Positions 1-64,000 of a stretch of DNA of 64,000 nt are shown here, one piece after another. This DNA comes from Pirellulales bacterium. GTDB lineage: Bacteria; Planctomycetota; Planctomycetia; Pirellulales; PALSA-1355. The stretch spans positions 1,088,001-1,152,000 of the forward strand of contig CAVTBU010000005.1 in the NCBI GenBank assembly GCA_963733035.1, read 5' to 3'. Each line of letters opens with the position of its first letter. The first letter of the stretch is position 1. The notes under the pieces are model-generated. The model searched no databases. It was not told the DNA's origin and saw only the letters and a list, made by a program, of their open reading frames with translations. Both the position numbers and the translations under genes were made by a program.

Positions 1-233
1 TCGGGGAGCAACTCAGCCAGCCCATCGGGCGGAGTTGTGGGGAGCAGCCGAAGAACGTCGGCCAGGTAACGGAACGGGTCAATTCCATCCCAAGGGGACG
101 CAGACATTTTCGATCACCGGCGGGCGGCGGTTGACGGTACGATGCGCGGCATGCCTCGCGCGGCTCGCACGCTTCTGGGCGGATAGGTTTATCGTATCCG
201 CAATCGGGCCAGCGACCGACCTCCGGTCGGCGC

Positions 234-273
234 AAAAAACAGCGGCCCGGTCCAACTTGGGACCGGGCCGCTG
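234..273 (-). terminator. Rho-independent terminator of the Cys-rich repeat gene
   Basis: Perfect 14-bp stem CAGCGGCCCGGTCC/GGACCGGGCCGCTG (240-273) with a T6 tract on the minus strand (A6 at 234-239), 60 nt after the stop at 334. Confidence 0.85.
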
Positions 274-333
274 GTGTTGACCAGACCTTCCTGCTGAGTA
301 CGACTCAGAAGAAGACTACACGCTTACTTTCCT

Positions 334-2655
334 TTAGCCGCCACAGCCGCAGCTCGGTTCGGCCGCACAACTGGGCTCGCAAGCCACTGGGCAGCAGACC
401 GTTACCGGAACTTGCTTGCAGACCACTTTCGGCACGCAGCGAGTGACCGTGTAAGCAACCTTCTTGGGCACACAACGAGTGACGTTGACCGTCTTCGTGT
501 AGTGCACTGGCTTGCATACCGTGTAGGGCACTTGCTTGCAGCACTTCTCAGCGACCATGTGGCAGACCTTGTAGGTGCAAGTCTTGACCCGCTTCTCGGG
601 CACCATGTGGCACACCGTGTAGTTGCAGGTCTTGACCCGCTTCTCGGCGACCATGTGGCACACCTTGTACTGGCAGGTCTTGACCCGCTTCTCGGGCACC
701 ATGTGGCACACCTTGTAGGTGCAAGTCTTGACGCGCTTCTCGGGCACCATGTGGCACACCGTGTAGTTGCAAGTCTTGACTCGCTTCTCGGGCACCATGT
801 GGCACACCGTGTAGTTGCAGGTCTTGACCCGCTTCTCGGGCACCATGTGGCAGACCTTGTACTGGCAGGTCTTCACGCGTTGCTCGGGAACCATGCGGCA
901 GACCGTGTACTGGCAAGTCTTGACCCGCTTCTCGGGCACCATGTGGCAGACCGTGTAGTTGCAAGTCTTGACCCGCTTCTCGGGCACCATGTGGCACACC
1001 TTGTACTGGCAGGTCTTGACGCGCTTCTCGGGCACCATGTGGCACACCGTGTAGTTGCAAGTCTTGACTCGCTTCTCGGGCACCATGTGGCACACCGTGT
1101 AGTTGCAGGTCTTGACCCGCTTCTCGGCGACCATGTGGCAGACCGTGTAGTTGCAGGTCTTGACCCGCTTCTCGGCGACCATGTGGCACACCTTATAGCA
1201 GCAGGTCTTGACGCGCTTCTCGGGCACCATGTGGCAGACCGTATAGTTGCAGGTCTTGACGCGCTTCTCGGGCACCATGCGGCACACCGTGTAGGGCACC
1301 TTCTTGACCTGAGTTTCACGAACGTACTTCACGCAGTTGATGGTCTTGGTGCGAGTTTCGGGAACCCAAACCCGCTTGCAAACCTTGACCGGCGGGCACT
1401 GGACGCATTCCGTCTTGCAGCAGCCGGGCTTGTAGACGCAGCAGCAGCGGCAAGGATCATAGCACCAGGTGCCACAGCCTTGCACGACACGCTTGACCAC
1501 GGGACCCGGGCACTCGGTGACCTGGGTTTCCCAGCGACCACAGCACACTTGCACGCACTTCGTATAGTGAACCGGCTTGCAGACCGTGCAGCACACTTCG
1601 CGCTCGCGAGTCTCTTGAACTGGCTTGCAAACGGTGTAGCAGATCTCGCGGGTCTTGGTTTCATAGACCGGCTTGCACACGGTGTAGCAGATCTCGCGGG
1701 TCTTGGTTTCCCAGACCGGCTTGCACACGGTGTAGCAGATCTCACGAGTCTTCGTCTCGTAGACCGGCTTGCAGACCGTGTAGCAAATTTCCCGGGTCTT
1801 CGTCTCGTAGACCGGCTTGCAGACCGTGTAGCAGATCTCACGAGTCTTCGTCTCGTAGACCGGCTTGCAAACGGTGTAGCAGATCTCGCGGGTCTTGGTT
1901 TCCCAGACCGGCTTGCAGACCGTGTAGCAGATCTCGCGAGTCTTCGTCTCGTAGACCGGCTTGCACACGGTGTAGCAGATCTCGCGGGTCTTGGTCTCAT
2001 AGACCGGCTTGCAGACCGTGTAGCAAATGTTGCGGGTCTTGGTTTCCCAGACCGGCTTGCACACGGTGTAGCAGATCTCGCGAGTCTTCGTCTCGTACAC
2101 TGGCTTGCAGACCGTGTAGCAGATCTCGCGGGTCTTGGTTTCATAGACCGGCTTGCAAACCGTGTAGCAGATCTCGCGGGTCTTGGTTTCCCAGACCGGT
2201 TTGCACACGGTGTAGCAGATCTCGCGAGTCTTGGTTTCCCAGACCGGCTTGCACACGGTGTAGCAGGTCTCGCGAGTCTTCGTCTCGTAGACCGGCTTGC
2301 AGACCGTGTAGCAAATTTCCCGGGTCTTGGTTTCCCAAACCGGCTTGCAGACCGTGTACTCGCAATTGCGGTAGGCGGTCTCGTTCACGTATTTGACGCA
2401 ATTGACCGTCTTCTGTTCGCAGACCGGCTCGTAGACCGTCTTGTAGCAGGTGTAATCCTGCTTTTCGTAGACGACCTGTTTGCAGGTCCGCATGACTGTG
2501 TGGCACTGCTGCTTGCATGCGGTATATGCGCATGGCTCGCAGCAGGTGGCACAGCATCGGTACCGGGCCGCGCCGCAGTACCCCGCTTGAGCCGCGTCTG
2601 CAAACGCGACTAGCAGGATGACCGCAACAATCGGCACACCCAACAATGCTCTCAT
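334..2655 (-). CDS. Secreted Cys-rich YTV-repeat protein (773 aa), planctomycete cell-envelope type
   Basis: ATG at 2655 preceded by GAAGGAGG; signal peptide MRALLGVPIVAVILLVAFADAAQA; two arrays of 16-aa YTVC.. repeats; about 107 Cys by manual count. Confidence 0.9.
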   Translation of the reverse strand: MRALLGVPIVAVILLVAFADAAQAGYCGAARYRCCATCCEPCAYTACKQQCHTVMRTCKQVVYEKQDYTCYKTVYEPVCEQKTVNCVKYVNETAYRNCEYTVCKPVWETKTREICYTVCKPVYETKTRETCYTVCKPVWETKTREICYTVCKPVWETKTREICYTVCKPVYETKTREICYTVCKPVYETKTREICYTVCKPVWETKTRNICYTVCKPVYETKTREICYTVCKPVYETKTREICYTVCKPVWETKTREICYTVCKPVYETKTREICYTVCKPVYETKTREICYTVCKPVYETKTREICYTVCKPVWETKTREICYTVCKPVYETKTREICYTVCKPVQETREREVCCTVCKPVHYTKCVQVCCGRWETQVTECPGPVVKRVVQGCGTWCYDPCRCCCVYKPGCCKTECVQCPPVKVCKRVWVPETRTKTINCVKYVRETQVKKVPYTVCRMVPEKRVKTCNYTVCHMVPEKRVKTCCYKVCHMVAEKRVKTCNYTVCHMVAEKRVKTCNYTVCHMVPEKRVKTCNYTVCHMVPEKRVKTCQYKVCHMVPEKRVKTCNYTVCHMVPEKRVKTCQYTVCRMVPEQRVKTCQYKVCHMVPEKRVKTCNYTVCHMVPEKRVKTCNYTVCHMVPEKRVKTCTYKVCHMVPEKRVKTCQYKVCHMVAEKRVKTCNYTVCHMVPEKRVKTCTYKVCHMVAEKCCKQVPYTVCKPVHYTKTVNVTRCVPKKVAYTVTRCVPKVVCKQVPVTVCCPVACEPSCAAEPSCGCGG
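526..1293 (-). repeat. Tandem array B: 16 x 48 bp encoding Y(T/K)VCHMV(P/A)EKRVKTC(N/Q/T)
   Basis: 768 bp = 16 units, counted in both protein and DNA. Confidence 0.95.
1591..2358 (-). repeat. Tandem array A: 16 x 48 bp encoding YTVCKPV(W/Y)ETKTREIC
   Basis: 768 bp = 16 units, counted in both protein and DNA. Confidence 0.95.
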
Positions 2656-3087
2656 GGCTTTCGTGCCTCCTTCGTGGGACGACTCAGGATGGGTCTGGTC
2701 AGGCGAGGTTTTCCCGCTATTAGCTCTATTCGGCCAGCGCACTCCATGTGCGTTAGCTGGGTAACCCAAACTTCACCATCTACCGCATTCCACGGGATGA
2801 GTAGAGTTGGCGCATTTGTTTACCCACCTTCCCCGAACGCTTCATTGGCATCGTCAATCTAGGAAGACAGCTTGACCTAGATATGCTGCGAAGCCTTTTC
2901 ATTCCCGGTAGTTGGGTAAGGCTCACCGGATTGTGCGTTCAAAAGGGGTGCTAGCGGACGTGTCGGTTTCGCTAGCGGTGTCCCACCCGCCCGATTGCGC
3001 CGGGAGTCTTGCCCGAGGGGCGGCCGTGACCTAAAGTACAATCCCCCCTTGGCGGCGCAACGGATCGTCCTTTGGCACACGTCTAGC

Positions 3088-3771
3088 ATGAGCGACCGCA
3101 AACCCAGACCACCGGCCGCCCCGGCGGCCGACTCGCCGGTGCCGAAGGCCGTCGTTAGCCGATTGAGTCTGTACCTGCGCGAGCTCCAGCATCTAGTGCG
3201 CGACGGCCACCAGCGGACCAGCAGCAGCCAACTTGGTCGTCTGTTAGGGTTTAGCGACGCCCAGGTACGCAAGGACTTGGCCTATTTTGGGCACTTCGGC
3301 CACCCCGGAATTGGCTACCGTTGTGACGACCTGATCAAAGCCATCCGCAAGATCCTGGGAACCGATCGCGACTGGCCGGTTGCGATGATCGGTACCGGCA
3401 ACCTGGGACGTGCGCTGTTGGGCTACAAGGGCTTTAGCCACCAGGGCTTTCGCATCGCGGCCGCGTTCGACGTCGACCCCCAGCGCGTGGGCGCCACGAT
3501 CGAAGGGGTGCGCGTGTTTCACCTCGACCAGCTCGCCGAAGTCGTCGCGGACCACAAAATCAAGCTCGGCATGATTGCCGTTCCGGCTACCGCGGCCCAG
3601 AACGTGGCCGATCGCCTGGTGGCCGCCGGCATCGAGGGGATCGTGAACTTCGCGCCGGTGACGATCAGCTTGCCGGAAAACGTGCGCCAGGTGGGGGTCG
3701 ACCTGGCCATCGAGCTCGAACAGCTTTCGTTCGCCGTGGTCAGCCGCGGCGCCAGCGACACCGCGGACTAA
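3088..3771 (+). CDS. rex: Redox-sensing transcriptional repressor Rex
   Basis: VPKAVVSRLSLYLR, SSSQL..QVRKDLAYFGHFG..GIGY winged helix; IGTGNLGRAL Rossmann motif; GIVNFAP. Confidence 0.95.
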   Translation: MSDRKPRPPAAPAADSPVPKAVVSRLSLYLRELQHLVRDGHQRTSSSQLGRLLGFSDAQVRKDLAYFGHFGHPGIGYRCDDLIKAIRKILGTDRDWPVAMIGTGNLGRALLGYKGFSHQGFRIAAAFDVDPQRVGATIEGVRVFHLDQLAEVVADHKIKLGMIAVPATAAQNVADRLVAAGIEGIVNFAPVTISLPENVRQVGVDLAIELEQLSFAVVSRGASDTAD

Positions 3772-3840
3772 CGGCCGCTCGCTCGCGGGCCGCCCAGCGG
3801 AACCTTGCCCTCACCTTTGGGGAAGTACTATAGTTCGAGC

Positions 3841-4077
3841 ATGACGCTGCAAACGTTCCGCGACCTGCTTACCCAAAAGCCGTTCAAGGCATTTCGCCTC
3901 GTCATGTCGAGCGGCGAGACGTACGAAGTGCGTCATCCAGAAATGGCGTGGCTAACCCGTACGAGCATTCTGGTCGGCATCGATGTGCCAGATGATTGCA
4001 TTCCTGCTGAGTTCAAGATCTGCTCGCTATTGCACGTCACCGCGGTCGAGCCGGTGGGTGGCAGCAACCACGGTTAG
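3841..4077 (+). CDS. Small conserved hypothetical protein (PVC-type 'PF.PFRL.MSSG..YEV.HPE' family)
   Basis: 78-aa ORF with QKPFKAFRLVMSSGETYEVRHPE motif. Confidence 0.7.
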   Translation: MTLQTFRDLLTQKPFKAFRLVMSSGETYEVRHPEMAWLTRTSILVGIDVPDDCIPAEFKICSLLHVTAVEPVGGSNHG

Positions 4078-4108
4078 CTCAGCGATTTCATTTCGCCGCC
4101 GTTTCCTT

Positions 4109-4197
4109 CGGCCGCAAGCCGGTAACACGTCAGCCCGGGGCATCGCGCCGGGAATGCGTTACGCCAAACGCGCCTCCCAGCCCTTAACGGGCGAAAC
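4109..4197. repeat. Degenerate REP-like palindromic element
   Basis: Short hairpins CGGC-CGCAA-GCCG, GCCCGGGGCATCGCGCCGGG and GCCC-TTAAC-GGGC between convergent genes. Confidence 0.35.
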
Positions 4198-4268
4198 TCA
4201 AACTGCAACATTCACTATTCCGGCAACCAGCCCGCAACATCAAGACTCGCGACCGAATTCTGCCACCC

Positions 4269-5486
4269 TCACGCCAACACCCGCTCCCAGCGAGCCGCGC
4301 TGTCGTCCTCCGGTCGCGTCAGCAGCATCGGCCCCCCGCTGCCGGTCGTCTCATCCACGACCATGATCCCCAATACGTTTCGCTGGCGGCGCAATTTGTC
4401 GCGAATCTTCCGCAGCTTGCGATCCGAGGGCGGTTTCCAATTCTCGTCCAAAGCCAGGAATGATCCCATCGGCGACAACTCCGGCGGCTGCAACTCGTGA
4501 TAGGCTTTAGCCCGCGCCCGCCAGGGGCGCAGTTCCGCCTCGATCTCTTGGCGACTGACCTCATCCTCGATCAACTCGGCGATTTGCCCGGCCGTGATTA
4601 GGCTGACGGCGCGAAGCGTCTCCTCGGCGTCCCACAGATCGGGATGCCCTTCGAACAGGATCGATCGCGCCCGGCGACTAAACTCCTCCCCCCGGGTTAT
4701 TCCCGCAAACGGGTCCTCGGGATCCGGTTCCTGTTCTTTACATTCCGGATAGAACAGTTCGGCCGCCTTCGCCAACACTCCGTCTGCTGGCGTCTCGGCC
4801 AGCGACACGAGCATCGGCCAATTGAATTGCGACAATTCCGACCGCTGCACTTGCGCGGCCAGCTTCGCGTCGATCTCCAGCGCTCGGGCATCGCGCAGGA
4901 TCGCGCAGCTCTGGAGAAACCGGGCCCGACTCAGCCAGCCGCAGCAGTGCATAAAGGCCCGTGCCTTGAATCGCCCGGCCGACAAGAAAAATCACGACCG
5001 ATCCATCGCAATCGGCCAGCATCCGCCCGAATTTCACATTCTTGGCGTACCACGCCGCAGCCCGACAGCGGATCTCCGTCGAGTCGGGCCAGATGTCCCT
5101 CGCAGAGGTTCAGCCGCGCCAGGCAGCGGCATGCCGTCGATACCCAATCCACCTTCGAAGTCCCGCGGAGGATTGAGCCGTAACTGCAAGCGGCCCAGTT
5201 CCAGTCCCCGCTCGAAATGCGGACGAACCACCACGTTCTTTTGAAGCACGTCAAGCAAACGCCGTCGTAATTCGTCGGGCGGCGGCGGCTGACAAGCCAA
5301 GCACGCCGCCTCCCCACAGCCGCAATCCGGATCGAACAGGTAGGACAGGTTTCCCAGTTCATCCGTGTCGGCGATCGCCTCACCGGCAGCTTGCCAACTC
5401 GCGAAGGCGTTTTTTTCCGGCGCTAGCTCGATGCGCTCGTAGCGCACAAGCGGATGCAAGAGATGATCGAACTTCCCTGCCAGCAC
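4269..5486 (-). CDS. Hypothetical protein broken by 2-3 frameshifts
   Basis: Protein-like segments continue across frames (..GMPLPG/ARLNLCEGHLARLDGDPLS/AAAWYAKNVKFGRMLADCDGSVVIFLVGRAI..PEL/AILRDARALE..); shifts near 5117, 5062 and 4905. Confidence 0.5.
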
Positions 5487-5610
5487 GGCCGTTCTCCCCT
5501 TCTGACAGCGGCACGCGATAGGCGATGCGCGGATAAACTTGCCTGGTTCCCACCCTGATCCTTCCTCGTGCCTGCGCTCAGTCTAGCAGGGGTCGCGTTT
5601 TGATGGTGCA

Positions 5611-5647
5611 AAGAAAAGAGGGCAGCCCCAATTGTTGAGGCTGCCCT
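5611..5647 (-). terminator. Rho-independent terminator
   Basis: AGGGCAGCC..GGCTGCCCT stem with a minus-strand T-rich tail, downstream of the PEP-CTERM gene. Confidence 0.7.
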
Positions 5648-5686
5648 TGCGACTTTCGCGAACACTCAGTGAAGGTTTGACCGCAA

Positions 5687-7114
5687 CTACTTCCGTCGCC
5701 GTCGAATCCCGCAGCCCACCAGGCCGAGGCCGGCGACGGCCATCAGCAGCGCCGAGCCCGGTTCGGGGACGACGTTGATGGCGCTGTTGTCGTAGGCCGT
5801 GGCCAACAGGTCCGCGTTCAACGACAGGTTGGCGCCGATATCGAGCACGAGCTGTCCGCCGAGCGTGGCGGCAAGGTGGTTGATGTTGACGTAGCCGTGC
5901 TGGCCGCTGCCGGCGTCGACATAGGTACTCAAGTTGCTGAGCTCAAAGCTTGTGGCGGGCAGATCGAGTACGACGTCCGGCTGCGTCAGTGAGATGGGCA
6001 GCGTGAACCCGAGCGTTCCCGACTGCAGGGCGGCGAACACGTCGTCAAAATCGACGTTGGTGTTCGCCTCGTGCAACACCTGGAACGAGAAGGGCAGATC
6101 GACGTTCGGCAGCGTGAGCGACTCGTTCAAATCGATCAGCGACACCGTGCCGTCGCTCAACAGACCATCGACCACGTTGTCCTCGTTGACCGTGAAGTTG
6201 ATCAGCCCGATGATCGAAATATCGGCGGCGATGTCGATGCTGCCGGTAATCGTGCCCATGATGTCGGCCACCAGGTTGCCCGAAACGGTCGTGGAGACGA
6301 GATCGATGCCGCCAGCCGACAGGTCGAGCGTTGGGCCCGCGCCCGGCACGGGGTGCGCGCCATCGACAAAGTTGCCCGAAAGCGGGTTCGTCAAGGCAAC
6401 CGGCGTGGTGGCGCCCAACGTCAGGCCTTGCAAGCTGACGTTCTGGGTCGGCGAAAAGTTCACCTGCACGTTGGAGGAGTTTTTCACCCGCAGGTCGGCA
6501 CTGAGGACGCTCGTATTGACCACGTTCGGAATCGTCACGTCATTGGGAATGGCCGCGTTAATCGAGCCCGACACGGTCGCCGTGGCGGTAATGGGGTTGT
6601 TCACCGACACATTGGTATTTTGAGCGGTGGCGCCGTTGAGAATACCGGTGCTGGACGGATCGTCCCACTTGCCGTCGGAACCGGGCACCCCGCCATCGAG
6701 CACGCCCACCACGCCGTTGGCCAGGTTGTCGCCAGCGGTAACATCGAACGAACCACTGACGGGGCTGCTGAAGGGGGTCGAGGGGATGTTGATGCCGATC
6801 GTGGTCGGAGTGATGGCGATCGGAGTCGAGGCGGTGTTGTTGTTCGACGTGCTGTTGGGGAAGAAATTCAGAAAGCCGCCGTCGTTGATTGTTTGGATAT
6901 CGAGATCCGTGACGTTGAGCATTCCCTGCGTTTGAATGGTGCCGGCGGTGTTCTGGCTCTTCACGTCGATGCCGATATCTCCGCCGAGCGTGCCAGAGAA
7001 ACCGGTTCCACCAGTGAGGTTCATGGTGTGCGTAGCGGTTTGCGCGTGCGCCGTGCTCGCTGCCGCCAGCCCCGCGCACAACAGCGCGGGCAGCAGCAAT
7101 CTTTTGCGTTTCAT
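5687..7114 (-). CDS. PEP-CTERM sorting-domain surface protein (475 aa)
   Basis: Signal peptide ending AHA-Q; S/T/N/G-rich body; C-terminal VPEPGSALLMAVAGLGLVGCGIRRRRK; AAGGAG RBS. Confidence 0.92.
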   Translation of the reverse strand: MKRKRLLLPALLCAGLAAASTAHAQTATHTMNLTGGTGFSGTLGGDIGIDVKSQNTAGTIQTQGMLNVTDLDIQTINDGGFLNFFPNSTSNNNTASTPIAITPTTIGINIPSTPFSSPVSGSFDVTAGDNLANGVVGVLDGGVPGSDGKWDDPSSTGILNGATAQNTNVSVNNPITATATVSGSINAAIPNDVTIPNVVNTSVLSADLRVKNSSNVQVNFSPTQNVSLQGLTLGATTPVALTNPLSGNFVDGAHPVPGAGPTLDLSAGGIDLVSTTVSGNLVADIMGTITGSIDIAADISIIGLINFTVNEDNVVDGLLSDGTVSLIDLNESLTLPNVDLPFSFQVLHEANTNVDFDDVFAALQSGTLGFTLPISLTQPDVVLDLPATSFELSNLSTYVDAGSGQHGYVNINHLAATLGGQLVLDIGANLSLNADLLATAYDNSAINVVPEPGSALLMAVAGLGLVGCGIRRRRK

Positions 7115-7219
7115 TAGCGTCTCCTTTTTCGTCTGCCAGCCGAAGAGGTGTTAAAGGACGCGCTGTGTGGAGTGCGCGAATCGAGAAAACGCCCTCGCAA
7201 TCCCCACAAGTTGTTCCGT

Positions 7220-7249
7220 ACTCTAAATACCCGAGCGGGGGTTCGTCAA
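7220..7249 (-). promoter_or_regulatory. Putative sigma70 promoter
   Basis: TTGACG-18 bp-TAGAGT upstream of the 7114 start. Confidence 0.5.
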
Positions 7250-7493
7250 CAAAATTCGACGAGATTTCCGGTATTGACCGCCGGGCCGTCGAGGCGCGAG
7301 ATGACGACGCGCTGGCCGCCGTCAGCCAGGGAACTCAAAATGTCCCAAAGACCCTGGTTTGGCCTCGAGCCGCGGCCTACTGGCGACGTGGGGAACCTGG
7401 TTTGCAAGAACGAACCGTGGGTTGACCTTGAGAGTCAAAGACCCTAAGACTTGTGCTTGGTAAAGCCTTTGGAACAAAGGTCTTTGCCCGCCC

Positions 7494-7564
7494 TACCCGG
7501 TGGTGTAATGGTAACACTGGAGATTTTGGCTCTCCCATTCTAGGTTCGAGTCCTAGCCGGGTAG
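7494..7564 (+). tRNA. tRNA-Gln(TTG)
   Basis: Cloverleaf: acceptor TACCCGG/CCGGGTA, D arm GTGT/ACAC, anticodon arm GGAGA-TTTTGGC-TCTCC, T arm CTAGG-TTCGAGT-CCTAG; CCA not encoded. Confidence 0.95.
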
Positions 7565-7876
7565 CTTCTTGGCTCTCGATATGCGCGCGGCGATTGCTGC
7601 GCGGCGCCTTTTCTCACGGGCGCGACGCCGCATCTTTCTTGCCGTCGCCTACGCCGCGAACGCTCGTGAACCGTGCGTGCCAATCCGTCGGAATCACCTA
7701 GTCGGCGTTGGTTTGGCGGCGTTAGCTTCCGGCTCCCCCTCAACGAAATGTTACAAAAATATCCATCGGCGCGATAAAATGCCGTTATGGCAATCTACGT
7801 AATGAGTTACGAACGATCCTAGTGGCCTCAATCCGCGCGAACTGAAAAAAACAGATAATCGGGCCAGCTTTTCTGA

Positions 7877-7904
7877 TTGACAGCGGCATTGCGCAAAATA
7901 GAAT
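7877..7904 (+). promoter_or_regulatory. Putative sigma70 promoter
   Basis: TTGACA-16 bp-TAGAAT about 100 nt upstream of the 8008 start. Confidence 0.55.
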
Positions 7905-8007
7905 CGTCGCTTGATGTACGAGACTGTCTTTGTGGGGATCTTCGCACACAAAGTCGGCTTGGTTTTCCCAGAACGCCGGTGAAACTTTCGACCAAGGAGC
8001 GCTGCTA

Positions 8008-9030
8008 ATGAATCGGAAAACAACTTGGAATGCGCTTGTCGCATTCGTCGCAGTCGCTGCACTAGCGCTGCATACGCGCCTCGCCTCGGCGGCGACGGTG
8101 TCAAGCGGAGTCAGTTTGAATACGGGCAACTTTAGTACGACCATTTCAGGCACTGGTTCCGCAACAGTCACCGGCGGCGGTGGAAATTACCGCCAATGGG
8201 CTTCTCTTGGTTTTCTCGGATGGCAGAGCACCAACATTGGTGTTTCGTTATCGAATCAGACCGTTGGCATCCACATGAGCAATGTGAACGTCAACGCGCC
8301 GGCCAGCGGCTCGGCAAACCTCACGTTCGATGACAACACGCCGCCCACGCCTATCTCGTTGGACTCGCTCGACGCGGACCTCAACGGTGCCGGTGGCAGC
8401 AACCAGAACTACAACTTCTCGATCGGCATCGATCCGATCAGCATTTCGGTTGCTGGTATCCTCAGCACCAGCATCGCGCTCACGGTTAATGGCACCATCA
8501 CCGACGCCGTGTTCCACTCGACCGGTGGTTCTGCCCCGGGCGCTGTCTATTCGATTCCTGGCAACCTGGACCTCACTTTGCAGGGCTCGGTTACGGGCGT
8601 CCTCGATCCGGGTGGACTCAACATTAACCTGGGCACGATCTACACGCTGGCCCCGACCACGCTTTCAACGGCCGTGGCGCTTCCTGGCCTGATGGTCTTG
8701 ACGGACCTGTCTGGTGGGGCGGGCCCGTTCCCGGCGGACATGGCGGTCGACCTTGGTGCGGCAATTCCGTTTCCAATCTCGGTACCCTTGTCGCTTCCGG
8801 TTGAAACGCACCAGAATTTCAGCCTCGGCACGCACCAGAGTGGCTTTACGCATCTGGACATCAATGCGGGTTCGGCGATCAATGCCACCTTTTCGTTCGG
8901 TAATCCGAGCTACGATCTGCAGGGCGTGATCCCCAGCGTCGTTGTACCCGAACCGGGCACGCTGGCGATGGGCTCGATGGCCTTGGTGGCCTTGTCGATT
9001 TTTAGTTTTCGCCGTCGCAAGTCGGCCTAA
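8008..9030 (+). CDS. PEP-CTERM sorting-domain surface protein (340 aa)
   Basis: AAGGAG RBS; signal peptide ending ASA-A; C-terminal VPEPGTLAMGSMALVALSIFSFRRRKSA. Confidence 0.92.
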   Translation: MNRKTTWNALVAFVAVAALALHTRLASAATVSSGVSLNTGNFSTTISGTGSATVTGGGGNYRQWASLGFLGWQSTNIGVSLSNQTVGIHMSNVNVNAPASGSANLTFDDNTPPTPISLDSLDADLNGAGGSNQNYNFSIGIDPISISVAGILSTSIALTVNGTITDAVFHSTGGSAPGAVYSIPGNLDLTLQGSVTGVLDPGGLNINLGTIYTLAPTTLSTAVALPGLMVLTDLSGGAGPFPADMAVDLGAAIPFPISVPLSLPVETHQNFSLGTHQSGFTHLDINAGSAINATFSFGNPSYDLQGVIPSVVVPEPGTLAMGSMALVALSIFSFRRRKSA

Positions 9031-9062
9031 ATAAGTCGTTCGCCTAGAACGATCTGACTAGC

Positions 9063-9103
9063 AACTGACGCCGGTGTCGCCTGACGCCGGCGTCAGTTTT
9101 TTT
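9063..9103 (+). terminator. Rho-independent terminator
   Basis: AACTGACGCCGGTGTC-GCCT-GACGCCGGCGTCAGTT followed by a T run. Confidence 0.85.
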
Positions 9104-9235
9104 AGCGACTGGCCCAGCCGATCACCATTCCGCCGTCGGGTCTCATGCGCAACGGCGGTTATAATTACGACTTTCCGCGCAGGCAGGCTCTCCGCCGCGA
9201 ACACATTGCTTTCGCAGCCACTCACCGAACGTACG

Positions 9236-11550
9236 ATGGCCAATTCACAGCCGGATTTAAGCACGATCCGCGAGCGAAGCATTCAGCGCATGAGCGGGGG
9301 CCTACCTGGCCTCGGCCTGCTGTTGCTCGCCGTCATCGTCTACTGGCCAACGCTCCAAAACGGCTATGTATCGGATGATAGCGGCTACGTCGTGAGCAAC
9401 TTCTCGCTGCGTTCCGCGCAGGGCCTCTACGATCTCTGGTTTACGATTGGCACGGTTCAACAGTACTATCCGCTCGTGTTCTCGATGTTTTGGGGAGAGT
9501 ATCACCTCTGGGGGCTCGACCCGACGGGCTATCACGCGGTGAACATGCTGCTGCATGCAACGGCGGCGATTCTGCTGTGGCGCGTGCTGGTGCGCATCGA
9601 AGTGCCAGGGGCCTGGCTTGCCGCGGCGATCTTTGTCGTGCATCCGGTAGAAGTCGAGAGTGTCGCTTGGATCAGCGAACGTAAGAATGTCCTGTCTTGC
9701 GCGCTGGCGCTGGCGGCGATGCTGGCGTACTGGCGTTTTGCGCCGCCGGAATTGGCGACCGAGCCGGGCGGGCCCCATCGAAGTGCACGCGCTTGGCGCT
9801 TCTACCTGCTTGCGCTGCTGCTGTTCGTCGGCGCGCTGCTCAGCAAGACCGTTACGGCCAGCATGCCGGCCGTGCTGCTGGTGATCGTGTGGTGGAAACG
9901 GGGACGCGTGACTTGGGGTGACGTCGGGCCGCTGGTGCCGTTTTTCAGCGTTGGCATCGGTCTGGGCATCCTGACCGTCTGGATGGAAAAGGTCTATGTG
10001 GGGGCGCAGGGAGATCGCTTTCAATTCACGATCGTCGACCGGCTGCTGATCGCCGGTCGGGCCGTCTGGTTCTATGCGGGCAAATTGGCCTGGCCGTATC
10101 CCTTGATGTTCTTCTATCCACGCTGGACGATCGATCCGCACGTTTGGTGGCAATACCTCTTTCCGATCGCGGCGGCCGCCTTGCTGGTTACCTTGTGGCT
10201 TGCCCGGAAGCGAATCGGGCGAGGCCCGCTGGCGGCCGCGTTGATTTTCGGCGGTGTGTTGGTGCCGGCCATTGGATTCTTTGACGTCTTTCCGTTTCGA
10301 TTTTCATTCGTCGCCGACCACTATCAATACCATGCCAGTATCGCGCTGATTACCCTGGCGACCGCGACACTGACGACGGCGGTAACGAAAATTGCAGGCC
10401 ACACAAGATGGGCTCTGCCGATCGTGGCCGCGGCAATACTCATTCCGTTGACGATCCTCGCCCACCAAAAAACGCACGTCTATTGGGACGACTTCACACT
10501 GCACTCGGACGTGGCGCGGTTGTATCCAGATTCCTGGGTCGCGCACAACAATATCGCCGGAATCTACCTGAACGAAAAGAAGTACCCAGAGGCGATCGAG
10601 TCGCTACGGCGCACCATCCGACTCATTCCGAACGACCCCGTGCCCCACGGCAACCTTGGCCGGGTATTGACCGAGTTGGGAGACTACGACCAGGCCCGGG
10701 CCGAGCTCGACACGGCCATGAAGTTGCACGTCGACAAGGACGAAAAGGCCTGGATCCTACGGCTCATCGGTGAACTGCAACTCAAGCAAGATCAAACCGA
10801 TGAAGCGCTCGATAGTTTCAATACGTCCATCGAGCTGCATCTCGACTGGACCGCGGTGATGCAGCGCGGACGCATCCGGGCCATGCGCGGCGATGTCTCG
10901 GCGCGCTCGACGATCTGGACCTGGCGTTACGTCTGCAACCCGATAGCTTCGAGGCTCGCGAACTGAGGGCAAAGGTATACGCGAGCACGGGCGAGTTCGA
11001 CAAGGCACTTGCCGACTTGCGGGAGTTACAACGCCAACTGCCGGATAGTGCAAACGTGCAACTGCAAACGGCGGGCGTGCAACAGGCCGCCGGGCATCCG
11101 AAAGAGGCGCTCGCGGCCTACGAGCGGGCAATCTCGCTTGATCCTGGGATGGTCGCGGCCTACCTCGGCCGTGGCGATTTGTACCTCGCGCTTGGACAGC
11201 GAGCAAAAGCAGCCGGCGACTACCGTAGCGCATTACAGTTGACGCCCGAGGACGTCGCCGCGCTGAACAATCTCGCCTGGATCCTGTCGACGTCGCCCGA
11301 GGCCGAATTGCGTGACGGCCGGCGAGCCGTGGAATTGGCCGCCGCCGCGTGCCGGGCCACCGAGCACCGCCGGGCCGAATTGTTGGGCACGCTGGCTGCC
11401 GCCCATGCCGAGGCAGGCGATTTCTCGGCTGCCGTGGAATGGGCGCAAAAGGCAATCCAGACGGCTGAGCCGCCGCTTAAGGAAGAGCTCGAGGACCAAC
11501 TTCAGGCCTACCAAATGCGGCGTCCCTGGCGCGATGTTCCGGCCCCCTAA
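9236..11550 (+). CDS. TMTC-like GT-C membrane protein with C-terminal TPRs (putative protein O-glycosyltransferase); frameshift at ~10901
   Basis: GYVSDD loop motif, YHAVNMLLH, HPVEVESVAWISERKNVL, many TM helices, ADHYQY, then TPRs continuing in ORF 11017..11550 (ALNNLAWILST..RDGRRAVELA). Confidence 0.8.
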
Positions 11551-11614
11551 ACATCTGCGAAACTCATTTGCAGGTCATATCTTAGGAAAATCATTAGGCT
11601 GCGAATGTTTTTCG

Positions 11615-11642
11615 TTGACATTGGTTTGTGCCGGCTTAAAAT
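11615..11642 (+). promoter_or_regulatory. Putative sigma70 promoter
   Basis: TTGACA-16 bp-TAAAAT. Confidence 0.55.
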
Positions 11643-11749
11643 CCCACCTGGGTGTGACTATGCACACCCGTCTCCGTAAGGAGAGGATCTACACGGCGTT
11701 TTGCGAGCCGCCTGATCTTCGGGCTCTTCCCCGCGCAGAGGAGTAGCTA

Positions 11750-14700
11750 ATGACGTTGAAAAAAACGATTTACTCCGCCACAAACGAGATGTGCGGAGTG
11801 ATAAACGCATCGTCGTGGCGGAAAGGCACTCGATTCTTCACTGCCGCCGGAACTTGCCTGGCAGTTGCCTTCACGTTGCAGACAAGTCTACCGCAGGTCC
11901 AGGCCCAGACATTCACAAACGCCACCGCGGCGGCCGGCATCAACCACACGCAATTCGAAACGCCGCCGCTGTTCTATCAGTTCTCCGAACAACGGATTCA
12001 AACCGGAGGCGTGGCAGCCCGCGACTACGACGGCGACGGCTACGTCGATTTGTATTTCACGCGGATGGATGCGCCTGACCTGTTGTACCACAACCAGGGA
12101 AACGGCACGTTCTCGGTGGTCGATCCAAGCGTCACCGGCATCAACCGCGGCATTGGCTCGAACGGCGCGGCCTGGGGCGACATCAACAACGACGGCAAGG
12201 CCGATTTGTACGTCACGACGGTCGACGACACGCGCAACTACCTGTACGTCAACAACGGTAACGGCACGTTTACCGAGCAAGCAGTTGCGCGCGGCGTCGA
12301 CGTATCGGGCAAGGGCGCCGCCTTCAGCCCCACGTTTGGCGACTACGATGGCGACGGCTACCTCGACATGTTCACCACCTCCTGGCTCGACGTGACGGGC
12401 AAGGGTACGCGGCTGTTTCACAACCAAGGCGCCGCGCACCCGGGCTTCTACACCGACGTGACCGTGGCGGCTGGCGTCGACATGTCGCAGCAAACGAGCT
12501 ACCAGGGCGTGACCAACGCCACGTTTGCGTTCTCGCCCCGGTTCACGGATTTGGATCACGACGGCCACGTCGACCTGGCGGTGACCGGCGACTTCAACAC
12601 CAGCCGTTTGTACTGGAATAACGGCGACGGCACGTTCACCGACGGCACCAACGCGGCCGGCGTGGGCATCGACAACAACGGCATGGGCTCGGCCGTGGGC
12701 GATTTCAACGGCGATGGCCAGCTCGACTGGTTCGTCTCATCGATCTACGACGACAACATTCCGAACAACGCCGGCTGGAAGGGGAACGGCAGCCAGCTTT
12801 ACATCAACAACGGCGACCGCACGTTCGACGCCACCGCCATGGACACGTACTGGGGCTGGGGCAGCACCGGCTTCGACTACGACAACGACGGTCAACTCGA
12901 TCTGGCCGTGACCAACGGCTTCGACGCTCCCGATGAAATCACCACGATCGAGAACAAATTCAATCACAACCCCACGTTGCTCTATCACAACGACAATGGC
13001 ACGCTGACCGACGTGGCCACGGCCGAAGGTGTGACCGACATGGACTCGGGCAAGGGGCTGTTGGTTCTCGACTACGATAACGACGGCAAAATGGACATGA
13101 TTGTCGTCAACAACGAAGGCGCCCCGATCCTCTATCACAATGACTCGACCACGCTCAACGACTGGATCGGATTCGATACCGTGGGAACCGTCTCGAACGC
13201 GGACGGATTCGGCGCGTGGATCACGGTGGTGGAAAACGGAGTCTCGCAGGTATTCGAAGTCAGCGCCGGCAGCAACTACCTGGGACAAAACGACAAGCGA
13301 GCTCATTTCGGCCTGGGCGCCGGCGACGGCATTCTCGATTCGGTATCGATCGCCTGGCCCAGCGGAATCAGCCAGACGTTTACCAACGTGCCGGAGAACC
13401 AATACTATGTGCTGAACGAATCAACCGGTTTGGGTCCCTTCGTCACCACTCCCGAACCTTCGACGGTGGCGCTGGCGATCTTGGCCGCGTTCTGTATCGG
13501 GTGTTGTCGCTCGGCCGGTCGTAAGGCCTTGCGGACGAAACGACAAATCGCGCTGTTGGTTTGCATCATCGGCGGCTCGGGCGCCGTTGCGCGCGGCGAT
13601 GTGATTACCGACTGGAACGGGGTGTGGGCTCAAACGATTCGTGAAACCGCGACGACGCATGGCGTGAATGCCGGGCCAGGACCGGTGGCGCGCGCCAACG
13701 CCATGATGTTCGGGTCGATCTACGACGCAATCAATTCGATTGACAACACGCACCAGCCCTATTTGGTCAATTACAACGTCCCGTCGGATACCAGCCGTGA
13801 AGCGGCCGCCGCCAGCGCCGCCTACCGCATCATGTCGTCGATTTACGGCAGCGGCGCGACGCAGCAGGCCCGATTCGACAATCAACTGGCGAGCAATCTG
13901 GCAAACATTCCGGATTCTCCTGGCAAAACCGCCGGCATTGCGTTGGGCACGGCCGTGGCCGATGCCATGATTGCCGCCCGGACCAACGACGGCTCGGGCG
14001 TATCGAGCACCTACACGCTCAATCCAGACGCCGGATATTGGCGTCCGGCCTTTGGGCAAGAACCGATTGTTCCGTCGTGGGGCAGCGTCACGCCGTTCAC
14101 GATGACCTCTGGCACGCAGTTTCGTCCCGGTCCTCCGGGCGGCTATAGCGACATGCCGTCGCTGCTGGCCAGCCCCGAGTATGCCGCGCAGGTTGCCGCC
14201 GTGCGCGAGCTGGGAGCGCTGGACAGCACCACCCGCACGGCCGATCAAACCGAGATCGCCGAGTTTTGGGCGAACGACAACCCGGGAACGTTCAAGCCGA
14301 TTGGCCAACTCGACCAATGGACCCAAGTCGTGGCCACGAGCCAGGGGCTTTCGCTCAGCGACGAAGCGCGGCTGTTTGCACTGAGCAGCCTGGCGATGGC
14401 CGACGCTTCGATCGTATCGTGGGATATCAAGTACGATACGAACATCGACCTCTGGCGGCCGCGCGACGCGATTCGCGAGGTGGTCGACGACGGCAATTCG
14501 CTGACCGTTGCGGACCCGACCTGGCAGCCGTTGGCGCTGATTGTCGACGGCAACCCGGCGCCGGCGTTTCCGTCGTACGTCTCGGGGCACGCGGTCTTCG
14601 CCTCCACGCAGGCGGCGATTCTCACCTCGTTTTTCGGCACCGACGACATTTCCTTCAGCCTGACCTCGGACACCTCCACGGCGACTCGCTCGTTTGATAG

Positions 14701-14932
14701 TTTTTCGCAAGCCGCGCTGGAAGACGCTTCGAGCCGCGTCTTTCTGGGGGTGCATTTCCCCTGGGATGCCGACGCCGCGTTGCCGTCCGGAACGGCGCTA
14801 GGGCAATACGTTTCCGACAACTTCTTGCTGCCGGTCGCGGTCGTGCCGGAACCATCATCCATCGTGATGGGAATCCTGGGTGCAATGGCACTGGGAATCT
14901 TAGGATGGCGGAAGACTCGTCGAACCGGGTAG
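11750..14932 (+). CDS. CRTAC1/ASPIC-UnbV FG-GAP protein + internal PEP-CTERM fused to a vanadium-dependent haloperoxidase/PAP2 domain + terminal PEP-CTERM
   Basis: Seven D-x-(D/N)-x-DG-x-x-D repeats; ASPIC motif SAGSNYLGQNDKRAHFGLG..WPSG; PEPST-TM at 13451; haloperoxidase motifs KY..WRP, PAFPSYVSGH, SRVFLGVHF; terminal VPEPSS-TM-RKTRR. Confidence 0.85.
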   Translation: MTLKKTIYSATNEMCGVINASSWRKGTRFFTAAGTCLAVAFTLQTSLPQVQAQTFTNATAAAGINHTQFETPPLFYQFSEQRIQTGGVAARDYDGDGYVDLYFTRMDAPDLLYHNQGNGTFSVVDPSVTGINRGIGSNGAAWGDINNDGKADLYVTTVDDTRNYLYVNNGNGTFTEQAVARGVDVSGKGAAFSPTFGDYDGDGYLDMFTTSWLDVTGKGTRLFHNQGAAHPGFYTDVTVAAGVDMSQQTSYQGVTNATFAFSPRFTDLDHDGHVDLAVTGDFNTSRLYWNNGDGTFTDGTNAAGVGIDNNGMGSAVGDFNGDGQLDWFVSSIYDDNIPNNAGWKGNGSQLYINNGDRTFDATAMDTYWGWGSTGFDYDNDGQLDLAVTNGFDAPDEITTIENKFNHNPTLLYHNDNGTLTDVATAEGVTDMDSGKGLLVLDYDNDGKMDMIVVNNEGAPILYHNDSTTLNDWIGFDTVGTVSNADGFGAWITVVENGVSQVFEVSAGSNYLGQNDKRAHFGLGAGDGILDSVSIAWPSGISQTFTNVPENQYYVLNESTGLGPFVTTPEPSTVALAILAAFCIGCCRSAGRKALRTKRQIALLVCIIGGSGAVARGDVITDWNGVWAQTIRETATTHGVNAGPGPVARANAMMFGSIYDAINSIDNTHQPYLVNYNVPSDTSREAAAASAAYRIMSSIYGSGATQQARFDNQLASNLANIPDSPGKTAGIALGTAVADAMIAARTNDGSGVSSTYTLNPDAGYWRPAFGQEPIVPSWGSVTPFTMTSGTQFRPGPPGGYSDMPSLLASPEYAAQVAAVRELGALDSTTRTADQTEIAEFWANDNPGTFKPIGQLDQWTQVVATSQGLSLSDEARLFALSSLAMADASIVSWDIKYDTNIDLWRPRDAIREVVDDGNSLTVADPTWQPLALIVDGNPAPAFPSYVSGHAVFASTQAAILTSFFGTDDISFSLTSDTSTATRSFDSFSQAALEDASSRVFLGVHFPWDADAALPSGTALGQYVSDNFLLPVAVVPEPSSIVMGILGAMALGILGWRKTRRTG

Positions 14933-15129
14933 GCGCATCGGCGGGGACTCGCCATTGAGCGTGGCCACGTAACGGGGGGCCACTGGCCCGGCGCCGCCAT
15001 TCCGCTTGTCCAGAGCGCGGTTTGCAGCCGCGCGGCCGACGGCTTACAGTGGCGTCTACCAGATACTTGGTTTCATGCCGCAAGCGTCCCGCGGTACAGC
15101 TGGGCGATTTGCCCTTCACGGAGTCTTAA

Positions 15130-16239
15130 ATGAGACGTTTTCGTTTGGTCCTTGGCTTCACGCTCTGCTGGGTCGGCGCGGCGACTGCGGTCAGCGCGGC
15201 CGCACCCCGCGCCACGGAGAACGTTATTTTGCTCATGACCGATGGCCTGCGCTGGCAAGAGGTCTTTACCGGCGCCGAGGAATCGCTGATGACCAAAGAG
15301 CCGGGCGGCGTGAAGGACGTCGACGGTTTGAAAGCCGAATTCTGGCGCGAGACGCCCCAGGAGCGCCGCACGGCGTTGCTGCCGTTTCTGTGGGGCACGG
15401 TTGCCAAACAGGGCCAGATCTTCGGCAACCGCGAAAAAGGGAGCTACGCACAAGTCACCAACGGCATGCATTTTTCTTACCCCGGCTACAACGAAACGCT
15501 GTGTGGCTTTGCCGACCCACGGATCGACTCGAACGACAAGGTGCCGAATCCCAACGTCACGGTGTTCGAGTGGCTCAATCGCCAGGCAAAGTATCACGGC
15601 GCGGTGGCCGCTTTCGGCGTCTGGGATTGTTTCCCTTACATCTTCAACCGCGACCGCTGCGGCTTCTTGATCAATGCCGGCTTCGAACCCCTGCCCGGCG
15701 GCGACCGGAACCCGCGCATCGCCTTGCTCAACGAACTGAAAACCGGCACCACGGCGTACTTTGGCGCTGAACCGTTTGATTCGTTCGAGATTCAATCGGC
15801 GATCGAATACCTCAAGGACAAGCAGCCTCGCGTTTTCTTCCTCTCGCTCAATGAAACCGACGCCTGGGGTCACGCGGGCCGCTACGATCTGTATCTCAAG
15901 TCCGCGCATGCGGCCGACGCGTGCCTCAAGCAGATCTGGGACACGGTGCAGGCGCTCCCGCAATATCGCGGCAAGACGTCGATTCTGATGACCGTTGATC
16001 ACGGGCGCGGCGACGCGCCTGTGGATTGGAAGAGCCACGGCGAAAAGATCGCCAAGAGCGAATACATCTGGCTGGCTGCCATCGGACCCGACACGCCGGC
16101 AATGGGCGAACGCGCGGACTCGACGCCGATCACGCAAAGCCAGGTCGCCGCCACGGTGGCTGCTTTGTTGGGCGAAGACTTTTGCGCCGCGGTTCCGCAA
16201 GCGGCCGGGCCGATCGCCGACGTGTTGCCCAAAAACTAA
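15130..16239 (+). CDS. Secreted alkaline-phosphatase-superfamily protein
   Basis: Signal peptide; LMTDGLRWQEVF, FSYPGYNE, ETDAWGH, TVDHGRG metal-binding motifs. Confidence 0.8.
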   Translation: MRRFRLVLGFTLCWVGAATAVSAAAPRATENVILLMTDGLRWQEVFTGAEESLMTKEPGGVKDVDGLKAEFWRETPQERRTALLPFLWGTVAKQGQIFGNREKGSYAQVTNGMHFSYPGYNETLCGFADPRIDSNDKVPNPNVTVFEWLNRQAKYHGAVAAFGVWDCFPYIFNRDRCGFLINAGFEPLPGGDRNPRIALLNELKTGTTAYFGAEPFDSFEIQSAIEYLKDKQPRVFFLSLNETDAWGHAGRYDLYLKSAHAADACLKQIWDTVQALPQYRGKTSILMTVDHGRGDAPVDWKSHGEKIAKSEYIWLAAIGPDTPAMGERADSTPITQSQVAATVAALLGEDFCAAVPQAAGPIADVLPKN

Positions 16240-16291
16240 TCTCGGTCACGGGTCGACGACCCTGCCGACGCTGGCAAAAGGATCCCACTCG

Positions 16292-19190
16292 ATGCACGCT
16301 ACCCTGTTGTGCCTGGCAATTGTGCTGGCCGCCGAGGCAAACGACGCTCCGCTTGAAATTCCCCAGGTGGTTGACCCGCGATTGCGAATCGAACTTTTCG
16401 CGGCCGAGCCCGAGATTGTCACGCCGTGCGGCATTACGGTCGACGCCCAGGGACGCGTGCTGGTTGTCGAGAGCCATACGCACTTTCGCCCCGAAGATTA
16501 TGTGGGGCCGCCGGCGGACCGGATTCAAATGTTTGCCGACACCGATGGCGACGGACATGCGGACCGCATCACGACGTTTCACGAGGGGACGCGTTACACG
16601 ATGAACGCAGGCGTGCATCCTGATGGCTCGGTGTACGTTGCCACGCGGATGAAAATCTTTCGCCTCCGCGATACCGACGGCGATGGTCGGGCCGACGAGA
16701 ACACGCCGATCGCGCACTTGGAAACCAAGGGTGATTATCCGCACAACGGACTGTCCGGATTCGCTTTCGACTTTGCCGGCAACGTGTATTTCGGGCTGGG
16801 CGAAAACCTGGGGGCCAGGTTCAAACTCATCGGCACCGATGGTTCGCTCGTCAGCGACCTCGAGGGAGGGCAGATCTATCGCTGTCAGGCCGATGGGAAA
16901 AAGATCGAGCGCGTGGCATTTGGCTTCTGGAATCCGTTCCACTTGGCATTCGACGCGTTTGGCCGCTTGTTCGCCGTGGACAACGATCCCGACTCGATGC
17001 CTCCTTGTCGGCTGATGCACATTGTCGACGGCGGAAACTACGGCTATCGCTATCGGAACGGGCGGAAAGGAGTGCATCCCTTCACCGCCTGGAACGGCGA
17101 ACTGCCCGGCACGCTGCCGATGGTGGCCGGCACCGGCGAGGCGCCCTCTGGCGTTTTGGCGTACGAGTCAGATCAACTACCGGAAGATTATGTCGGCAAT
17201 TTACTGGTCACCAGCTGGGGCGACCATCGCATCGAGCGTTATCGCCTCGAGCCGCGGGGCGAGCTTTCAGGCCGTGACCGAGCCCATCGTCAAAGGCAAC
17301 GAGAACTTTCGGCCGGTTGGCATCGCGGTCGCCCCCGATGGTTCGCTTTTCGTCAGCGATTGGGTGCTGAAAGACTACAACGTGCACGGCAAGGGACGCC
17401 TTTGGCACATCACCGCGGCTGCTTCCCAAACGCGGACTCGACCAACAGAACCCGACGAGGCGATTCATTCAAAGGATCGGCAAGTGCGAGAGGCCGCGGC
17501 ACGCACGCTGGCGGGCAGTGACGAAGGTCGCGCCAGGCTGGCCAGGCTGGCCAAGGACGACGAATCGCCTCGAGTCCGTTCGCTATCGCTGGCGGCATTG
17601 CAGTCCGTGGGAGAAACGGACGCCGTGGTTGCGGCCGCCGCGAGCGATTCCTCGGTCGATGTCCGGTCGGCGGCAGTCCGCTATTTGGGTAACACGGCCG
17701 GCTGCTCCGCAAACCTGAAGCAACAACCGTCGCCAGAGGTTCGCGCGGAGGTGATGCGGCATTGCTTGGATCCCGCCGTGAAGGAGACGCTGTGGCAAGC
17801 GGTTGCGGATCCTGATGCGTTCGTGGCCCAGGCGGCGCGGCAGGGGCTGACGGAACTGCATGCCGTTGACGCGAACATTGATTTGGACGAACTTTCGGCC
17901 CCACAGCGTCTGGCGGCGCTGCTTATCCTGCGCGAAGCAAACGTACCCGGTGGAACGCGGTTGCTGCCGCGGCTGCTTCGCGATCCGAACGTGGACGTGC
18001 GTTTTGCCGCCGTGCAATGGGTGGGAGAGGAACGTCTGACGGAGTTTCGCGAGCCGCTCGTGGAAGCCCTTTCCGCAGGACCGGCCACCGCGCGTTTGTT
18101 TGGGGGTTACCTGTCGGCGCTCGAACGCCTGGAAGGGGTTAGCCGCATCCCATCGAACGAGTGGAGCGGGGAACAATACATCGTTCTTGCGCTTGAGGAC
18201 CCCGCGACCAGCCCCGAAGCACGACGCTGGGCGCTGCGAATGTTGCGACCCGACCATCCCCTGCTCACCGTTGACCGTTTGCGGCAGTACCTGACAGGCG
18301 AAGACGAAGCCTTGCAATTGGAAGCCGTCCGTTCGCTGCGCGACTCCCGACTTGCGGAGCGGGATACACTTTTGGCGGAAGTCGCCGGGTCAGACGCGTA
18401 CTCGCCGCGGCTCAGAGCGGAAGCAATTGTCGGACTGGCGCCAAATTCGGATTCGACGAAAAAACTTCTCGTACAGTTGGCCGGCGGCAACAATCGTTCC
18501 TTGCGCAATGAAGCTCTCCGCTCGCTTCGGGGGGCCGAACTCGATGCGGGGGATGTCGGGCAGCTAAAGGCGCTTGCCAGCAACGATGCGTCATTGGCCG
18601 AAATGGTTACCCGCGTGCTGGAACCGAAGAACAATAGCCTGGCGCCGTCGAACACCAATGTCGACGCCTGGGTGAGCCTGCTAGACGGCAGCGGCGACCC
18701 CGAGGCGGGCGAGCGAATTTTCTTTCATCGCCAGGCCGCGGCCTGCGCGCGTTGTCACCAAATTGAAGGTCGGGGTGCCAAGGTGGGTCCGGAGTTGACG
18801 GCAACCGCACGCACACTCGACGAACGGCGGCTCGTCGAGTCGATCGTCCAGCCAAGCAAGGAAATTGCCCCGCAGTTCGTCTCTTGGCTGGTGGTAACCA
18901 AGTCGGGCCAGCCGCTGACCGGCGTGTTGGTTCACGAGGAAGCGACGGGCGAACAAACCTACGCGGATCAGCAGGGAAAGCTGACGGTACTCACGCCCGA
19001 TGAAATCGAGTCGCGTCGACCGCAAGCCACGTCGCTGATGCCCGACGGCCTGCCGGGGCAGATGACCGTACAGGAATTCCGCGACCTCTTGGCGTTTCTG
19101 CGAGGTCCCGGTGCATCGACCGCCGCGTCCGCAACATCGGCGCCGGCAACTCCCGCCGGACTGGGAAACGCGAGTAACAGTGGCAATTGA
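16292..19190 (+). CDS. PVC-type heme-binding CxxCH protein (propeller + HEAT + cytochrome c); frameshift at ~17258
   Basis: ELFAAEPEIVTP, DTDGDGxAD, GFWNPF, FRPVGIAVAPDGSLFVSDW, HEAT repeats, CARCH, SLMPDGL..DLLAFL. Confidence 0.85.
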
Positions 19191-19215
19191 CGCGGTAAAG
19201 CCAAAGCCTTAAACT
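19187..19215 (+). promoter_or_regulatory. Putative sigma70 promoter of the rpsB operon
   Basis: TTGACG-17 bp-TAAACT. Confidence 0.6.
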
Positions 19216-19355
19216 AGTTGGCTCGCCACTTCGAACGGCCCGGAGCTGGCGGGCGGACTGTCATTTTTGAACCTGGCCGAGGTTTCTACCCAACGCCGGT
19301 CGTTCCCTCGTGGTTTGGGAACAAGCTGCCGGTGTGCCAAGACAAGGAGATTTTT

Positions 19356-20096
19356 GTGGCGACTGTTCTCGTCCAGCAACTCATCGAAGCGGGGGTTCAC
19401 TTTGGCCATCGGGCAAGCCGCTGGAACCCCAAGATGCGGCCCTATATCTACGCCCGGCAGAACCTGATCCATATCATCGACGTCCGCGAGACGATCCGCG
19501 GACTGTTGCGGGCCAGGAAGTATCTCAAGCAGGTGGCATCGAACAACAGCCTGGCCTTGTTCGTCGGCACCAAGCGGCAAGCGGGTGACACGATCGAGCG
19601 GGAGGCGGAGCGCTGCGGCATGCCCTACGTCAGCGATCGTTGGCTCGGTGGCACGCTGACGAACTTCCGCACGATTCGCAATCGGCTTACCCGGCTCGAG
19701 GAGCTCGAAGCCTTGCGTTCCGGCGACCAGCTCGGCACCTATTCGAAGAAGATGCAGTCGGCGCTACAGCGAGAATTCCGCAAGATGTATCGCAACCTGC
19801 ACGGCATTCGCACGATGCACCGCCTGCCCGAGTGTCTGGTGGTTGTCGATCCCAAGAAAGAACGCAACGCCATCCGCGAAGCGCACGCGCTGGGCATTAC
19901 GACCGTGGCGCTGATCGATACGGACAGCGATCCGGATACCGTCGATTTGCCGATCCCCGGCAACGACGACAGCATTCGTTCGATTGAGTTGATCGTGAAG
20001 CAACTGGCCGACGCGATCAATGAGGGCAAAGCCGGCACGACGGACGAAATGGAACGCCAAAAGACCGACGCGACCGCGGAGCAGCCGGTTGGCTAA
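19356..20096 (+). CDS. rpsB: 30S ribosomal protein S2
   Basis: AAGGAG + [37 protein letters not shown]. Confidence 0.98.
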
Positions 20097-20279
20097 ACGC
20101 GGGCAGTCAGGCAACCGCACGGCTGATTGCCGCTGCCTCGCTTGACTGCAACGAAAACAGACCGCGACGCGCGGCCGATGGGTTGCGGGTCGCCGGCGGC
20201 CGGCGAGTTGGCGGTTCTCTTTGCCGCCGGCCAGATGACGACATTGCCAGAATTGACTGATAAGGAAGGACTTTGACCC

Positions 20280-21110
20280 ATGGTTGAGATCAAGGCGGCA
20301 GCCGTGAAGTCGCTGCGCGACAAGACGGGCCTGCCGATGATGAAATGCAAGGAGGCGCTGCAGGCCACCGAAGGCGACGAGCAGGCCGCCATCGACTGGC
20401 TCCGCAAGGACAACATCAAGGTGCAGGAAAGCCGCGTCGGACGCGAAACCGCCTTCGGCCGCATGGGCCTGTACGTCGATTGGGACGGCGGTGTTGGCGC
20501 GCTGGTCGAACTGCTTTGTGAAAGCGCCCCGGTGGCCGCGAACGACGAGTTCGTTTCGCTGGCCGCGGACATGGCAAAGCAACTCGCGACCGGCAAAGGT
20601 GCCGCAACCGGCGACGAACTTCTCGGGCAGCCATCGCCTTCGAAATCAGGTCAGACCCTCAAGGACGAGATGCTCGACGTTTCGAACCGGATTCGCGAAG
20701 TTTTCAAGGTCGGCCGCGTAGCCCGCATCGACGGTCGCTGCGCGGGCTATGCCCATCACGCCGGTCGCACGGTCGGCGTGCTGTTGGAGGTGGAAGGGGG
20801 CAACCCCGAGGCCGCCAAGGACGTTTGTCTGCACATCGCTTCGATGTCGCCCGCGGTGCTGGCCAAGGAAGACATTCCCGCCGCCGAGGTGGAGAAGGAG
20901 CGCGAAATTCTGTCGGCCGCCGCGCGCAACGAAGGCAAGCCCGAGAACATCATCACCAAGATGGTCGAAGGTCGTCTGCGAAACTTCTATGCCGAGCGCG
21001 CCCTGCTCGAACAGCCCTTTGTGAAGGACGACAAGAAAACGGTCGCCCAGTTCGCCAAGGACAACGGCATGAAGATTCTCAAGTTCATCAAGTGGGAACT
21101 CGGCAAGTAA
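20280..21110 (+). CDS. tsf: Elongation factor Ts
   Basis: VKSLRDKTGLPMMKCKEAL; GKPENIITKMVEGRL; position in operon. Confidence 0.97.
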   Translation: MVEIKAAAVKSLRDKTGLPMMKCKEALQATEGDEQAAIDWLRKDNIKVQESRVGRETAFGRMGLYVDWDGGVGALVELLCESAPVAANDEFVSLAADMAKQLATGKGAATGDELLGQPSPSKSGQTLKDEMLDVSNRIREVFKVGRVARIDGRCAGYAHHAGRTVGVLLEVEGGNPEAAKDVCLHIASMSPAVLAKEDIPAAEVEKEREILSAAARNEGKPENIITKMVEGRLRNFYAERALLEQPFVKDDKKTVAQFAKDNGMKILKFIKWELGK

Positions 21111-21173
21111 TCTGGGTACGGCGATAAGACTGGCGGGGCCGGCGCCAGTCAGCTCGCGTGGAGAAATACGAAC

Positions 21174-21935
21174 ATGGCTGATCCAGCAGTGCCGGCCTCC
21201 GGCGGCGTCTATCGTCGAGTCGTGCTGAAGCTTTCCGGCGAAAGCTTCGCGCATGCCGGTGAACGCGGCATCTCGATGGAGGAGGTCGTGGCCATTGGCG
21301 GGCAGGTCTGCAAGGCGGCCCAAAGCGGCGTGCAAATTGCTATTGTCATCGGCGGAGGAAACATCCTCCGCGGGGCGCAGTTCACCGCCGGCAATTCAAG
21401 CATCCAGGAGGCCACGGCCCACTACATGGGCATGTTGGCCACGGTGATTAACGGCCTGGCGCTACAGGATGCCATTGAGTCGCTGGGGGTCGAAACCCGA
21501 CTGCTAACCGCCATCCGGATGGATGGCGTGGCCGAGCCATACATTCGACGCCGTGCGAAGCGACACCTGGAAAAAGGGCGGATCGTGATCCTGGCGGCCG
21601 GAACCGGCAGCCCGTTTGTGACCACCGACACCGCGGCCGCGCAGCGGGCATTGGAACTCGAAGCCGACATTTTGATGAAGGCCACCCGGGTCGACGGCGT
21701 GTATAGCGACGATCCGGAGAAGAACCCGCACGCCTTGCTGTACAGCGAACTGAGCTACAATTCGGTGCGTGAGCAGAATCTGCGGGTCATGGACTCCACG
21801 GCGATCACGCAGTGCATGGAACACGACATGCCGATTCTGGTGTTCAACTACAAGAAAGAAGGCAACATCGAGCGTGCCACGAGCGGTGCCCGCATCGGCA
21901 CGCTCATCAGCAGCCAGGTTGCCGTGACCAAGTAA
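21174..21935 (+). CDS. pyrH: UMP kinase
   Basis: [30 protein letters not shown]. Confidence 0.97.
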
Positions 21936-22002
21936 CTCGCGCGGCGAAACGGCATGGCCGGCGGCACAGGCAAGTTCACCGCGAACGGAAAGGTAAACCA
22001 CC

Positions 22003-22563
22003 ATGAGCGTGGATGACATTCTGCTCGACGTCGAAGAGCGCATGGAAAAGGCCCTGGCCAAGCTCAAGGGCGACCTGGCCGGCATCCGCACGGGCCGGGC
22101 CAACCCGGGATTGGTCGACTCGCTGCGAGTCGAAGTTTATGGTTCGCCGACGCCGATCAAAACGATTGCTTCGGTGGGTGCCCCGGAACCGACGCAAATC
22201 GTCATTCGCCCGTTTGATCCCGGCACGCTGAAGGACATCGAAAAGGCCGTGCAGGCCAGTGGCCTGGGGCTCAACCCGCAGAACGACGGCCGGCTGATTC
22301 GGATCAACGTGCCACCCCTCTCGACCGAAGTGCGCAAGAAACTCAGCGGCCGCATCAAGGAACTCTCGGAAGAAGCTAAGATTTCGATCCGCAACGTCCG
22401 CCGCGACGGCAACAAGGCGGCCGATGGGGAACAAAAAGACAAGCTGATGACCGAGGACGAGCGGGACAGCGTGAAAAATGAGATTCAGGAAATGACCAAG
22501 AAGTTCGAGACCAAGGCCACGGACCTGGCCGCGGCCAAGGAAAAAGAGGTCATGGAAGACTGA
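22003..22563 (+). CDS. frr: Ribosome recycling factor
   Basis: IRTGRANP, LGLNPQNDG, IRNVRRD. Confidence 0.97.
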   Translation: MSVDDILLDVEERMEKALAKLKGDLAGIRTGRANPGLVDSLRVEVYGSPTPIKTIASVGAPEPTQIVIRPFDPGTLKDIEKAVQASGLGLNPQNDGRLIRINVPPLSTEVRKKLSGRIKELSEEAKISIRNVRRDGNKAADGEQKDKLMTEDERDSVKNEIQEMTKKFETKATDLAAAKEKEVMED

Positions 22564-22625
22564 CGCTCGCCGGCAAGTCGACCGGCGGCCATTTGCGGAC
22601 GGCTGTCACCCCGTAAAGGTTCATC

Positions 22626-23489
22626 ATGTTGCGCACCGTTGTCCGTGTCCTGGTCTTGGGAGTTTTCGCGTTGAGCTGCAACCACCAGGCGGCGCAGGGC
22701 GCCGAAAAAACCGCGACGAGCGCCGCGCAAGCGAAGGTTTCGCAGCAGGGCGTGCTGATTATTGCGCATCGTGGAGACAGCAAGGTGGCGCCCGAAAACA
22801 CGCTGCCGGCGTTTGCCTCGGCGGTCAAGGCCGGAGCCGACCTGGTCGAGCTCGATTACTTGCATTCTTCCGACGGCGTGCCGGTCGTGTTTCACGACGG
22901 CGAGCTCGACCGTACGACGAACGCTTGCCAGTTGTGGGGCGGCACCAAGATTCCGCTGACTAGCAAACCGCTTGCGGAGCTGTTGACGCTGGATGCGGGA
23001 AGTTGGTTCGACGCGAAGTTTGCCGGCACGCGAATTCCCACGCTCGAGCAGGCCCTCGACACGATTCAAAACGGCTCGATGACGCTCATCGAACGCAAAC
23101 ACGGCGACGCGGCGACAGGCGTCAAGTTGCTCAACGACAAACAGCTTCTCGACCAGGTGGTGGTGCAAGCATTCGATTGGAACTTCCTCAAGGACTGCCA
23201 CGAGCTAGCACCGACGCTGGTGCTCGGTGCGCTCGGTCACAAGGAAGTTACGACCGAAAAGCTCGATCAGATCGCCAAGACGGGCGCTACGGTCGTCGGC
23301 TGGCAGGATCAGTACACCAGCGCCGAAACGATCAAGGCCATCCACGATCGCGGCTGGAAAGCTTGGGTCTGGACGGTCGACAGTCCCGAGCGTGCCGTCG
23401 CGCTGGTGCAAGCAGGCATCGACGGCATCATCACGAATCGCCCCGCGGAGATTCGTCGGGTCGTTTCCTCGGCCCAGGCGGCTCGGTAG
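22626..23489 (+). CDS. Glycerophosphodiester phosphodiesterase family protein (exported, possible lipoprotein)
   Basis: AHRGDS..APENTL, VELD..SDGVPVVFHD, WTVD, GIITNRP; LSC lipobox-like N-terminus. Confidence 0.9.
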   Translation: MLRTVVRVLVLGVFALSCNHQAAQGAEKTATSAAQAKVSQQGVLIIAHRGDSKVAPENTLPAFASAVKAGADLVELDYLHSSDGVPVVFHDGELDRTTNACQLWGGTKIPLTSKPLAELLTLDAGSWFDAKFAGTRIPTLEQALDTIQNGSMTLIERKHGDAATGVKLLNDKQLLDQVVVQAFDWNFLKDCHELAPTLVLGALGHKEVTTEKLDQIAKTGATVVGWQDQYTSAETIKAIHDRGWKAWVWTVDSPERAVALVQAGIDGIITNRPAEIRRVVSSAQAAR

Positions 23490-23574
23490 GGATGGAACGC
23501 CGCCGGCTGGCGGCCCGTGTCGCGACAGCGGCCGTATCTTTTTCCCGCGGGACGCTTTAGGTGGCGAATTCGTC

Positions 23575-23604
23575 TTGACCGGTCGCGCGGCGGATCCGTA
23601 TAGT
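23575..23604 (+). promoter_or_regulatory. Putative sigma70 promoter
   Basis: TTGACC-18 bp-TATAGT. Confidence 0.5.
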
Positions 23605-23684
23605 GCCCGCCCTGACCGGCCAGGAAGGCCACGACCTCTCGAAGACGACCCACACGGTCCCGCCGCAAGCGTGGAGATTTTGCT

Positions 23685-25666
23685 ATGGATGGCAATCAAC
23701 ACACGAACGAACCCCCGCGCCCCAAACGACCCCTGCGACGCGCCGGTTGGCTGCTGAGTGGACTGGTCCTGGTTGGCGTATGTGTCGCGGTACGATGGAA
23801 TTGGCCGGCTGGTCCGGCCGCCGCGCAGTCTCCACGAGGCGGCGTGCGACAGGCATCGGCCATCGATCGCAGCCAGCCGCCCAGTCCGCCTCAGGCAGGT
23901 TCACCGGGCGGCGCGGCCCTTGCTCCGCGGAAGAATCCCGTCGCGGCCTTGGTCAATAACGATCCGATTTCGCGCGAGGACCTGGCTGGCGAGTGTTTGC
24001 TGCACTACGGCAACGAAGTACTCGAAAGCATGCTGAACCGGGCCCTGATTCAGGTCAGTTGCCAGAGCCGCAACATCACGATCACTCCGCAGGACGTCGA
24101 CGCCGAGATTGAACGGATGGCTCGCAAGTTTCAGGTCGGCAAGGACCAGTGGCTGCAGATGCTCCAAAAGGAACGTGGCATAACTCCCGATCGCTATGCC
24201 AACGACATCGTATGGCCAACGCTCGCCCTCCGCGAATTGGCCAAACAGAAGATCCAGATCACCCGCCGCGAGCTTGACGAGGCCTACGAAAGCGAATTTG
24301 GACCGGGTGTCAAAGTGCGTCTGATCGCAATGGACGACCTGGAAAAGGCGCGTTCGATTCGCACCCAAGCCGTCCAGCGCCGGAGGACTTCGAGGCGCTG
24401 GCCAAGAACCATTCGCAAGACGCCAATAGCGCGAGCGCATACGGTTTGATTCAGCCTATTCGCCGGCACATGGGAGACCCAAACCTGGAGCAAGCGGCTT
24501 TTGCTCTGAAAAAAGGGGAGGTCTCCGAAATCGTGCAAGTCGGCAACCTCTATGTTTTCGTCAAATGCGAGGAACACCTGCCGGCCACCAAGGGCATCGA
24601 TCGCGCCAAGGTCGAGCCGCATTTGTACGACGCGCTTCGCGAGCGAAAGCTCCGCAGCGCCTCGAACGACGTCTTCAAACAACTGCAGAGCGAAGCGCGG
24701 GTCGAAAACATTTTCAACGACCCGGTCAAGAGCCAGCAGATGCCCGGCGTGGCCGCCATTGTCAACGGCCACAAGATCAGCATCCGCCAGCTGTCTGAAG
24801 AATGCCTGGAACGCTACGGCGACGACGTGCTGGATGGCACGATCAACCGCAAGATTATCGAGCAAGCCCTGATCAAGAAGCACCTCAAGGTCGATGATGC
24901 CGAGCTGCACGCCGAGATCGAGCGAGCCGCCCTGGCGATGGGCAAGATCGACGAGCAAGGTCGAGCCGACGTGGCCGGGTGGCTCGAGTACGTGACCTCC
25001 CAGGAAGGAATCACCAAGGAAATCTACCTTCGTGACGAGGTCTGGCCCTCGGCGGCACTGAAGAAACTGGTGGATGGCGCGGTCATGGTCACGCCGGAAG
25101 ATATGGAGCGCGGCTACGAAGCCAACTACGGCAAGAAGGTTCGCTGCCGGGCAATCGTGCTCAACAATCAGCGGCGAGCACAGGAAGTGTGGGACAAGGC
25201 CCGCGAAGCGCTCCGCGAGGGGCGTGAACACGGACTCAAGGTGTTCGGTGATTTGGCGGCCGAATACTCGATCGAAGTCGGCAGCCGCTCGCTGCGCGGC
25301 GAGGTACCGCCGATCCAAAAGTATGGCGGACAGCCGATCCTCGAGAAGGAAGCGTTTACGCTCGGCCCGGCCAATCCTCTCTCGGGCATCGTGCAAGTGG
25401 GAGGTACCTATGTGATCCTACTGTTTGAGGGGTACACGAAGCCGATTGATACCAGCTTTGCCGAGGTGAAGAGCCTGATTTACGCGGACATTCACGAGAA
25501 AAAGTTGCGCGTGGCGATGGCCAAAGCCTTCGAGAGTCTGAAGGACAATTCGCAAGTCGACAACTTCTTTACCAACGAAATGAAGCCCAAGAAAAAGCCC
25601 CTCGTCCAGACCCCCGAGACGGCCATCGAGACGGGCTTGCCGATTCCGAAGGTCCATCGGAGATAA
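23685..25666 (+). CDS. Two-module SurA/PrsA-like parvulin peptidyl-prolyl isomerase; frameshift at ~24377
   Basis: Duplicated AxVNxxxI..L..ECL..YG.EVL modules; FEALAKNHS/FGDLAAEYS; LEQAAFALKKGEVSEIV. Confidence 0.8.
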
Positions 25667-25855
25667 CCCCCCGGGCAAGAAGGCGAACATCGCCGCGGCC
25701 GAAGGTGTCGCTAGAAAGCGGCCGGGTCGTGGCCGTTCCGCCAGGGCCGGAGTCCGGTTATGCTAAATACCGGTGGCATGCGGTGAACTGCGTGGTTTTA
25801 TCAGCCCAGGCATGCCCCTGGGCTGTTTCGCTTTCCACGAAAGCAAAGTGCGACG

Positions 25856-27133
25856 ATGAGTCACGAGAACGAATCGGACAACCCGGCGATGAACACGGCC
25901 CCCTTTCAGATTGAACTGGCCGATCGCGTCAAGCGACTGCCACCTTATCTGTTCGCGCGGATTAACGCCGTGAAGTACCAGAAGCGCCGGGCCGGCGACG
26001 ACGTGATCGACCTGGGAATGGGCAATCCGTCGGATCCGCCCGAGGAACTGGTGATCGAAAAACTGGCCGAGGCGGCCCGCGATCCGCGCAACCACGGCTA
26101 CAGCAAGTCGACCGGCATCGTCAATCTGCGGCGCGAGGTGGCGAGCAAGTATCTCAAGAAATACGGCGCACGGCTGGACCCGGAAAGCGAAGTCATCGTC
26201 TGCCTGGGTTCGAAAGAAGGCTTCAGCCACATTTGCCTGGCATTGGTGGGACCTGGCGACACGGCCATCGTGCCGGCGCCCTATTTTCCCGTGCACGTCT
26301 ATGCCGTGGCGCTCGCGGCGGCCAACGTGATTGCGTTGGAGGTTGCCGACAGCGAGAAGTTCCTCTCGAACATCGCCTATACCTGCCAGCACTTGTATCC
26401 GAAGCCGAAGTTGTTGATCCTCAACTATCCTCACAACCCGTCGACCGTCACGATCGAGCGCGATTTCTACGTCGATGTTGTGAAGCTGGCGCGGCGCTAT
26501 GGCTTCATGGTGATCAGCGATTTTGCCTATGCCGACGTCGCATTCGACGGCTATCAACCGCCCAGTTTCCTGTCGGTGCCCGGGGCCAAGGACGTCGGCG
26601 TCGAGTTCACGACGATGAGCAAGGGCTACAACATGGCCGGTTGGCGCGTTGGTTTTTGTGCTGGCAATGCCGAGATGGTGCGCGCCTTGGCGACCATCAA
26701 AACCTATTATGACTACGGCATGTTTCAGCCGATTCAAATCGCGGCCATCCTGGCCCTGCGGCATACCGATGCCGCGGTCGAGGCGCAAAGCATTCTCTAC
26801 CAGCGCCGCCGCGACGTACTCTGCGACGGCTTGCGACGCATTGGTTGGGATATCACGCCGCCCCGGGCCGGCATGTTCGTGTGGGCCAAGATTCCCGAGC
26901 CCTGGGCCAGCCAAATGGACACCATGCAGTTCGCCACGAAGCTCCTGGAAGAAGGGGACGTGGCCGCCAGCCCGGGTAGTGGTTTTGGGCCGGCGGGCGA
27001 GGGCTATCTGCGGCTGGCGCTCGTCGAGAACGAAAACCGTCTGCGACAGGCGGTACGGCAGATCGGCCGCTGCCTGGGAAGCGAATCGCGCCCTTCCGGC
27101 GCGGTCGCGGGCGATCCTCGTGCGGCAGGCTAA
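25856..27133 (+). CDS. PLP-dependent class I/II aminotransferase (AlaC/LL-DAP aminotransferase-like)
   Basis: [39 protein letters not shown]. Confidence 0.9.
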
Positions 27134-27281
27134 CGGTCCCCGCGCTGGTCTGATCGCGCGACTTTTCGCGAGATTACGGCCTGGATCGGGCTCCTCAACG
27201 ACGCGAGTCGTTTCAGCAAGGTAGAGTTGTTCGGACTTTGGACCGAACTCCCCTGCCCTTTTTGCTTGCACGTGTGACCCG

Positions 27282-28136
27282 ATGAAATCCGCCCAGTTTC
27301 AGCTCCACGCCCAAATCGAAGAACAACATTGGTGGTTCGTTGCCCGCCGTCAAATCCTGGCCGAAGTGATTCACGCGGTGCTACCGCCGTCGAAGTCGAC
27401 GACCATCGTGGACGTCGGCTGCGGAACCGGAGCCAACCTGGCGACGTTGGCCTCGGACTACGAGTGCGTCGGCATCGATACGTCGGCCGACGCGATCCGG
27501 CTGGCCCAGGCCCGTTTTCCTAGCGTGGAGTTTATTCGCGGCATGGCGCCGCGCGATTTGGGGTCGGTGGTCGACCGCACACGGTTGGTGTTGCTCACCG
27601 ACGTGCTCGAACACGTGCCGGATGATTTCGCGTTGTTCAGCGAACTGCTGGCCGCTGTACAGCCGGGGACGTACTTTCTCGTGACGGTGCCTGCCGAGCA
27701 GGCCTTGTGGAGCGAACACGACGAGTCGTTTGGCCACTATCGACGCTACGACCCGTCGCGGCTCGAAGCCGTCTGGCAGGGATTGCCGGTGCGCCCGGTG
27801 TTCGTAACGTACTACAACTCGCGGCTCTATCCGCTGGTGAAGGCCGTCCGCCAATGGAACCGGCTTCGCGGCAAGTCGGGCGGCGAGGCCGGCACGGACT
27901 TTCGTCTGCCAACGCCCGCGGTTAATCATGCCTTGGCTCGAATCTTTGCCGGCGAGCGAGACCGTCTGGTGGGGATGGCGCGCGGCCAGTGCCGCGCACC
28001 GTATCCGCGCGGCGTGAGCCTGATGGCGCTGCTCAGCCGGGCAGCCGGGCCCGTGCAAGTCCGCAGCAAGCCGGCGCTGTTGGCGCCGGACTTCTTCGAC
28101 CCAAACGCCGAGTTGGCATTCGCTGGCGCGATCTGA
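27282..28136 (+). CDS. Class I SAM-dependent methyltransferase
   Basis: HWWFVARR, DVGCGTG, DVLEH, TVPA..LWSEHD..GHYRRY. Confidence 0.88.
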   Translation: MKSAQFQLHAQIEEQHWWFVARRQILAEVIHAVLPPSKSTTIVDVGCGTGANLATLASDYECVGIDTSADAIRLAQARFPSVEFIRGMAPRDLGSVVDRTRLVLLTDVLEHVPDDFALFSELLAAVQPGTYFLVTVPAEQALWSEHDESFGHYRRYDPSRLEAVWQGLPVRPVFVTYYNSRLYPLVKAVRQWNRLRGKSGGEAGTDFRLPTPAVNHALARIFAGERDRLVGMARGQCRAPYPRGVSLMALLSRAAGPVQVRSKPALLAPDFFDPNAELAFAGAI

Positions 28137-28148
28137 AGCTGGCAGCGA

Positions 28149-29471
28149 CTAGAACTGGCCGATCTGGGTGAAGTTGGTGTAGGAGTACGTTCCCGAGAAG
28201 GGGACGACGCCGTAAATCCCTTTGGTGAAGATCAAGTCGATCATGTTCGTCGTCCAGAGGATGCGGGACTTCGGCACGATCACCAAATCAGCGTCGCTGA
28301 GCCAGATTTCTCCTGCCGGGCAGGGAACTTTGCCGAGCAGGGCATTGCGCAGGTTGACCGTCGTGGCAATCAGACGCCAGTCATCCGCCCGGCGAAAGAT
28401 CACAACTTGCGCGATATGCGCGCCGTTATTGTAACTGCCAGCCATGGAGATCGCCTGCATCACCGTGGTGGGCGCTTCGAGCGTGTAGCGGCCCGGCAAC
28501 TTCACTTCACCCACCACGAAGACGTACCGGGGCGCGCGCTGCGTGAGGACGGGTATGACCTCAATGCCTTCGATCTTTTCGTTGAATCGGGCGTTTAATT
28601 CGCGGGCGAACTCGTCGATGGTGAGCCCCTGCGCGGGCACCGAGGCAACCGCCGGCAATTGAATCGTTCCCTCGGGCGTCACCCGGCTGTGAAGCACCTG
28701 GCCGCCGAAACCAGATCGACCGCTCACCGTATACCGCAAGTCCTCAAGCTTGGTATCCACCTTGATTGGCGTCACCGTTATCGCAGGGACCTTGTAGTAC
28801 TTCTTGTAAAGTTCGTCCAAATCGCTTTTCAACTGGGGTATCGTGCGATTGGCGGCGCGAACCTGCCCCAAAAGCGGCAGCGTGATCGTGCCGTCGGGCA
28901 GTACGATCAGGTTGCGACGCAAGTCACGATCGGTGGCCGACTCGACAATTAACTCGTCGCCGACGTTGATCTCGTAGGCCTTGGGCGTCTCGTCGCGCGT
29001 CACGCGAAACACGAATTCCAGCATGTCGTCGACACGTAATCGGTAGGTCGGCACGTGCGGCAAACGGGCCCGGCCGACGTACTCACCTTGCGAATACTCC
29101 TGAAAGTCGGGCGTGGGGGCCAATGCCGACCAGCCGCGCTGCGTGCGGCAGGAGCCGCTATTCACGCAGTCCACGGCCGGCGTGGGGTTCGGGGAGGCCG
29201 GCGTCAGATGCTGGCATAGTTGCACGCGTCCTTCGCCCGTCACGTCAGGCGGTTGCCAGGGAGCCCGCAACGATGCGGTGCCGTTCGCCGCAGGGGGCGG
29301 AGCCGCCTCAGTCCGGTCGGACTTGGCGCCGTCGAGCCAAGCAGTCGCCATGGCCAACAAAGCCAGGCTCGCCAGGCAAGTGACGATTGCGCGACTGCGG
29401 CGATTGGGGATCGACGCCACCGGACCGCATGGGAGACGTCGCTCGGCAAAGCGTGCCAACAAAAACTTCAT
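28149..29471 (-). CDS. Polysaccharide export (Wza/Poly_export + SLBB) protein
   Basis: YEINVGDEL, VLPDGTITLPLLGQVRAA, VVGEVKLPGRY, DLVIVPKS. Confidence 0.85.
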   Translation of the reverse strand: MKFLLARFAERRLPCGPVASIPNRRSRAIVTCLASLALLAMATAWLDGAKSDRTEAAPPPAANGTASLRAPWQPPDVTGEGRVQLCQHLTPASPNPTPAVDCVNSGSCRTQRGWSALAPTPDFQEYSQGEYVGRARLPHVPTYRLRVDDMLEFVFRVTRDETPKAYEINVGDELIVESATDRDLRRNLIVLPDGTITLPLLGQVRAANRTIPQLKSDLDELYKKYYKVPAITVTPIKVDTKLEDLRYTVSGRSGFGGQVLHSRVTPEGTIQLPAVASVPAQGLTIDEFARELNARFNEKIEGIEVIPVLTQRAPRYVFVVGEVKLPGRYTLEAPTTVMQAISMAGSYNNGAHIAQVVIFRRADDWRLIATTVNLRNALLGKVPCPAGEIWLSDADLVIVPKSRILWTTNMIDLIFTKGIYGVVPFSGTYSYTNFTQIGQF

Positions 29472-29492
29472 GTTCAGCGCCTCTCCCGCACT

Positions 29493-30985
29493 TTAGCGTT
29501 GGAAACTCCAGGGAAACCAACTGCCCCGTTCTTTGCCCGCCGTTGCCGCTTCCGGCGCCGTCGACCCGGGAACCGGCGCGGCGCCTGCCGGCGATTGCGC
29601 CACCGGTGGAAGTACCGCGTCGCTGGCCGGCGCGCTGCTGGCGAACGTTACCGGATCAACCCACTGGACGGACGGACCGTTTCGCCGGTGTCCGGCACGC
29701 TCCATGGCGAGCGACTGATGCATGGCCTGTTCGGCCAATTGCGTCTCGCCCAGCTTCGCGTGTACGATCGCCAGGTTGCGAAGCGTGGCCGGATGCGGCG
29801 AGATGCGCACGCTGTGGGCAAACAAGTTTCGGGCGTGGACCCAGTCGCCGTTTTCGGCCAATACCACCCCAAGTTCGTTTGCCGCCCGGAAATTCGCCCC
29901 ATCGGCCATCAAGGCCGACTGGTATAAGACCATGGCTTGCGCCGGGCTTCCATCCGTTGGGCTGAACTGGCCTCGGGCGAGGTCGCCGCCATCTTGCCGA
30001 GGCCGTACAGCGCGATCGAACAGCGTGACTCTCCGGCGGCCGCGCCAGCCAGTTGCTCCTGTGCAAAGGTGTAATAGCGACGTGCGGCCACAAGTGGAGA
30101 AATCGAGGCAATTTCATCTTCATTGAGGATGCGCGTGCGGTGCCCGCTGACAACACGTTCGATGTCAAGTTGCTTGCCCACCGGACGTTGGCGGACGAAG
30201 TCGCGGCTTTCCTCCAAGGCAGCCAGTCCGGCCACGAGCGACTTGGTGTAGAACTGCGTGTCGCGCTGTAAGTCATTCGCCTGGGCCACCAGTTCGAGCA
30301 CGGCCAGGAATTCCGACCGTGCCAAATACACGGCTCCACGTTCGGCTAGACGGAAACCAAGCTGCAGACGCTGTTCGGCTTGTTCGAGCACGGCCTGCAT
30401 TTCCGGACTCGACGCGGGCGTGGCAGCCCACGGCAACATGCCACGTTCCGGCGGAAGCGGTGGAATCGTCAGGGGCAGCCGCTCGCTGGTCGTCGCCGGC
30501 GGCGGAACCATCGATTCGAGCATCCGCGGTTCGCTAACTACTCCTGGAGCATCCAGTGCCGATGGCATCGGATCGACAAGTTCCGGCATGGCGCTGAGCT
30601 CGTTCTCGGGCACCCCGGCAGCGGCCTCGGTGCTCGGGTCGGGAATCGCGAACCGCACGTCGGCGGCTCCGGCGCTTGGTGTCGGCGAATCGTCACCGTC
30701 CGACTTTGGTCGATTGGCATAATCCATTCGTCGGCGCAACTCATCCGCGTCCGACGGCTCGATCGACGGCAAGGCGTAGTCAGGCGGCGCGGGCCGCTCA
30801 AGCGACGTCGGAGCAACGGTGCCGGGCGCGACCCAGCGCCACGGACCGGGCGAGCCCTGCTGCAACTCGGCCAGCACCTGAGGCGCGGCGGCCTCTGGTG
30901 CGGGCGACTGCTTTGCTGGGCAGCCGACGCTTAGCCCAAGGGTAGGCACGAGCAGCGCGTAGGCAGCAAAGGCGGTTCGATCCAT
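29493..30985 (-). CDS. Exported TPR-like hypothetical protein; frameshift at ~29942
   Basis: ORFs 29909..30985 and 29493..29933 join (MEAR/AQAMVLYQSAL); AANELGVVLAENG TPR. Confidence 0.65.
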
Positions 30986-31259
30986 CGCGTCGACTGATCC
31001 CTTCCGTGCGGGGTGCGCGGCATGACTCCGTTATGCCGCGCGTAAGCTATTTCAGCGATCGACCGGCTGCGCTAGGCGCCCGGAACAAATTCGCTGCAAT
31101 TGCGCGCCATTGGAACACCCGAAGCCCGCTTAGCCGTCAAAGAGCGCGCGTGCCGAACGCCCCCTTCGGCACGAGCGGAAAGAGCGGTTCGGCCTGCTCT
31201 GTTCGCTTCGAGCGGCGCTGGTGGCGCAACCGGCATAACAAGCGTCTGATCGTGACGAT

Positions 31260-32198
31260 TCAAGAATCGCGGGCCAGCAGAGTTTGCAGATGCAATTCGA
31301 CACAGCCGGCAAGGATGCCGGTGTTGTATCCCCCCTCCAAAATGCTAATCACTTTGCCGCCGCTATAGTCCGCGGCGACGTCGAGCACCATTTCGGTCAA
31401 CGGGGCAAAGTCTTCAGTCTGGAGCCCCAGCGAACCGACCGGATCATCGGCATGAGCGTCAAAACCGGCGCTGATGAGCACCAACTCCGGATTGATGCGC
31501 TCGGCCAGCTTTTCCAGGCCGCGACGAAAATGATCGAGATACGCGTCGCGTGAGATACCAAACTCGACAGGCAAATTCAGCTTCGTCCCCAGCGCCGCGC
31601 CCGTGCCCGTTTCGTCAGTCCGCCCCGTCCCCGGATAAAACGGCCAGCGGTGAATCGAGAGGAAGCCGACTTGGGAGTCTTCCCAAAAAGTCGCCTGCGT
31701 TCCGTTGCCATGGTGGACGTCCCAGTCGACCACAAGCACGCGATTGAGCGAGAACTCGCCGATTGCCGCGCGGGCCGCGATGGCGATGTTGTTGAGCAGG
31801 CAAAACCCCATGGGAGCAGCATGCAGGGCATGATGCCCGGGCGGCCGCACCAGGCAAATGGCCTGCGTGTCCTCGCCGCGAATCACCCGATTCACGGCGT
31901 CACAGGCCGCGCCGGCGGCGAGTTTTGCCGCGTCGTAGGATCGCGGACTACAGACGGTGTCTTCTTCGATTCTCCCGCCGCCGGAGGCGCAATAGGCGTG
32001 CAGCCTTTGGACGTATCCGGGTTCGTGAACGCGGGCCAACTGCTCGTCCGAAGCGGGTTGCCAGGCGGGTTGCTGGCAGCGGCTTTCGAGGCCCGTTCGC
32101 TGGAGTTGCCGCATGACTTGAATCAGCCGTTCGGGACGTTCCGGATGCCGGCCCGTGTGGTGCTCCAGAAAGAGCGGATCGTAGTAGAGTAAAGTCAT
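31260..32198 (-). CDS. Histone deacetylase family protein
   Basis: HPERPERL, RPPGHHA, GFCLLNN, DWDVHHGNGTQ, SAGFDAH, LEGGY. Confidence 0.93.
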   Translation of the reverse strand: MTLLYYDPLFLEHHTGRHPERPERLIQVMRQLQRTGLESRCQQPAWQPASDEQLARVHEPGYVQRLHAYCASGGGRIEEDTVCSPRSYDAAKLAAGAACDAVNRVIRGEDTQAICLVRPPGHHALHAAPMGFCLLNNIAIAARAAIGEFSLNRVLVVDWDVHHGNGTQATFWEDSQVGFLSIHRWPFYPGTGRTDETGTGAALGTKLNLPVEFGISRDAYLDHFRRGLEKLAERINPELVLISAGFDAHADDPVGSLGLQTEDFAPLTEMVLDVAADYSGGKVISILEGGYNTGILAGCVELHLQTLLARDS

Positions 32199-32411
32199 GG
32201 TGCGTTGGAACTTGGGACCAGGGCGGACGGACACCGGTCGAAAACTCGCGCGAGCTGTGCAGCACGCTAGCATTGAACTGCAAACAACTTGACAAATTCT
32301 AGCGAACGGTGGTACTCTAGAAGTTGGAAATTTTTGAAACCCCAAGCTGCATTTCAGTTTGCGCCAACCTGGCGCGGTGTCGGGGTCTCCAACGGAGAGG
32401 CTTACGGATCG

Positions 32412-33629
32412 ATGTCCCTTCCAACCATGCGCACCGCCGCGTCGTTGCCGCTGTTGGGCCTGATTTCGGCTCTGGGCGTCGTCGTTTTTGCGGATGAGGT
32501 CGCGGCGCAGCAGCCTATCGCCCCATTTACGATTCAAAAGATCCTTCGCACCCCCGGCCCATTGAGTGCCGCGGATGCGAAGACGCTAGACACCTACCTG
32601 AAGAGGCAAGTGTTTGGGGCCTTGCTCAAGGGTGGAAACGGCCTACCCGGCATTCGCAAGGACTTCGGCAACATTGTGCGAGGTGTTGACAAGACGCCGG
32701 CACACGATTTCTTGACCGATAAAGCATGCAAATATGCCAGTTTCCTGGCGGGGCCAGGAGGCAAGAAATTCAAACCGGTGGCAAGATACAACGCCATGCT
32801 CTTGCTGGGCGATCTGAATGAAAACGACGCCGCCAATCAGATTAAACCGCTCCCAGACGCGCTCCCCCATTTGTATAAGGCGATCTTGCTGCCGCCGGAC
32901 AGCGACGACGTTTTTCTGAAACCTGCTGCTTTGATCGGCATCACGCGGTTTGCACGAGAGAACGGACTACCGCCGAGAGCGATTCCGGCAATCACCGAGG
33001 CGTTGCTTAAGATTGTCAACCAGGCCGACCCACCGGCCGGTCGCAGCGCGTCGGCCAACAATTTTATCCGCCGCGGTGCTGCTCGGGCATTGGCCGCCAT
33101 CGGCAGCCCGGGTCCGAAAAACGAAGTACTCAACGCATTTGCGGACATCGCCGCCGATGCTCATGCGCGAATTACGCTCCGCTGCGAAATGTCGCAATTC
33201 ATCGGCGAGTTGAAGATTCCGCCGAATTCGGGCGCGGATCTTAAGGGGCTGGCTAATACGATCGGCCACCAGACCGTCGAGATTTGCCAGCAGGAACTCG
33301 ACCGAGCGACCGCGGCCAAGGAACCGCCGTCGCGAAGGATTTTGATGTATGCCTTGGATAGCGGATACCTTGGGTTGTCTGGGCTCGCTCGTTCCGCGGA
33401 AACCAACGCCGAGGCCGCGAAATTCATCGGCGACGTGAAGAACAAGACTTACTCATTGTACAAGATGCTCGACAACACCGAGCAGACGCCGGACGAGCAG
33501 ATCGCTGAAAAAGTCGGTCCGGAAATCGACAGCATTGAAGGCTTGCTGCTCGCCAAACCGGCGGCAGCGGCGCCTATGGTGGCGGTCGGACCGACCGATG
33601 CGGCAACGCAACCGGTAAAAACGAACTAG
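32412..33629 (+). CDS. Exported alpha-helical hypothetical protein
   Basis: GGAGAGG RBS, signal peptide, HEAT-like helices; upstream TTGACA-18 bp-TACTCT at 32289. Confidence 0.7.
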   Translation: MSLPTMRTAASLPLLGLISALGVVVFADEVAAQQPIAPFTIQKILRTPGPLSAADAKTLDTYLKRQVFGALLKGGNGLPGIRKDFGNIVRGVDKTPAHDFLTDKACKYASFLAGPGGKKFKPVARYNAMLLLGDLNENDAANQIKPLPDALPHLYKAILLPPDSDDVFLKPAALIGITRFARENGLPPRAIPAITEALLKIVNQADPPAGRSASANNFIRRGAARALAAIGSPGPKNEVLNAFADIAADAHARITLRCEMSQFIGELKIPPNSGADLKGLANTIGHQTVEICQQELDRATAAKEPPSRRILMYALDSGYLGLSGLARSAETNAEAAKFIGDVKNKTYSLYKMLDNTEQTPDEQIAEKVGPEIDSIEGLLLAKPAAAAPMVAVGPTDAATQPVKTN

Positions 33630-33719
33630 GTTCGCGACGTCCCAAGGATGGGTGCGTCGGACACGAAGTCACATCTCCCCAACAATACACTTCTCCACTT
33701 TGGCAAAAGGATTTGCCCT

Positions 33720-34829
33720 ATGGACACGTCCCAAGGCTGGGTCAGTCGTGCGTCCACGTTTTCCGCAGGCCTCCACGTTGCGCTCCTCATTGCGCTGGTA
33801 AGCGGATGCCGCAATCACCCGATCAATCCGTTCTTGGCGCACGAAAACCCGACGTTCAAGGAAGACTTTGAAAATCCCAACTCCGAGCTTGAGGACCCGC
33901 TGGCCGACTCGTTGACTCGCCTCAAACAGCGCGGCGAAGAATTCCGAGACGCCGCAGCCACGGCGACCGACGCGGCGCAGGGACTGCATGACGATGCCCA
34001 GGCGGTTGCCCACGATGCGCTCTCCGAAACCCGACAGGCCCTAGCCACTTCGCTACAGACGGCCGAGCACGAGGGTCGACAACTCGCCAACGATACGGTG
34101 GCGGCAGCCAATGCCACCGTGCGCGAGGCGAGTACCAACGCCCAACGACGCGCCGTCGAATCGCTCGAGGAGCTGCCATTGGAACAGGCCGGGCCGATCC
34201 TGCTGATCACGATGGCGCAGGGCCCCCCCGCCGCGCAACAAGCCGCCGCCGAACAGCTCGCCCGCCGCTGGCCGCCGGCCGCCGGCTATTCGGGTGAAGG
34301 TGCGGCCGAGCGTCGTGCCGAGGCCGCCGCCGCACTACGTGCCCGATGGATCGAACAATACGGCCAGATCGACGAAGCCGTGGCCGTTGCCCGGGCCGAG
34401 GCGGCGCGCACGATTGACGATGCGGGACAACTGCTCGGCGACGCGACGGGAGTCGTGCAAGCGGCCAATCAACAGATGAGCGACGTGCAAGGAACTGTCA
34501 ACGCCTATCACGAAGCGAACCCGCCGGACGCCACGAGTCAGTAACTGGCGCAATCGCTGGATCAGCTAGCGATGGATGCCGACACGCCAGTTCGCGTACA
34601 GGCGGCGCAGGCCATGGGTCAGCTGGCGGATCCTGTGTTTCTACCCGCGCGGATGACGGTGCCGAATGATAAACCGGATGCTCAGGCGGCAACGCTGGCG
34701 AGCCTGACTCGCGTCGCCGGACGTGACATCACGATCCGGGCCGACGGCAAGCCGACTAGCAACCAGGAAAAGGCTCGCGTCTGGGAACTCTGGTATCGCG
34801 ACCAACAAGACGCAACCGCTCGTCGGTAA
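33720..34829 (+). pseudogene. HEAT-repeat lipoprotein interrupted by in-frame TAA at 34542-34544
   Basis: LIALVSGC lipobox; ORF 34572..34829 (VRVQAAQAMGQLADPVFLP) is in the same frame beyond the stop. Confidence 0.5.
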
Positions 34830-34849
34830 CGCAACACTTTCCCGCGAGT

Positions 34850-35389
34850 TCAACCGGCATCCACGGCCAGCTCGCTGGACGGTGCAGCGCGGAACTGCGT
34901 CGCGACGGCGTACAGTCCAAAGAAGCCGGCGGCGAACAACAGATCGCTGGTCATCGAGTTGGCGAGGAAGGGCACTGCCACGGCATAGCACTGCGTGAAG
35001 CCCGCGGCCGTATGAGGATACCAGGCATACCATACGGCAAAGTTGCTCAGTGCGAACGCGGCCAACGATGAGGAAATGGCGCCGCCGCCCACCGTCAACG
35101 GCGTCAAGCCGCGGCGAAGCACGCTGCGCCAGGCGATTGGCAGGCAGTAGGAGGCGTACACGGCAATCATGATCGCCGTGCTGTAGCCCCCCAGAAACAG
35201 ATCGCTGATCGACATCGACAACAGCGGAACCGCCAGCGCGGTCGCTCGGCTGCGGAAGAAGAATCCGGCGAACAAGGCCGACGCGGTCACGGCATTGAAG
35301 TTCGGCGTTTCGCTCATTAGCCGCACCGCTACGGAAACACCCACCAACGCCACGAACACCAGGCCGCGTGTCATATCGTCCCGCTTCAC
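34850..35389 (-). CDS. DUF6580-like membrane protein (ECF S-component-like)
   Basis: GAGGAG + GTG; RL..PNFNAVTASALFAG, SDLFLG, SNFAVW, CYAVAVPF; about 5-6 TM segments. Confidence 0.7.
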   Translation of the reverse strand: MKRDDMTRGLVFVALVGVSVAVRLMSETPNFNAVTASALFAGFFFRSRATALAVPLLSMSISDLFLGGYSTAIMIAVYASYCLPIAWRSVLRRGLTPLTVGGGAISSSLAAFALSNFAVWYAWYPHTAAGFTQCYAVAVPFLANSMTSDLLFAAGFFGLYAVATQFRAAPSSELAVDAG

Positions 35390-35476
35390 GTCACCGCTCC
35401 TCAATCCAGAGTTAATCGTCGATCGCTGATGCGTCCCGGAGAAATCCGCGCGGAGTTGCCACGCTGCCCGGCAGCG

Positions 35477-35890
35477 CTATTGATTGTAGTCGTATTCTTT
35501 GAACTCCCACAAGATGGTGTCGCCCGCCTTCAGTTCGTAGCTCCCCGCACCGACGTCCGCCGGCTTGCCGTTGACCGAGTAGAGCCAATTCCTGCCGCTT
35601 CCCTCATTTTTAAGGCCGCCAATCTCGGTGATCAGCGCCGAGCGTCCCCGACCGCGTTGCCTCACCTTTGGCCCGCGGGGATGTTTTTCGGCCGCTGCCA
35701 GCGCGTCGACCACGTTCATTCCGTCGTTCCAGGGAAGTGCCGTGTAGTGAACCTGCACGCCGTCGCCGTAGTCGACGACCAGCCGGACCGTTGGGCGAGC
35801 GTCGGCTGCGGTCAGAACCGCTGGCATGAAGGCCAGCCAGACGACGGCCACCGCCAGCCACGGAAATCGATGCCTGAGTTCTGCGCTCAT
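35477..35890 (-). CDS. Secreted DUF4430 (transcobalamin C-terminal-like) protein
   Basis: Signal peptide; ITEIGGLKN..WLYSVNG..VGAGSYELKAGDTILWEF. Confidence 0.8.
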   Translation of the reverse strand: MSAELRHRFPWLAVAVVWLAFMPAVLTAADARPTVRLVVDYGDGVQVHYTALPWNDGMNVVDALAAAEKHPRGPKVRQRGRGRSALITEIGGLKNEGSGRNWLYSVNGKPADVGAGSYELKAGDTILWEFKEYDYNQ

Positions 35891-36147
35891 TCGCCCTATC
35901 TCCCGCACTTCATTGAAGAAAGCGTCGCCAGAGGTTGACCTGTAGGATAGCGCCGGAGGGTGAATTGTCAAACCGCCTGCGGCCCGCGGCCCGTCGCGGC
36001 CGTCCCCGCGGTCGGGCCCTTGATGCTGATCGGCCCGAGCGGTATGACTATCGGTTTGCGGATTTGCACGTCCTGCACGCCCGCCCACGTCGCGGGTCCC
36101 CTCGTGAGGCGTTTCCCGGTTGATGCCAGGCGAAAGGTAATCGAATT

Positions 36148-38292
36148 ATGGCCGACGCAGGTTACATGAAGCTCAGCACCGAAGACAAAGACATTGCGGT
36201 GCTTACCCTCGACGATCCGCGCGGCAGCGCCAACGTGTTGTCGCGAGCCGTGCTCGAGGAACTGGAAAAAAACCTGAACGAGCTCGAAAAGCGGAAGGAC
36301 GTGGCGGGACTTGTCATCCGCTCAGGCAAGCCGGGCGTGTTCATCGTGGGTGCGGATATCCGCGAATTCGTAGCCAATATTGACGCGCCGAAAGATCAAA
36401 TCGTCGAGATGTGCAACCACGGCCGCCGGCTCTTCCAACGGCTGTCGAAGCTCCCCTTCCCGACGGTTACCGCGATTGTCGGCCAATGCGTCGGTGGCGG
36501 AGCCGAGATGGCACTCTGGTGCGATCGCCGCGTGATGTCCAGCGACTCGAAAGCGATGTACGGCTTTCCGGAAGTGAAGCTCGGTTTGCTGCCCGGCTGG
36601 GGTGGCACGGTCCGGGCACCGAGAGTACTGGGCCTGTCAAACGCCGTGGAACTGGTCACCGGTGGCGAATCGATTGGCGCCGACGCCGCCCAAGTGATGG
36701 GGCTGATCTGCGATTTGGTTCCCAGTGAACACCTGCTGCAAGCGGCGATCAACGTGATTCGCGCTGAACAAAAGTCCGGCCAGTGGAAGAAAGATCGCGA
36801 GCTGTGGAATGGCCCGATCGACATGAGCGATACCGAACTTGGTTTCCTGGGCGCCACGGCCTCGGCCATGATTCAGGGAGCAACCGGCGGCCGGTATCCG
36901 GCCCCACAAGTCGCACTCGAACTGATGCTCGAATCGGCCGGCCTGGACGCCGACGCCGCGGGCCTGGCCGAAGCGAAGGGCATGGCCAGCCTGTTCGGCA
37001 GCCCAATCAACCGCGCGCTGCTCAACGTGTTCTTTCTGACCGATCGGAATAAGAAAGACACCGGAATTGATCGCAAGGACGTCAAGCCCGAACCCATCAG
37101 TTCGGTGGCCGTGATCGGGGCGGGCATCATGGGGCAGGGTATCGCCGCGGCTACCCTTAAGCGGCATCTGCCGGTGATGCTGGCCGACGCCGTGCCGGCA
37201 GCATTGAGCAAGGGCGTGGCGCAGATCTTGGAAGAAGTCTCCTACGACAAAACCAAGAAGGCCCCCGACGCCAAGAAGGCGGTCAAGTTTGCCGGCTTGC
37301 TGAATGCCGCCACGGTCGACGCCGAATTGGCGCCGGCCGACCTGGTGATCGAAGCCATCGTCGAAAACCCCGAAGTCAAGAAGCAGTTCTATGCCCGCGT
37401 GGAACCGCTATTGAAGGACGACGCGATCCTGGCATCGAACACGTCGACAATTCCGATCACCAAGCTCGCCGATGGACTGAAGCGGCCCGAACGGTTCTGT
37501 GGGATTCACTTCTTCAATCCAGTGCGAAAGATGCCGCTGGTGGAAGTGATCCGCGGCGAAAAGACCAGCGACGAAACCGTGGCGACGGCCGTGGCGTATG
37601 CCAAGAACATTGGCAAGTCGCCGATCGTGGTGAACGACGGTCCCGGCTTTTTGGTCAATCGACTGTTGTTGCCGTACATGAACGAAGCGCTCGAATTGAT
37701 TTCCGACGGCGCCGAGGTGAAAGCCATCGAGCGGGCGGCCAAGGAGTTCGGCATGCCGATGGGCCCGATTACGCTCTACGACGTCGTCGGTCTGGACACC
37801 GCGTTCTACGCGGGGCGCGTGATGTACGAAGCGTTCCCCGACCGAACGGTCGCCTCGCCGATTCTTGCCGCGATGGTCAAGTTGGGACGATTCGGCCAGA
37901 AGTCTGGCTCTGGTTTCTTTGCCTATAAGGACGCGCGGGGCCGAGGAACACCCGACCCCGAAGCGGAAAAGATCGTCAAGCAGTACGTCCGCAAGGAACA
38001 GAAGTTTACCGGCGAGCAGATCACGCATCGGCTGTTCCTGCCGATGGTGCTGGAAGCCACGCGAATTCTCGAAGCCAAGGTCGTGCGAAACGTCCGCGAC
38101 GTCGATCTGGGGCTGATCTTCGGCGTTGGCTTCCCGCCGTTCAAGGGTGGTCTGCTGTTCTGGGCCGATACCCTCGGCGCGGCCAAGATTGTTGAACTGC
38201 TTAAGCCGCTCGAGAGCCTCGGACCGCGGGCACAGCCCACGCCGATGCTGCTGGAAATGGCCAAGAACGGAAAGAAATTCTACGACATGTAG
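36148..38292 (+). CDS. fadB: Fatty-acid oxidation complex alpha subunit (enoyl-CoA hydratase/3-hydroxyacyl-CoA dehydrogenase)
   Basis: FIVGADI, GGGAE, PEVKLGLLPGWGGT, GAGIMGQGIA, SNTSTIPI, HFFNPV. Confidence 0.92.
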   Translation: MADAGYMKLSTEDKDIAVLTLDDPRGSANVLSRAVLEELEKNLNELEKRKDVAGLVIRSGKPGVFIVGADIREFVANIDAPKDQIVEMCNHGRRLFQRLSKLPFPTVTAIVGQCVGGGAEMALWCDRRVMSSDSKAMYGFPEVKLGLLPGWGGTVRAPRVLGLSNAVELVTGGESIGADAAQVMGLICDLVPSEHLLQAAINVIRAEQKSGQWKKDRELWNGPIDMSDTELGFLGATASAMIQGATGGRYPAPQVALELMLESAGLDADAAGLAEAKGMASLFGSPINRALLNVFFLTDRNKKDTGIDRKDVKPEPISSVAVIGAGIMGQGIAAATLKRHLPVMLADAVPAALSKGVAQILEEVSYDKTKKAPDAKKAVKFAGLLNAATVDAELAPADLVIEAIVENPEVKKQFYARVEPLLKDDAILASNTSTIPITKLADGLKRPERFCGIHFFNPVRKMPLVEVIRGEKTSDETVATAVAYAKNIGKSPIVVNDGPGFLVNRLLLPYMNEALELISDGAEVKAIERAAKEFGMPMGPITLYDVVGLDTAFYAGRVMYEAFPDRTVASPILAAMVKLGRFGQKSGSGFFAYKDARGRGTPDPEAEKIVKQYVRKEQKFTGEQITHRLFLPMVLEATRILEAKVVRNVRDVDLGLIFGVGFPPFKGGLLFWADTLGAAKIVELLKPLESLGPRAQPTPMLLEMAKNGKKFYDM

Positions 38293-38400
38293 CGAAAACG
38301 CGGGGCGGTTCGCCCCGGACTTGTAGACCCGGATAGAATGCATCATGCCAGGACCTGCCGGTCCTGCCCCTTCTCAAGAATATCGCGAGGTAGCCTGCCG

Positions 38401-39558
38401 ATGAAACGCGCCGTGATTGTCGATTGCGTACGAACGCCGATTGGCCGGGCCCACAAGGAAAAGGGCATTTACCGCGACGTCCGATCCGACGATCTGGCGG
38501 TGCAGGTGGTGCAGGCGATCGTCGAACGAACCGGCATCAACATCGACGAGATCGAAGATGTCGTGATGGGCAACACGCAGCAGCAAGGCGAACAGGGCAT
38601 GAACGCGGCCCGCGTCGTCAGCCTGATGGCCGGACTTGCCACGCACACCGGCGGCACCACGGTCAACCGGCTTTGCGGTTCGGCCCTGCAGGCGATCAAC
38701 CAGGCGTCTCATGCCATCATGGCCGGCTTCGAAGACGTGCAAATCGTCGGCGGGCTCGAACATATGGGGCACATTGCCATGGACGCCGGCGTCAATTTGA
38801 ACCCCAAAATGTTCCATCACACGTCGAAGGGTGCGTTGGCGATGGGCGTTACGGCCGAGTTCCTGGCCCAGACGCAGGGCATCTCGCGCGAGGAGCAGGA
38901 CCAGTTCGCCCTGCGGAGCCATCAATTGGCCGCGGCGGCCCATGCCAACGGAGAGTTCAAACGAGAAATCGTGCCGGTCTACGGCCGCGATGAGGCCGGC
39001 AACCGGATTCTCGCGGAGGTCGATCAGTGCGTGCGTCCGGATGCGAGCCTGGAAAGTCTCGCTGCTCTTAAGCCGGCGTTCATGCCCGGAATGGGCACCG
39101 TCACGGCCGGTAACAGCTCGCCGCTCAACGATGGTGCCGCGGCCCTGCTGGTGATGTCGGAGGACAAGGCGAAGTCGCTGGGGCTCAAACCGCTGGTACG
39201 CGTCGTCGCCACGGCCGTGGTGGGCGTCGATCCGGCCGTGATGGGCACCGGCCCGGTGCCGGCCACCAAGAAGGCCCTCAAGCGGGCCGGCATGCAGCTT
39301 TCGGACCTGGACGTCATTGAACTCAACGAGGCCTTTGCATCGCAGGCCATTGCCTGCATGCGGATGCTGAAGCTGGACGAGTCGAAGGTCAACGTGCGGG
39401 GCGGTTCCGTAGCCATTGGCCATCCGCTGGGTGCCAGCGGTGCCCGCATTACGACGACGCTCGTCAACAATATGGTCGATCGAGGCGCCAACGTCGGCCT
39501 GGCAACCATGTGCATCGGCGTCGGACAAGGCATCGCCACGATTTTCGAACGCGTTTAG
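38401..39558 (+). CDS. fadA: 3-ketoacyl-CoA thiolase
   Basis: NRLCGS, TAGNSSPLNDGA, ELNEAFA, GHPLGASG, MCIGVGQG. Confidence 0.93.
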   Translation: MKRAVIVDCVRTPIGRAHKEKGIYRDVRSDDLAVQVVQAIVERTGINIDEIEDVVMGNTQQQGEQGMNAARVVSLMAGLATHTGGTTVNRLCGSALQAINQASHAIMAGFEDVQIVGGLEHMGHIAMDAGVNLNPKMFHHTSKGALAMGVTAEFLAQTQGISREEQDQFALRSHQLAAAAHANGEFKREIVPVYGRDEAGNRILAEVDQCVRPDASLESLAALKPAFMPGMGTVTAGNSSPLNDGAAALLVMSEDKAKSLGLKPLVRVVATAVVGVDPAVMGTGPVPATKKALKRAGMQLSDLDVIELNEAFASQAIACMRMLKLDESKVNVRGGSVAIGHPLGASGARITTTLVNNMVDRGANVGLATMCIGVGQGIATIFERV

Positions 39559-39800
39559 TTCGCGGCCAAACCGCGCGAAACGCAGTGCGGTGGGGAATTC
39601 GACGAGTCGTGTTGCTTTTCCGCAAGGTCGGGCCAGTGTGGCGGCAAGCAGCCCGGCGAGGTGAGCGGGAAAAATCGAACCGCACACCTGGCCGCGCGCT
39701 ACCAATCGTATTTTTCCCGTGATATCTTGAGGGGCGGCGGGTCTCCCCATCCAACCGCCTCGGTCCGGGCAAGCTTTTTTTCTTCAGGCTAGGAATCGCC

Positions 39801-41471
39801 ATGCACGACGAGACGCACGATACCATTCCCGCCATGTTCAGCCGCCGCGTGGCAGCCGACGGAGACCGGCCCGCGCTCTGCTTCCGCAAGGACGGAGAAT
39901 TCACCGCGCTCACTTGGAACGAAGTCGCCACCGAATCGCGTAAGCTGGCCGCGGCGCTGGCGAAGCTGGGGGTGAAGCCCGGCGACCGCGTCGTGCAGGC
40001 GTCGGAGAACCGCTACGAGTGGATTCTGCTCGACCTGGCCATCCACATGGCGCACGGCATCCACGTGGCCGTGCACGCCACACTCACCGGCCCGCAAATT
40101 GCCTGGCAAATCGAAAACTGCGGCGCGAAGCTGGTCGTCGTCTCGGGTCCCGAGCAGGCGCAAAAGCTCGCTGCCGCGGCAAGTCAGATTCCCAAGGACG
40201 TGAAGTTCGTGTCGTTCGATAAGTGCGACGGCGAAATTCACGGCCAACCCATTCAGCAGCTCGCTGAAATCACCGCGCAGTGCACCGAAGAGGAGGGCAA
40301 GCAGCTCGAGCGGCAGGCGGTTGAGCAAACGACGCCCGACGATTTGGTTACGATCCTGTACACGTCGGGCACCACCGGCGAGCCCAAGGGAGTGATGCTT
40401 TCGCATCGTAATTTGACCTCGAATTGCCACGCGGTGATGTTGGCCTTCACGGCGGAGCCCGATGACGTACGCTTGAGCTGGCTGCCTTTGTCGCACATTT
40501 TTGCCCGGACTAGTGATTACTATTTGTGGATATGTTCGGGCGGCGAACTGGCGCTGTGTGCAAGCCGTGAGGAGATCATTCCCGACTGCCAGGCGATCAA
40601 GCCGCATTATCTCAATGGCGTGCCTTATTTCTTTGACAAGGTGATGCGCACGCTGCAAGAAAAAGGGGCCGCCGATGTGCCGGGGGCGCTGCAGGGCGTT
40701 TTCGGCGGGCGCATCAAAATGTGCTGCGCCGGTGGCGCGGCCCTGCCCGACCACGTGAATGCGTTCTATCTCGAGCGCGGATTCACGCTCGTCCAAGGCT
40801 ACGGGCTGACCGAGAGTTCGCCTGTGATCAGCACCGGCACGATGCAGGAGCATCGCATCGGCACCGTGGGCAAGCCGATCCACGGTGTCGAAGTCAAGAT
40901 TGCCGACGACGGAGAGATTCTCACGCGTGGTCCGCACGTCATGGTCGGATACTGGAACATGCCGGAGGATACCGCCGCCACGATTCAGGACGGTTGGTTG
41001 CACACGGGCGACCTTGGTGAAATCGAGGATGGCTTCCTGAAGATCACCGGCCGTAAGAAGGAACTGATCGTGACGGCCGGCGGCAAGAACATTGCGCCCA
41101 ACTACATAGAGGCATTGCTGACCGAGGATCCACTGATCATTCAAGCGGCCGTGTTCGGTGACGGTGAAAAGTACCTGGCGGCCCTGATCGTCCCCGATCC
41201 GGATGCCCTGCGAGCCGAAATCATGAAGCGGCAGATCCCAGTTTTCAGCCCGGCCGAGGCGCTGGCGCACCCCGACGTGAATGCCATCTACGCCGAGCGG
41301 ATCAAAGCGCGGTTGGCGGACGTCTCGCACTCCGAGCAGGTGCAGAAGTTCACGTTGCTGTCGCGGGGTTTTACGCCGGAAACGGGGGAATTGACATTCA
41401 AGCTCAGTCTGAAACGGGAGGTCGTGAAGGAAAACTTTGCCAAGGAAATTGCCGCAATGTACTCCAAGTAA
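39801..41471 (+). CDS. Long-chain fatty acid-CoA ligase
   Basis: YTSGTTGEPKG, QGYGLTE, WLHTGDLG, TGRKKELIVTAGGKN. Confidence 0.92.
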   Translation: MHDETHDTIPAMFSRRVAADGDRPALCFRKDGEFTALTWNEVATESRKLAAALAKLGVKPGDRVVQASENRYEWILLDLAIHMAHGIHVAVHATLTGPQIAWQIENCGAKLVVVSGPEQAQKLAAAASQIPKDVKFVSFDKCDGEIHGQPIQQLAEITAQCTEEEGKQLERQAVEQTTPDDLVTILYTSGTTGEPKGVMLSHRNLTSNCHAVMLAFTAEPDDVRLSWLPLSHIFARTSDYYLWICSGGELALCASREEIIPDCQAIKPHYLNGVPYFFDKVMRTLQEKGAADVPGALQGVFGGRIKMCCAGGAALPDHVNAFYLERGFTLVQGYGLTESSPVISTGTMQEHRIGTVGKPIHGVEVKIADDGEILTRGPHVMVGYWNMPEDTAATIQDGWLHTGDLGEIEDGFLKITGRKKELIVTAGGKNIAPNYIEALLTEDPLIIQAAVFGDGEKYLAALIVPDPDALRAEIMKRQIPVFSPAEALAHPDVNAIYAERIKARLADVSHSEQVQKFTLLSRGFTPETGELTFKLSLKREVVKENFAKEIAAMYSK

Positions 41472-41521
41472 AGGAGTTGCGCGGCCACTTCCGTGTTTCA
41501 CATTTTATGTTAGAATAATAT

Positions 41522-41539
41522 CTACCGACCGGTTGGAAG
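41522..41539. promoter_or_regulatory. Imperfect palindrome, candidate TetR-family operator
   Basis: CTACCGACCGGTTGGAAG (14/18 symmetric) just after an AT-rich promoter-like tract. Confidence 0.45.
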
Positions 41540-41591
41540 GTAGTTCAAAACCGAGGGTCGATCCCGTCACTTTTCCTTTTGCGAGAGAGTC

Positions 41592-43535
41592 ATGAATCCG
41601 CAAACCCAAGCCGAGCGGCACGGTGCGGCCGCCGACGATCAGGACCAGGACAACAAGGCATCCTTCGCCGAAACAGCGCTGAAGTTAGGCGGCAAGAGTG
41701 ACGACGAAGCCCGCCGGATGGGAGCCGTCGACAAGGCCGATGACCAGGTCGAGGAATTGTTCGCCAAGCGATTCCAGACGACCAACAGCCCGGTCCATCG
41801 AGCCATTTGGGACGGCGAAGTGCCGGTCGAACTGTTCCAAAGCAAGCAAGTCGCGCCGCCGGCCGAAGTGCAGCGCGTGATGGACGACTCGCTGAGCGTG
41901 ATGCGCAAGCACGTGGAAGCCGGCACGAACCTTGATGAGAATCGCAAGGTGCCGCAGCACGTTCTCGACGAACTAGGCGAGGCTGGCTACTGGGGTCTGT
42001 TGGTTGGCAAGGAATACGGCGGTGCGGGTTCGCCGTTCGCCGCGTTTGCAGGCTTTCTGACCAAGATGGCAATGGTCGACGCGACGGTTGCCGGCCTGGC
42101 CTCGGTTCACGGTTGTATTGGTGCCGTTGATCCGGTCCGCACCTTTGGCAGTGCTGAGCAAAAGCAAAAGTTTCTGCCCGACCTGGCCAGCGGCAAGCGC
42201 TTGAGCGCGTTCGCATTGACCGAACCGGGCGCCGGCTCGGACCTGACGGCACTGAAGACCGAAGCCGTGTTGGACGGCAACGAATACGTCGTCAACGGCG
42301 AAAAACTGTTCATCACGAACGTCGTTCCCGGACGGACGATTGGCCTGGTCTGTTTGATCAAAAACCGACCGGCGGTGCTGGTGGTCGACCTGCCGAAGGA
42401 AGAGAACGAGCAGTTCCAACTGCGAAAGTACGGCCTGTATGCCCTCAAGCACACGTACAATCAAGGGATCATTTTCAAAGACCTCCGCGTGCCGGCCGAG
42501 AATTTGTTGACGCCGACCCGCGGCGACGGGTTGACCATCGCCTACCACGGGCTGAACCTGGGCCGGATTTCGCTGTGTGCCAATGCCGCCGGCACGATGC
42601 GGATGATGATGGCCAGCATGATCCCGTGGGCGCAATACCGAAAGACCTACGGCGCCCCGATTGCTACCCGCGAACTGGTGCAACGGCGGTTGGGCAAGAT
42701 CGCCGGCCTGATCGTGGCCTGCGACGCGCTCGTGCAATGGGGCGGCAATCTGATCGACGAAGGCTACCGCGGCGAAATGGAGTGCGTGATCGCCAAGGTC
42801 TTTGGTAGCGAGGCTCAGAAAGAAGCGTCGATCGAGCTGTTGATGAAGACCCACGGCGGCCGCTCGTTCTTGCATGGCCACATTTTTGGCGACAACGTGC
42901 ACGAGTATCTGGCCCCCTGCATCTACGAGGGCGAAGGCGAAATGCTTTCGATGGCCTTCTTCAAATCGCTGGTCAAACAGCACGGTACGCAGTTCTTCGA
43001 ACCGGTTGGCAAGGCCCTGCAAGCCAACAAGATCAAGAAACCGAACCTGGCCAATCCGGCTCACTTGTGGGCGCTCAAGGGGGTGTTCGCCCCGTACGCC
43101 AAATGGCTGGCCGGGCAATACTTGAAGCCGAAGCCGCGAACAACGCTGCCGAGCATGCCAGAGAGCCTGCGCCGCCACGCGGAGTTCGCCTCCAGCTTCC
43201 TGCAGCGGTCGCCTCGGGAAATCTCGGGCACGATGAGCAAGCATCAGTTGGGCCTGGCCGACCGCCAGTGCCGGATGTCGGAACTCTCGCAGCGTTTGCA
43301 AGACGCCGTGACCATCCTCTGCACGTCGCTGTACGCGGCCAGGCAAAACGACGAGGTCATTCGCCAGGCGGCCGACGTGTTCTGCCAGGATCTGACTCGC
43401 AAGCTCACCGGCGAGCGCCCGTCGGATCGCTACTTCCGTACGATCACCAAGCTTGGCGAAACGATCGCCGACGGCGGATTCAAGAGCATCCAAGGCGTCC
43501 ACGCCGGCGAAATCATGATGCAGTACGACAGTTAG
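41592..43535 (+). CDS. Acyl-CoA dehydrogenase
   Basis: EYGGAG, FALTEPGAGSD, NGEKLFITN, HGGRSF, IYEGE. Confidence 0.92.
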   Translation: MNPQTQAERHGAAADDQDQDNKASFAETALKLGGKSDDEARRMGAVDKADDQVEELFAKRFQTTNSPVHRAIWDGEVPVELFQSKQVAPPAEVQRVMDDSLSVMRKHVEAGTNLDENRKVPQHVLDELGEAGYWGLLVGKEYGGAGSPFAAFAGFLTKMAMVDATVAGLASVHGCIGAVDPVRTFGSAEQKQKFLPDLASGKRLSAFALTEPGAGSDLTALKTEAVLDGNEYVVNGEKLFITNVVPGRTIGLVCLIKNRPAVLVVDLPKEENEQFQLRKYGLYALKHTYNQGIIFKDLRVPAENLLTPTRGDGLTIAYHGLNLGRISLCANAAGTMRMMMASMIPWAQYRKTYGAPIATRELVQRRLGKIAGLIVACDALVQWGGNLIDEGYRGEMECVIAKVFGSEAQKEASIELLMKTHGGRSFLHGHIFGDNVHEYLAPCIYEGEGEMLSMAFFKSLVKQHGTQFFEPVGKALQANKIKKPNLANPAHLWALKGVFAPYAKWLAGQYLKPKPRTTLPSMPESLRRHAEFASSFLQRSPREISGTMSKHQLGLADRQCRMSELSQRLQDAVTILCTSLYAARQNDEVIRQAADVFCQDLTRKLTGERPSDRYFRTITKLGETIADGGFKSIQGVHAGEIMMQYDS

Positions 43536-43614
43536 CAAGTTGCGACGCGTTTGCGCTTAGGCCTGGGGAATACCTGCCCAAGGTTCGTCCTGTCGTAAGT
43601 GCTAGGAAACTCGA

Positions 43615-43658
43615 GCCGGGGGTGAAGCCCCAGAAGCTTCACCCCCGGTTTCCATTTT
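43615..43658 (+). terminator. Probable terminator
   Basis: 13-bp stem CCGGGGGTGAAGC/GCTTCACCCCCGG followed by TTTCCATTTT. Confidence 0.65.
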
Positions 43659-43790
43659 CCAACACTTTGGGCCGGGCATCGGCCAAACCGAGGCCAACTT
43701 GACGCCCTGCGACGAAATTCGACAATGAACCGTCGCACGTAATTTGGAGCGAGCGCAACGGCCTTAAATCGTCTGCAAAGGACTCTAGCG

Positions 43791-44532
43791 GTGGCAAAGT
43801 TCGCGGTCATCCTGCCGGCGGCTGGCCGAAGCAGCCGCTTTCACGACAAGAACTACAAGAAACCATTCGCGCCGCTGGCCAATAAGCCGGTGTGGTTGCA
43901 TTCGGCCGAGAAGTTCGTCAATCGCGCGGACGTAAAGCAAATCATGGTCGTCGTCTCGCCGGAGGATATGGAATATTTCCAGTTCAAATTCGCGGCCAAC
44001 ACAACCATCCTGGGCATCGACGTCGTCGAGGGAGGCGCGGAGCGGGCCGATTCGGTTTCGAAGGCACTGGCCCGCGTCAAGCCCGACATGGATTACGTGT
44101 GCATTCACGACGCCGCCCGTCCCTGTCTGGCCGACGAATGGATTACGGCCGTGTTCGAAGCGGCAGAGAAATCGGGCGCGGCGATTCTGCGCGATTCCGG
44201 TCGCTGGCACGCTCAAACGGGTGGGCCCGGATCACAAGATTCAGGAGACCGTTTCTCGAGTCGGTCTCTGGGAAGCTCAGACTCCGCAGGTATTCGCCCG
44301 TCAGCTGCTGCTGGAAGCCCATGCCAAGCGGGGCGACTTTCCGGCCACGGACGACGCTCAACTCGTCGAACGCATTGGCCAGGCGGTGACGGTCGTGCCC
44401 GGCTCGACGATCAACTTGAAGATCGCCACGCGCGAGGACTTGCGGCTGGCCGAACATGCGCTCAAAGCGCTGCCCAAGCCGAAGCTGAAGGGTAGCGGTC
44501 ACCCGTTTGCCGACGACGACATGTGGCGATAG
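43791..44532 (+). CDS. ispD: 2-C-methyl-D-erythritol 4-phosphate cytidylyltransferase; frameshift at ~44189
   Basis: PAAGRSSRF, GGAERADSV, IHDAARP; QTPQVF, TDDAQLVE, NLKIAT in the second frame. Confidence 0.9.
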
Positions 44533-44576
44533 GTCCGCGGGTCCGACAGATCTGCGTCCCCAGGAAAGGACACCCC

Positions 44577-45857
44577 TTGAACGACATCCTTGCCGAGCTG
44601 ACTTGGCGCGGTCTGATTCATCAGACGACCGACGAAAAACTGCAGGACTGGCTAAACGCCTCACCCCGCACGATTTATGCAGGCTTCGATCCGACGGCCG
44701 ACAGCCTGCACGTGGGGCACTTGATGGGACTGATGGTGCTCAGACGCTTTCAACGCGCGGGGCATCGACCCATCGCCCTGATCGGCGGAGCCACCGGCAT
44801 GATCGGCGATCCCAGCGGCAAAAGCGAGGAACGCAACCTGCTTTCGGTCGATGAGTTGCACGCCAACGTGGCCGCAATCGAGCTGCAGATGCGCAACCTG
44901 CTCGACTTTGACGCGTCACAGATTGGCGGCATCCTGGCCAACAATTTCGACTGGATGAGCCGCTTCGGCTACCTCGAATTCTTGCGCGACATCGGCAAGA
45001 ACTTTCCGGTCAACGTGATGCTGGCCAAGGACTCGGTCAAGAGCCGGCTTGGGCGCGACGATACCGGTTTGAGCTACACCGAGTTTAGCTACATGCTGCT
45101 GCAGGCGTATGACTTCGTTCGCCTGCACGACACGTTCGGATGCGATTTGCAGGTGGGCGGCAGCGACCAGTGGGGAAATATCACGGCCGGTATCGACCTG
45201 GCCCGGCGGATGAAGGGTGTGCAATTGTATGGCCTCACCTGGCCGTTGTTGACCAAGAGCGATGGCAACAAGATGGGCAAGACCGAGAGCGGCGCCGTCT
45301 GGCTTTCGGCCGAGCGTACGAGCCCTTACGCCTTCTATCAGTATTGGATCAACGTTGACGACGCCGACGCCGGAAAATGTCTGCGATTTCTCACCGAATT
45401 GAGCCGCGAGGAAGTCGAGTCGCTGGACGCCGCGCGGGCCGAAAACCCCGGGCAGCGAGAGAGTCAGCGGCGGCTGGCCGAGGCGCTGACTCGCATGATT
45501 CACGGCGACGACGGATTGGCAACGGCCCGGCGAGCCACGGAGATCTTTTTCGGTGCCGAGATCGCCGAGTTGTCGGACGTTCAGCTCGGCGAGATCTTCG
45601 CCGACGTGCCTAGCTGTGAACTGCCGAGAACTCGTCTCGACGGCGACGGCCTGCTGATGGTCGATGCGCTGGTGGAAGCCGGCCTGGCCAAAAGTAAGAG
45701 CGAAGCCCGCCGAACGGTCGACCAGGGAGGCGCGTACGTCAACAACCGCCGCGTCGATGGCCCCGACACCAGGCTCACCGTAACGGACCTGGCCAGCGAA
45801 ACCGTGTTGGTTCTCCGTAGCGGCAAGAAGAAATACGCGTTGCTGCGATTCGCGTAG
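44577..45857 (+). CDS. tyrS: Tyrosine-tRNA ligase
   Basis: GFDPTADSLHVGH, QVGGSDQWGNI, KMGKT, S4-like C-terminus. Confidence 0.97.
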   Translation: MNDILAELTWRGLIHQTTDEKLQDWLNASPRTIYAGFDPTADSLHVGHLMGLMVLRRFQRAGHRPIALIGGATGMIGDPSGKSEERNLLSVDELHANVAAIELQMRNLLDFDASQIGGILANNFDWMSRFGYLEFLRDIGKNFPVNVMLAKDSVKSRLGRDDTGLSYTEFSYMLLQAYDFVRLHDTFGCDLQVGGSDQWGNITAGIDLARRMKGVQLYGLTWPLLTKSDGNKMGKTESGAVWLSAERTSPYAFYQYWINVDDADAGKCLRFLTELSREEVESLDAARAENPGQRESQRRLAEALTRMIHGDDGLATARRATEIFFGAEIAELSDVQLGEIFADVPSCELPRTRLDGDGLLMVDALVEAGLAKSKSEARRTVDQGGAYVNNRRVDGPDTRLTVTDLASETVLVLRSGKKKYALLRFA

Positions 45858-45876
45858 GAATCAGAAGCCGCGCGCG

Positions 45877-46281
45877 CTACGGTCGCTTCTCCGCACCTTG
45901 AGGCGGATACGATTGCTGCTTCGCAAACGCGCCTCGGGCCGCGATCATAAGTGCCCCAAACAACAGCGAGCTGAACAGGATCGCCGCCCCCAAGAGCATT
46001 TGGAAGTGGTCGCGCATGAGCACCAGCGCCGGCGGCTCGGTCGACTTTGGCGGACGCCGGCGCACCGGCAAATCGTTGCTCTGATTTGGCTCCGACTTGC
46101 GCCAAGCCTCCCAATCGGCCTGTGCCTGGTCCGTGCCCATGGTGGTCAGTGCCGCTTGACGGGCTTGAAACATCGCGACAACAACCGTGACCAGTATCAG
46201 GACATAGGCGACCAACCAGGCCCAACTGCCACGGCTGCGAAGTGTTCTTGTGGTCGGACCTGCGTGGTTTTCGGTCGTCAT
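45877..46281 (-). CDS. Hypothetical membrane protein (2 TM)
   Basis: Overlaps the upstream gene's stop (ATGA); two hydrophobic segments. Confidence 0.7.
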   Translation of the reverse strand: MTTENHAGPTTRTLRSRGSWAWLVAYVLILVTVVVAMFQARQAALTTMGTDQAQADWEAWRKSEPNQSNDLPVRRRPPKSTEPPALVLMRDHFQMLLGAAILFSSLLFGALMIAARGAFAKQQSYPPQGAEKRP

Positions 46282-47585
46282 TTCTGCGGCGGCAATAAGT
46301 CGAGCACGGCGGTGGTCATGGCCGTAATGCCCGTTTGCAGTGTGGGTTCTGGATCGGGATAGTAGACCGCCGAATGGAGCGAGGGAACGGCCCCGGTGCG
46401 CTGATAGCCGGCTAGTCGCTGCGGCTCGACCGATCCGAGTCGGAACATGAAGATCGGCACACCGGCCCGACCGTAACGGCTGAAGTCCTCGCCCCCCATG
46501 GCCGGCTCGGCCAGTACCACATTTTCCGCCCCGATGGCTTTCTTAAGCGACGGCAGCACACGTTCGACCAGTTTCTCGTCGTTGAACAGCGCTGGTGTAA
46601 ATTCCTCCTCGCGCACCTTGACGGTGGGCTTGGGGGCGTTGGCTCCTTGAGCAACGGCTTCCGCCTTGCGACGGATTCCATCCAAGAGTGATCTGCGGAC
46701 TTCGTCGCTGTAGCTCCGCACGGTGAGCTGCAAGTGACAGTCGTCGGGAATGACGTTGTGCTTTGTGCCACCATGGATTGAACCGACCGTCACCACGCCC
46801 GGCGTCACCGGATCCAGTTCGCGACTCACCAGGGTTTGCAGTGAGACGATCAATTGAGCGGCTTGGACAATGGGGTCGATGGTGCTGTGCGGCGACGCGC
46901 CGTGTCCGCCACGACCGTGCATGGTAATGTCCACGCTGTCGACGTTGGCCAACGTGTAACCCGGGCGATAGGCAATCTTGCCGGCGGCCAGCGTGGCATC
47001 GACGTGCAGAGCCAGCGCCATGTCGGGCTTGGGAAATTTTTCGAACAGCCCTTCGGCCAGCATGCGCCGCGCCCCCTCGCCCCGCTCTTCGGCCGGTTGA
47101 CCGACGAACAGGATCGTGCCCGACCAATCGCTTTTGTGGCTCGCCAGATACTGGGCCACGCCGATCAAATTCGTGATGTGGATGTCGTGACCGCAAGCAT
47201 GCATCACTCCGGTCTGCGTGCCGTCGGCGTTCACGACCTTGACTTGCGAGCCGTAGACCAATCCGGTGTTCTCCGTGACGGGCAGCGCATCGAGGTCGGT
47301 ACGCAGCATCAACGTTGGACCGGGGCCGTTCTTCAGGATGCCGACCACGCCATGGCCACCGACACCGGAGTGCACTTCGCAGCCGGCTTGTTTGAGGAAG
47401 TTGGCAAGTTTCGCCGCCGTCTCCTCTTCGCGATTCGAAAGTTCCGGAGAGCGATGATAGTCGCAATACACGTCGACCAACTCGGGGAGATGCGACTTCG
47501 CCCATTCTGCGGGTGAGCCGGCCCACGCCGCTTGGCATGCAGCGACCACCAACCATCCCCAGGCGACTAGCGAGCAACGGAGCAT
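46278..47585 (-). CDS. M20 family amidohydrolase (exported)
   Basis: RTDLDALP, MHACGHDIH, QPAEE, GGHGASPH, GGEDF. Confidence 0.9.
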   Translation of the reverse strand: MLRCSLVAWGWLVVAACQAAWAGSPAEWAKSHLPELVDVYCDYHRSPELSNREEETAAKLANFLKQAGCEVHSGVGGHGVVGILKNGPGPTLMLRTDLDALPVTENTGLVYGSQVKVVNADGTQTGVMHACGHDIHITNLIGVAQYLASHKSDWSGTILFVGQPAEERGEGARRMLAEGLFEKFPKPDMALALHVDATLAAGKIAYRPGYTLANVDSVDITMHGRGGHGASPHSTIDPIVQAAQLIVSLQTLVSRELDPVTPGVVTVGSIHGGTKHNVIPDDCHLQLTVRSYSDEVRRSLLDGIRRKAEAVAQGANAPKPTVKVREEEFTPALFNDEKLVERVLPSLKKAIGAENVVLAEPAMGGEDFSRYGRAGVPIFMFRLGSVEPQRLAGYQRTGAVPSLHSAVYYPDPEPTLQTGITAMTTAVLDLLPPQK

Positions 47586-47658
47586 GAGTTACCCTCCCGC
47601 AATGCGATCGATGGTGCAAAGCCCTGGCTGCGCCGCGAGGCGGCGCCCGCCGGTAATT

Positions 47659-48330
47659 CTACATTACGGTGGCAGGAGAATCAGGCGGCGCCGGGCGTCC
47701 CAGCCCGTATTCAGGCCATTTGCCGTCGATGAGGATTCGCTCGACCAACGGCAATAGTTCCGCAACCGCCCGCGTGCGGTGGCTGAGCACGGCTTTGACC
47801 GCCTCTCCGAGTTCGCCGAACGTGCGGTGATATTCCACCACTTCGAAGAGCGGATCATAACCAAAGCCGGCACTGCCGGACGGCTCGAGGCGAATTCGTC
47901 CCCGGCAAACACCGCCGCCTTCGGCACGGATGGTTCCCTGCGGGTCCGAGAGAGCCAAACGGCAGGTGTAGTATGCCGTGCGTCGCGAGAGTGGCGTGTC
48001 GCCCAACTCCTCGAGCAACCGGTTGTTGTTACGCTCGTCGGTTGCGCCGACACCAGCGTAGCGAGCCGAGAAGACCCCTGGCCTTCCGTCGAGCATGTCG
48101 ATCGAAATGCCGCTGTCCTCGCCCAATGTCCAAGCTCGCAGTTGTCGAGCCTGCTGTCGGGCTTTTAGACATGCATTGGCCGCGAAGGTGTCGCCCGTCT
48201 CTTCAACTTCCAGTGCGTTTCGATAGTCGGCCAGGGCCGTGATTCGCAGAGGCAGCGGGGAGAGCAAGTCGACGAGCTCGCGCACCTTGCCGCGGTTGTG
48301 GGTGCCCAAAACCAGCACATCGTCCGCCAT
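47659..48330 (-). CDS. rdgB: Non-canonical purine NTP pyrophosphatase
   Basis: THNRGKVRE, EETGDTF..NA..KA, EDSG, PGVFSARY, GFGYDPLF, SHR. Confidence 0.93.
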   Translation of the reverse strand: MADDVLVLGTHNRGKVRELVDLLSPLPLRITALADYRNALEVEETGDTFAANACLKARQQARQLRAWTLGEDSGISIDMLDGRPGVFSARYAGVGATDERNNNRLLEELGDTPLSRRTAYYTCRLALSDPQGTIRAEGGGVCRGRIRLEPSGSAGFGYDPLFEVVEYHRTFGELGEAVKAVLSHRTRAVAELLPLVERILIDGKWPEYGLGRPAPPDSPATVM

Positions 48331-48405
48331 ACCGTTCGTACCCAGCCAATAGGCGATGCTTACGGGAAAGCGAGCATCGTAGCCGGCATGGACGGTTGGC
48401 CGCAA

Positions 48406-49536
48406 CTACCGCGCGGCCGTGTGATCGTAGGCGTTGCTAATGCCCATCCGCGGCACTTCGACCGGCACGGGTGAAATGTCGAAGGGAATGCCGGCCAGCT
48501 TCTTCGGTTGGCCTACCTGGGGTGGTTTGCCAGGCTCGATTGTCGTTTCGGCGCCGAAGGTCTTCATGACGGAGTGGACCGCGGGGTTGATCTCAATCTT
48601 GCCATCCGGGCGTTTGGTTCCCACGGAATTAAACGAGCCGACCGTCACGATGCTCGAATGCCGATCGTGAAACTCGTAGGCGGGGTAGCCCTTCTTGCAG
48701 AGCGCCTCGGTTAGAATGTGGGCGTTCTTGGCGGCTTCTTCCAGGAAGCTTTTGGGCATCTCGCCGCGGTCGATGGCATCCTGTCGCTTCTTGTCCAAGA
48801 TGATCGAATGCCCGGTAAACGTGGCGACCTTGACGGTGTAGGCGCCGGGGCAGTCGAGCAAGCTGTGCGGTACGCCGCTGTTCATTTCCACGACAAGTCT
48901 GTCGACGCCGTTCGGCACAAAGTATTCCGGAGGCAAAATCGGATTCGTGATCACGAACGCATTCGCCATCGGACCATTTGGTCCGTCATCCTTAAACAGG
49001 GCCTGCTTGGCTTTCTTTTGCAGATTGCGGTACGTTGCCAACGCCTGATTGGACTGCTCGGGATCAACTTGCAGTGTTTTTGGTGAAGCGCGTTTGAGCT
49101 TCTTGAGCACCTTCTGAACTTCCGGATCGTCCACGGTCTGAAAGTCGCCTACCAAGACGGCGATTTCGACGACGTCGTCGTCGCGGCGATAACGCATTAG
49201 CGGAGCTTCGCCCTTGGGGTTGAGACCTTTGCCCCGCACCGGCTTCGAGTACTCGAAGGTTTTGCGGTAGGAGTAGGCCGGCAACTTGAAGTCCGAGCGA
49301 AGCTCGTGAATCAACTTCTGCGCCTGGTCCTCGGCTCCGTCGCCAGAAAAGCTTGCCGCCATGATCATCCAGGGCCCGTTCGTGTCGGTAATTGGATAAA
49401 GTTGGTCGGGATCGGCCGACAAATGCCGAAACAAAACCAACTTGCTCCACGGCGGTGCCGCCTTGGCGCGGCCGGGACCGGCCACCGCCAGCAGGGTGCT
49501 GAGAACGACGAGCCACGAAAAGGATCTGGCTTGCAT
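48406..49536 (-). CDS. Secreted hypothetical protein with two SPOR-like modules
   Basis: Signal peptide; WMIMAASF..AQKLIHELR..PAY..VLVGDF and YTVKVATF..AHILTEAL..GYPAY..VTVGSF. Confidence 0.6.
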   Translation of the reverse strand: MQARSFSWLVVLSTLLAVAGPGRAKAAPPWSKLVLFRHLSADPDQLYPITDTNGPWMIMAASFSGDGAEDQAQKLIHELRSDFKLPAYSYRKTFEYSKPVRGKGLNPKGEAPLMRYRRDDDVVEIAVLVGDFQTVDDPEVQKVLKKLKRASPKTLQVDPEQSNQALATYRNLQKKAKQALFKDDGPNGPMANAFVITNPILPPEYFVPNGVDRLVVEMNSGVPHSLLDCPGAYTVKVATFTGHSIILDKKRQDAIDRGEMPKSFLEEAAKNAHILTEALCKKGYPAYEFHDRHSSIVTVGSFNSVGTKRPDGKIEINPAVHSVMKTFGAETTIEPGKPPQVGQPKKLAGIPFDISPVPVEVPRMGISNAYDHTAAR

Positions 49537-49736
49537 AACCACTCCCTGGCAACTTGCACGCGCAGGCATCCCGCCCGAGCGTTGTGCGAAAACTGCAATG
49601 CGATGTGAAACGAACCGACCGGCCTCGAAAGACACGAGACGCCGTGGATGTGAGGGCGGGAGTCTAGCAAACGCGCCGGGGCGTCGCCAGACGGGATTCA
49701 CAGTTCCGGACCGAACCGTTGCCAGCAGTCGCTAAG

Positions 49737-51010
49737 TCAAGACGACGACTGCGCTTGGATCATTCCGTCGACCACCGACCCGGCCGTCAGCCCAACCAAT
49801 TGGCCAACCAGGTCGGTGCCGCCCATCAACGATACGGGCGCGTAGCGACAGGCGGTGCCGACCAGTCCCGGGGGACTGCTTGCCGCGGATTCGACCAATA
49901 CTTCGAGTTGTCTGCCAAGCAGGCTGGAAAAATAGCGCTGGCGGAGCCGCGACTCGACCTCGGCCAGTGCGCGAACCCGTCCGGATTTCACGTCAGGAGC
50001 AACCTGATCGGTCATTTCCGCGGCTGGCGTGCCGCGCCGGGCGTGAAGGGGAAGATATGAATCTTCGAGAAGCCGACCTCTTCACAGACCGCGCAGGTGT
50101 CATCAAAGTCGCGCTGCGTTTCACCAGGAAAGCCCACGATCACGTCGGTCGTCAACGCCGGGGCGTCCAGCGCCTCTTTGACGAGCTGGCAGCGGTCCAG
50201 AAACCGCTGGCGACCCCAGCGGCGTCGCATCCGGCGTAGCACATCGTCCGAACCGCTTTGCATTGAAACATGCAGGTGAGGACAGATACGCGCTGGATTG
50301 GCCGCCATCACGGCGATGAGTTTGCGCGTGACTTCCGTGGCTTCGATGCTGCTTAGCCGGAGGCGAAATTGTCCGGGCAAGCCGACAAGACGCTCGAGCA
50401 GATGCGAAAGTCGACACCAATCGCCTTTTGATCGGCCACGACTCCATTCGACGCCGTAGTGGCCCAGATGGATTCCGGTGAGCACGACTTCGCGATAACC
50501 GCCGGCGACCAGGCGGCGGACTTCGTCTTCGATGTGCTCGACCGGTCGACTTGCTAAATGCGGCCTGACGCTGGGAATAATGCAAAAGCTGCAGTTGAGC
50601 AGGCAGCCATCCTGAACCTTGACGTATGCCCGCTGGCGGCCGCCGAAGCCGGAAATGCCCGTCGGAACATCGGCCACGCCCCAGCGACCAAGCCAATCGG
50701 GCAGCTCGCGTTTATCGGTAATGACCTCGGTGACGGCCGGCAAGGCGGCTACTTCGTCGGGCGCTCGCGTGGCATAGCAGCCCATCACGACAATTCGCGT
50801 GCCGGGATTGCGTCGTGCCAGTTGACGGATGACCTGGCGACTTTTGGAATCCCCTTCCGCGGTCACGGTGCAGGTGTTGACGATGCAGAGTTCGGCCGTT
50901 TCGCCGTCGTCGACATCGCGATATCCGGCCGTGGCGAGCGACTGGCGCACCAGTTCGGTTTCGTACTGGTTTACCTTGCAGCCGAGAGTGACGGTGCGGA
51001 GCGTGGTCAT
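49737..51010 (-). CDS. mtaB: tRNA t6A37 methylthiotransferase; frameshift at ~50043
   Basis: TLGCKVNQYE, NTCTVT, KVQDGCLLNCSFC, DVIVGFPGET, IHIFPF. Confidence 0.9.
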
Positions 51011-51129
51011 GTTTCGCAAAATGCAGGGAACGAATGGCAGGGATTCAGCGTAGGAACTACCGCCCGAACACGCAACCGGGTGATAAAGCGCCAGAGGCTA
51101 AAACCGTCGTGGTGGTCGCAACGGCGCCA

Positions 51130-51489
51130 CTACTCAGGCAGCGGCTCGATGCTGGCCGACATCGAACCCTGGCAAGTGGCAATCAACGGGTCCTTGCCAA
51201 AGGCATGGATTTGATCGCGCTTCAATTCCGCGTGCTCCTTGGTCGTCGTGAGCACGATCGCCCGGCCGCGACCGTCGACTTCCTGGGCGATTTGCATCCC
51301 CTTCTCGACCGGATGGCCGAATAGCTTTTGCATCATGGCCACGACGTATTCCGGTGTATGGTCCTGATCGTCCCACAGGATCACGTTGTAACGCGGCTGA
51401 CGCTTTGGTTTCTTCTTGCGATCATCGCGTGGTTTGACGGCGGTCTGCTCGACGGGTTCGGCAACGCCGCTGGTCGATTGCTCTGCCAC
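51130..51489 (-). CDS. clpS: ATP-dependent Clp protease adaptor
   Basis: YNVILWDDQDHT.EYVV, VDGRGRAIV, EHAELK. Confidence 0.9.
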   Translation of the reverse strand: MAEQSTSGVAEPVEQTAVKPRDDRKKKPKRQPRYNVILWDDQDHTPEYVVAMMQKLFGHPVEKGMQIAQEVDGRGRAIVLTTTKEHAELKRDQIHAFGKDPLIATCQGSMSASIEPLPE

Positions 51490-51657
51490 GGTTCCGTACC
51501 TCGCTCAACTAGCCGCCGGCCGATTTCTCGAGCCACGATAGCCGAATCGGCCCGGAGCCATTATATTGCAGGGCCGCCAAGAGGGCGAGTGAAACGGAAA
51601 GCGGGGTGGCGGCAGGAGTTGAGCGCTGCCGGCAGGATCGCACGCGGGAGTGCAAGC

Positions 51658-53034
51658 ATGAGCCGAATCGACGACTATCTCGAGCGAAATCGCGACCGCC
51701 AGGTGGAGGAGCTGAAGGAACTGCTGCGGATCCCCAGCGTCAGCGCCGACAGCGCTCACCGAGACGACATGCGTCGCGCGGCCGAATGGGTCGCCGACCA
51801 GTTCCGCCGCCTGAAGCTTCCGGTGGACGTGGTACCAACGGCCGGGCACCCGATCGTCTGTGCCCAGACGCCGCCCGTGCCGGGCGCGCCCGTCGTGCTG
51901 GTATACGGCCACTATGACGTTCAACCCCCCGATCCGCTGAGCGAATGGCATACGCCGCCGTTTGAGCCGACGATTCGCGACGGCAACATCTACGCCCGGG
52001 GCGCTACCGACGACAAGGGGCAGATGTTCACACATCTGAAAAGCACGGAGGCCTGGATCGAAACGGAAGGGCGGTTGCCGTTGCAGCTGAAGTTTCTGAT
52101 CGAGGGGGAAGAGGAGGTCGGCAGCGCCAATCTCGATTTGTTCATTGAACAGAACAAAGATCGACTGGCCTGCGATGTCGTGGTGATCAGCGACACCTGC
52201 CAGTTCGGCCCCGGCCAGCCGGCCATCACGTATGGTCTGCGGGGAATCTCTTACTATGAACTCCGGCTCACCGGCCCAAAGCAGGATTTGCATTCGGGCA
52301 CATTCGGCGGGGCCGTGGCGAATCCGGCCAACGTGCTGGTTTCGATGCTGGCCGGACTGGTTAACGAGCAAGGGCAAATCCAGGTGCCGGGTTTCTACGA
52401 CGACGTCGAGCCGTTGACGCCGCGCGAGCGGGCCGAATTCGCCAAGTTGCCGTTCGACGAGGCGGAGTTCATGCGGAAGATCGGCGTCGACGGCCTCCGC
52501 GGCGAAGAAGGATACTCGACGCTCGAACGGCGCCGGGCGCGGCCAACGTGCGACATTAACGGCCTCTGGAGTGGCTATCAAGGCGAAGGCGCCAAGACGG
52601 TGCTACCCGCTCGGGCCGGCGCCAAATTCAGTTTTCGTTTGGTGCCTAACCAAGATCCAAAAAAGCTCTCCGCTTCGCTGGAAAGCTGGCTCCGCAAGCG
52701 GTGCCCTGCGGGAATCAAGCTGGAACTGATCGACTTTCACGGCGCGCCGGGAGTTGTCGTGCCGCTGGAAAGTCCGTACGTCGCGGCGGCCACCCAGGCG
52801 ATTACGGAAGGTTTCGGCAAACGGCCGGTGTTCATGCGGGAAGGCGGATCGATTCCGGTGGTGGCAACCTTTCACGACTTGTTGGGAGTCGATACGCTGC
52901 TCTTGGGTTGGGGACTCGACGACGACAACACGCATAGCCCCAACGAAAAGTTTTCGGTCGCCGACTTCCACCGGGGCATCAAGGCCAGCGCGCACCTCTG
53001 GCAACACCTCGGCGCGCTTAAGAACAAGGCCTGA
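51658..53034 (+). CDS. M20 dipeptidase
   Basis: YGHYDVQP, ARGATDDKGQ, EGEEEVGS, DLHSG, HSPNEKF. Confidence 0.9.
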   Translation: MSRIDDYLERNRDRQVEELKELLRIPSVSADSAHRDDMRRAAEWVADQFRRLKLPVDVVPTAGHPIVCAQTPPVPGAPVVLVYGHYDVQPPDPLSEWHTPPFEPTIRDGNIYARGATDDKGQMFTHLKSTEAWIETEGRLPLQLKFLIEGEEEVGSANLDLFIEQNKDRLACDVVVISDTCQFGPGQPAITYGLRGISYYELRLTGPKQDLHSGTFGGAVANPANVLVSMLAGLVNEQGQIQVPGFYDDVEPLTPRERAEFAKLPFDEAEFMRKIGVDGLRGEEGYSTLERRRARPTCDINGLWSGYQGEGAKTVLPARAGAKFSFRLVPNQDPKKLSASLESWLRKRCPAGIKLELIDFHGAPGVVVPLESPYVAAATQAITEGFGKRPVFMREGGSIPVVATFHDLLGVDTLLLGWGLDDDNTHSPNEKFSVADFHRGIKASAHLWQHLGALKNKA

Positions 53035-53099
53035 CGTCGCCACTCGCTACGCTGCGTTTTAGAGGCCATCCATCCGTACCACTCTATTTTGTTTACATC

Positions 53100-54379
53100 A
53101 TGCTCGATCGTAGATTCATCGCTGACAACGTCGACCTCGTTGAAGAGAATTGCCGCCGCCGGGGTTCGCAGGCAAACGTGCGGGCTTTTGCCGAATTGGA
53201 AGCGCGGCGCCGAGCCAAGCAAACCGAGATCGAAGAGCTCAATCGAAAAGCGAATGAAGTGAGCAAATCCATCGGCAAGGCCAAGGATGCCGCCGAGCGG
53301 GAAGCGCGCAAGAACGAAGGACGTACCCTGCGAGAAAAAACGGCCGCTGCCCAGGTCGACCTCGACCAATTGACGAGCGAGGCCGACGCAATTCTCAAGT
53401 CGATCCCGAACCTGTCGCATCCCGACGCGCCGCTGGGCGCGGACGATCAAGCCAATTTGGAGGTGCGCCGCGGCAAGCACGAACCCCCTAAGTTCGACTT
53501 CCAGCCCCGCGACCACGTGACGATCGCCGAAAGCCTGGGCCTGCTCGATTTGGAGGGGGGTGCCAAAGTGGCGGGCCACGGCTTTTACTTCCTCAAAAAC
53601 GATGCGGTGCTGCTGGAGTTGGCCCTGCAGCGTTATGCCCTCGACCTGCTCATTCAGGAAGGCTTTTCGCCCACCATCACACCAGACCTGGCTCGCAACG
53701 AAATCCTGCAAGGGACCGGATATATACCGCGCGGCCCGGAAACTCAAATCTATAGCATTGCCGACAGCGACCTCAGCCTGGTGGCCACCGCCGAGATCAC
53801 CCTGGGAGGTTTGCTCTCGGGCGAGATCCTCGAAGCCGACAAACTGCCCATCAAGCTCTGCGGGATTAGCCATTGTTATCGCACCGAAGCCGCGCGCACG
53901 GACGCACTTCCCGCGGGCTCTATCGCGTCCATCAGTTCACCAAAGTTGAGATGTTCGCCTTTACGCTTCCCGAACAAAGCGAGGCGATGCTCGGCTATTT
54001 CTGTGATTTGGAATGCCGGCTGTTCGATGGGCTCGAAATTGCCTACCGCGTGGTCGATACGGCCACGGGCGACCTGGGCGGGCCAGCCTATCGCAAATTC
54101 GATCTGGAGGCTTGGATGCCCGGACGCGGCGACGGGGGAGAATTTGGCGAGGTGACGAGCACGTCGAATTGCACGGACTATCAGGCTCGCAGACTCGGCA
54201 TCCGCTATCGTACCGGCGAGAAAGGCACGGCTCTGGTGCACACGCTAAACGGTACGGCCATCGCGATCAGCCGCGCGCTGATCGCGATCCTGGAGAACTA
54301 CCAACAAGCCGATGGCTCGGTTGTCGTGCCGGACGCGCTGGTGCCATGGGTGGGCAAGAACCGCATCACCGCCAGCTGA
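53100..54379 (+). CDS. serS: Serine-tRNA ligase; frameshift at ~53891
   Basis: ATAEIT, CYRTEA(G)AHGRTSRGLYRVHQFTKVE, DLEAWMP, SNCTDYQARRL, HTLNGT. Confidence 0.95.
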
Positions 54380-54509
54380 CCCGCACTCACCCGCGACAAA
54401 TGGTCGCGGGCACTTGTGCCGAGACGGTCAACAGCGGTGAGCGATTGGTAAGGGACCATGACACGTTGGCTGCACGTAGACCGACAAGCCGAGCCATGCG
54501 GCCGCCGCG

Positions 54510-54686
54510 TTAGCTCCCGGAACCCAGCGAGTTGGCGATATTGCTGAACGACACGCTGGTCTTGGAACCGAGAGCCTGGATACTCACCAGACAGACCGTG
54601 ATCACCAGCGCAAGCATGACCGCGTATTCGACGGCGGTAGGGCCGTCTTCAGCGGTGAGAAATCTTTTGATCTTCGGAAATAACAT
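54510..54686 (-). CDS. flp: Flp family type IVc pilin
   Basis: AAGGAG RBS; RFLTAEDG|PTAVEYAVMLALV; 58 aa. Confidence 0.92.
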   Translation of the reverse strand: MLFPKIKRFLTAEDGPTAVEYAVMLALVITVCLVSIQALGSKTSVSFSNIANSLGSGS

Positions 54687-54794
54687 GTGACGCTCCTTTA
54701 GCGTATAAAGGCGAACCGCCCCCGCAGGACAGTTCGTCCCACGGTGATACGCGTGCGCCGACGAAAACTCGGCACAACGTGACCACCTTACCTT

Positions 54795-54879
54795 TCGACA
54801 ACCGGCTACCCCGTGCAGCCTAAGCGGCGCGGGGTCCTTGGCTTTGCGTCCCGGCCTTGCGACCGGTTTGCCTTTTCGA
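54795..54879 (-). ncRNA. c-di-GMP-I (GEMM-I) class riboswitch
   Basis: TCGAAAAGGCAAACCGGTC-GCAA-GGCCGGGACGCAAAGCC..GGTAGCCGGTTGTCGA: GA-motif internal loop, GNRA tetraloop, P1/P3 pairing; in the 5' UTR of flp. Confidence 0.9.
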
Positions 54880-55084
54880 GGATGGTGGCCCAGGAGCACA
54901 CAGATCGGCTACAAGGCCGCCAAGCTCACGATAGGAAACTGCGAACTTCAGGATGTGACCCGTTCCAATCCCGTTTCGCGCCTTCGAAAGCGCGACTTTG
55001 GTGGGCTATTAGGAAACGTATGTCAACTTCGGGCCGTGTCAAATCGCGGCAAAGCGGTTTGTGCGCAATTTTGTGGCCAGGAGT

Positions 55085-56428
55085 CTAGGCGCCGCTCATC
55101 GCGGCCTGGGCTTCGGCACACAACCGGGCTGCTTCGGCCTCGGTAGGAGCTTCGGCCACGGCCCGCACAATTGGCTCGGTGTTGCTAGCCCGCACGAGCA
55201 GCCATTTGCCCGGCCAATCCAGGCGTAATCCATCCAAACGGTCACTCTGGGCATCGGCGAAATGCCGAGCAACCGCGTCGAATGCCCCGGCGATTTTCTC
55301 CCTCGGCAGGGAGAGCTTGGTTTTAACGATCGCATAGCGGGGCAGTTCATCGACCAGGGCCGCCAGCGGCTGGTCTCGGGCTGCCATCGCGTCGAGCGTC
55401 ATTGCCATGCCGACAAAGCTATCGCGCACCAGACCCACGCGGGGATCGATCGCACCGCCGTTGCCTTCCCCGCCAAATATCGCTCCCTCGGCCAACATTC
55501 GGTCGACCACGTTCGCTTCGCCGACGGCCGAGCGAAAAAAGGGAACCTTGTACTTCTCGGCAATGTCCTGCGCCATGCGACTTGTGGAACAATTGGTTAC
55601 AACCGGCCCCGGCTGACCTCGCAACCGGTGGTCGACGCAAATGGCCAGCGTGTATTCCTCGCCAACATAGCGTCCCGCGGCATCGATCAGGGCCAGGCGA
55701 TCGGCGTCCGGGTCCTGGCAGAACCCGACGTCGCAGCCGTTGGCCACGACCGCCGATAACACGCCCGCGAGATTTTCGGCCGTGGGTTCGGGCGTATGGG
55801 CGAAGTGCCCATCGGGCGTGCCTCCCAGCATCGTCATCGTGCAGCCCAACTCCGCGAGTAATTTCCGGCCAAGCACGCTACCGGATCCGTGATTGGCATC
55901 GAGTAGCACTTTGAATTTGCGACCGCGGATGCGTTCGACATCGACCGTCGCCAAAACCAGCTGCAAATGCCGCGCAATCGAATCCTGGCACGAGTGGATC
56001 GTTCCGACCTCGTCGTACGTGGCCCAAGCGGGTGCCTGCTCGCGATAGCGCTCGATTACCCGAGCGCCGGCCTCCTCGGGAATCACGCGGCCGTCAGGAG
56101 AAAAGAGCTTCAGACCGTTATATTGCAGTGGATTGTGGCTGGCGGAAATCTGGATGCCGCCGGCCGCAGCGTGCTCGCGGACCAGCACACCGGTGGTTGG
56201 AGTGGCGGCGACTCCGGCGTCAAGAACATTGCAGCCCAGGGCCGTCAGGCCGCCCTTGAGCACGGCTGCCAGCATCGGACCGGTCGTGCGACCATCGCGG
56301 GTGATTACGACGGTGCCACCTCGCAGCGGCACCGCAAAGGCGCACGCATAGCGTAAGGCGATTTCCGGAGTCAGGCTGTCTCCGACAATTCCCCGCAATC
56401 CGGAGACACTGATAATCGGCTCGCTCAC
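55085..56428 (-). CDS. glmM: Phosphoglucosamine mutase
   Basis: SVSGLRG, ISASHNP, QDPDADRL, VGEANVV, GGEGNG, RASNTEP. Confidence 0.8.
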   Translation of the reverse strand: MSEPIISVSGLRGIVGDSLTPEIALRYACAFAVPLRGGTVVITRDGRTTGPMLAAVLKGGLTALGCNVLDAGVAATPTTGVLVREHAAAGGIQISASHNPLQYNGLKLFSPDGRVIPEEAGARVIERYREQAPAWATYDEVGTIHSCQDSIARHLQLVLATVDVERIRGRKFKVLLDANHGSGSVLGRKLLAELGCTMTMLGGTPDGHFAHTPEPTAENLAGVLSAVVANGCDVGFCQDPDADRLALIDAAGRYVGEEYTLAICVDHRLRGQPGPVVTNCSTSRMAQDIAEKYKVPFFRSAVGEANVVDRMLAEGAIFGGEGNGGAIDPRVGLVRDSFVGMAMTLDAMAARDQPLAALVDELPRYAIVKTKLSLPREKIAGAFDAVARHFADAQSDRLDGLRLDWPGKWLLVRASNTEPIVRAVAEAPTEAEAARLCAEAQAAMSGA

Positions 56429-56636
56429 GCTCGATGTCCTCACGTGGAAGAAGATGGGAAATTGGCCCGGCAGTTGAATCATTCTGGAAAGTCTCAAATT
56501 CTAGCACGTTTGCCCTAGCTTCGCGGCGGATTGAGAAAGCGTCGCACCAGCACTAGGCTCTGACGGACAAATCGGGCAGAATTCCGGCTGTGGCACATCG
56601 CGGCGCGCAACCTCAGAAATGGAGATCTTCGTACGG

Positions 56637-58463
56637 ATGGCTTCGACCGAAACTTTCGATCGCCAGCAGGCACTGGCAGCGCTCGACAAAGCTGCCAGCG
56701 AGAACAAGCTTTCACCCGGTGCCGTGACGAACATTCGCGTATGGCTCACCGAGCCTCGCTACGCCGAATATGCACCGCAAGTCGCCGAGCATTTGGCCTC
56801 AGGCAGGTTCCAGGAGCTCGACGACGCTTTCTGGACGATCATCCCGTTCGGCACCGGAGGCCGGCGCGGCAAGATGTATCCGATCGGATCGAACGCAATC
56901 AACGATCGCACGATCGGCGAGAGTGCGCAGGGGCTGGCCGATTATGTGAAAAGCGTCGAGGGGAATGAAAACCTCGGCTGCGCGATTGCTTACGACACGC
57001 GCCACCGCTCGCGGCATTTCGCCGAACTTTGCGCCGAAGTGATGGTGGCCGCGGGATTCAAAGTTTACTTTCTCAACGGATTCCGCAGCACGCCGGAGCT
57101 TTCGTTCGCGGTTCGCCACAACAACTGCTCGTGCGGCATTATGGTGACGGCCAGCCACAACCCGCCCAGCGACAATGCCGTGAAAGCCTATTGGTCGACC
57201 GGCGGGCAGCTCTTGCCGCCGCACGATCAGGGCGTGATCGACCGAGTGATGTCGACCACCACGATTCACCGGGTACCCTTTGCCGACGCGCTGACCAAGG
57301 GTCAGGTCGTGTACTGCGAGAAGGAAGTCGACAAAGCCTACATTGCGGCCGTTCATGGGCAAAGCTTCACTGGCCCTCGCGATCTGAAGATCATCTATTC
57401 GCCGCTGCATGGCGTGGGCGCCTCGGCCGTGCTGCCAGCGCTGGCCGCGGCCGGTTTCAAAGACGTCGAGGAGTTCGGCCCCCATGCCACGCCGGACGGC
57501 GATTTTCCGAACGTGCCGAAGCACATCTCCAACCCGGAGAACAAGGAGGTTTTCACGTCGATCATCGCTCGCGCCGAGGAAGCTGGCGCCGACTTGATCT
57601 TGGCCAGCGACCCGGATTGCGACCGCATTGGCCTGGCAACTCCCCTTTCGACCAAGAGCGGCGCCAAGTGGGCCACGATGACCGGCAACCAAATTGGCGT
57701 GCTGCTGACTGAATATCTGCTCGAAAAGTGGCAGGCCAGCGGGCGGCTGACACCACAGCACTACATCGTCAAGACTCTGGTCACGACGGAAATGGCCAGA
57801 CGCATCGCCGATGCGTTTAGCGTAGTGACTTATGGCAACCTGCAAGTGGGCTTCAAGTACATCGGCGGCACCATGGACGAAAAGGGCCCCGAGCGATTCG
57901 TGTTTGGCGCCGAGGAGTCGCACGGCTTTTTGGCCGGCACCTACGCCCGCGACAAAGACGCCGCAGTGGCGGCGATGTTGCTGGCCGAGCTGGCTGCCCA
58001 GGAAAAAGCCGCTGGCAAAACCTTGCACGAGAAGCTCGACGCCCTTTACTGGCAATACGGCTATCACGCCGAATCTCAGGTCTCGGTCACCTTGCCGGGC
58101 TCCGAAGGCATGGCACAAATCGCCGCGCTGATGAAGAAGTTTCGCCAGGACCCGCCGCGTGAGCTGGCAGGGTTCAAAGTCGTCCGCGTGCGCGACTACA
58201 AGGCACTGCTCGAACATGCTCCCGGCGGAACGCCCACGCAGTTCGACGGTCCGAAGGGAGACATGGTGATGCTGAACCTGGACGCCGACGGAACCTACGT
58301 GGCGGTGCGCCCCTCGGGCACCGAGCCGAAGGTGAAGTTCTACATGTTCACCTACGAGCCGGCCGAGCAATTGCACAACCTGGAAACGACGAAGGCGGAA
58401 CTTGCCCAGCGGCTGACGGCGCTGGCTGGCGATTTGACCAAGTTCGCGCACGTCGGCACTTGA
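56637..58463 (+). CDS. Phospho-sugar mutase (phosphoglucomutase/phosphomannomutase)
   Basis: FGTGGRRG, TASHNP, SDPDCDR, EESHG, RDKDA, RPSGTEPKVKFY. Confidence 0.92.
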   Translation: MASTETFDRQQALAALDKAASENKLSPGAVTNIRVWLTEPRYAEYAPQVAEHLASGRFQELDDAFWTIIPFGTGGRRGKMYPIGSNAINDRTIGESAQGLADYVKSVEGNENLGCAIAYDTRHRSRHFAELCAEVMVAAGFKVYFLNGFRSTPELSFAVRHNNCSCGIMVTASHNPPSDNAVKAYWSTGGQLLPPHDQGVIDRVMSTTTIHRVPFADALTKGQVVYCEKEVDKAYIAAVHGQSFTGPRDLKIIYSPLHGVGASAVLPALAAAGFKDVEEFGPHATPDGDFPNVPKHISNPENKEVFTSIIARAEEAGADLILASDPDCDRIGLATPLSTKSGAKWATMTGNQIGVLLTEYLLEKWQASGRLTPQHYIVKTLVTTEMARRIADAFSVVTYGNLQVGFKYIGGTMDEKGPERFVFGAEESHGFLAGTYARDKDAAVAAMLLAELAAQEKAAGKTLHEKLDALYWQYGYHAESQVSVTLPGSEGMAQIAALMKKFRQDPPRELAGFKVVRVRDYKALLEHAPGGTPTQFDGPKGDMVMLNLDADGTYVAVRPSGTEPKVKFYMFTYEPAEQLHNLETTKAELAQRLTALAGDLTKFAHVGT

Positions 58464-58596
58464 TGGATCAAGATTGGTGTCGGTCTCGCCGAGGCATTTG
58501 AGCCTGCTTCGGGCGGGAACCAGGGGGGTAGCTTGCCGGGCTACAATTAGCAGGAGTAGCGCGTCCGAACTGATGCCGCGGTGAGCATTCGCTTTC

Positions 58597-59985
58597 ATGG
58601 CCGACAACCCCACTCACGAACCGTTGCCCGAACTGCCTGACGGCGACACATTGAAGGATGTCGCCGGCGAAGGTTCGTTTGGCTTTCGCCGCGCGCTGGC
58701 CAAGGTGCGCGAGTTTCCGCAGACGCCGGGTCTCTATTTGATGAAGGACGCGGCCGGCCGCGTGATCTATGTCGGCAAGGCGAAGAACTTGCGATCGCGG
58801 GCGAGCAGCTACTTCCTGAAGGGCGCCGCCGAAGATCGCCGCACGGCCGACATGGTGCGCGAAATCGCGGACATCGATTTCTTGGAATGCGAAAGCGAGG
58901 TCGACGCCCTGCTGGCCGAGGCCCGGCTGATCAAGGATGTGCAGCCGAAGTACAACCAGGACCTCAAGGACGACAAGACATTTCCCTACCTGGAAATCAC
59001 CACCCGCGAGGATTTTCCGCGGGTGGAATTTACGCGCACTCCGCACGAGCGGGGCACGAAGCTCTATGGACCGTTCGCCAGCGCCGGCAGCCTGCGGGGG
59101 GCGATGCAGGTGTTGCAGAAGATTTTCAAATTTCGCACCTGCTCGCTTGATATCGACGAGGACGACGAGAAGTGGCGCTGGTTCCGTCCCTGCTTGCTGG
59201 CATCGATCGACCAGTGCACTGCGCCGTGCAACCTGCGAATCTCCAAGGAAGAATACCGCAAGGACATCCAGCGGCTGCGGATGTTCCTGGAGGGGAACAA
59301 GCGGAAGTTGCTCTCGGAAATGAAGGCGGAAATGCAGGCGGCCGCGGCAGCCCTCCGGTTCGAGCAGGCCGCCCGACTGCGCGACGAAATCCAAATGCTC
59401 GAGACGCTCGACGAGCGCGGTGAGCTCGACACGCATGTGCAGCCGGAGGTGTTTTACGTCGATCCGAAGAAGGGCCTGTCAGGGCTGCAAAAGGTGCTCA
59501 AGCTGCCGGAGACGCCGCGCACGATCGAAGGCGTCGACATCGCCCATTTGGGCGGCGGTGAAACGGTGGCCAGCCTGGTGCAGTTCATTGATGGTCTGCC
59601 GTTCAAGCCGCACTACCGGCGATTCAAGATTCGCGACGTGCAGGGGGTCGATGATTTTGCCAGCATTCGCGAAGTGATTGCCCGGCGGTTCCAGCGGCTG
59701 CACGACGATGCGCAGATTTTTCCCGATCTGCTGCTGATCGACGGCGGCAAGGGACAACTATCCTCGGCGCTAACCGCATTTCGCGAGCTCGACATCGAAC
59801 CGCCAAAAGTGATCTCGCTGGCCAAGCGCGAGGAAGAGGTATTCGTAATGGGCCAGAGCGAGCCGCTGCGTCTGAGCCGCCATTCCTTCGCGTTGCGCCT
59901 GCTGCAATACGTGCGCGACGAGGCCCACCGCTTCGCCCAGCACTATCACCACATCCTGCGGCGGAAGTCGATGTTGGGGGAGTGA
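58597..59985 (+). CDS. uvrC: Excinuclease ABC subunit C (short form)
   Basis: GIY-YIG (PGLYLMK..IYVGKAKNLRSR), UVR coil (LRFEQAARLRD), RNase H-like (DIAH, LIDGGKGQ, RDEAHRFA). Confidence 0.9.
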   Translation: MADNPTHEPLPELPDGDTLKDVAGEGSFGFRRALAKVREFPQTPGLYLMKDAAGRVIYVGKAKNLRSRASSYFLKGAAEDRRTADMVREIADIDFLECESEVDALLAEARLIKDVQPKYNQDLKDDKTFPYLEITTREDFPRVEFTRTPHERGTKLYGPFASAGSLRGAMQVLQKIFKFRTCSLDIDEDDEKWRWFRPCLLASIDQCTAPCNLRISKEEYRKDIQRLRMFLEGNKRKLLSEMKAEMQAAAAALRFEQAARLRDEIQMLETLDERGELDTHVQPEVFYVDPKKGLSGLQKVLKLPETPRTIEGVDIAHLGGGETVASLVQFIDGLPFKPHYRRFKIRDVQGVDDFASIREVIARRFQRLHDDAQIFPDLLLIDGGKGQLSSALTAFRELDIEPPKVISLAKREEEVFVMGQSEPLRLSRHSFALRLLQYVRDEAHRFAQHYHHILRRKSMLGE

Positions 59986-60164
59986 AGCGGCGGTTTGCGG
60001 CCCGGTCGCCTCGACTTGATGAACCGCCGAGCCGACCATCTTTTCGCCGGTGGAATTTGTCTCGTTTGGCTGCCAACGTTTTATGTCCGATTGGCATTTC
60101 CGCTGAACTGGTCTACAAAGCCCATGGGTCCGGCGATGATTGCGATTCGCTCATGAACGGCCAA

Positions 60165-61789
60165 CTATTTCGGCTGCTCGCTTCGTCGGGCACCGAACTG
60201 TTCGAGCAGCTTTGACAGCCGGTGGACGATCCACGTGATCAGCTCGAAGTCGGCCAGCAGTTTGAGCACTGCTGTTTGCTGCGCGACGGCCCGCTCCCCC
60301 GTTTGCTCGCTTCCCTCGCCACGCACGCAAGACTCGCGCGCTTGCGCTACAAGCTGGCTGTGGCTGCGCGACTGCTCGCGAAGCATTTCGATGGTCTCAG
60401 GCCGGCGCGTGTCGCACGCTAAGGCCGCCACTCCCAACAAGGCTTCGAGCGCACCAAGCACCTGCTCGCGGACGAAGCCCGTCTCCGCCGCGTGCCGCAA
60501 CTCACGGTGAGATTGCCGCAACTGCACGTAGCTTTCCGCGATATAGCCAACGACAGCCGTCATTTCGCGCGCAATGTTCAGCCGCTGGGCCACGGATTTG
60601 TGCAGTGGCGCAGCGCGAGCTGCCCCGCCAACTCTTCGAGCCGTCGCGTCAGCATCGCATAATCGGTCGCCCGCCGGTCTTCAATCACCCCGGAATCGGT
60701 TCCTGCGCGATGGGCTCGCACCGAAGCTTGTAAGCTGGCCAGCAAGCGGGCCAGCTCGCGCGGGATCAAATCGACGGCCGTTACCGGGTCTTCCAGGCTG
60801 CGGGCCGAAAGGTACTTCGGCTGCGCCGCGTCGCCATCCTCGTCCGTCGGCCAAATGCGGGCTACCGCCGCCACCAAGCGCGGCAAAAACGGCGACAAAG
60901 CAATCGCCGGCAATAAATTCGACAGCAAAAACACCAGGGCCAATTGCAGCGCGATATCCGAGCTCGCTGCTTTCACGGCCGCCAGCACCAGCGGCGCGCC
61001 GGTTAACGTCTCCAGGTAATAGAGCGCCACCATCAACACGCCGCTCACCACGCAGAACAGATCTTCGAAGCGGACCAGCTGCATCGTTGTACCTCGCATC
61101 CCCAACGATAAGAGCAATCGCAGGACGATTGCGCCCAGGTTGGTGCCATAGATCAGCATCGCGGCCGATTCCAGGCGGAACACGCCCCCCGCGGCCAACG
61201 TGATCACGAGCAGCGTGGCGCCTGTGTTGCTTTGCAGAATGGCGGCCAGCAAAAAGCCAAACAGAAAGGCGACGGGCGGAGAGGCGACCGTGTGCGAGAC
61301 AAAGTTGCGGAGCCACTCAGAATGTGCCAGGGGCCCGGCCGACGTCCCCATCGTCTGCAGGCCAAACAACAACAGCGCGATGCCCACCAGAATGCTCGCG
61401 ATCTGCTTCGACAATCGATGCCGGACGAGCGTGGCCGCCAGGCCCGAAATCCCCACGGCCCAGGCCACGAAGGGATGAATATCGAGCGTCGCCACGAAGG
61501 CCAGCGCCGTCAGGCCCACGTTAGTCCACGTAATGACCGGCAGCGCCGCTTCGGGCAAAACCAGGCCGCTGGCAACCATGTTGACCAGGATGAAGGTCAC
61601 GCCCGTGGCGCTTTGCATCATGGCGCCGGCCGCCAGCCCCAGTCCAGCACCTGCCCACGCCGACGAAGTGAAGCGGGTGACGAGTGAACGAAAGCTGGGG
61701 CCGCTGAGTTGCCGTAGGTATTCGCCGACCATCTGCATGCCGACGAAGAAGATCCCCAGCCCCAGCGAGAATTCGGCGAGTTCGTTCAT
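60165..61789 (-). CDS. Na/Pi cotransporter family protein; frameshift at ~60610
   Basis: Two repeats MQSATGVT/LQSNTGAT with TNVG/GTNLG; PhoU-like helical C-terminus in ORF 60165..60593. Confidence 0.8.
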
Positions 61790-62023
61790 CCGCAGTGGAA
61801 ACCTCTTGCCTTGTCACCGTGCCGTCTCGCATGTCTTCCGGCCGACGCCATCGTAGGATAAGGCCGGGCCCGCCCAGGAACCAGTCATCCCTCGGAAGAA
61901 GCCAACTGGCGGGTCAAAGAATCCAGGACTAGCCCGTCGAATTGACCGAAAGAGCGCGGGAAGGTTGAGCGTTCGCGGCTCGGGACGGATCGACCTTGGA
62001 GTGAGCCCTTGCGTCTCGTCTAT

Positions 62024-62605
62024 TTACCGGCTTTTCCGTTTTCGGAGCCAATGCATGGCCGCGGCACAGCCGGCCAGCGCCAACAGCAGCCCACTGGCAG
62101 GTTCGGGGACCGGCGAGACGGTGAAATTCACGCTCAAGTCGGGTGTGGAGGGAGAGGAGAGCAAAACCGCCGTCGTCGGATAGGCCGCGGTGCTGACAGC
62201 GATGACCTCGTTGCTGTGCACGAAATCGTTCACGTAGAAATCGTCAGTGTTCTGAGCGACGCTCGTAACCGTATTTGCAGTCGAACCAACGATGATCTGA
62301 TAGAGCGAGCCATCGTTGTAGACGACGTAGAAACCGGTGTTGGACAAGTCCTGCGTCGTCGCACCCAGCGGGTTGGGCGAAAGGCTGAACGCGGTGAGCG
62401 ATCCTTCCACGTGCTCAAGGCCGACGCCGCTTATCGTGTCGTCGCTGTATGTGAACGCGGCAGTTCCAGTGAACGGCTCGTTGGTATAACCCTGGCCGTT
62501 GAGCGTCACCGACCAGGAACCAGTGACGTTGAACATGCTGGCTTGCGCGTTGCCGACGAGGCCGGCGGTGGCAATGAGGGACACTAAGCAGCTGCGATAC
62601 AACAT
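62024..62605 (-). CDS. PEP-CTERM sorting-domain protein (193 aa)
   Basis: Signal peptide ending AQA-S; VPEPASGLLLALAGCAAAMHWLRKRKSR. Confidence 0.88.
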   Translation of the reverse strand: MLYRSCLVSLIATAGLVGNAQASMFNVTGSWSVTLNGQGYTNEPFTGTAAFTYSDDTISGVGLEHVEGSLTAFSLSPNPLGATTQDLSNTGFYVVYNDGSLYQIIVGSTANTVTSVAQNTDDFYVNDFVHSNEVIAVSTAAYPTTAVLLSSPSTPDLSVNFTVSPVPEPASGLLLALAGCAAAMHWLRKRKSR

Positions 62606-62876
62606 AATCGGCCTTAGGTTAGAAACACCGTGAAATCGTCCGCCGGCGACGAAACAAGCGGGGGCACGCAACCGGCACTGTACCCAGACGAGCCTACCGA
62701 TACAAGGAAACCTGTGCGAACAAGTCCGATTGCAGTCGCTGGAAGATGCGATAGAAAAAAAGCGGAAACGCAGGTGAATTCAAGGGGCGTGGTACGCACA
62801 GACTCGCAAGACGCGGCGGCAATTTTTGCGATTTTTGAGAAAACCACAGAATCCGCGGACGCGGCGCATGTTGGAA

Positions 62877-62920
62877 TAGGCCCGGAGGGACTCGAACCCC
62901 CGACCAAGGGATTATGAGTC
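62877..62920 (-). pseudogene. 3' half of a tRNA with CAT anticodon (Ile2 or Met); probable att site
   Basis: GACTCATAATCCCTTGGTCGGGGGTTCGAGTCCCTCCGGGCCTA; no D arm or 5' acceptor strand upstream. Confidence 0.85.
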
Positions 62921-63410
62921 GCCCGGAAGACACAAGAGAAGCCCGCGAAAACGCCAGATTCCGAGCGAGTGGACACAAAAGTGGACACAACGCCGCACGA
63001 TTCCGACTTGGCACGATTGTCGCGGCGTGGCCGAGGTTGCCCGCCCCGATCGGCGTGCCATGCTTGCTCTGATCGCCTAGTTGGGCCTGCGATGTCGCCA
63101 CCGTCCGCAAACCGCCAACGATCAATGATAGAGCCGATGGGGATCACTGCCCATCGGCTCATTGCCTGTTCGCATCCACGCTGCCCAGAGCCGTGGCCGC
63201 TTGGGTGACGAAGGTTGGTGCCGCAATCGCCAAAACGGGCCTTTGCTTAACCAACGGTTATCAGAAAGAGCTCAAGTCCCGTCACTCAGAGGCTTGAGAG
63301 TCGTTCTGAGAAATCGGAAATCCCTGCTCGTCCGAAGAACGTTGCGGCCTCTTAGCGACCTGATAGAATTGACCAATGATGCGCGGCGTCGATCTCGAAC
63401 TGCCAACACT

Positions 63411-64000
63411 ATGGTTCGCTCCCACATGGCATGTCACGTGCGACTTTTGCTGGCCTGGGCCGCCGTGCTCATACTCTCGGCCGAGCAGGCTACCGCGATC
63501 ATCCGCCGTGCCGATCGAGCCGATAGTCGTTACAGGGTGCTGGCCGAGCGATTTCCTGCCGTATGTATGGTCTGCAAAGACGGCGCTCACGGCGGTTCCG
63601 GGACACTCATTGCATCACGGTGGGTCCTTACGGCTGGGCACGTGGTTGATCCATGGGAGATGCAACGCGGAGCGCGCGTGGGTTAGATCAACGGCTACGC
63701 CACAATGGTCGGTGCATTTTGGTACACACGAGTATCGTGTCACGCGCGTGATCGAGTATCCGGGATATTCCAATAAGCGCGGAGGAGTTGATCTTGCGTT
63801 GTTCGAGTTGGACCGACCGGTCGATTCCACGACGCCAGTTCCCATCTATGTTGGCAAGCATGAACTGGGACAGATGGTCACGCTGGTGGGTTTTGGCGGC
63901 TTCGATACGTTTGAGGCAGAACAGTCCGAGCGATTCGCTAACGGTGTCGCCTTCTTGGCATCGCCAACCCGTGAGCGTATCAAGCGAGCGGGAACTAATG
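63411..64000 (+). CDS. Secreted trypsin-like serine protease (truncated at the window end; frameshift at ~63675)
   Basis: Signal peptide, GSGTLIASRWVLTAGH, then DLALFELDRPV, VTLVGFG, KRAGTN in the second frame. Confidence 0.8.

Follow-up and report, generated by a model that had tools for sequence, protein, structure and literature searches.

The DNA stretch analysed here, 64,000 nt from a Pirellulales bacterium and in the following called the window, carries on its minus strand a gene for a protein with two Cys-rich repeat arrays that differ in sequence and are equal in both unit length and copy number. This raises the question whether the equality is a coincidence or whether the two arrays belong to one structure. 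The preliminary description of the sequence had favored the latter, with the arrays as outgoing and returning strands of a single antiparallel ribbon that has two Cys per unit for cross-strand or inter-chain disulfides and would serve as an envelope, stalk or fibre element.

The open reading frame extends from position 334 to 2769 on the minus strand and encodes 811 amino acids if counted from a TTG codon. The ATG at window position 2655 is the likely start codon, which yields 773 codons and a coding sequence from 334 to 2655 (minus strand, stop codon at 334-336), delineated from the reading frame, its translation and the Pfam match. The product belongs to the YTV family of cell-wall proteins, matching PF07639 in 22 stretches at 741.6 bits (E-value 2.6e-229, curated cut-off 21). 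On inspection of the sequence, the N-terminus is hydrophobic, ends with AQA followed by G and lacks a lipobox. We read this segment by eye as a signal peptide (MRALLGVPIVAVILLVAFADAAQA; 2584..2655, minus strand), for which AlphaFold2 (AF2) places a helix at residues 8-16. The AQA/G junction is a probable signal-peptidase-I site, and the protein is predicted from this peptide to be secreted. Cysteines make up 107 of the 748 mature residues (14%), and the protein is strongly basic, with 137 Lys and Arg versus 63 Asp and Glu residues. A link to the neighboring Rex gene was limited to the window and L023 among loci L001-L105, whose flanks are short.

According to the available parts of the respective publications, YTV proteins were found in SDS-boiled wall preparations of Rhodopirellula baltica, Gemmata obscuriglobus and Tuwongella immobilis (PMC8567305, PMC12673574, PMC5287468), and a YTV protein of Planctopirus limnophila is listed as essential (PMC10632474). 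The preliminary description had already mentioned Cys-rich YTV-repeat proteins from the Rhodopirellula cell envelope. As far as these excerpts characterize the YTV wall family, the window protein resembles it in its Pfam match, secretion signal, Cys content of 14% and class-restricted distribution. The same excerpts locate YTV proteins in the wall, and the additional suggestion of a stalk or fibre role found no support in our analysis.

From the translation, we delineated the general structure of the mature protein; all of the following segments lie on the minus strand. Next to the signal peptide follows a Cys-rich cap (GYCGAARYRCCATCCEPCAYTACKQQ; 2506..2583), which is modeled by AF2 with low pLDDT and lies at the open end of the predicted hairpin. 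Three degenerate units of the N-terminal arm (2359..2505), assigned from the anchors and AF2, contain the N-anchor motif VVYEKQDYTCYKTVYE and the sequence KTVNCVKYV. Array A, the outgoing arm, occupies 1591..2358 with 16 units of 16 amino acids according to the translation and Tandem Repeats Finder (YTVCKPV[W/Y]ETKTREIC); 15 of these units are near-identical and the 16th is degenerate (YTVCKPVQETREREVC). The linker or tip domain of 99 amino acids (1294..1590; alignment, profile and AF2) forms a hairpin of nested strands that turns near CRCC. Directly downstream lies array B, the returning arm (526..1293; translation, Tandem Repeats Finder and covariation), again with 16 units of 16 amino acids. 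These units (Y[T/K]VCHMVPEKRVKTCN) follow the consensus Y[T/K]VCHMV[P/A]EKRVKTC[N/Q/T/C], with a degenerate final unit. Degenerate units of the C-terminal arm extend over 391..525 (anchors, AF2) and contain TVCKPVHYTK as well as the C-anchor motif YTVTRCVP. The protein terminates with a Cys-rich tail (PVACEPSCAAEPSCGCGG; 337..390, from the translation), which in the hairpin model would adjoin the N-terminal cap.

Tandem Repeats Finder reported a period of 48 and 15.4 copies for the two arrays, with 86% and 89% matches. The equal unit length of 16 amino acids and the equal copy number of 16 are present in the assembled sequence, the count being read from the contig; among public sequencing runs, none contained more than 0.18 of the words sampled from window 200-2900. 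The translation likewise contains the flanks noted before, with KTVNCVKYV or KTINCVKYV in front of each array and TVCKPVHYTK behind it.

To compare arm lengths among relatives, we set the arm ends by HMM anchors and placed the units by a PSSM chain. A broad set comprised 216 linker-bearing proteins, 62 of which had both anchors at 20 bits or more; the 154 too weakly anchored proteins were left out. In 54 of the 62, with arms of 110-304 residues, the N-terminal arm exceeded the C-terminal arm by 23-26 residues, mostly by exactly 25. Among closer relatives, 78 loci yielded 51 ORFs in which each anchor scored at least 19 bits. The difference was exactly 25 residues in 41 of these, over 23 distinct arm lengths ranging from 176 to 544 residues (8 to 31 units), keeping in mind that relatives share ancestry and are hence not independent samples in these or in the covariation counts. 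The arms of the window protein, 304 and 279 residues long, obey the same rule. Arm lengths are thus tightly correlated across homologs in both sets. The rule also holds when the tip differs in length (88 versus 59-65 residues).

Each of the 23 records titled "contig_N" or "chromosome" keeps the rule, and all ten exceptions among the 51 closer relatives lie on contigs named k141, k99, NODE or opera. Judged from these short-read-style names alone, the exceptions may be assembly errors. The rule is also broken by P0001, P0028 and P0092, and P0128 shows an uncompensated difference of 2 residues.

Deviating units occur at mirrored positions as well. In L028, the unit spacings read outward from the tip are identical in 18 of 18 cases. 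The sole 14-aa unit of L031 is the seventh from the tip in both arms, and in L054/55 it is the fourth in both. P0004 has 14-aa units at positions 2, 4, 6 and 8 of each arm, and P0003 at positions 2, 4 and 5.

Within the window protein, W or Y as the eighth residue of A unit m matches K or T as the second residue of B unit 17-m in 15 of 15 units. The mirrored pairs comprise six W-K, nine Y-T and no mixed combinations (Fisher p = 0.0002), and the association is lost when the units are shifted by ±16, 32 or 48 residues. The same test on 75 other proteins gave an odds ratio of 7.2 (p = 1.4e-12) at shift 0 and of 1.3-1.5 when shifted; for the 41 relatives that obey the arm rule, the values were 52 unshifted and 2.3-4.5 shifted. 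In parallel, we calculated the normalised mutual information between columns a-x and b+x+off for 30 paralogs of equal length. It peaked at off = 0 (0.479) and lay at 0.28-0.40 for the other offsets, the upper part of this range being reached only by even offsets close to the peak. The mirrored 14-aa units, the mirrored W/K-Y/T covariation and this peak together argue for antiparallel, in-register pairing of the arms. Because arm lengths are matched throughout the family and the arrays covary unit by unit within the window protein, the equal copy number is not a matter of chance.

A paired duplication history of A and B units was also considered and dropped: a Mantel comparison of the DNA distances among A units with those among the mirrored B units showed no trace of it (r = 0.12, p = 0.28), and the parallel order was non-significant as well.

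Structure prediction gave the same register. For the 453-aa paralog type, AF2 placed strands at residues 57-225 and 266-434 with i+j = 491 = a+b and pLDDT of 75-85 close to the tip and the base. For the window protein, strands 50-120/685-755 and 318-382/423-487 were paired with pLDDT of 70-84 and i+j = 805 = a+b, the first pair (pLDDT 71-84) joining the degenerate units of the N-terminal arm with those at the C-terminus. Global confidence was low in both models (pTM 0.22 and 0.24; mean pLDDT 65.9 and 52.3). In the central part of the window model, made up of identical repeats, pLDDT is ~30, the strands are broken at several places and one segment is out of step by 16 residues. A two-copy prediction for residues 26-440 of the 453-aa paralog had a score of 0.00, which speaks neither for nor against a homodimer. 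Column covariation and the two AF2 models agree on a register of constant i+j, two lines of evidence that draw on overlapping alignments and are mutually dependent. In this register, NCVKY faces VHYTK at both ends, as anticipated from the flanks, and the W of GRW faces the W of VWVP. The nested symmetry previously noticed in the linker is in accordance with short AF2 strands at 386-392/413-419 and 396-400/405-409, which all keep the sum of 805.

Membership in the family, the matching of the arms, their mirrored register and the hairpin predicted by AF2 were all established computationally and led us to the view that arrays A and B of this YTV wall protein probably form one long two-stranded antiparallel β-hairpin rod. 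The previous assignment of A and B as outgoing and returning strands of one ribbon is upheld by the arm lengths, the short units, the covariation and the AF2 models.

The same register disfavors the part of the preliminary description that had the two strands stitched by disulfides. Only 3 of 45 A-side cysteines of the window protein face a Cys, and over the ORFs of the genome the corresponding count was 99 of 1576. The maximum, 394 of 1551, occurred at offset +3, which is not the covariation register. We therefore rejected in-register cross-strand disulfides. Per unit pair, three cysteines point to one face of the ribbon and one to the other. With so few of them opposite one another, cross-links between chains are more probable than cross-strand disulfides. 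Among the paralogs, L023 has no Cys in one arm and some are almost Cys-free throughout; the fold can thus not depend on disulfides within the repeats.

The hairpin may not be the final structure. Ribbons could instead be mere protomers that associate, by their edges or by their faces, into a larger β assembly such as a sheet, a multilayer or a giant β-barrel tube, as is the case for long hairpins in pore-forming toxins and phage tail tubes. In the supported register, both ribbon edges would otherwise be free, and the cysteines lie on both faces, unpaired within the ribbon. Moreover, Foldseek found only long hairpins in oligomeric barrels as best PDB matches, namely the phi29 tail (6qz9, E-value 7.8e-4) and the lysenin, aerolysin and anthrax PA pores. 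However, the TM scores of these matches were at most 0.16, both faces mix charged and polar residues so that neither is apolar, each strand has one proline per 16 residues, and the protein carries the large excess of basic residues given above. We regard such an assembly as rather unlikely. A β-barrel stem of the pore-forming-toxin type was rejected on the same TM scores and the lack of an apolar face. An isolated two-stranded ribbon of such length had no solved precedent among the PDB matches.

Pairing of A with B could also take place between molecules, in a swapped dimer or a head-to-tail polymer that would build filaments or a net. Length matching and mirrored covariation are predicted equally well by this arrangement, and covariation alone cannot separate it from intramolecular pairing; in addition, the YTV family is described in the available literature excerpts as forming insoluble, SDS-resistant wall material. 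Against it, the tip domain carries the i+j register on through nested short strands until the chain turns tightly, AF2 closes the hairpin in both monomer models, and the arm rule stays intact in spite of the differing tip lengths. This makes swapped pairing quite improbable compared with a hairpin closed within one chain.

That each array folds alone, as a Cys-rich β-solenoid or a stack of local hairpins with equal counts of historical rather than contact-based origin, is barely credible: short Cys-containing repeats of 12-16 amino acids form solenoids in other proteins and AF2 confidence is low in the repeat core, but residue-exact matching over 23 arm lengths, mirrored 14-aa units, register-specific covariation between the arrays, the Cys-free arm of L023 and the nearly Cys-free paralogs stand against it, and both AF2 models pair A with B as one hairpin, none containing a solenoid, so that a solenoid of the insect-antifreeze type was rejected.

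The tip domain is the single-copy hallmark of the family and aligns without gaps across subfamilies. The window protein has one such conserved domain between its N-terminal and C-terminal arrays. A tip-domain profile matched 54 of 401 Planctomycetota genomes. Within the window's class, it matched every one of the 52 genomes sampled (f2 8/8, f3 2/2, f4 1/1, f5 40/40, f6 1/1) in addition to the window's own genome; the other 348 genomes of the phylum gave a single weak match, which contains stops. Apart from this weak match, the domain is confined to Planctomycetia in this sample. A library search with the linker only gave 74 matches, mostly short fragments that contribute little to arm counts.

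Comparable principles are known from other proteins. In streptococcal antigen I/II, the A-region and P-region repeats form one long antiparallel stalk around a tip domain. As in the window protein, two different arrays flank a tip domain and length results from matched repeat numbers; in contrast, the antigen I/II stalk consists of an α-helix and a polyproline helix, is much shorter and has no sequence relationship to the window protein. The arms of SMC/Rad50-type proteins are antiparallel coiled coils folded at a hinge, likewise with halves of matched length that fold back. They are, however, α-helical and cytoplasmic and carry ATPase heads, so only the design principle is common to both. In Chlamydia, the Cys-rich envelope proteins OmcA, OmcB and MOMP, from a related superphylum, give rigidity through disulfide cross-links. 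This is the same mode of action as proposed here, whereas homology is not expected, and we know of no repeat-hairpin architecture in that complex. Pore toxins and phage tubes (lysenin 5ec5, aerolysin, anthrax PA 3j9c, phi29 6qz9) share extended two-stranded hairpins of tens of residues with our model. These have ~25-60 residues per strand and an apolar face and occur only within oligomeric barrels, compared with ~333 residues and charged faces here.

In the available portions of the published YTV accounts, the motif, Cys content and wall location are covered, and two arrays, matched arms or a hairpin are not mentioned; Hieu 2008 and Mahajan 2020 were outside the search. The matched-arm hairpin may hence be undescribed in the literature, and predicted models may already be visible in public structure databases.

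According to the hairpin-rod model, the protein would be exported via Sec, and the chain would then fold back at the conserved 99-aa tip domain. Arrays A and B would pair residue by residue, with ~333 residues in each arm and A unit m opposite B unit 17-m, so that the two Cys-rich terminal caps come together at the open end. Rod length would be set by how many repeat units there are, giving ~110 nm if straight; the range of 100-120 nm given in the preliminary description likewise assumes a straight ribbon. Because unit number would determine length through paired arms, both arms would have to gain or lose units together. The four cysteines per unit pair, not facing each other, would probably be used for disulfides between neighboring molecules, and rods linked in this way would build the SDS-resistant protein wall of Planctomycetia, in which the window protein would also be located.

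Going further, we tentatively suggest that YTV hairpins might act as length-defined struts of a covalent protein fabric, the stress-bearing layer of the Planctomycetia wall. The number of units (8 to 31 per arm, roughly 60-190 nm) would set strut length and, through it, mesh size; the cysteines unpaired in the ribbon would provide the disulfide joints between struts, and the W-K and Y-T diagonal pairs would work like a zip code, holding the near-identical repeats in register.

The arm-equality rule is of practical use for spotting mis-assembled repeats in metagenomes. If the model is true, the rod would be by far the longest known two-stranded β-hairpin and a natural, genetically tunable nano-rod. 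What the SDS-resistant, protein-rich wall of planctomycetes is composed of and how it coheres is an old open question. YTV proteins are known as major constituents of this wall, and no account of their structure was found in the literature searched; the matched-arm hairpin model makes the structure of this wall experimentally testable.

A single open frame spans window positions 334 to 2769 on the minus strand. Translation probably starts at the ATG at position 2655, yielding 773 residues that begin with a typical signal peptide. The mature protein of 748 residues is very skewed in composition (V 122, C 107, T 100, K 91) and belongs to the YTV family (Pfam PF07639, E 2.6e-229, 22 stretches matched). 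In the translation, a Cys-rich cap and three degenerate units precede array A (16 x 16 aa, 1591-2358). A linker of 99 aa (1294-1590), array B (16 x 16 aa, 526-1293), further degenerate units and a Cys-rich tail follow, all on the minus strand. Translation and Tandem Repeats Finder, which returned a period of 48 in both arrays, confirmed the coordinates, unit consensus, copy counts and flanking motifs of the preliminary description. The mature protein contains neither Leu nor Phe and just 2 Asp and 2 Ser, and the protein is strongly basic (K+R 137 vs D+E 63). Several alternative frames stay open over the arrays, including one of 733 aa on the plus strand (412-2613). Jumps from one such frame to another (LLHGLQAGLRDQD-type stretches) occur in many metagenome 'homologs' (P0006, P0016, P0017, P0024, P0026, P0035) and resemble frameshift errors within the repeats.

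Two other genes of the window were noted. A divergent gene for a Rex-type redox-sensing repressor (2995-3771, plus) adjoins the Cys-rich wall gene. A homolog, 48% identical, occupies the same position at the related locus L023; the short flanks of the remaining loci among L001-L105 showed none. A 475-aa Thr/Asn/Gly-rich secreted protein (5687-7114, minus) ends in a PEP-CTERM-like sorting signal (VPEPGSALLMAVAGLGLVGCGIRRRRK).

We found 182 homologs. All those inspected share the same order of signal peptide, KPVxET-type N-array, single-copy linker of constant length, +MVPE-type C-array and C-terminal YTVTRCVP motif, and alignment of the linker between the Cys-rich and the Cys-poor subfamilies required no gaps. 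Judged from these homologs, the two-array architecture is a family trait, and the window protein is by sequence an ordinary member of the known YTV family. The linker profile matches 54 of 401 Planctomycetota genomes, with hits in every sampled genome of the window's class (by family 8/8, 2/2, 1/1, 40/40, 1/1) and in the window's own genome; outside the class there was one weak match, containing stops. Genomes carry 1-4 linker-bearing copies, and most genomes of the class hold 1-4 such YTV paralogs. Besides the window protein, the same genome encodes a Cys-poor paralog on another contig (L009:1141-2547, contig C6), which has ~8 units in the N-arm and is extended C-terminally by a Pro/Thr-rich stretch.

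Arm lengths were measured with HMM anchors, from the N-anchor motif to the linker start and from the linker end to the C-anchor motif. In a broad set of 216 linker-bearing proteins (91 genome ORFs, 125 database proteins), 62 had both anchors at ≥20 bits and were evaluated; the anchors of the other 154 were too weak. The N-arm exceeded the C-arm by 23-26 residues, mostly exactly 25, in 54 of these 62, over N-arms of 110 to 304 residues. Each of the eight outliers was inspected individually: an anchor was misplaced by one unit (L059, P0085), the boundaries were off in a shorter-linker subfamily (L083, L088, P0014), the C-arm lacked 32 residues (P0028, P0092), or ~9 A units stood against ~1 B unit (P0001).

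A scan of species-representative genomes added 78 loci of closer relatives (47-92% identity) from Pirellulales, Planctomycetaceae and Thermoguttaceae MAGs. We evaluated 51 ORFs with both anchors at ≥19 bits, the rest being cut by contig ends, frameshifted or with a partial linker. The arm difference was exactly 25 in 41 of the 51, across 23 different lengths of the N-arm between 176 and 544 (8 to 31 units in each arm). The window protein has arms of 304 and 279, and in relatives sharing 86-88% identity the unit counts are 16/16 (L107) or 17/17 (L106, L112). The ten exceptions deviate by about whole units, and all lie on contigs named k141, k99, NODE or opera; the rule was kept in 23/23 records named 'contig_N' or 'chromosome' and in 18/28 others. 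Going by contig naming alone, the exceptions may be repeat mis-assemblies in short-read data. The rule is still exact in a subgroup of the close relatives (L110, L111, L139, L141, L145, L148, L158, L168, L177, L178) whose tip domain, formed by the linker, has 59-78 instead of 88 residues and a very high content of Cys, Pro and Ala.

Where 14-aa units interrupt the 16-aa period, their positions are mirrored, counting outward from the linker. In L028:367-2928, super-repeats of 76 aa (16, 14, 16, 16, 14 aa) occur in both arms, with 19 units per arm and identical spacings (18/18); its C-terminal end appears frameshifted. The 14-aa unit is the 7th on both arms in L031 and the 4th in L054/55, and both arms have such units at positions 2, 4, 6 and 8 in P0004 and at 2, 4 and 5 in P0003. 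Two subfamilies (L078, L079) also carry them in both arms. One counterexample, P0128, has a short unit without compensation on the other arm.

Residue covariation follows the same mirror. Among 30 paralogs of equal arm length, normalised mutual information between columns a-x and b+x+off peaked at 0.479 for off = 0, against 0.28-0.40 at other offsets, with higher values solely at nearby even offsets. In the window protein, position 8 of A unit m is W for m = 1, 3, 4, 7, 10 and 14 and Y otherwise; in the mirrored B unit 17-m, position 2 is K opposite each W unit and T opposite Y units. The mirrored pairs comprise 6 W-K and 9 Y-T, none mixed (Fisher p = 0.0002), and shifts of one to three units abolished the association. 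It recurred in 75 other proteins (OR 7.2, p 1.4e-12; shifted OR 1.3-1.5) and in 41 rule-obeying relatives (OR 52; shifted 2.3-4.5). Since the tested proteins are related to each other, the comparison with shifted registers is more telling than the p-values. In register a+b, in which facing residues have a constant sum i+j, A8 lies opposite B4, which makes B2 its diagonal same-face neighbor, a geometry that would fit an aromatic-cation contact. The arms are predicted from sequence to pair antiparallel and in register. At the DNA level, the W units and most Y units of array A also differ in the next two codons, which are synonymous (GAA ACC vs GAG ACG). This pattern suggests two unit subtypes spread through conversion or duplication. 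Three Y units (5, 8 and 15) have the W-type background.

AlphaFold2 paired the arms in the same register, with low pTM. The model of a 453-aa paralog type (68-sequence alignment; mean pLDDT 65.9, pTM 0.22) has one strand at 57-225, four short linker strands and one strand at 266-434, with i+j = 491 = a+b and pLDDT of 75-85 near tip and base and 41-52 mid-arm. For the window protein (48 sequences; mean pLDDT 52.3, pTM 0.24), the strand pairs 50-120/685-755 and 318-382/423-487 (pLDDT 70-84) and the linker pairs 386-392/413-419 and 396-400/405-409 all have i+j = 805 = a+b; the near-identical repeats reached pLDDT ~30 and were broken up in several places, with a 16-residue slip in one segment. With ~333 residues per arm at ~0.33 nm each, a straight ribbon would measure ~110 nm. 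The only PDB matches from Foldseek were long hairpins in pore-forming toxins and phage tail tubes (TM ≤0.16).

The preliminary description had also proposed disulfides stitching the two strands together. This part is disfavored, as a cysteine lies opposite only 3 of the 45 A-side cysteines in the supported register (99/1576 over all genome ORFs); A-C4 faces B-P8, A-C16 B-V12, B-C4 A-W/Y8 and B-C15 A-R13. Some paralogs have one arm without Cys or almost no Cys anywhere, so cross-strand disulfides are not required for the hairpin. More likely, the cysteines serve between chains and in caps. With ideal strand geometry, one face would carry three of the four cysteines of a unit pair and the opposite face the fourth, and prolines A6 and B8 would belong to pairs of the same parity class. 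The proposal that A and B are two strands of one antiparallel ribbon is supported computationally by the matched arms, the mirrored short units, the mirrored covariation and the AlphaFold2 register.

In the excerpts of published text covered by our literature search, YTV proteins were nowhere described as having two arrays, matched arms or a hairpin. According to these excerpts, the proteins are cysteine-rich, were identified in cell-wall preparations from R. baltica, Gemmata and Tuwongella, and are limited to Planctomycetales/Planctomycetia (PMC8567305, PMC12673574, PMC3343278, PMC5287468); a YTV protein counts among the essential genes of P. limnophila (PMC10632474). The predicted architecture, a single giant beta-hairpin with matched arms, has strong computational support and is apparently undescribed in print.

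Follow-up and report, generated by a model that had tools for sequence, protein, structure and literature searches.

We analysed a window of 64,000 nucleotides from a soil-dwelling Pirellulales bacterium, in which the single open frame at 11750..14932 (1060 codons plus stop, read directly from the sequence; protein P0001; all features given below lie on the + strand) is an in-frame fusion of two once-adjacent Planctomycetota genes for exosortase cargo, with a chain that is probably cut into the two proteins that relatives make separately; based on sequence comparison, we place this reading as a whole at a probability of about 0.6. The order along P0001 is a signal peptide, a CRTAC1-like FG-GAP/ASPIC propeller, a PEP-CTERM-like tag, a second signal peptide, a vanadium-haloperoxidase/PAP2-like domain and a terminal PEP-CTERM tag. 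The initial annotation had described this anatomy, which was borne out by the sequence and by Pfam, and had read the frame as two exosortase substrates in one ORF, a description that agrees with the proposed origin from two exosortase-cargo genes.

The N-terminal signal peptide (residues 1–52, 11750..11905), recognized by reading the sequence, ends with VQA before QTF; residues A52-Q53-T54-F55 were invariant in the alignment of P0001 with its split orthologues, and the structure model placed a helix at 24–45. It is followed by the CRTAC1-like beta-propeller (residues 53–565, 11906..13444), in which an ASPIC/UnbV domain comes after seven FG-GAP repeats, as expected of the CRTAC1 family. A Pfam search with the whole protein returned FG-GAP_3 (PF13517; E 2.7e-44, six stretches), FG-GAP (PF01839; seven stretches), UnbV_ASPIC (PF07593; residues 486–553, E 7.7e-18) and two stretches of PEP-CTERM. 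The propeller matched PDB 9ETN (cartilage acidic protein 1, human CRTAC1) with E 5.6e-14, and its blocks were modelled with a pLDDT of mostly 80–96. Upstream of the ATG by 108 nt, a sigma-70-like promoter match (TTGACA-16-TAAAAT, 11615..11642) agreed with the consensus at 11/12 positions; this was the one match found, against 0.9 expected in shuffles.

The helical domain of the second half (residues 617–1030, 13598..14839) was assigned from PDB 4CIT, Pfam and motifs. It aligned to 4CIT with E 1.9e-23, including the K...RP, SGH and R...H motifs, and contains K-x(n)-RP, SGH and SR-x5-H, which we take to be the active-site motifs of the vanadium haloperoxidase/PAP2 superfamily; K278, R287, P288, S329, G330, H331, R380 and H386 were invariant across 31 sequences. 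The PAP2 match at residues 903–1017 scored 27.4 bits against a cut-off of 27.2, and the VCPO_N and VCPO_2nd matches were weak, the latter at 19.6 bits and below its cut-off of 27. By its sequence the domain fits either a haloperoxidase or a phosphatase. The chain closes with the terminal PEP-CTERM tag VVPEPSSIVMGILGAMALGILGWRKTRRTG (residues 1031–1060, 14840..14929), which scored 21.1 bits with PF07589 (cut-off 20.7) and 19.1 bits with TIGR02595 (16-bit cut-off). The full-length AlphaFold model had a mean pLDDT of 83.8 and a pTM of 0.56, with a low-confidence linker.

Between the two domains lies a junction of three parts. The internal PEP-CTERM-like tag, TTPEP plus 17 uncharged residues (residues 566–586, 13445..13507, with TPEP beginning at 13448), was identified by homology with the tags that end the split orthologues P0006–P0009. 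Taken alone, it scored 13.0 bits within the N-terminal half and 16.6 bits as a 53-aa piece, below the Pfam cut-off of 20.7, and it is the weakest of its family, with TPEP as the motif, a Cys-rich helix and only RSAGRK before the TTG codon; in the fused relatives P0002, P0004 and P0005 the internal tag was the top TIGR02595 stretch and above the 16-bit cut-off. Both tags of P0001 carry a PEP motif, a hydrophobic helix of at least ~14 residues and a basic cluster; the terminal tag stands at the extreme C-terminus, whereas 493 residues follow the PEP motif of the internal one. The 13-residue basic loop RSAGRKALRTKRQ (residues 587–599, 13508..13546), with 6 K/R and no D/E, has a double role, closing the first tag as its tail and opening the second signal peptide as its n-region, as had been proposed from the sequence at the outset. 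The h- and c-regions of that signal peptide, IALLVCIIGGSGAVARG (residues 600–616, 13547..13597), were placed by inspection and by homology to the N-terminal signal peptides of P0024–P0027. By inspection they complete a Sec signal peptide with the 6 K/R of the loop, 15 uncharged residues, A at −3, G at −1 and D at +1; the segment ends ARG, and Asp617 of DVITDWN begins at 13598. In the model, two short helices (570–587 and 596–610) occupy this region between two confident domains.

Two codons at the junction retain what may be traces of separate genes. The trinucleotide TAA at 13522..13524, which starts at the third base of codon 591, is out of frame and is one of only five off-frame TAA in the 3183-nt ORF; it is likely, from its position, a relic of the stop codon of the first gene. 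Four nucleotides downstream of it lies the in-frame TTG at 13529..13531 (codon 594), a possible internal start that aligns with the start codon in those orthologues of the second half that stand alone. The positions claimed earlier for the TAA, the TTG and DVITDWN thus all stood. At the equivalent place in genome G007 the junction reads TAATG, with an in-frame ATG kept.

A search for homologues with the fused architecture, which the initial annotation had suggested, found them. P0002–P0005 (1039–1077 aa; ena, ncbi+ena, jgi, lgn) covered 100% of the junction query at 62–71% identity, and an ORF of 1094 codons in G007 is fused and 78% identical. Because the layout is conserved in these four other proteins and in G007, it reflects more than chance. 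In a scan of genome contigs the contig of G007 was the only close relative, and an alignment search of metagenome contigs with the N-terminal half gave seven loci, no close relative among them. The two halves also occur apart, as P0006–P0009 (propeller alone, 589–605 aa), which end shortly after the tag, and as P0024–P0027 (enzyme alone, 463–472 aa), which are 67–77% identical and begin with an ordinary signal peptide ending ARA or ARG before D(V/T)I. Split propellers (P0006–P0009) and split enzymes (P0024–P0028) are 62–83% identical to the fused halves; they are the same two proteins and share the tags and the signal peptide, but a stop separates the two genes that encode them. For P0009 as for P0024, the one contig reported is a Logan contig of 6130 nt, and from this equal length only we infer that they are neighbours. 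Since P0006–P0009 end after the tag, P0024–P0027 have signal peptides of their own, and the TAA relic and the TAATG of G007 mark the junction, sequence comparison identifies two genes as the ancestral layout.

In the trees of both halves, fused and split forms were interleaved inside one clade with 100/100 support, the fused P0003 being sister to split P0009 in one (100/99) and to split P0024 in the other (98/96). The state is therefore labile on these trees, with at least three changes. Such frequent toggling could also mean that the fusions, instead of being equivalents of the split genes, are of recent date and slightly deleterious. More distant homologues of either half stand alone and unpaired: no PAP2 gene was found downstream of the distant propellers in G016 and G033, and no 590-aa propeller gene upstream of the distant enzyme genes in G003 and G039. 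The pairing of propeller and enzyme is therefore specific to a small clade, and its fixed make-up, a CRTAC1-like propeller and a haloperoxidase-like enzyme, may be a hint of joint action.

The linkers of the five fused proteins indicate which features of the junction have been kept. Identity in the linker is 30–58%, against 70–88% in the domains, and each fused relative, from four other assemblies and G007, has a linker of its own. All five proteins nevertheless have a first helix of 16–19 uncharged residues, a loop of 11–21 aa with 5–10 K/R and 0 D/E, a second h-region of 13–19 residues, A/A or A/G at −3/−1, D at +1 and a PEP motif; signal features are thus, on alignment, preserved despite drift of the linker sequence. 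In the fused sisters P0004 and P0005, with 83–88% domain identity, the linker has diverged yet the features are preserved. This bears on an alternative in which a genuine fusion yields a chain that stays whole, as an inner-membrane protein of three helices and two periplasmic domains for which the hairpin of first tag and second signal peptide is an anchor only. Such a topology is self-consistent, given a positive loop between two hydrophobic helices, and would suit an internal tag that falls under the Pfam cut-off. Against it stands the retention of small residues at −3/−1, of Asp at +1 and of the PEP motif in 5/5 fused proteins whose linker has otherwise drifted; the split relatives make two separate proteins, and the AlphaFold model packed the propeller against the enzyme domain without confidence. 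We consider an uncut chain unlikely.

A second alternative accepts the fusion and has the second protein arise mainly by initiation at TTG 13529, the read-through chain being a tolerated by-product. The alignment of this codon with the start codons of P0024–P0027, the in-frame ATG kept in G007 and a Met at the same place in P0002 speak for it. The full chain would be made anyway, since translation of gene 1 encounters no stop codon; a sigma-70 consensus scan, itself a weak test, found no promoter-like site near the junction; and P0004 and P0005 lack a Met at this place. In the wider family discussed below, Met occurred in 68/214 junctions among the best 150 clusters, a count made on protein sequence, which does not reveal GTG or TTG starts; ATG re-initiation therefore cannot be the general route. 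We regard internal initiation as the main source of the second protein as rather improbable.

The initial annotation had cautioned that the fusion could be an assembly artefact. An insertion or deletion that hid an in-frame TAA at 13522, leaving two ordinary genes, would suit the closeness of TAA and TTG, and other frames in the window and genome do look broken (10966/11017, the tail of 15995–17521 and the second copy in G000:C4). The read inspection proposed for this point was carried out with four short-read runs; the sequencing runs listed included none of RNA. A contig of 230 nt from X2 spanned 13377–13606 with 0 gaps and two substitutions, one synonymous (13528) and one changing Gly608 to Ala (13572); the X1 contig spanned 13378–13528 and was identical to the window; the X4 contig spanned 12900–13521 with 0 gaps and does not cover 13522–13572; and X3 gave short, unlike pieces only. 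Three short-read contigs thus cover 13451–13521 without gaps and one continues to 13606, all of them shallow (depth 2–2.4) and two possibly stemming from the assembly's own study. No insertion or deletion was seen at the covered positions in any of the four runs, and TAA 13522 is not in frame. With these gapless contigs across the junction, and with four other assemblies as well as G007 fused, each through its own linker, an indel artefact is dismissed as highly improbable and largely refuted: the fusion is genuine. The least probable alternative sees the frame as an accident of recent date in the course of decay, a pseudogene born of fusion and with no working product, to which the toggling on the tree and the degenerate first tag would lend themselves, but both domains are intact with invariant catalytic motif residues, the model is confident, P0004 and P0005 hold their domain identity and feature-preserving linker, and two other fusions are common to two genera.

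We therefore return to the fusion of two cargo genes with a chain that is cut. Gene 1 may have lost its stop through a slight shift of frame within its unconstrained tail, leaving the relic at 13522, so that it came to be read into the frame of gene 2 at that gene's start, TTG 13529. The propeller would be sent through Sec by the N-terminal signal peptide, transfer would be halted by the internal PEP-CTERM helix, and the 13-residue basic loop would remain in the cytoplasm; the second hydrophobic segment would then restart export for the enzyme domain, and the terminal PEP-CTERM helix would anchor the end of the chain. Signal peptidase I could cut between ARG and Asp617 and exosortase could act at both PEP motifs, giving the same two mature proteins as in the two-gene relatives. 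Cutting of the chain into two proteins by these enzymes is plausible, and their release at 1:1 stoichiometry, put forward in the initial annotation, would be a further prediction; the fusion would be tolerated because the helices of the first tag and the second signal peptide make up a hairpin of correct topology. The host has the machinery, with signal peptidase I, two exosortase genes (PF09721; 215 and 195 bits) and 60 PF07589 matches in its genome (E<=0.001; 150 candidates scored).

The locus is, by profile search, one member of a widespread layout and not a singular case. Three further such fusions were found in the window's genome, two of which are fused too in G007, another genus, and a profile of the junction collected 1025 protein clusters at E<=0.001. 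In 147 of the best 150 of these clusters an internal tag was followed by more than 80 aa, and up to nine internal tags or units occurred in one chain. The view that PEP-CTERM is strictly C-terminal, from which the initial annotation had started, thus holds for most proteins and fails for these clusters. A fusion unique to the window's organism was ruled out by P0002–P0005, by the two fusions shared with G007 and by the clusters of the junction profile. A large class of PEP-CTERM precursors with several units seems to follow the hairpin logic described above. A wider proposal, which we advance tentatively and at somewhat less than even odds, is that exosortase-bearing bacteria make true secretory polyproteins of two to ~10 modules per chain, each of signal peptide, passenger and PEP-CTERM. 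These would be threaded through Sec with export and stop-transfer segments taking turns, each tag lending its basic tail as n-region to the signal peptide that follows, and signal peptidase I and exosortase would separate the surface proteins. As part of this same tentative proposal, the present locus would be the simplest form, and the switching between fused and split states would mean that the gene layouts are functionally interchangeable.

PEP-CTERM tags are treated as strictly C-terminal in the founding paper and in annotation models, and exosortase processing of PEP-CTERM is itself still thinly tested. A literature search on internal or tandem PEP-CTERM tags, including polyproteins and Planctomycetes, found no paper, those on Planctomycetes being judged by title and abstract. 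If internal tags with a signal peptide behind them are processed, exosortase would not require a free C-terminal tail, polyproteins processed by signal peptidase would be far wider in bacteria than the few textbook cases, and gene callers and tag models built on a terminal position would under-count cargo and misread genes as frameshifts. The locus makes a good test case, with two unrelated and well-folded passengers, split orthologues for comparison, a junction that has been confirmed and a putative internal start open to mutation.

Among known systems, the passengers share their domain folds with the vanadium-dependent iodoperoxidase of Zobellia (4CIT) and human CRTAC1 (9ETN), which differ in being free-standing and without PEP-CTERM tags. 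Signal peptidase cuts at internal signal peptides in the Bradyrhizobium FbcH cytochrome b/c1 precursor and in flavivirus polyproteins; like the chain proposed here, each is a single membrane-threaded chain with an internal signal sequence whose products signal peptidase separates, but neither is known to have a sortase-type tag ahead of the internal signal. Canonical PEP-CTERM/exosortase (EpsH, Xrt) cargo has the signal peptide, passenger, PEP motif, hydrophobic helix and basic cluster found in each unit of P0001, whereas the first tag of P0001 lies 493 residues from the end and leads into a second signal peptide in frame. On tag position, Haft et al. report fewer than 10 residues after the tag in 87% of cases and write that long-tailed cases "may represent non-functional examples" (Haft et al. 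2006, PMC1569441). In MXAN_5598 of Myxococcus xanthus, a normally C-terminal tripartite sorting tag, MYXO-CTERM, is likewise placed mid-protein, and the authors suggest a fusion of two genes (mBio 2025, PMC11980579). As that paper presents it, this is a single case with another tag and another enzyme (myxosortase, invariant Cys); its discussion proposes continued processing of the N-terminal part (PMC11980579), and processing is a proposal there as it is here.

The window ORF at 11750–14932 (+) is a single open frame of 1060 codons in which all features lie on the + strand. It opens with an N-terminal signal peptide (residues 1–52, ending VQA↓QTF, where the arrow marks the cleavage site), followed by a propeller of seven FG-GAP repeats and an ASPIC/UnbV domain identified by Pfam (FG-GAP_3, E 2.7e-44; FG-GAP, 7 stretches; UnbV_ASPIC, residues 486–553, E 7.7e-18), whose best match among solved chains is cartilage acidic protein 1 (9ETN, E 5.6e-14). 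Next come an internal PEP-CTERM-like sorting signal, or tag (residues 566–586; TTPEP plus 17 uncharged residues), a 13-residue loop (RSAGRKALRTKRQ) and a second hydrophobic stretch (residues 600–617) that ends ARG↓D. The remainder is a helical domain akin to vanadium haloperoxidases and PAP2 phosphatases, with 4CIT as top solved match (E 1.9e-23); the K...RP, SGH and R...H motifs align, and their residues show no variation across 31 aligned sequences. A terminal tag (VVPEPSS...WRKTRRTG) closes the ORF. In isolation the internal tag scored 13.0–16.6 bits against a Pfam cut-off of 20.7, and it was recognized through its homology with the tags at the ends of split orthologues; the counterparts of this internal tag in the fused orthologues P0002, P0004 and P0005 pass TIGR02595. 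The coordinates in the initial annotation all hold: the TAA at 13522–13524 is off-frame, the TTG at 13529–13531 is codon 594, and Asp617 is encoded from 13598.

A coherent topology can be proposed for this chain. The export signal would come first, the internal PEP-CTERM helix would stop transfer, the positive loop would remain inside, the second hydrophobic segment would serve as a re-start signal, and the terminal helix would anchor the chain end. Cleavage at ARG↓D together with exosortase action at both PEP motifs would then yield the same two products as split genes, which would explain an easy interchange of the two layouts. The window's own genome (G000) has the components that this model needs, namely 60 PF07589 matches (E<=0.001 among 150 scored candidates), two exosortase genes and signal peptidase I, and the predicted processing into two proteins is plausible. 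The AlphaFold model contains two confident domains (mean pLDDT 83.8) joined by a low-confidence linker with two short helices (570–587 and 596–610); given a pTM of 0.56, no fixed packing of the two domains is seen in it. The weightiest of four rival explanations is that no cut occurs and the chain persists as a membrane protein with three helices.

The closest relatives of either half also occur as stand-alone proteins. Four split first halves (P0006–P0009; 589–605 aa) share 74–76% identity with window residues 1–596 and stop soon after the basic cluster of the tag. A search for shorter proteins with the C half matched 1036 of 8000 scored candidates, the best five of which (P0024–P0028; 463–472 aa) are 62–77% identical to it. 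Four of these five open with ordinary signal peptides ending ARA/ARG↓D(V/T)I, and P0028, which begins with V, appears cut short. Second in weight among the rivals is that the second protein is made mainly from the TTG start: translation from the in-frame TTG at 13529 gives MRTKRQIALLVCIIGGSGAVARG↓D, equal in length and shape to the signal peptides of P0024–P0027. An off-frame TAA, one of only five in the 3183-nt ORF, lies 4 nt upstream of this TTG, and the junction in G007, a related planctomycete genome of another genus, reads TAATG, an off-frame TAA overlapping an in-frame ATG. We infer that both are what remains of a stop and start that lay close together or overlapped, in which case a minor shift of frame in the tail of gene 1, which is unconstrained, would have joined two genes. 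P0009 and P0024 are probably neighbors, since each is reported on a single 6130-nt Logan contig; a search of metagenome contigs with the N-half alignment gave seven loci, none of them closely related. There is good support for an origin by fusion of two neighboring genes. Only in one small clade does a CRTAC1-like propeller occur paired with a haloperoxidase-like enzyme; among more distant homologues, neither half has the other as a partner.

The reading frame across the junction is real, as established by two independent lines, reads and other assemblies. Contigs from public short-read runs were aligned to 12900–14100. Record 7 of run X2 (230 nt) spans 13377–13606 with 0 gaps and two substitutions (13528 C>T, synonymous; 13572 G>C, Gly608Ala), while record 3 of run X1, spanning 13378–13528, is identical to the window. 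Record 13 of run X4 represents a strain with 23 differences and is gapless over 12900–13521, its coverage excluding 13522–13572. No inserted or missing letters relative to 12900–14100 were listed in four short-read runs, at a depth of only 2–2.4 for the read contigs, and X1 and X2 may share the source study of the assembly. Of 4930 candidates in a protein search with residues 480–700, 23 matched at E<=0.001. Five of them (1039–1077 aa) span the whole junction: the window's own and P0002–P0005, which derive from four different sources and are 62–71% identical over the query. P0003 is an ORF of G007 (L002 1360..4644) with 78% overall identity to the window protein. Ten of 401 genomes sampled from the order matched the junction query at E<=1e-15; the match crosses the junction in just two of them, G000 and G007, and the remaining eight match in the second half only. 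The observation in the initial annotation of two signal peptide-to-tag units in one ORF is confirmed by the frame, the gapless reads and the fused homologues, P0002–P0005 being relatives of like architecture whose absence would have told against it. Its caveat that the fusion might be an indel artefact, third in weight among the rivals, is answered by the gapless read contigs and by the fusion in other assemblies, and this explanation is unlikely.

Maximum-likelihood trees were built for the N halves (12 rows: five fused, four split, and outgroups G016, G033 and P0010; P0011–P0023 left out) and for the C halves (15 rows: five fused, five split, and outgroups P0029–P0032 and P0034; other listed matches left out). 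Fused and split forms interleave within one clade (100/100 in each tree). The sister of fused P0003 is a split form in both trees, P0009 (100/99) among the N halves and P0024 (98/96) among the C halves; the two fused proteins P0004 and P0005 pair with each other (100/99), and fused P0002 clusters with split P0006 (87/87). Either tree requires at least three fused/split state changes. Across the fused proteins the linker from PEP to the cleavage site varies between 47 and 57 residues and is only 30–58% identical, versus 70–88% for the domains; this variation would fit repeated change between the two states. All five fused proteins have a first transmembrane segment of 16–19 uncharged residues, a loop of 11–21 residues with 5–10 K/R and no D/E, a second hydrophobic run of 13–19 residues, A/A or A/G at −3/−1 and Asp at +1. 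The features of both signals are retained despite linker divergence. Decay of a non-functional fusion carries the least weight of the four rivals.

Scanning G000 for PEP plus 15 uncharged residues and at least two K/R, in frames of at least 100 aa, gave 100 motifs, 91 of them no more than 45 residues from the stop and nine farther; four of the nine, the window locus and three others, have more than 180 residues after the motif. Two NHL-repeat PEP-CTERM paralogues share one frame at G000:C7:481799–483952 (+; L037), with the junction ...FRCRR-loop-MPSRIPRSLIALTIL...AQA↓EYQF and an in-frame Met; this fusion is also present in G007 (L041) with a different linker. Two small unrelated PEP-CTERM proteins occupy one 483-codon frame at G000:C8:498120–499568 (+; L038); the pair is fused in G007 as well (L043, 78% identity), and in G016 and G004 its halves are separate proteins. 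The C7 and C8 internal tags pass Pfam, and both fusions are common to the two genera. Two FGE/SUMF1-like PEP-CTERM paralogues lie at G000:C4:24013–25677 (−; L039), where RRRRR abuts the signal peptide that follows; beyond it the second copy looks frameshifted, through either true pseudogenization or an indel in the assembly. By the same regular expression, 2 of 20 same-strand adjacent tag pairs in G000 are in one frame, a count that omits the C7 pair because its second tag fails the expression.

Elsewhere in the window, two more ordinary PEP-CTERM tags occur at 8944–9018 (+) and 62039–62113 (−) (G000:C5:1096944–1097018 and 1150039–1150113), the first ending a gene that finishes just upstream of a TPR gene. 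The latter encodes a TPR-containing membrane protein and is seemingly split into 630-aa and 177-aa ORFs in different frames (9074–10966 and 11017–11550, +), possibly by a frameshift, real or assembly-made; kin of the 177-aa piece end 504–563-aa open frames in G007, G003 and G001. In the ORF at 15995–17521 (+), a DUF7133/GSDH-like match stops near residue 440, the last ~70 residues are Arg-rich and seemingly out of frame, and the first 80 codons overlap a metalloenzyme/phosphodiesterase-like ORF (15130–16239).

A junction profile of 64 positions, built from seven junctions in four junction families of G000 and G007 only, was searched against 1.84 billion cluster representatives and matched 1025 proteins at E<=0.001 (38 at E<=1e-10; 1 at E<=1e-30). 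Each of the best 150 of these 1025 has at least two matched stretches, and P0146 among them is G000's own C7 protein. By regular expression, 147 of the 150 have one or more internal tags lying over 80 residues before the chain end, and in 107 of the 150 such a tag is followed by a basic-plus-hydrophobic run within 70 residues. Internal units number one in 95 proteins, two in 34, three in 11, four in 4, five in 2 and nine in 1, with none in 3. The halves of the 95 two-unit proteins are paralogous in 21, unrelated, like those of the window locus, in 60 and too short to test in 14. Across the 214 junctions in the best 150, the median loop has 12 residues with 6 K/R, a positive charge partly imposed by the filter, and no D/E; only 68 loops contain Met. 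The most extreme polyprotein among the 150 is P0145 (2500 aa; nine internal units, 11 profile stretches), in which each unit reads VPEPST..LLGLGLVGL..RRRR and is followed at once by a hydrophobic stretch plus a small-x-small site. Because the profile favors junctions, these counts demonstrate that the layout is widespread and not its frequency among all tagged proteins; the window locus is one instance of a widespread exosortase-cargo variant.

Polyproteins cut by signal peptidase, such as FbcH and those of flaviviruses, are analogues of the proposed arrangement. A literature search, with subscription journals mostly outside its reach, found no internal or tandem PEP-CTERM tags, and as far as we could find the internal-tag layout is an undescribed variant of exosortase cargo. 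In Haft et al. 2006 (PMC1569441), 87% of tags are followed by fewer than ten residues, and long-tailed tags are regarded as perhaps non-functional. The authors of the myxosortase paper (PMC11980579) describe one internal MYXO-CTERM protein, MXAN_5598, as a possible gene fusion, propose continued processing of its N-terminal part, and cite work in which C-terminal sorting tags were functional mid-protein. MXAN_5598 and the window locus both carry a normally C-terminal tag mid-protein, but the tag is MYXO-CTERM in the former and PEP-CTERM in the latter.
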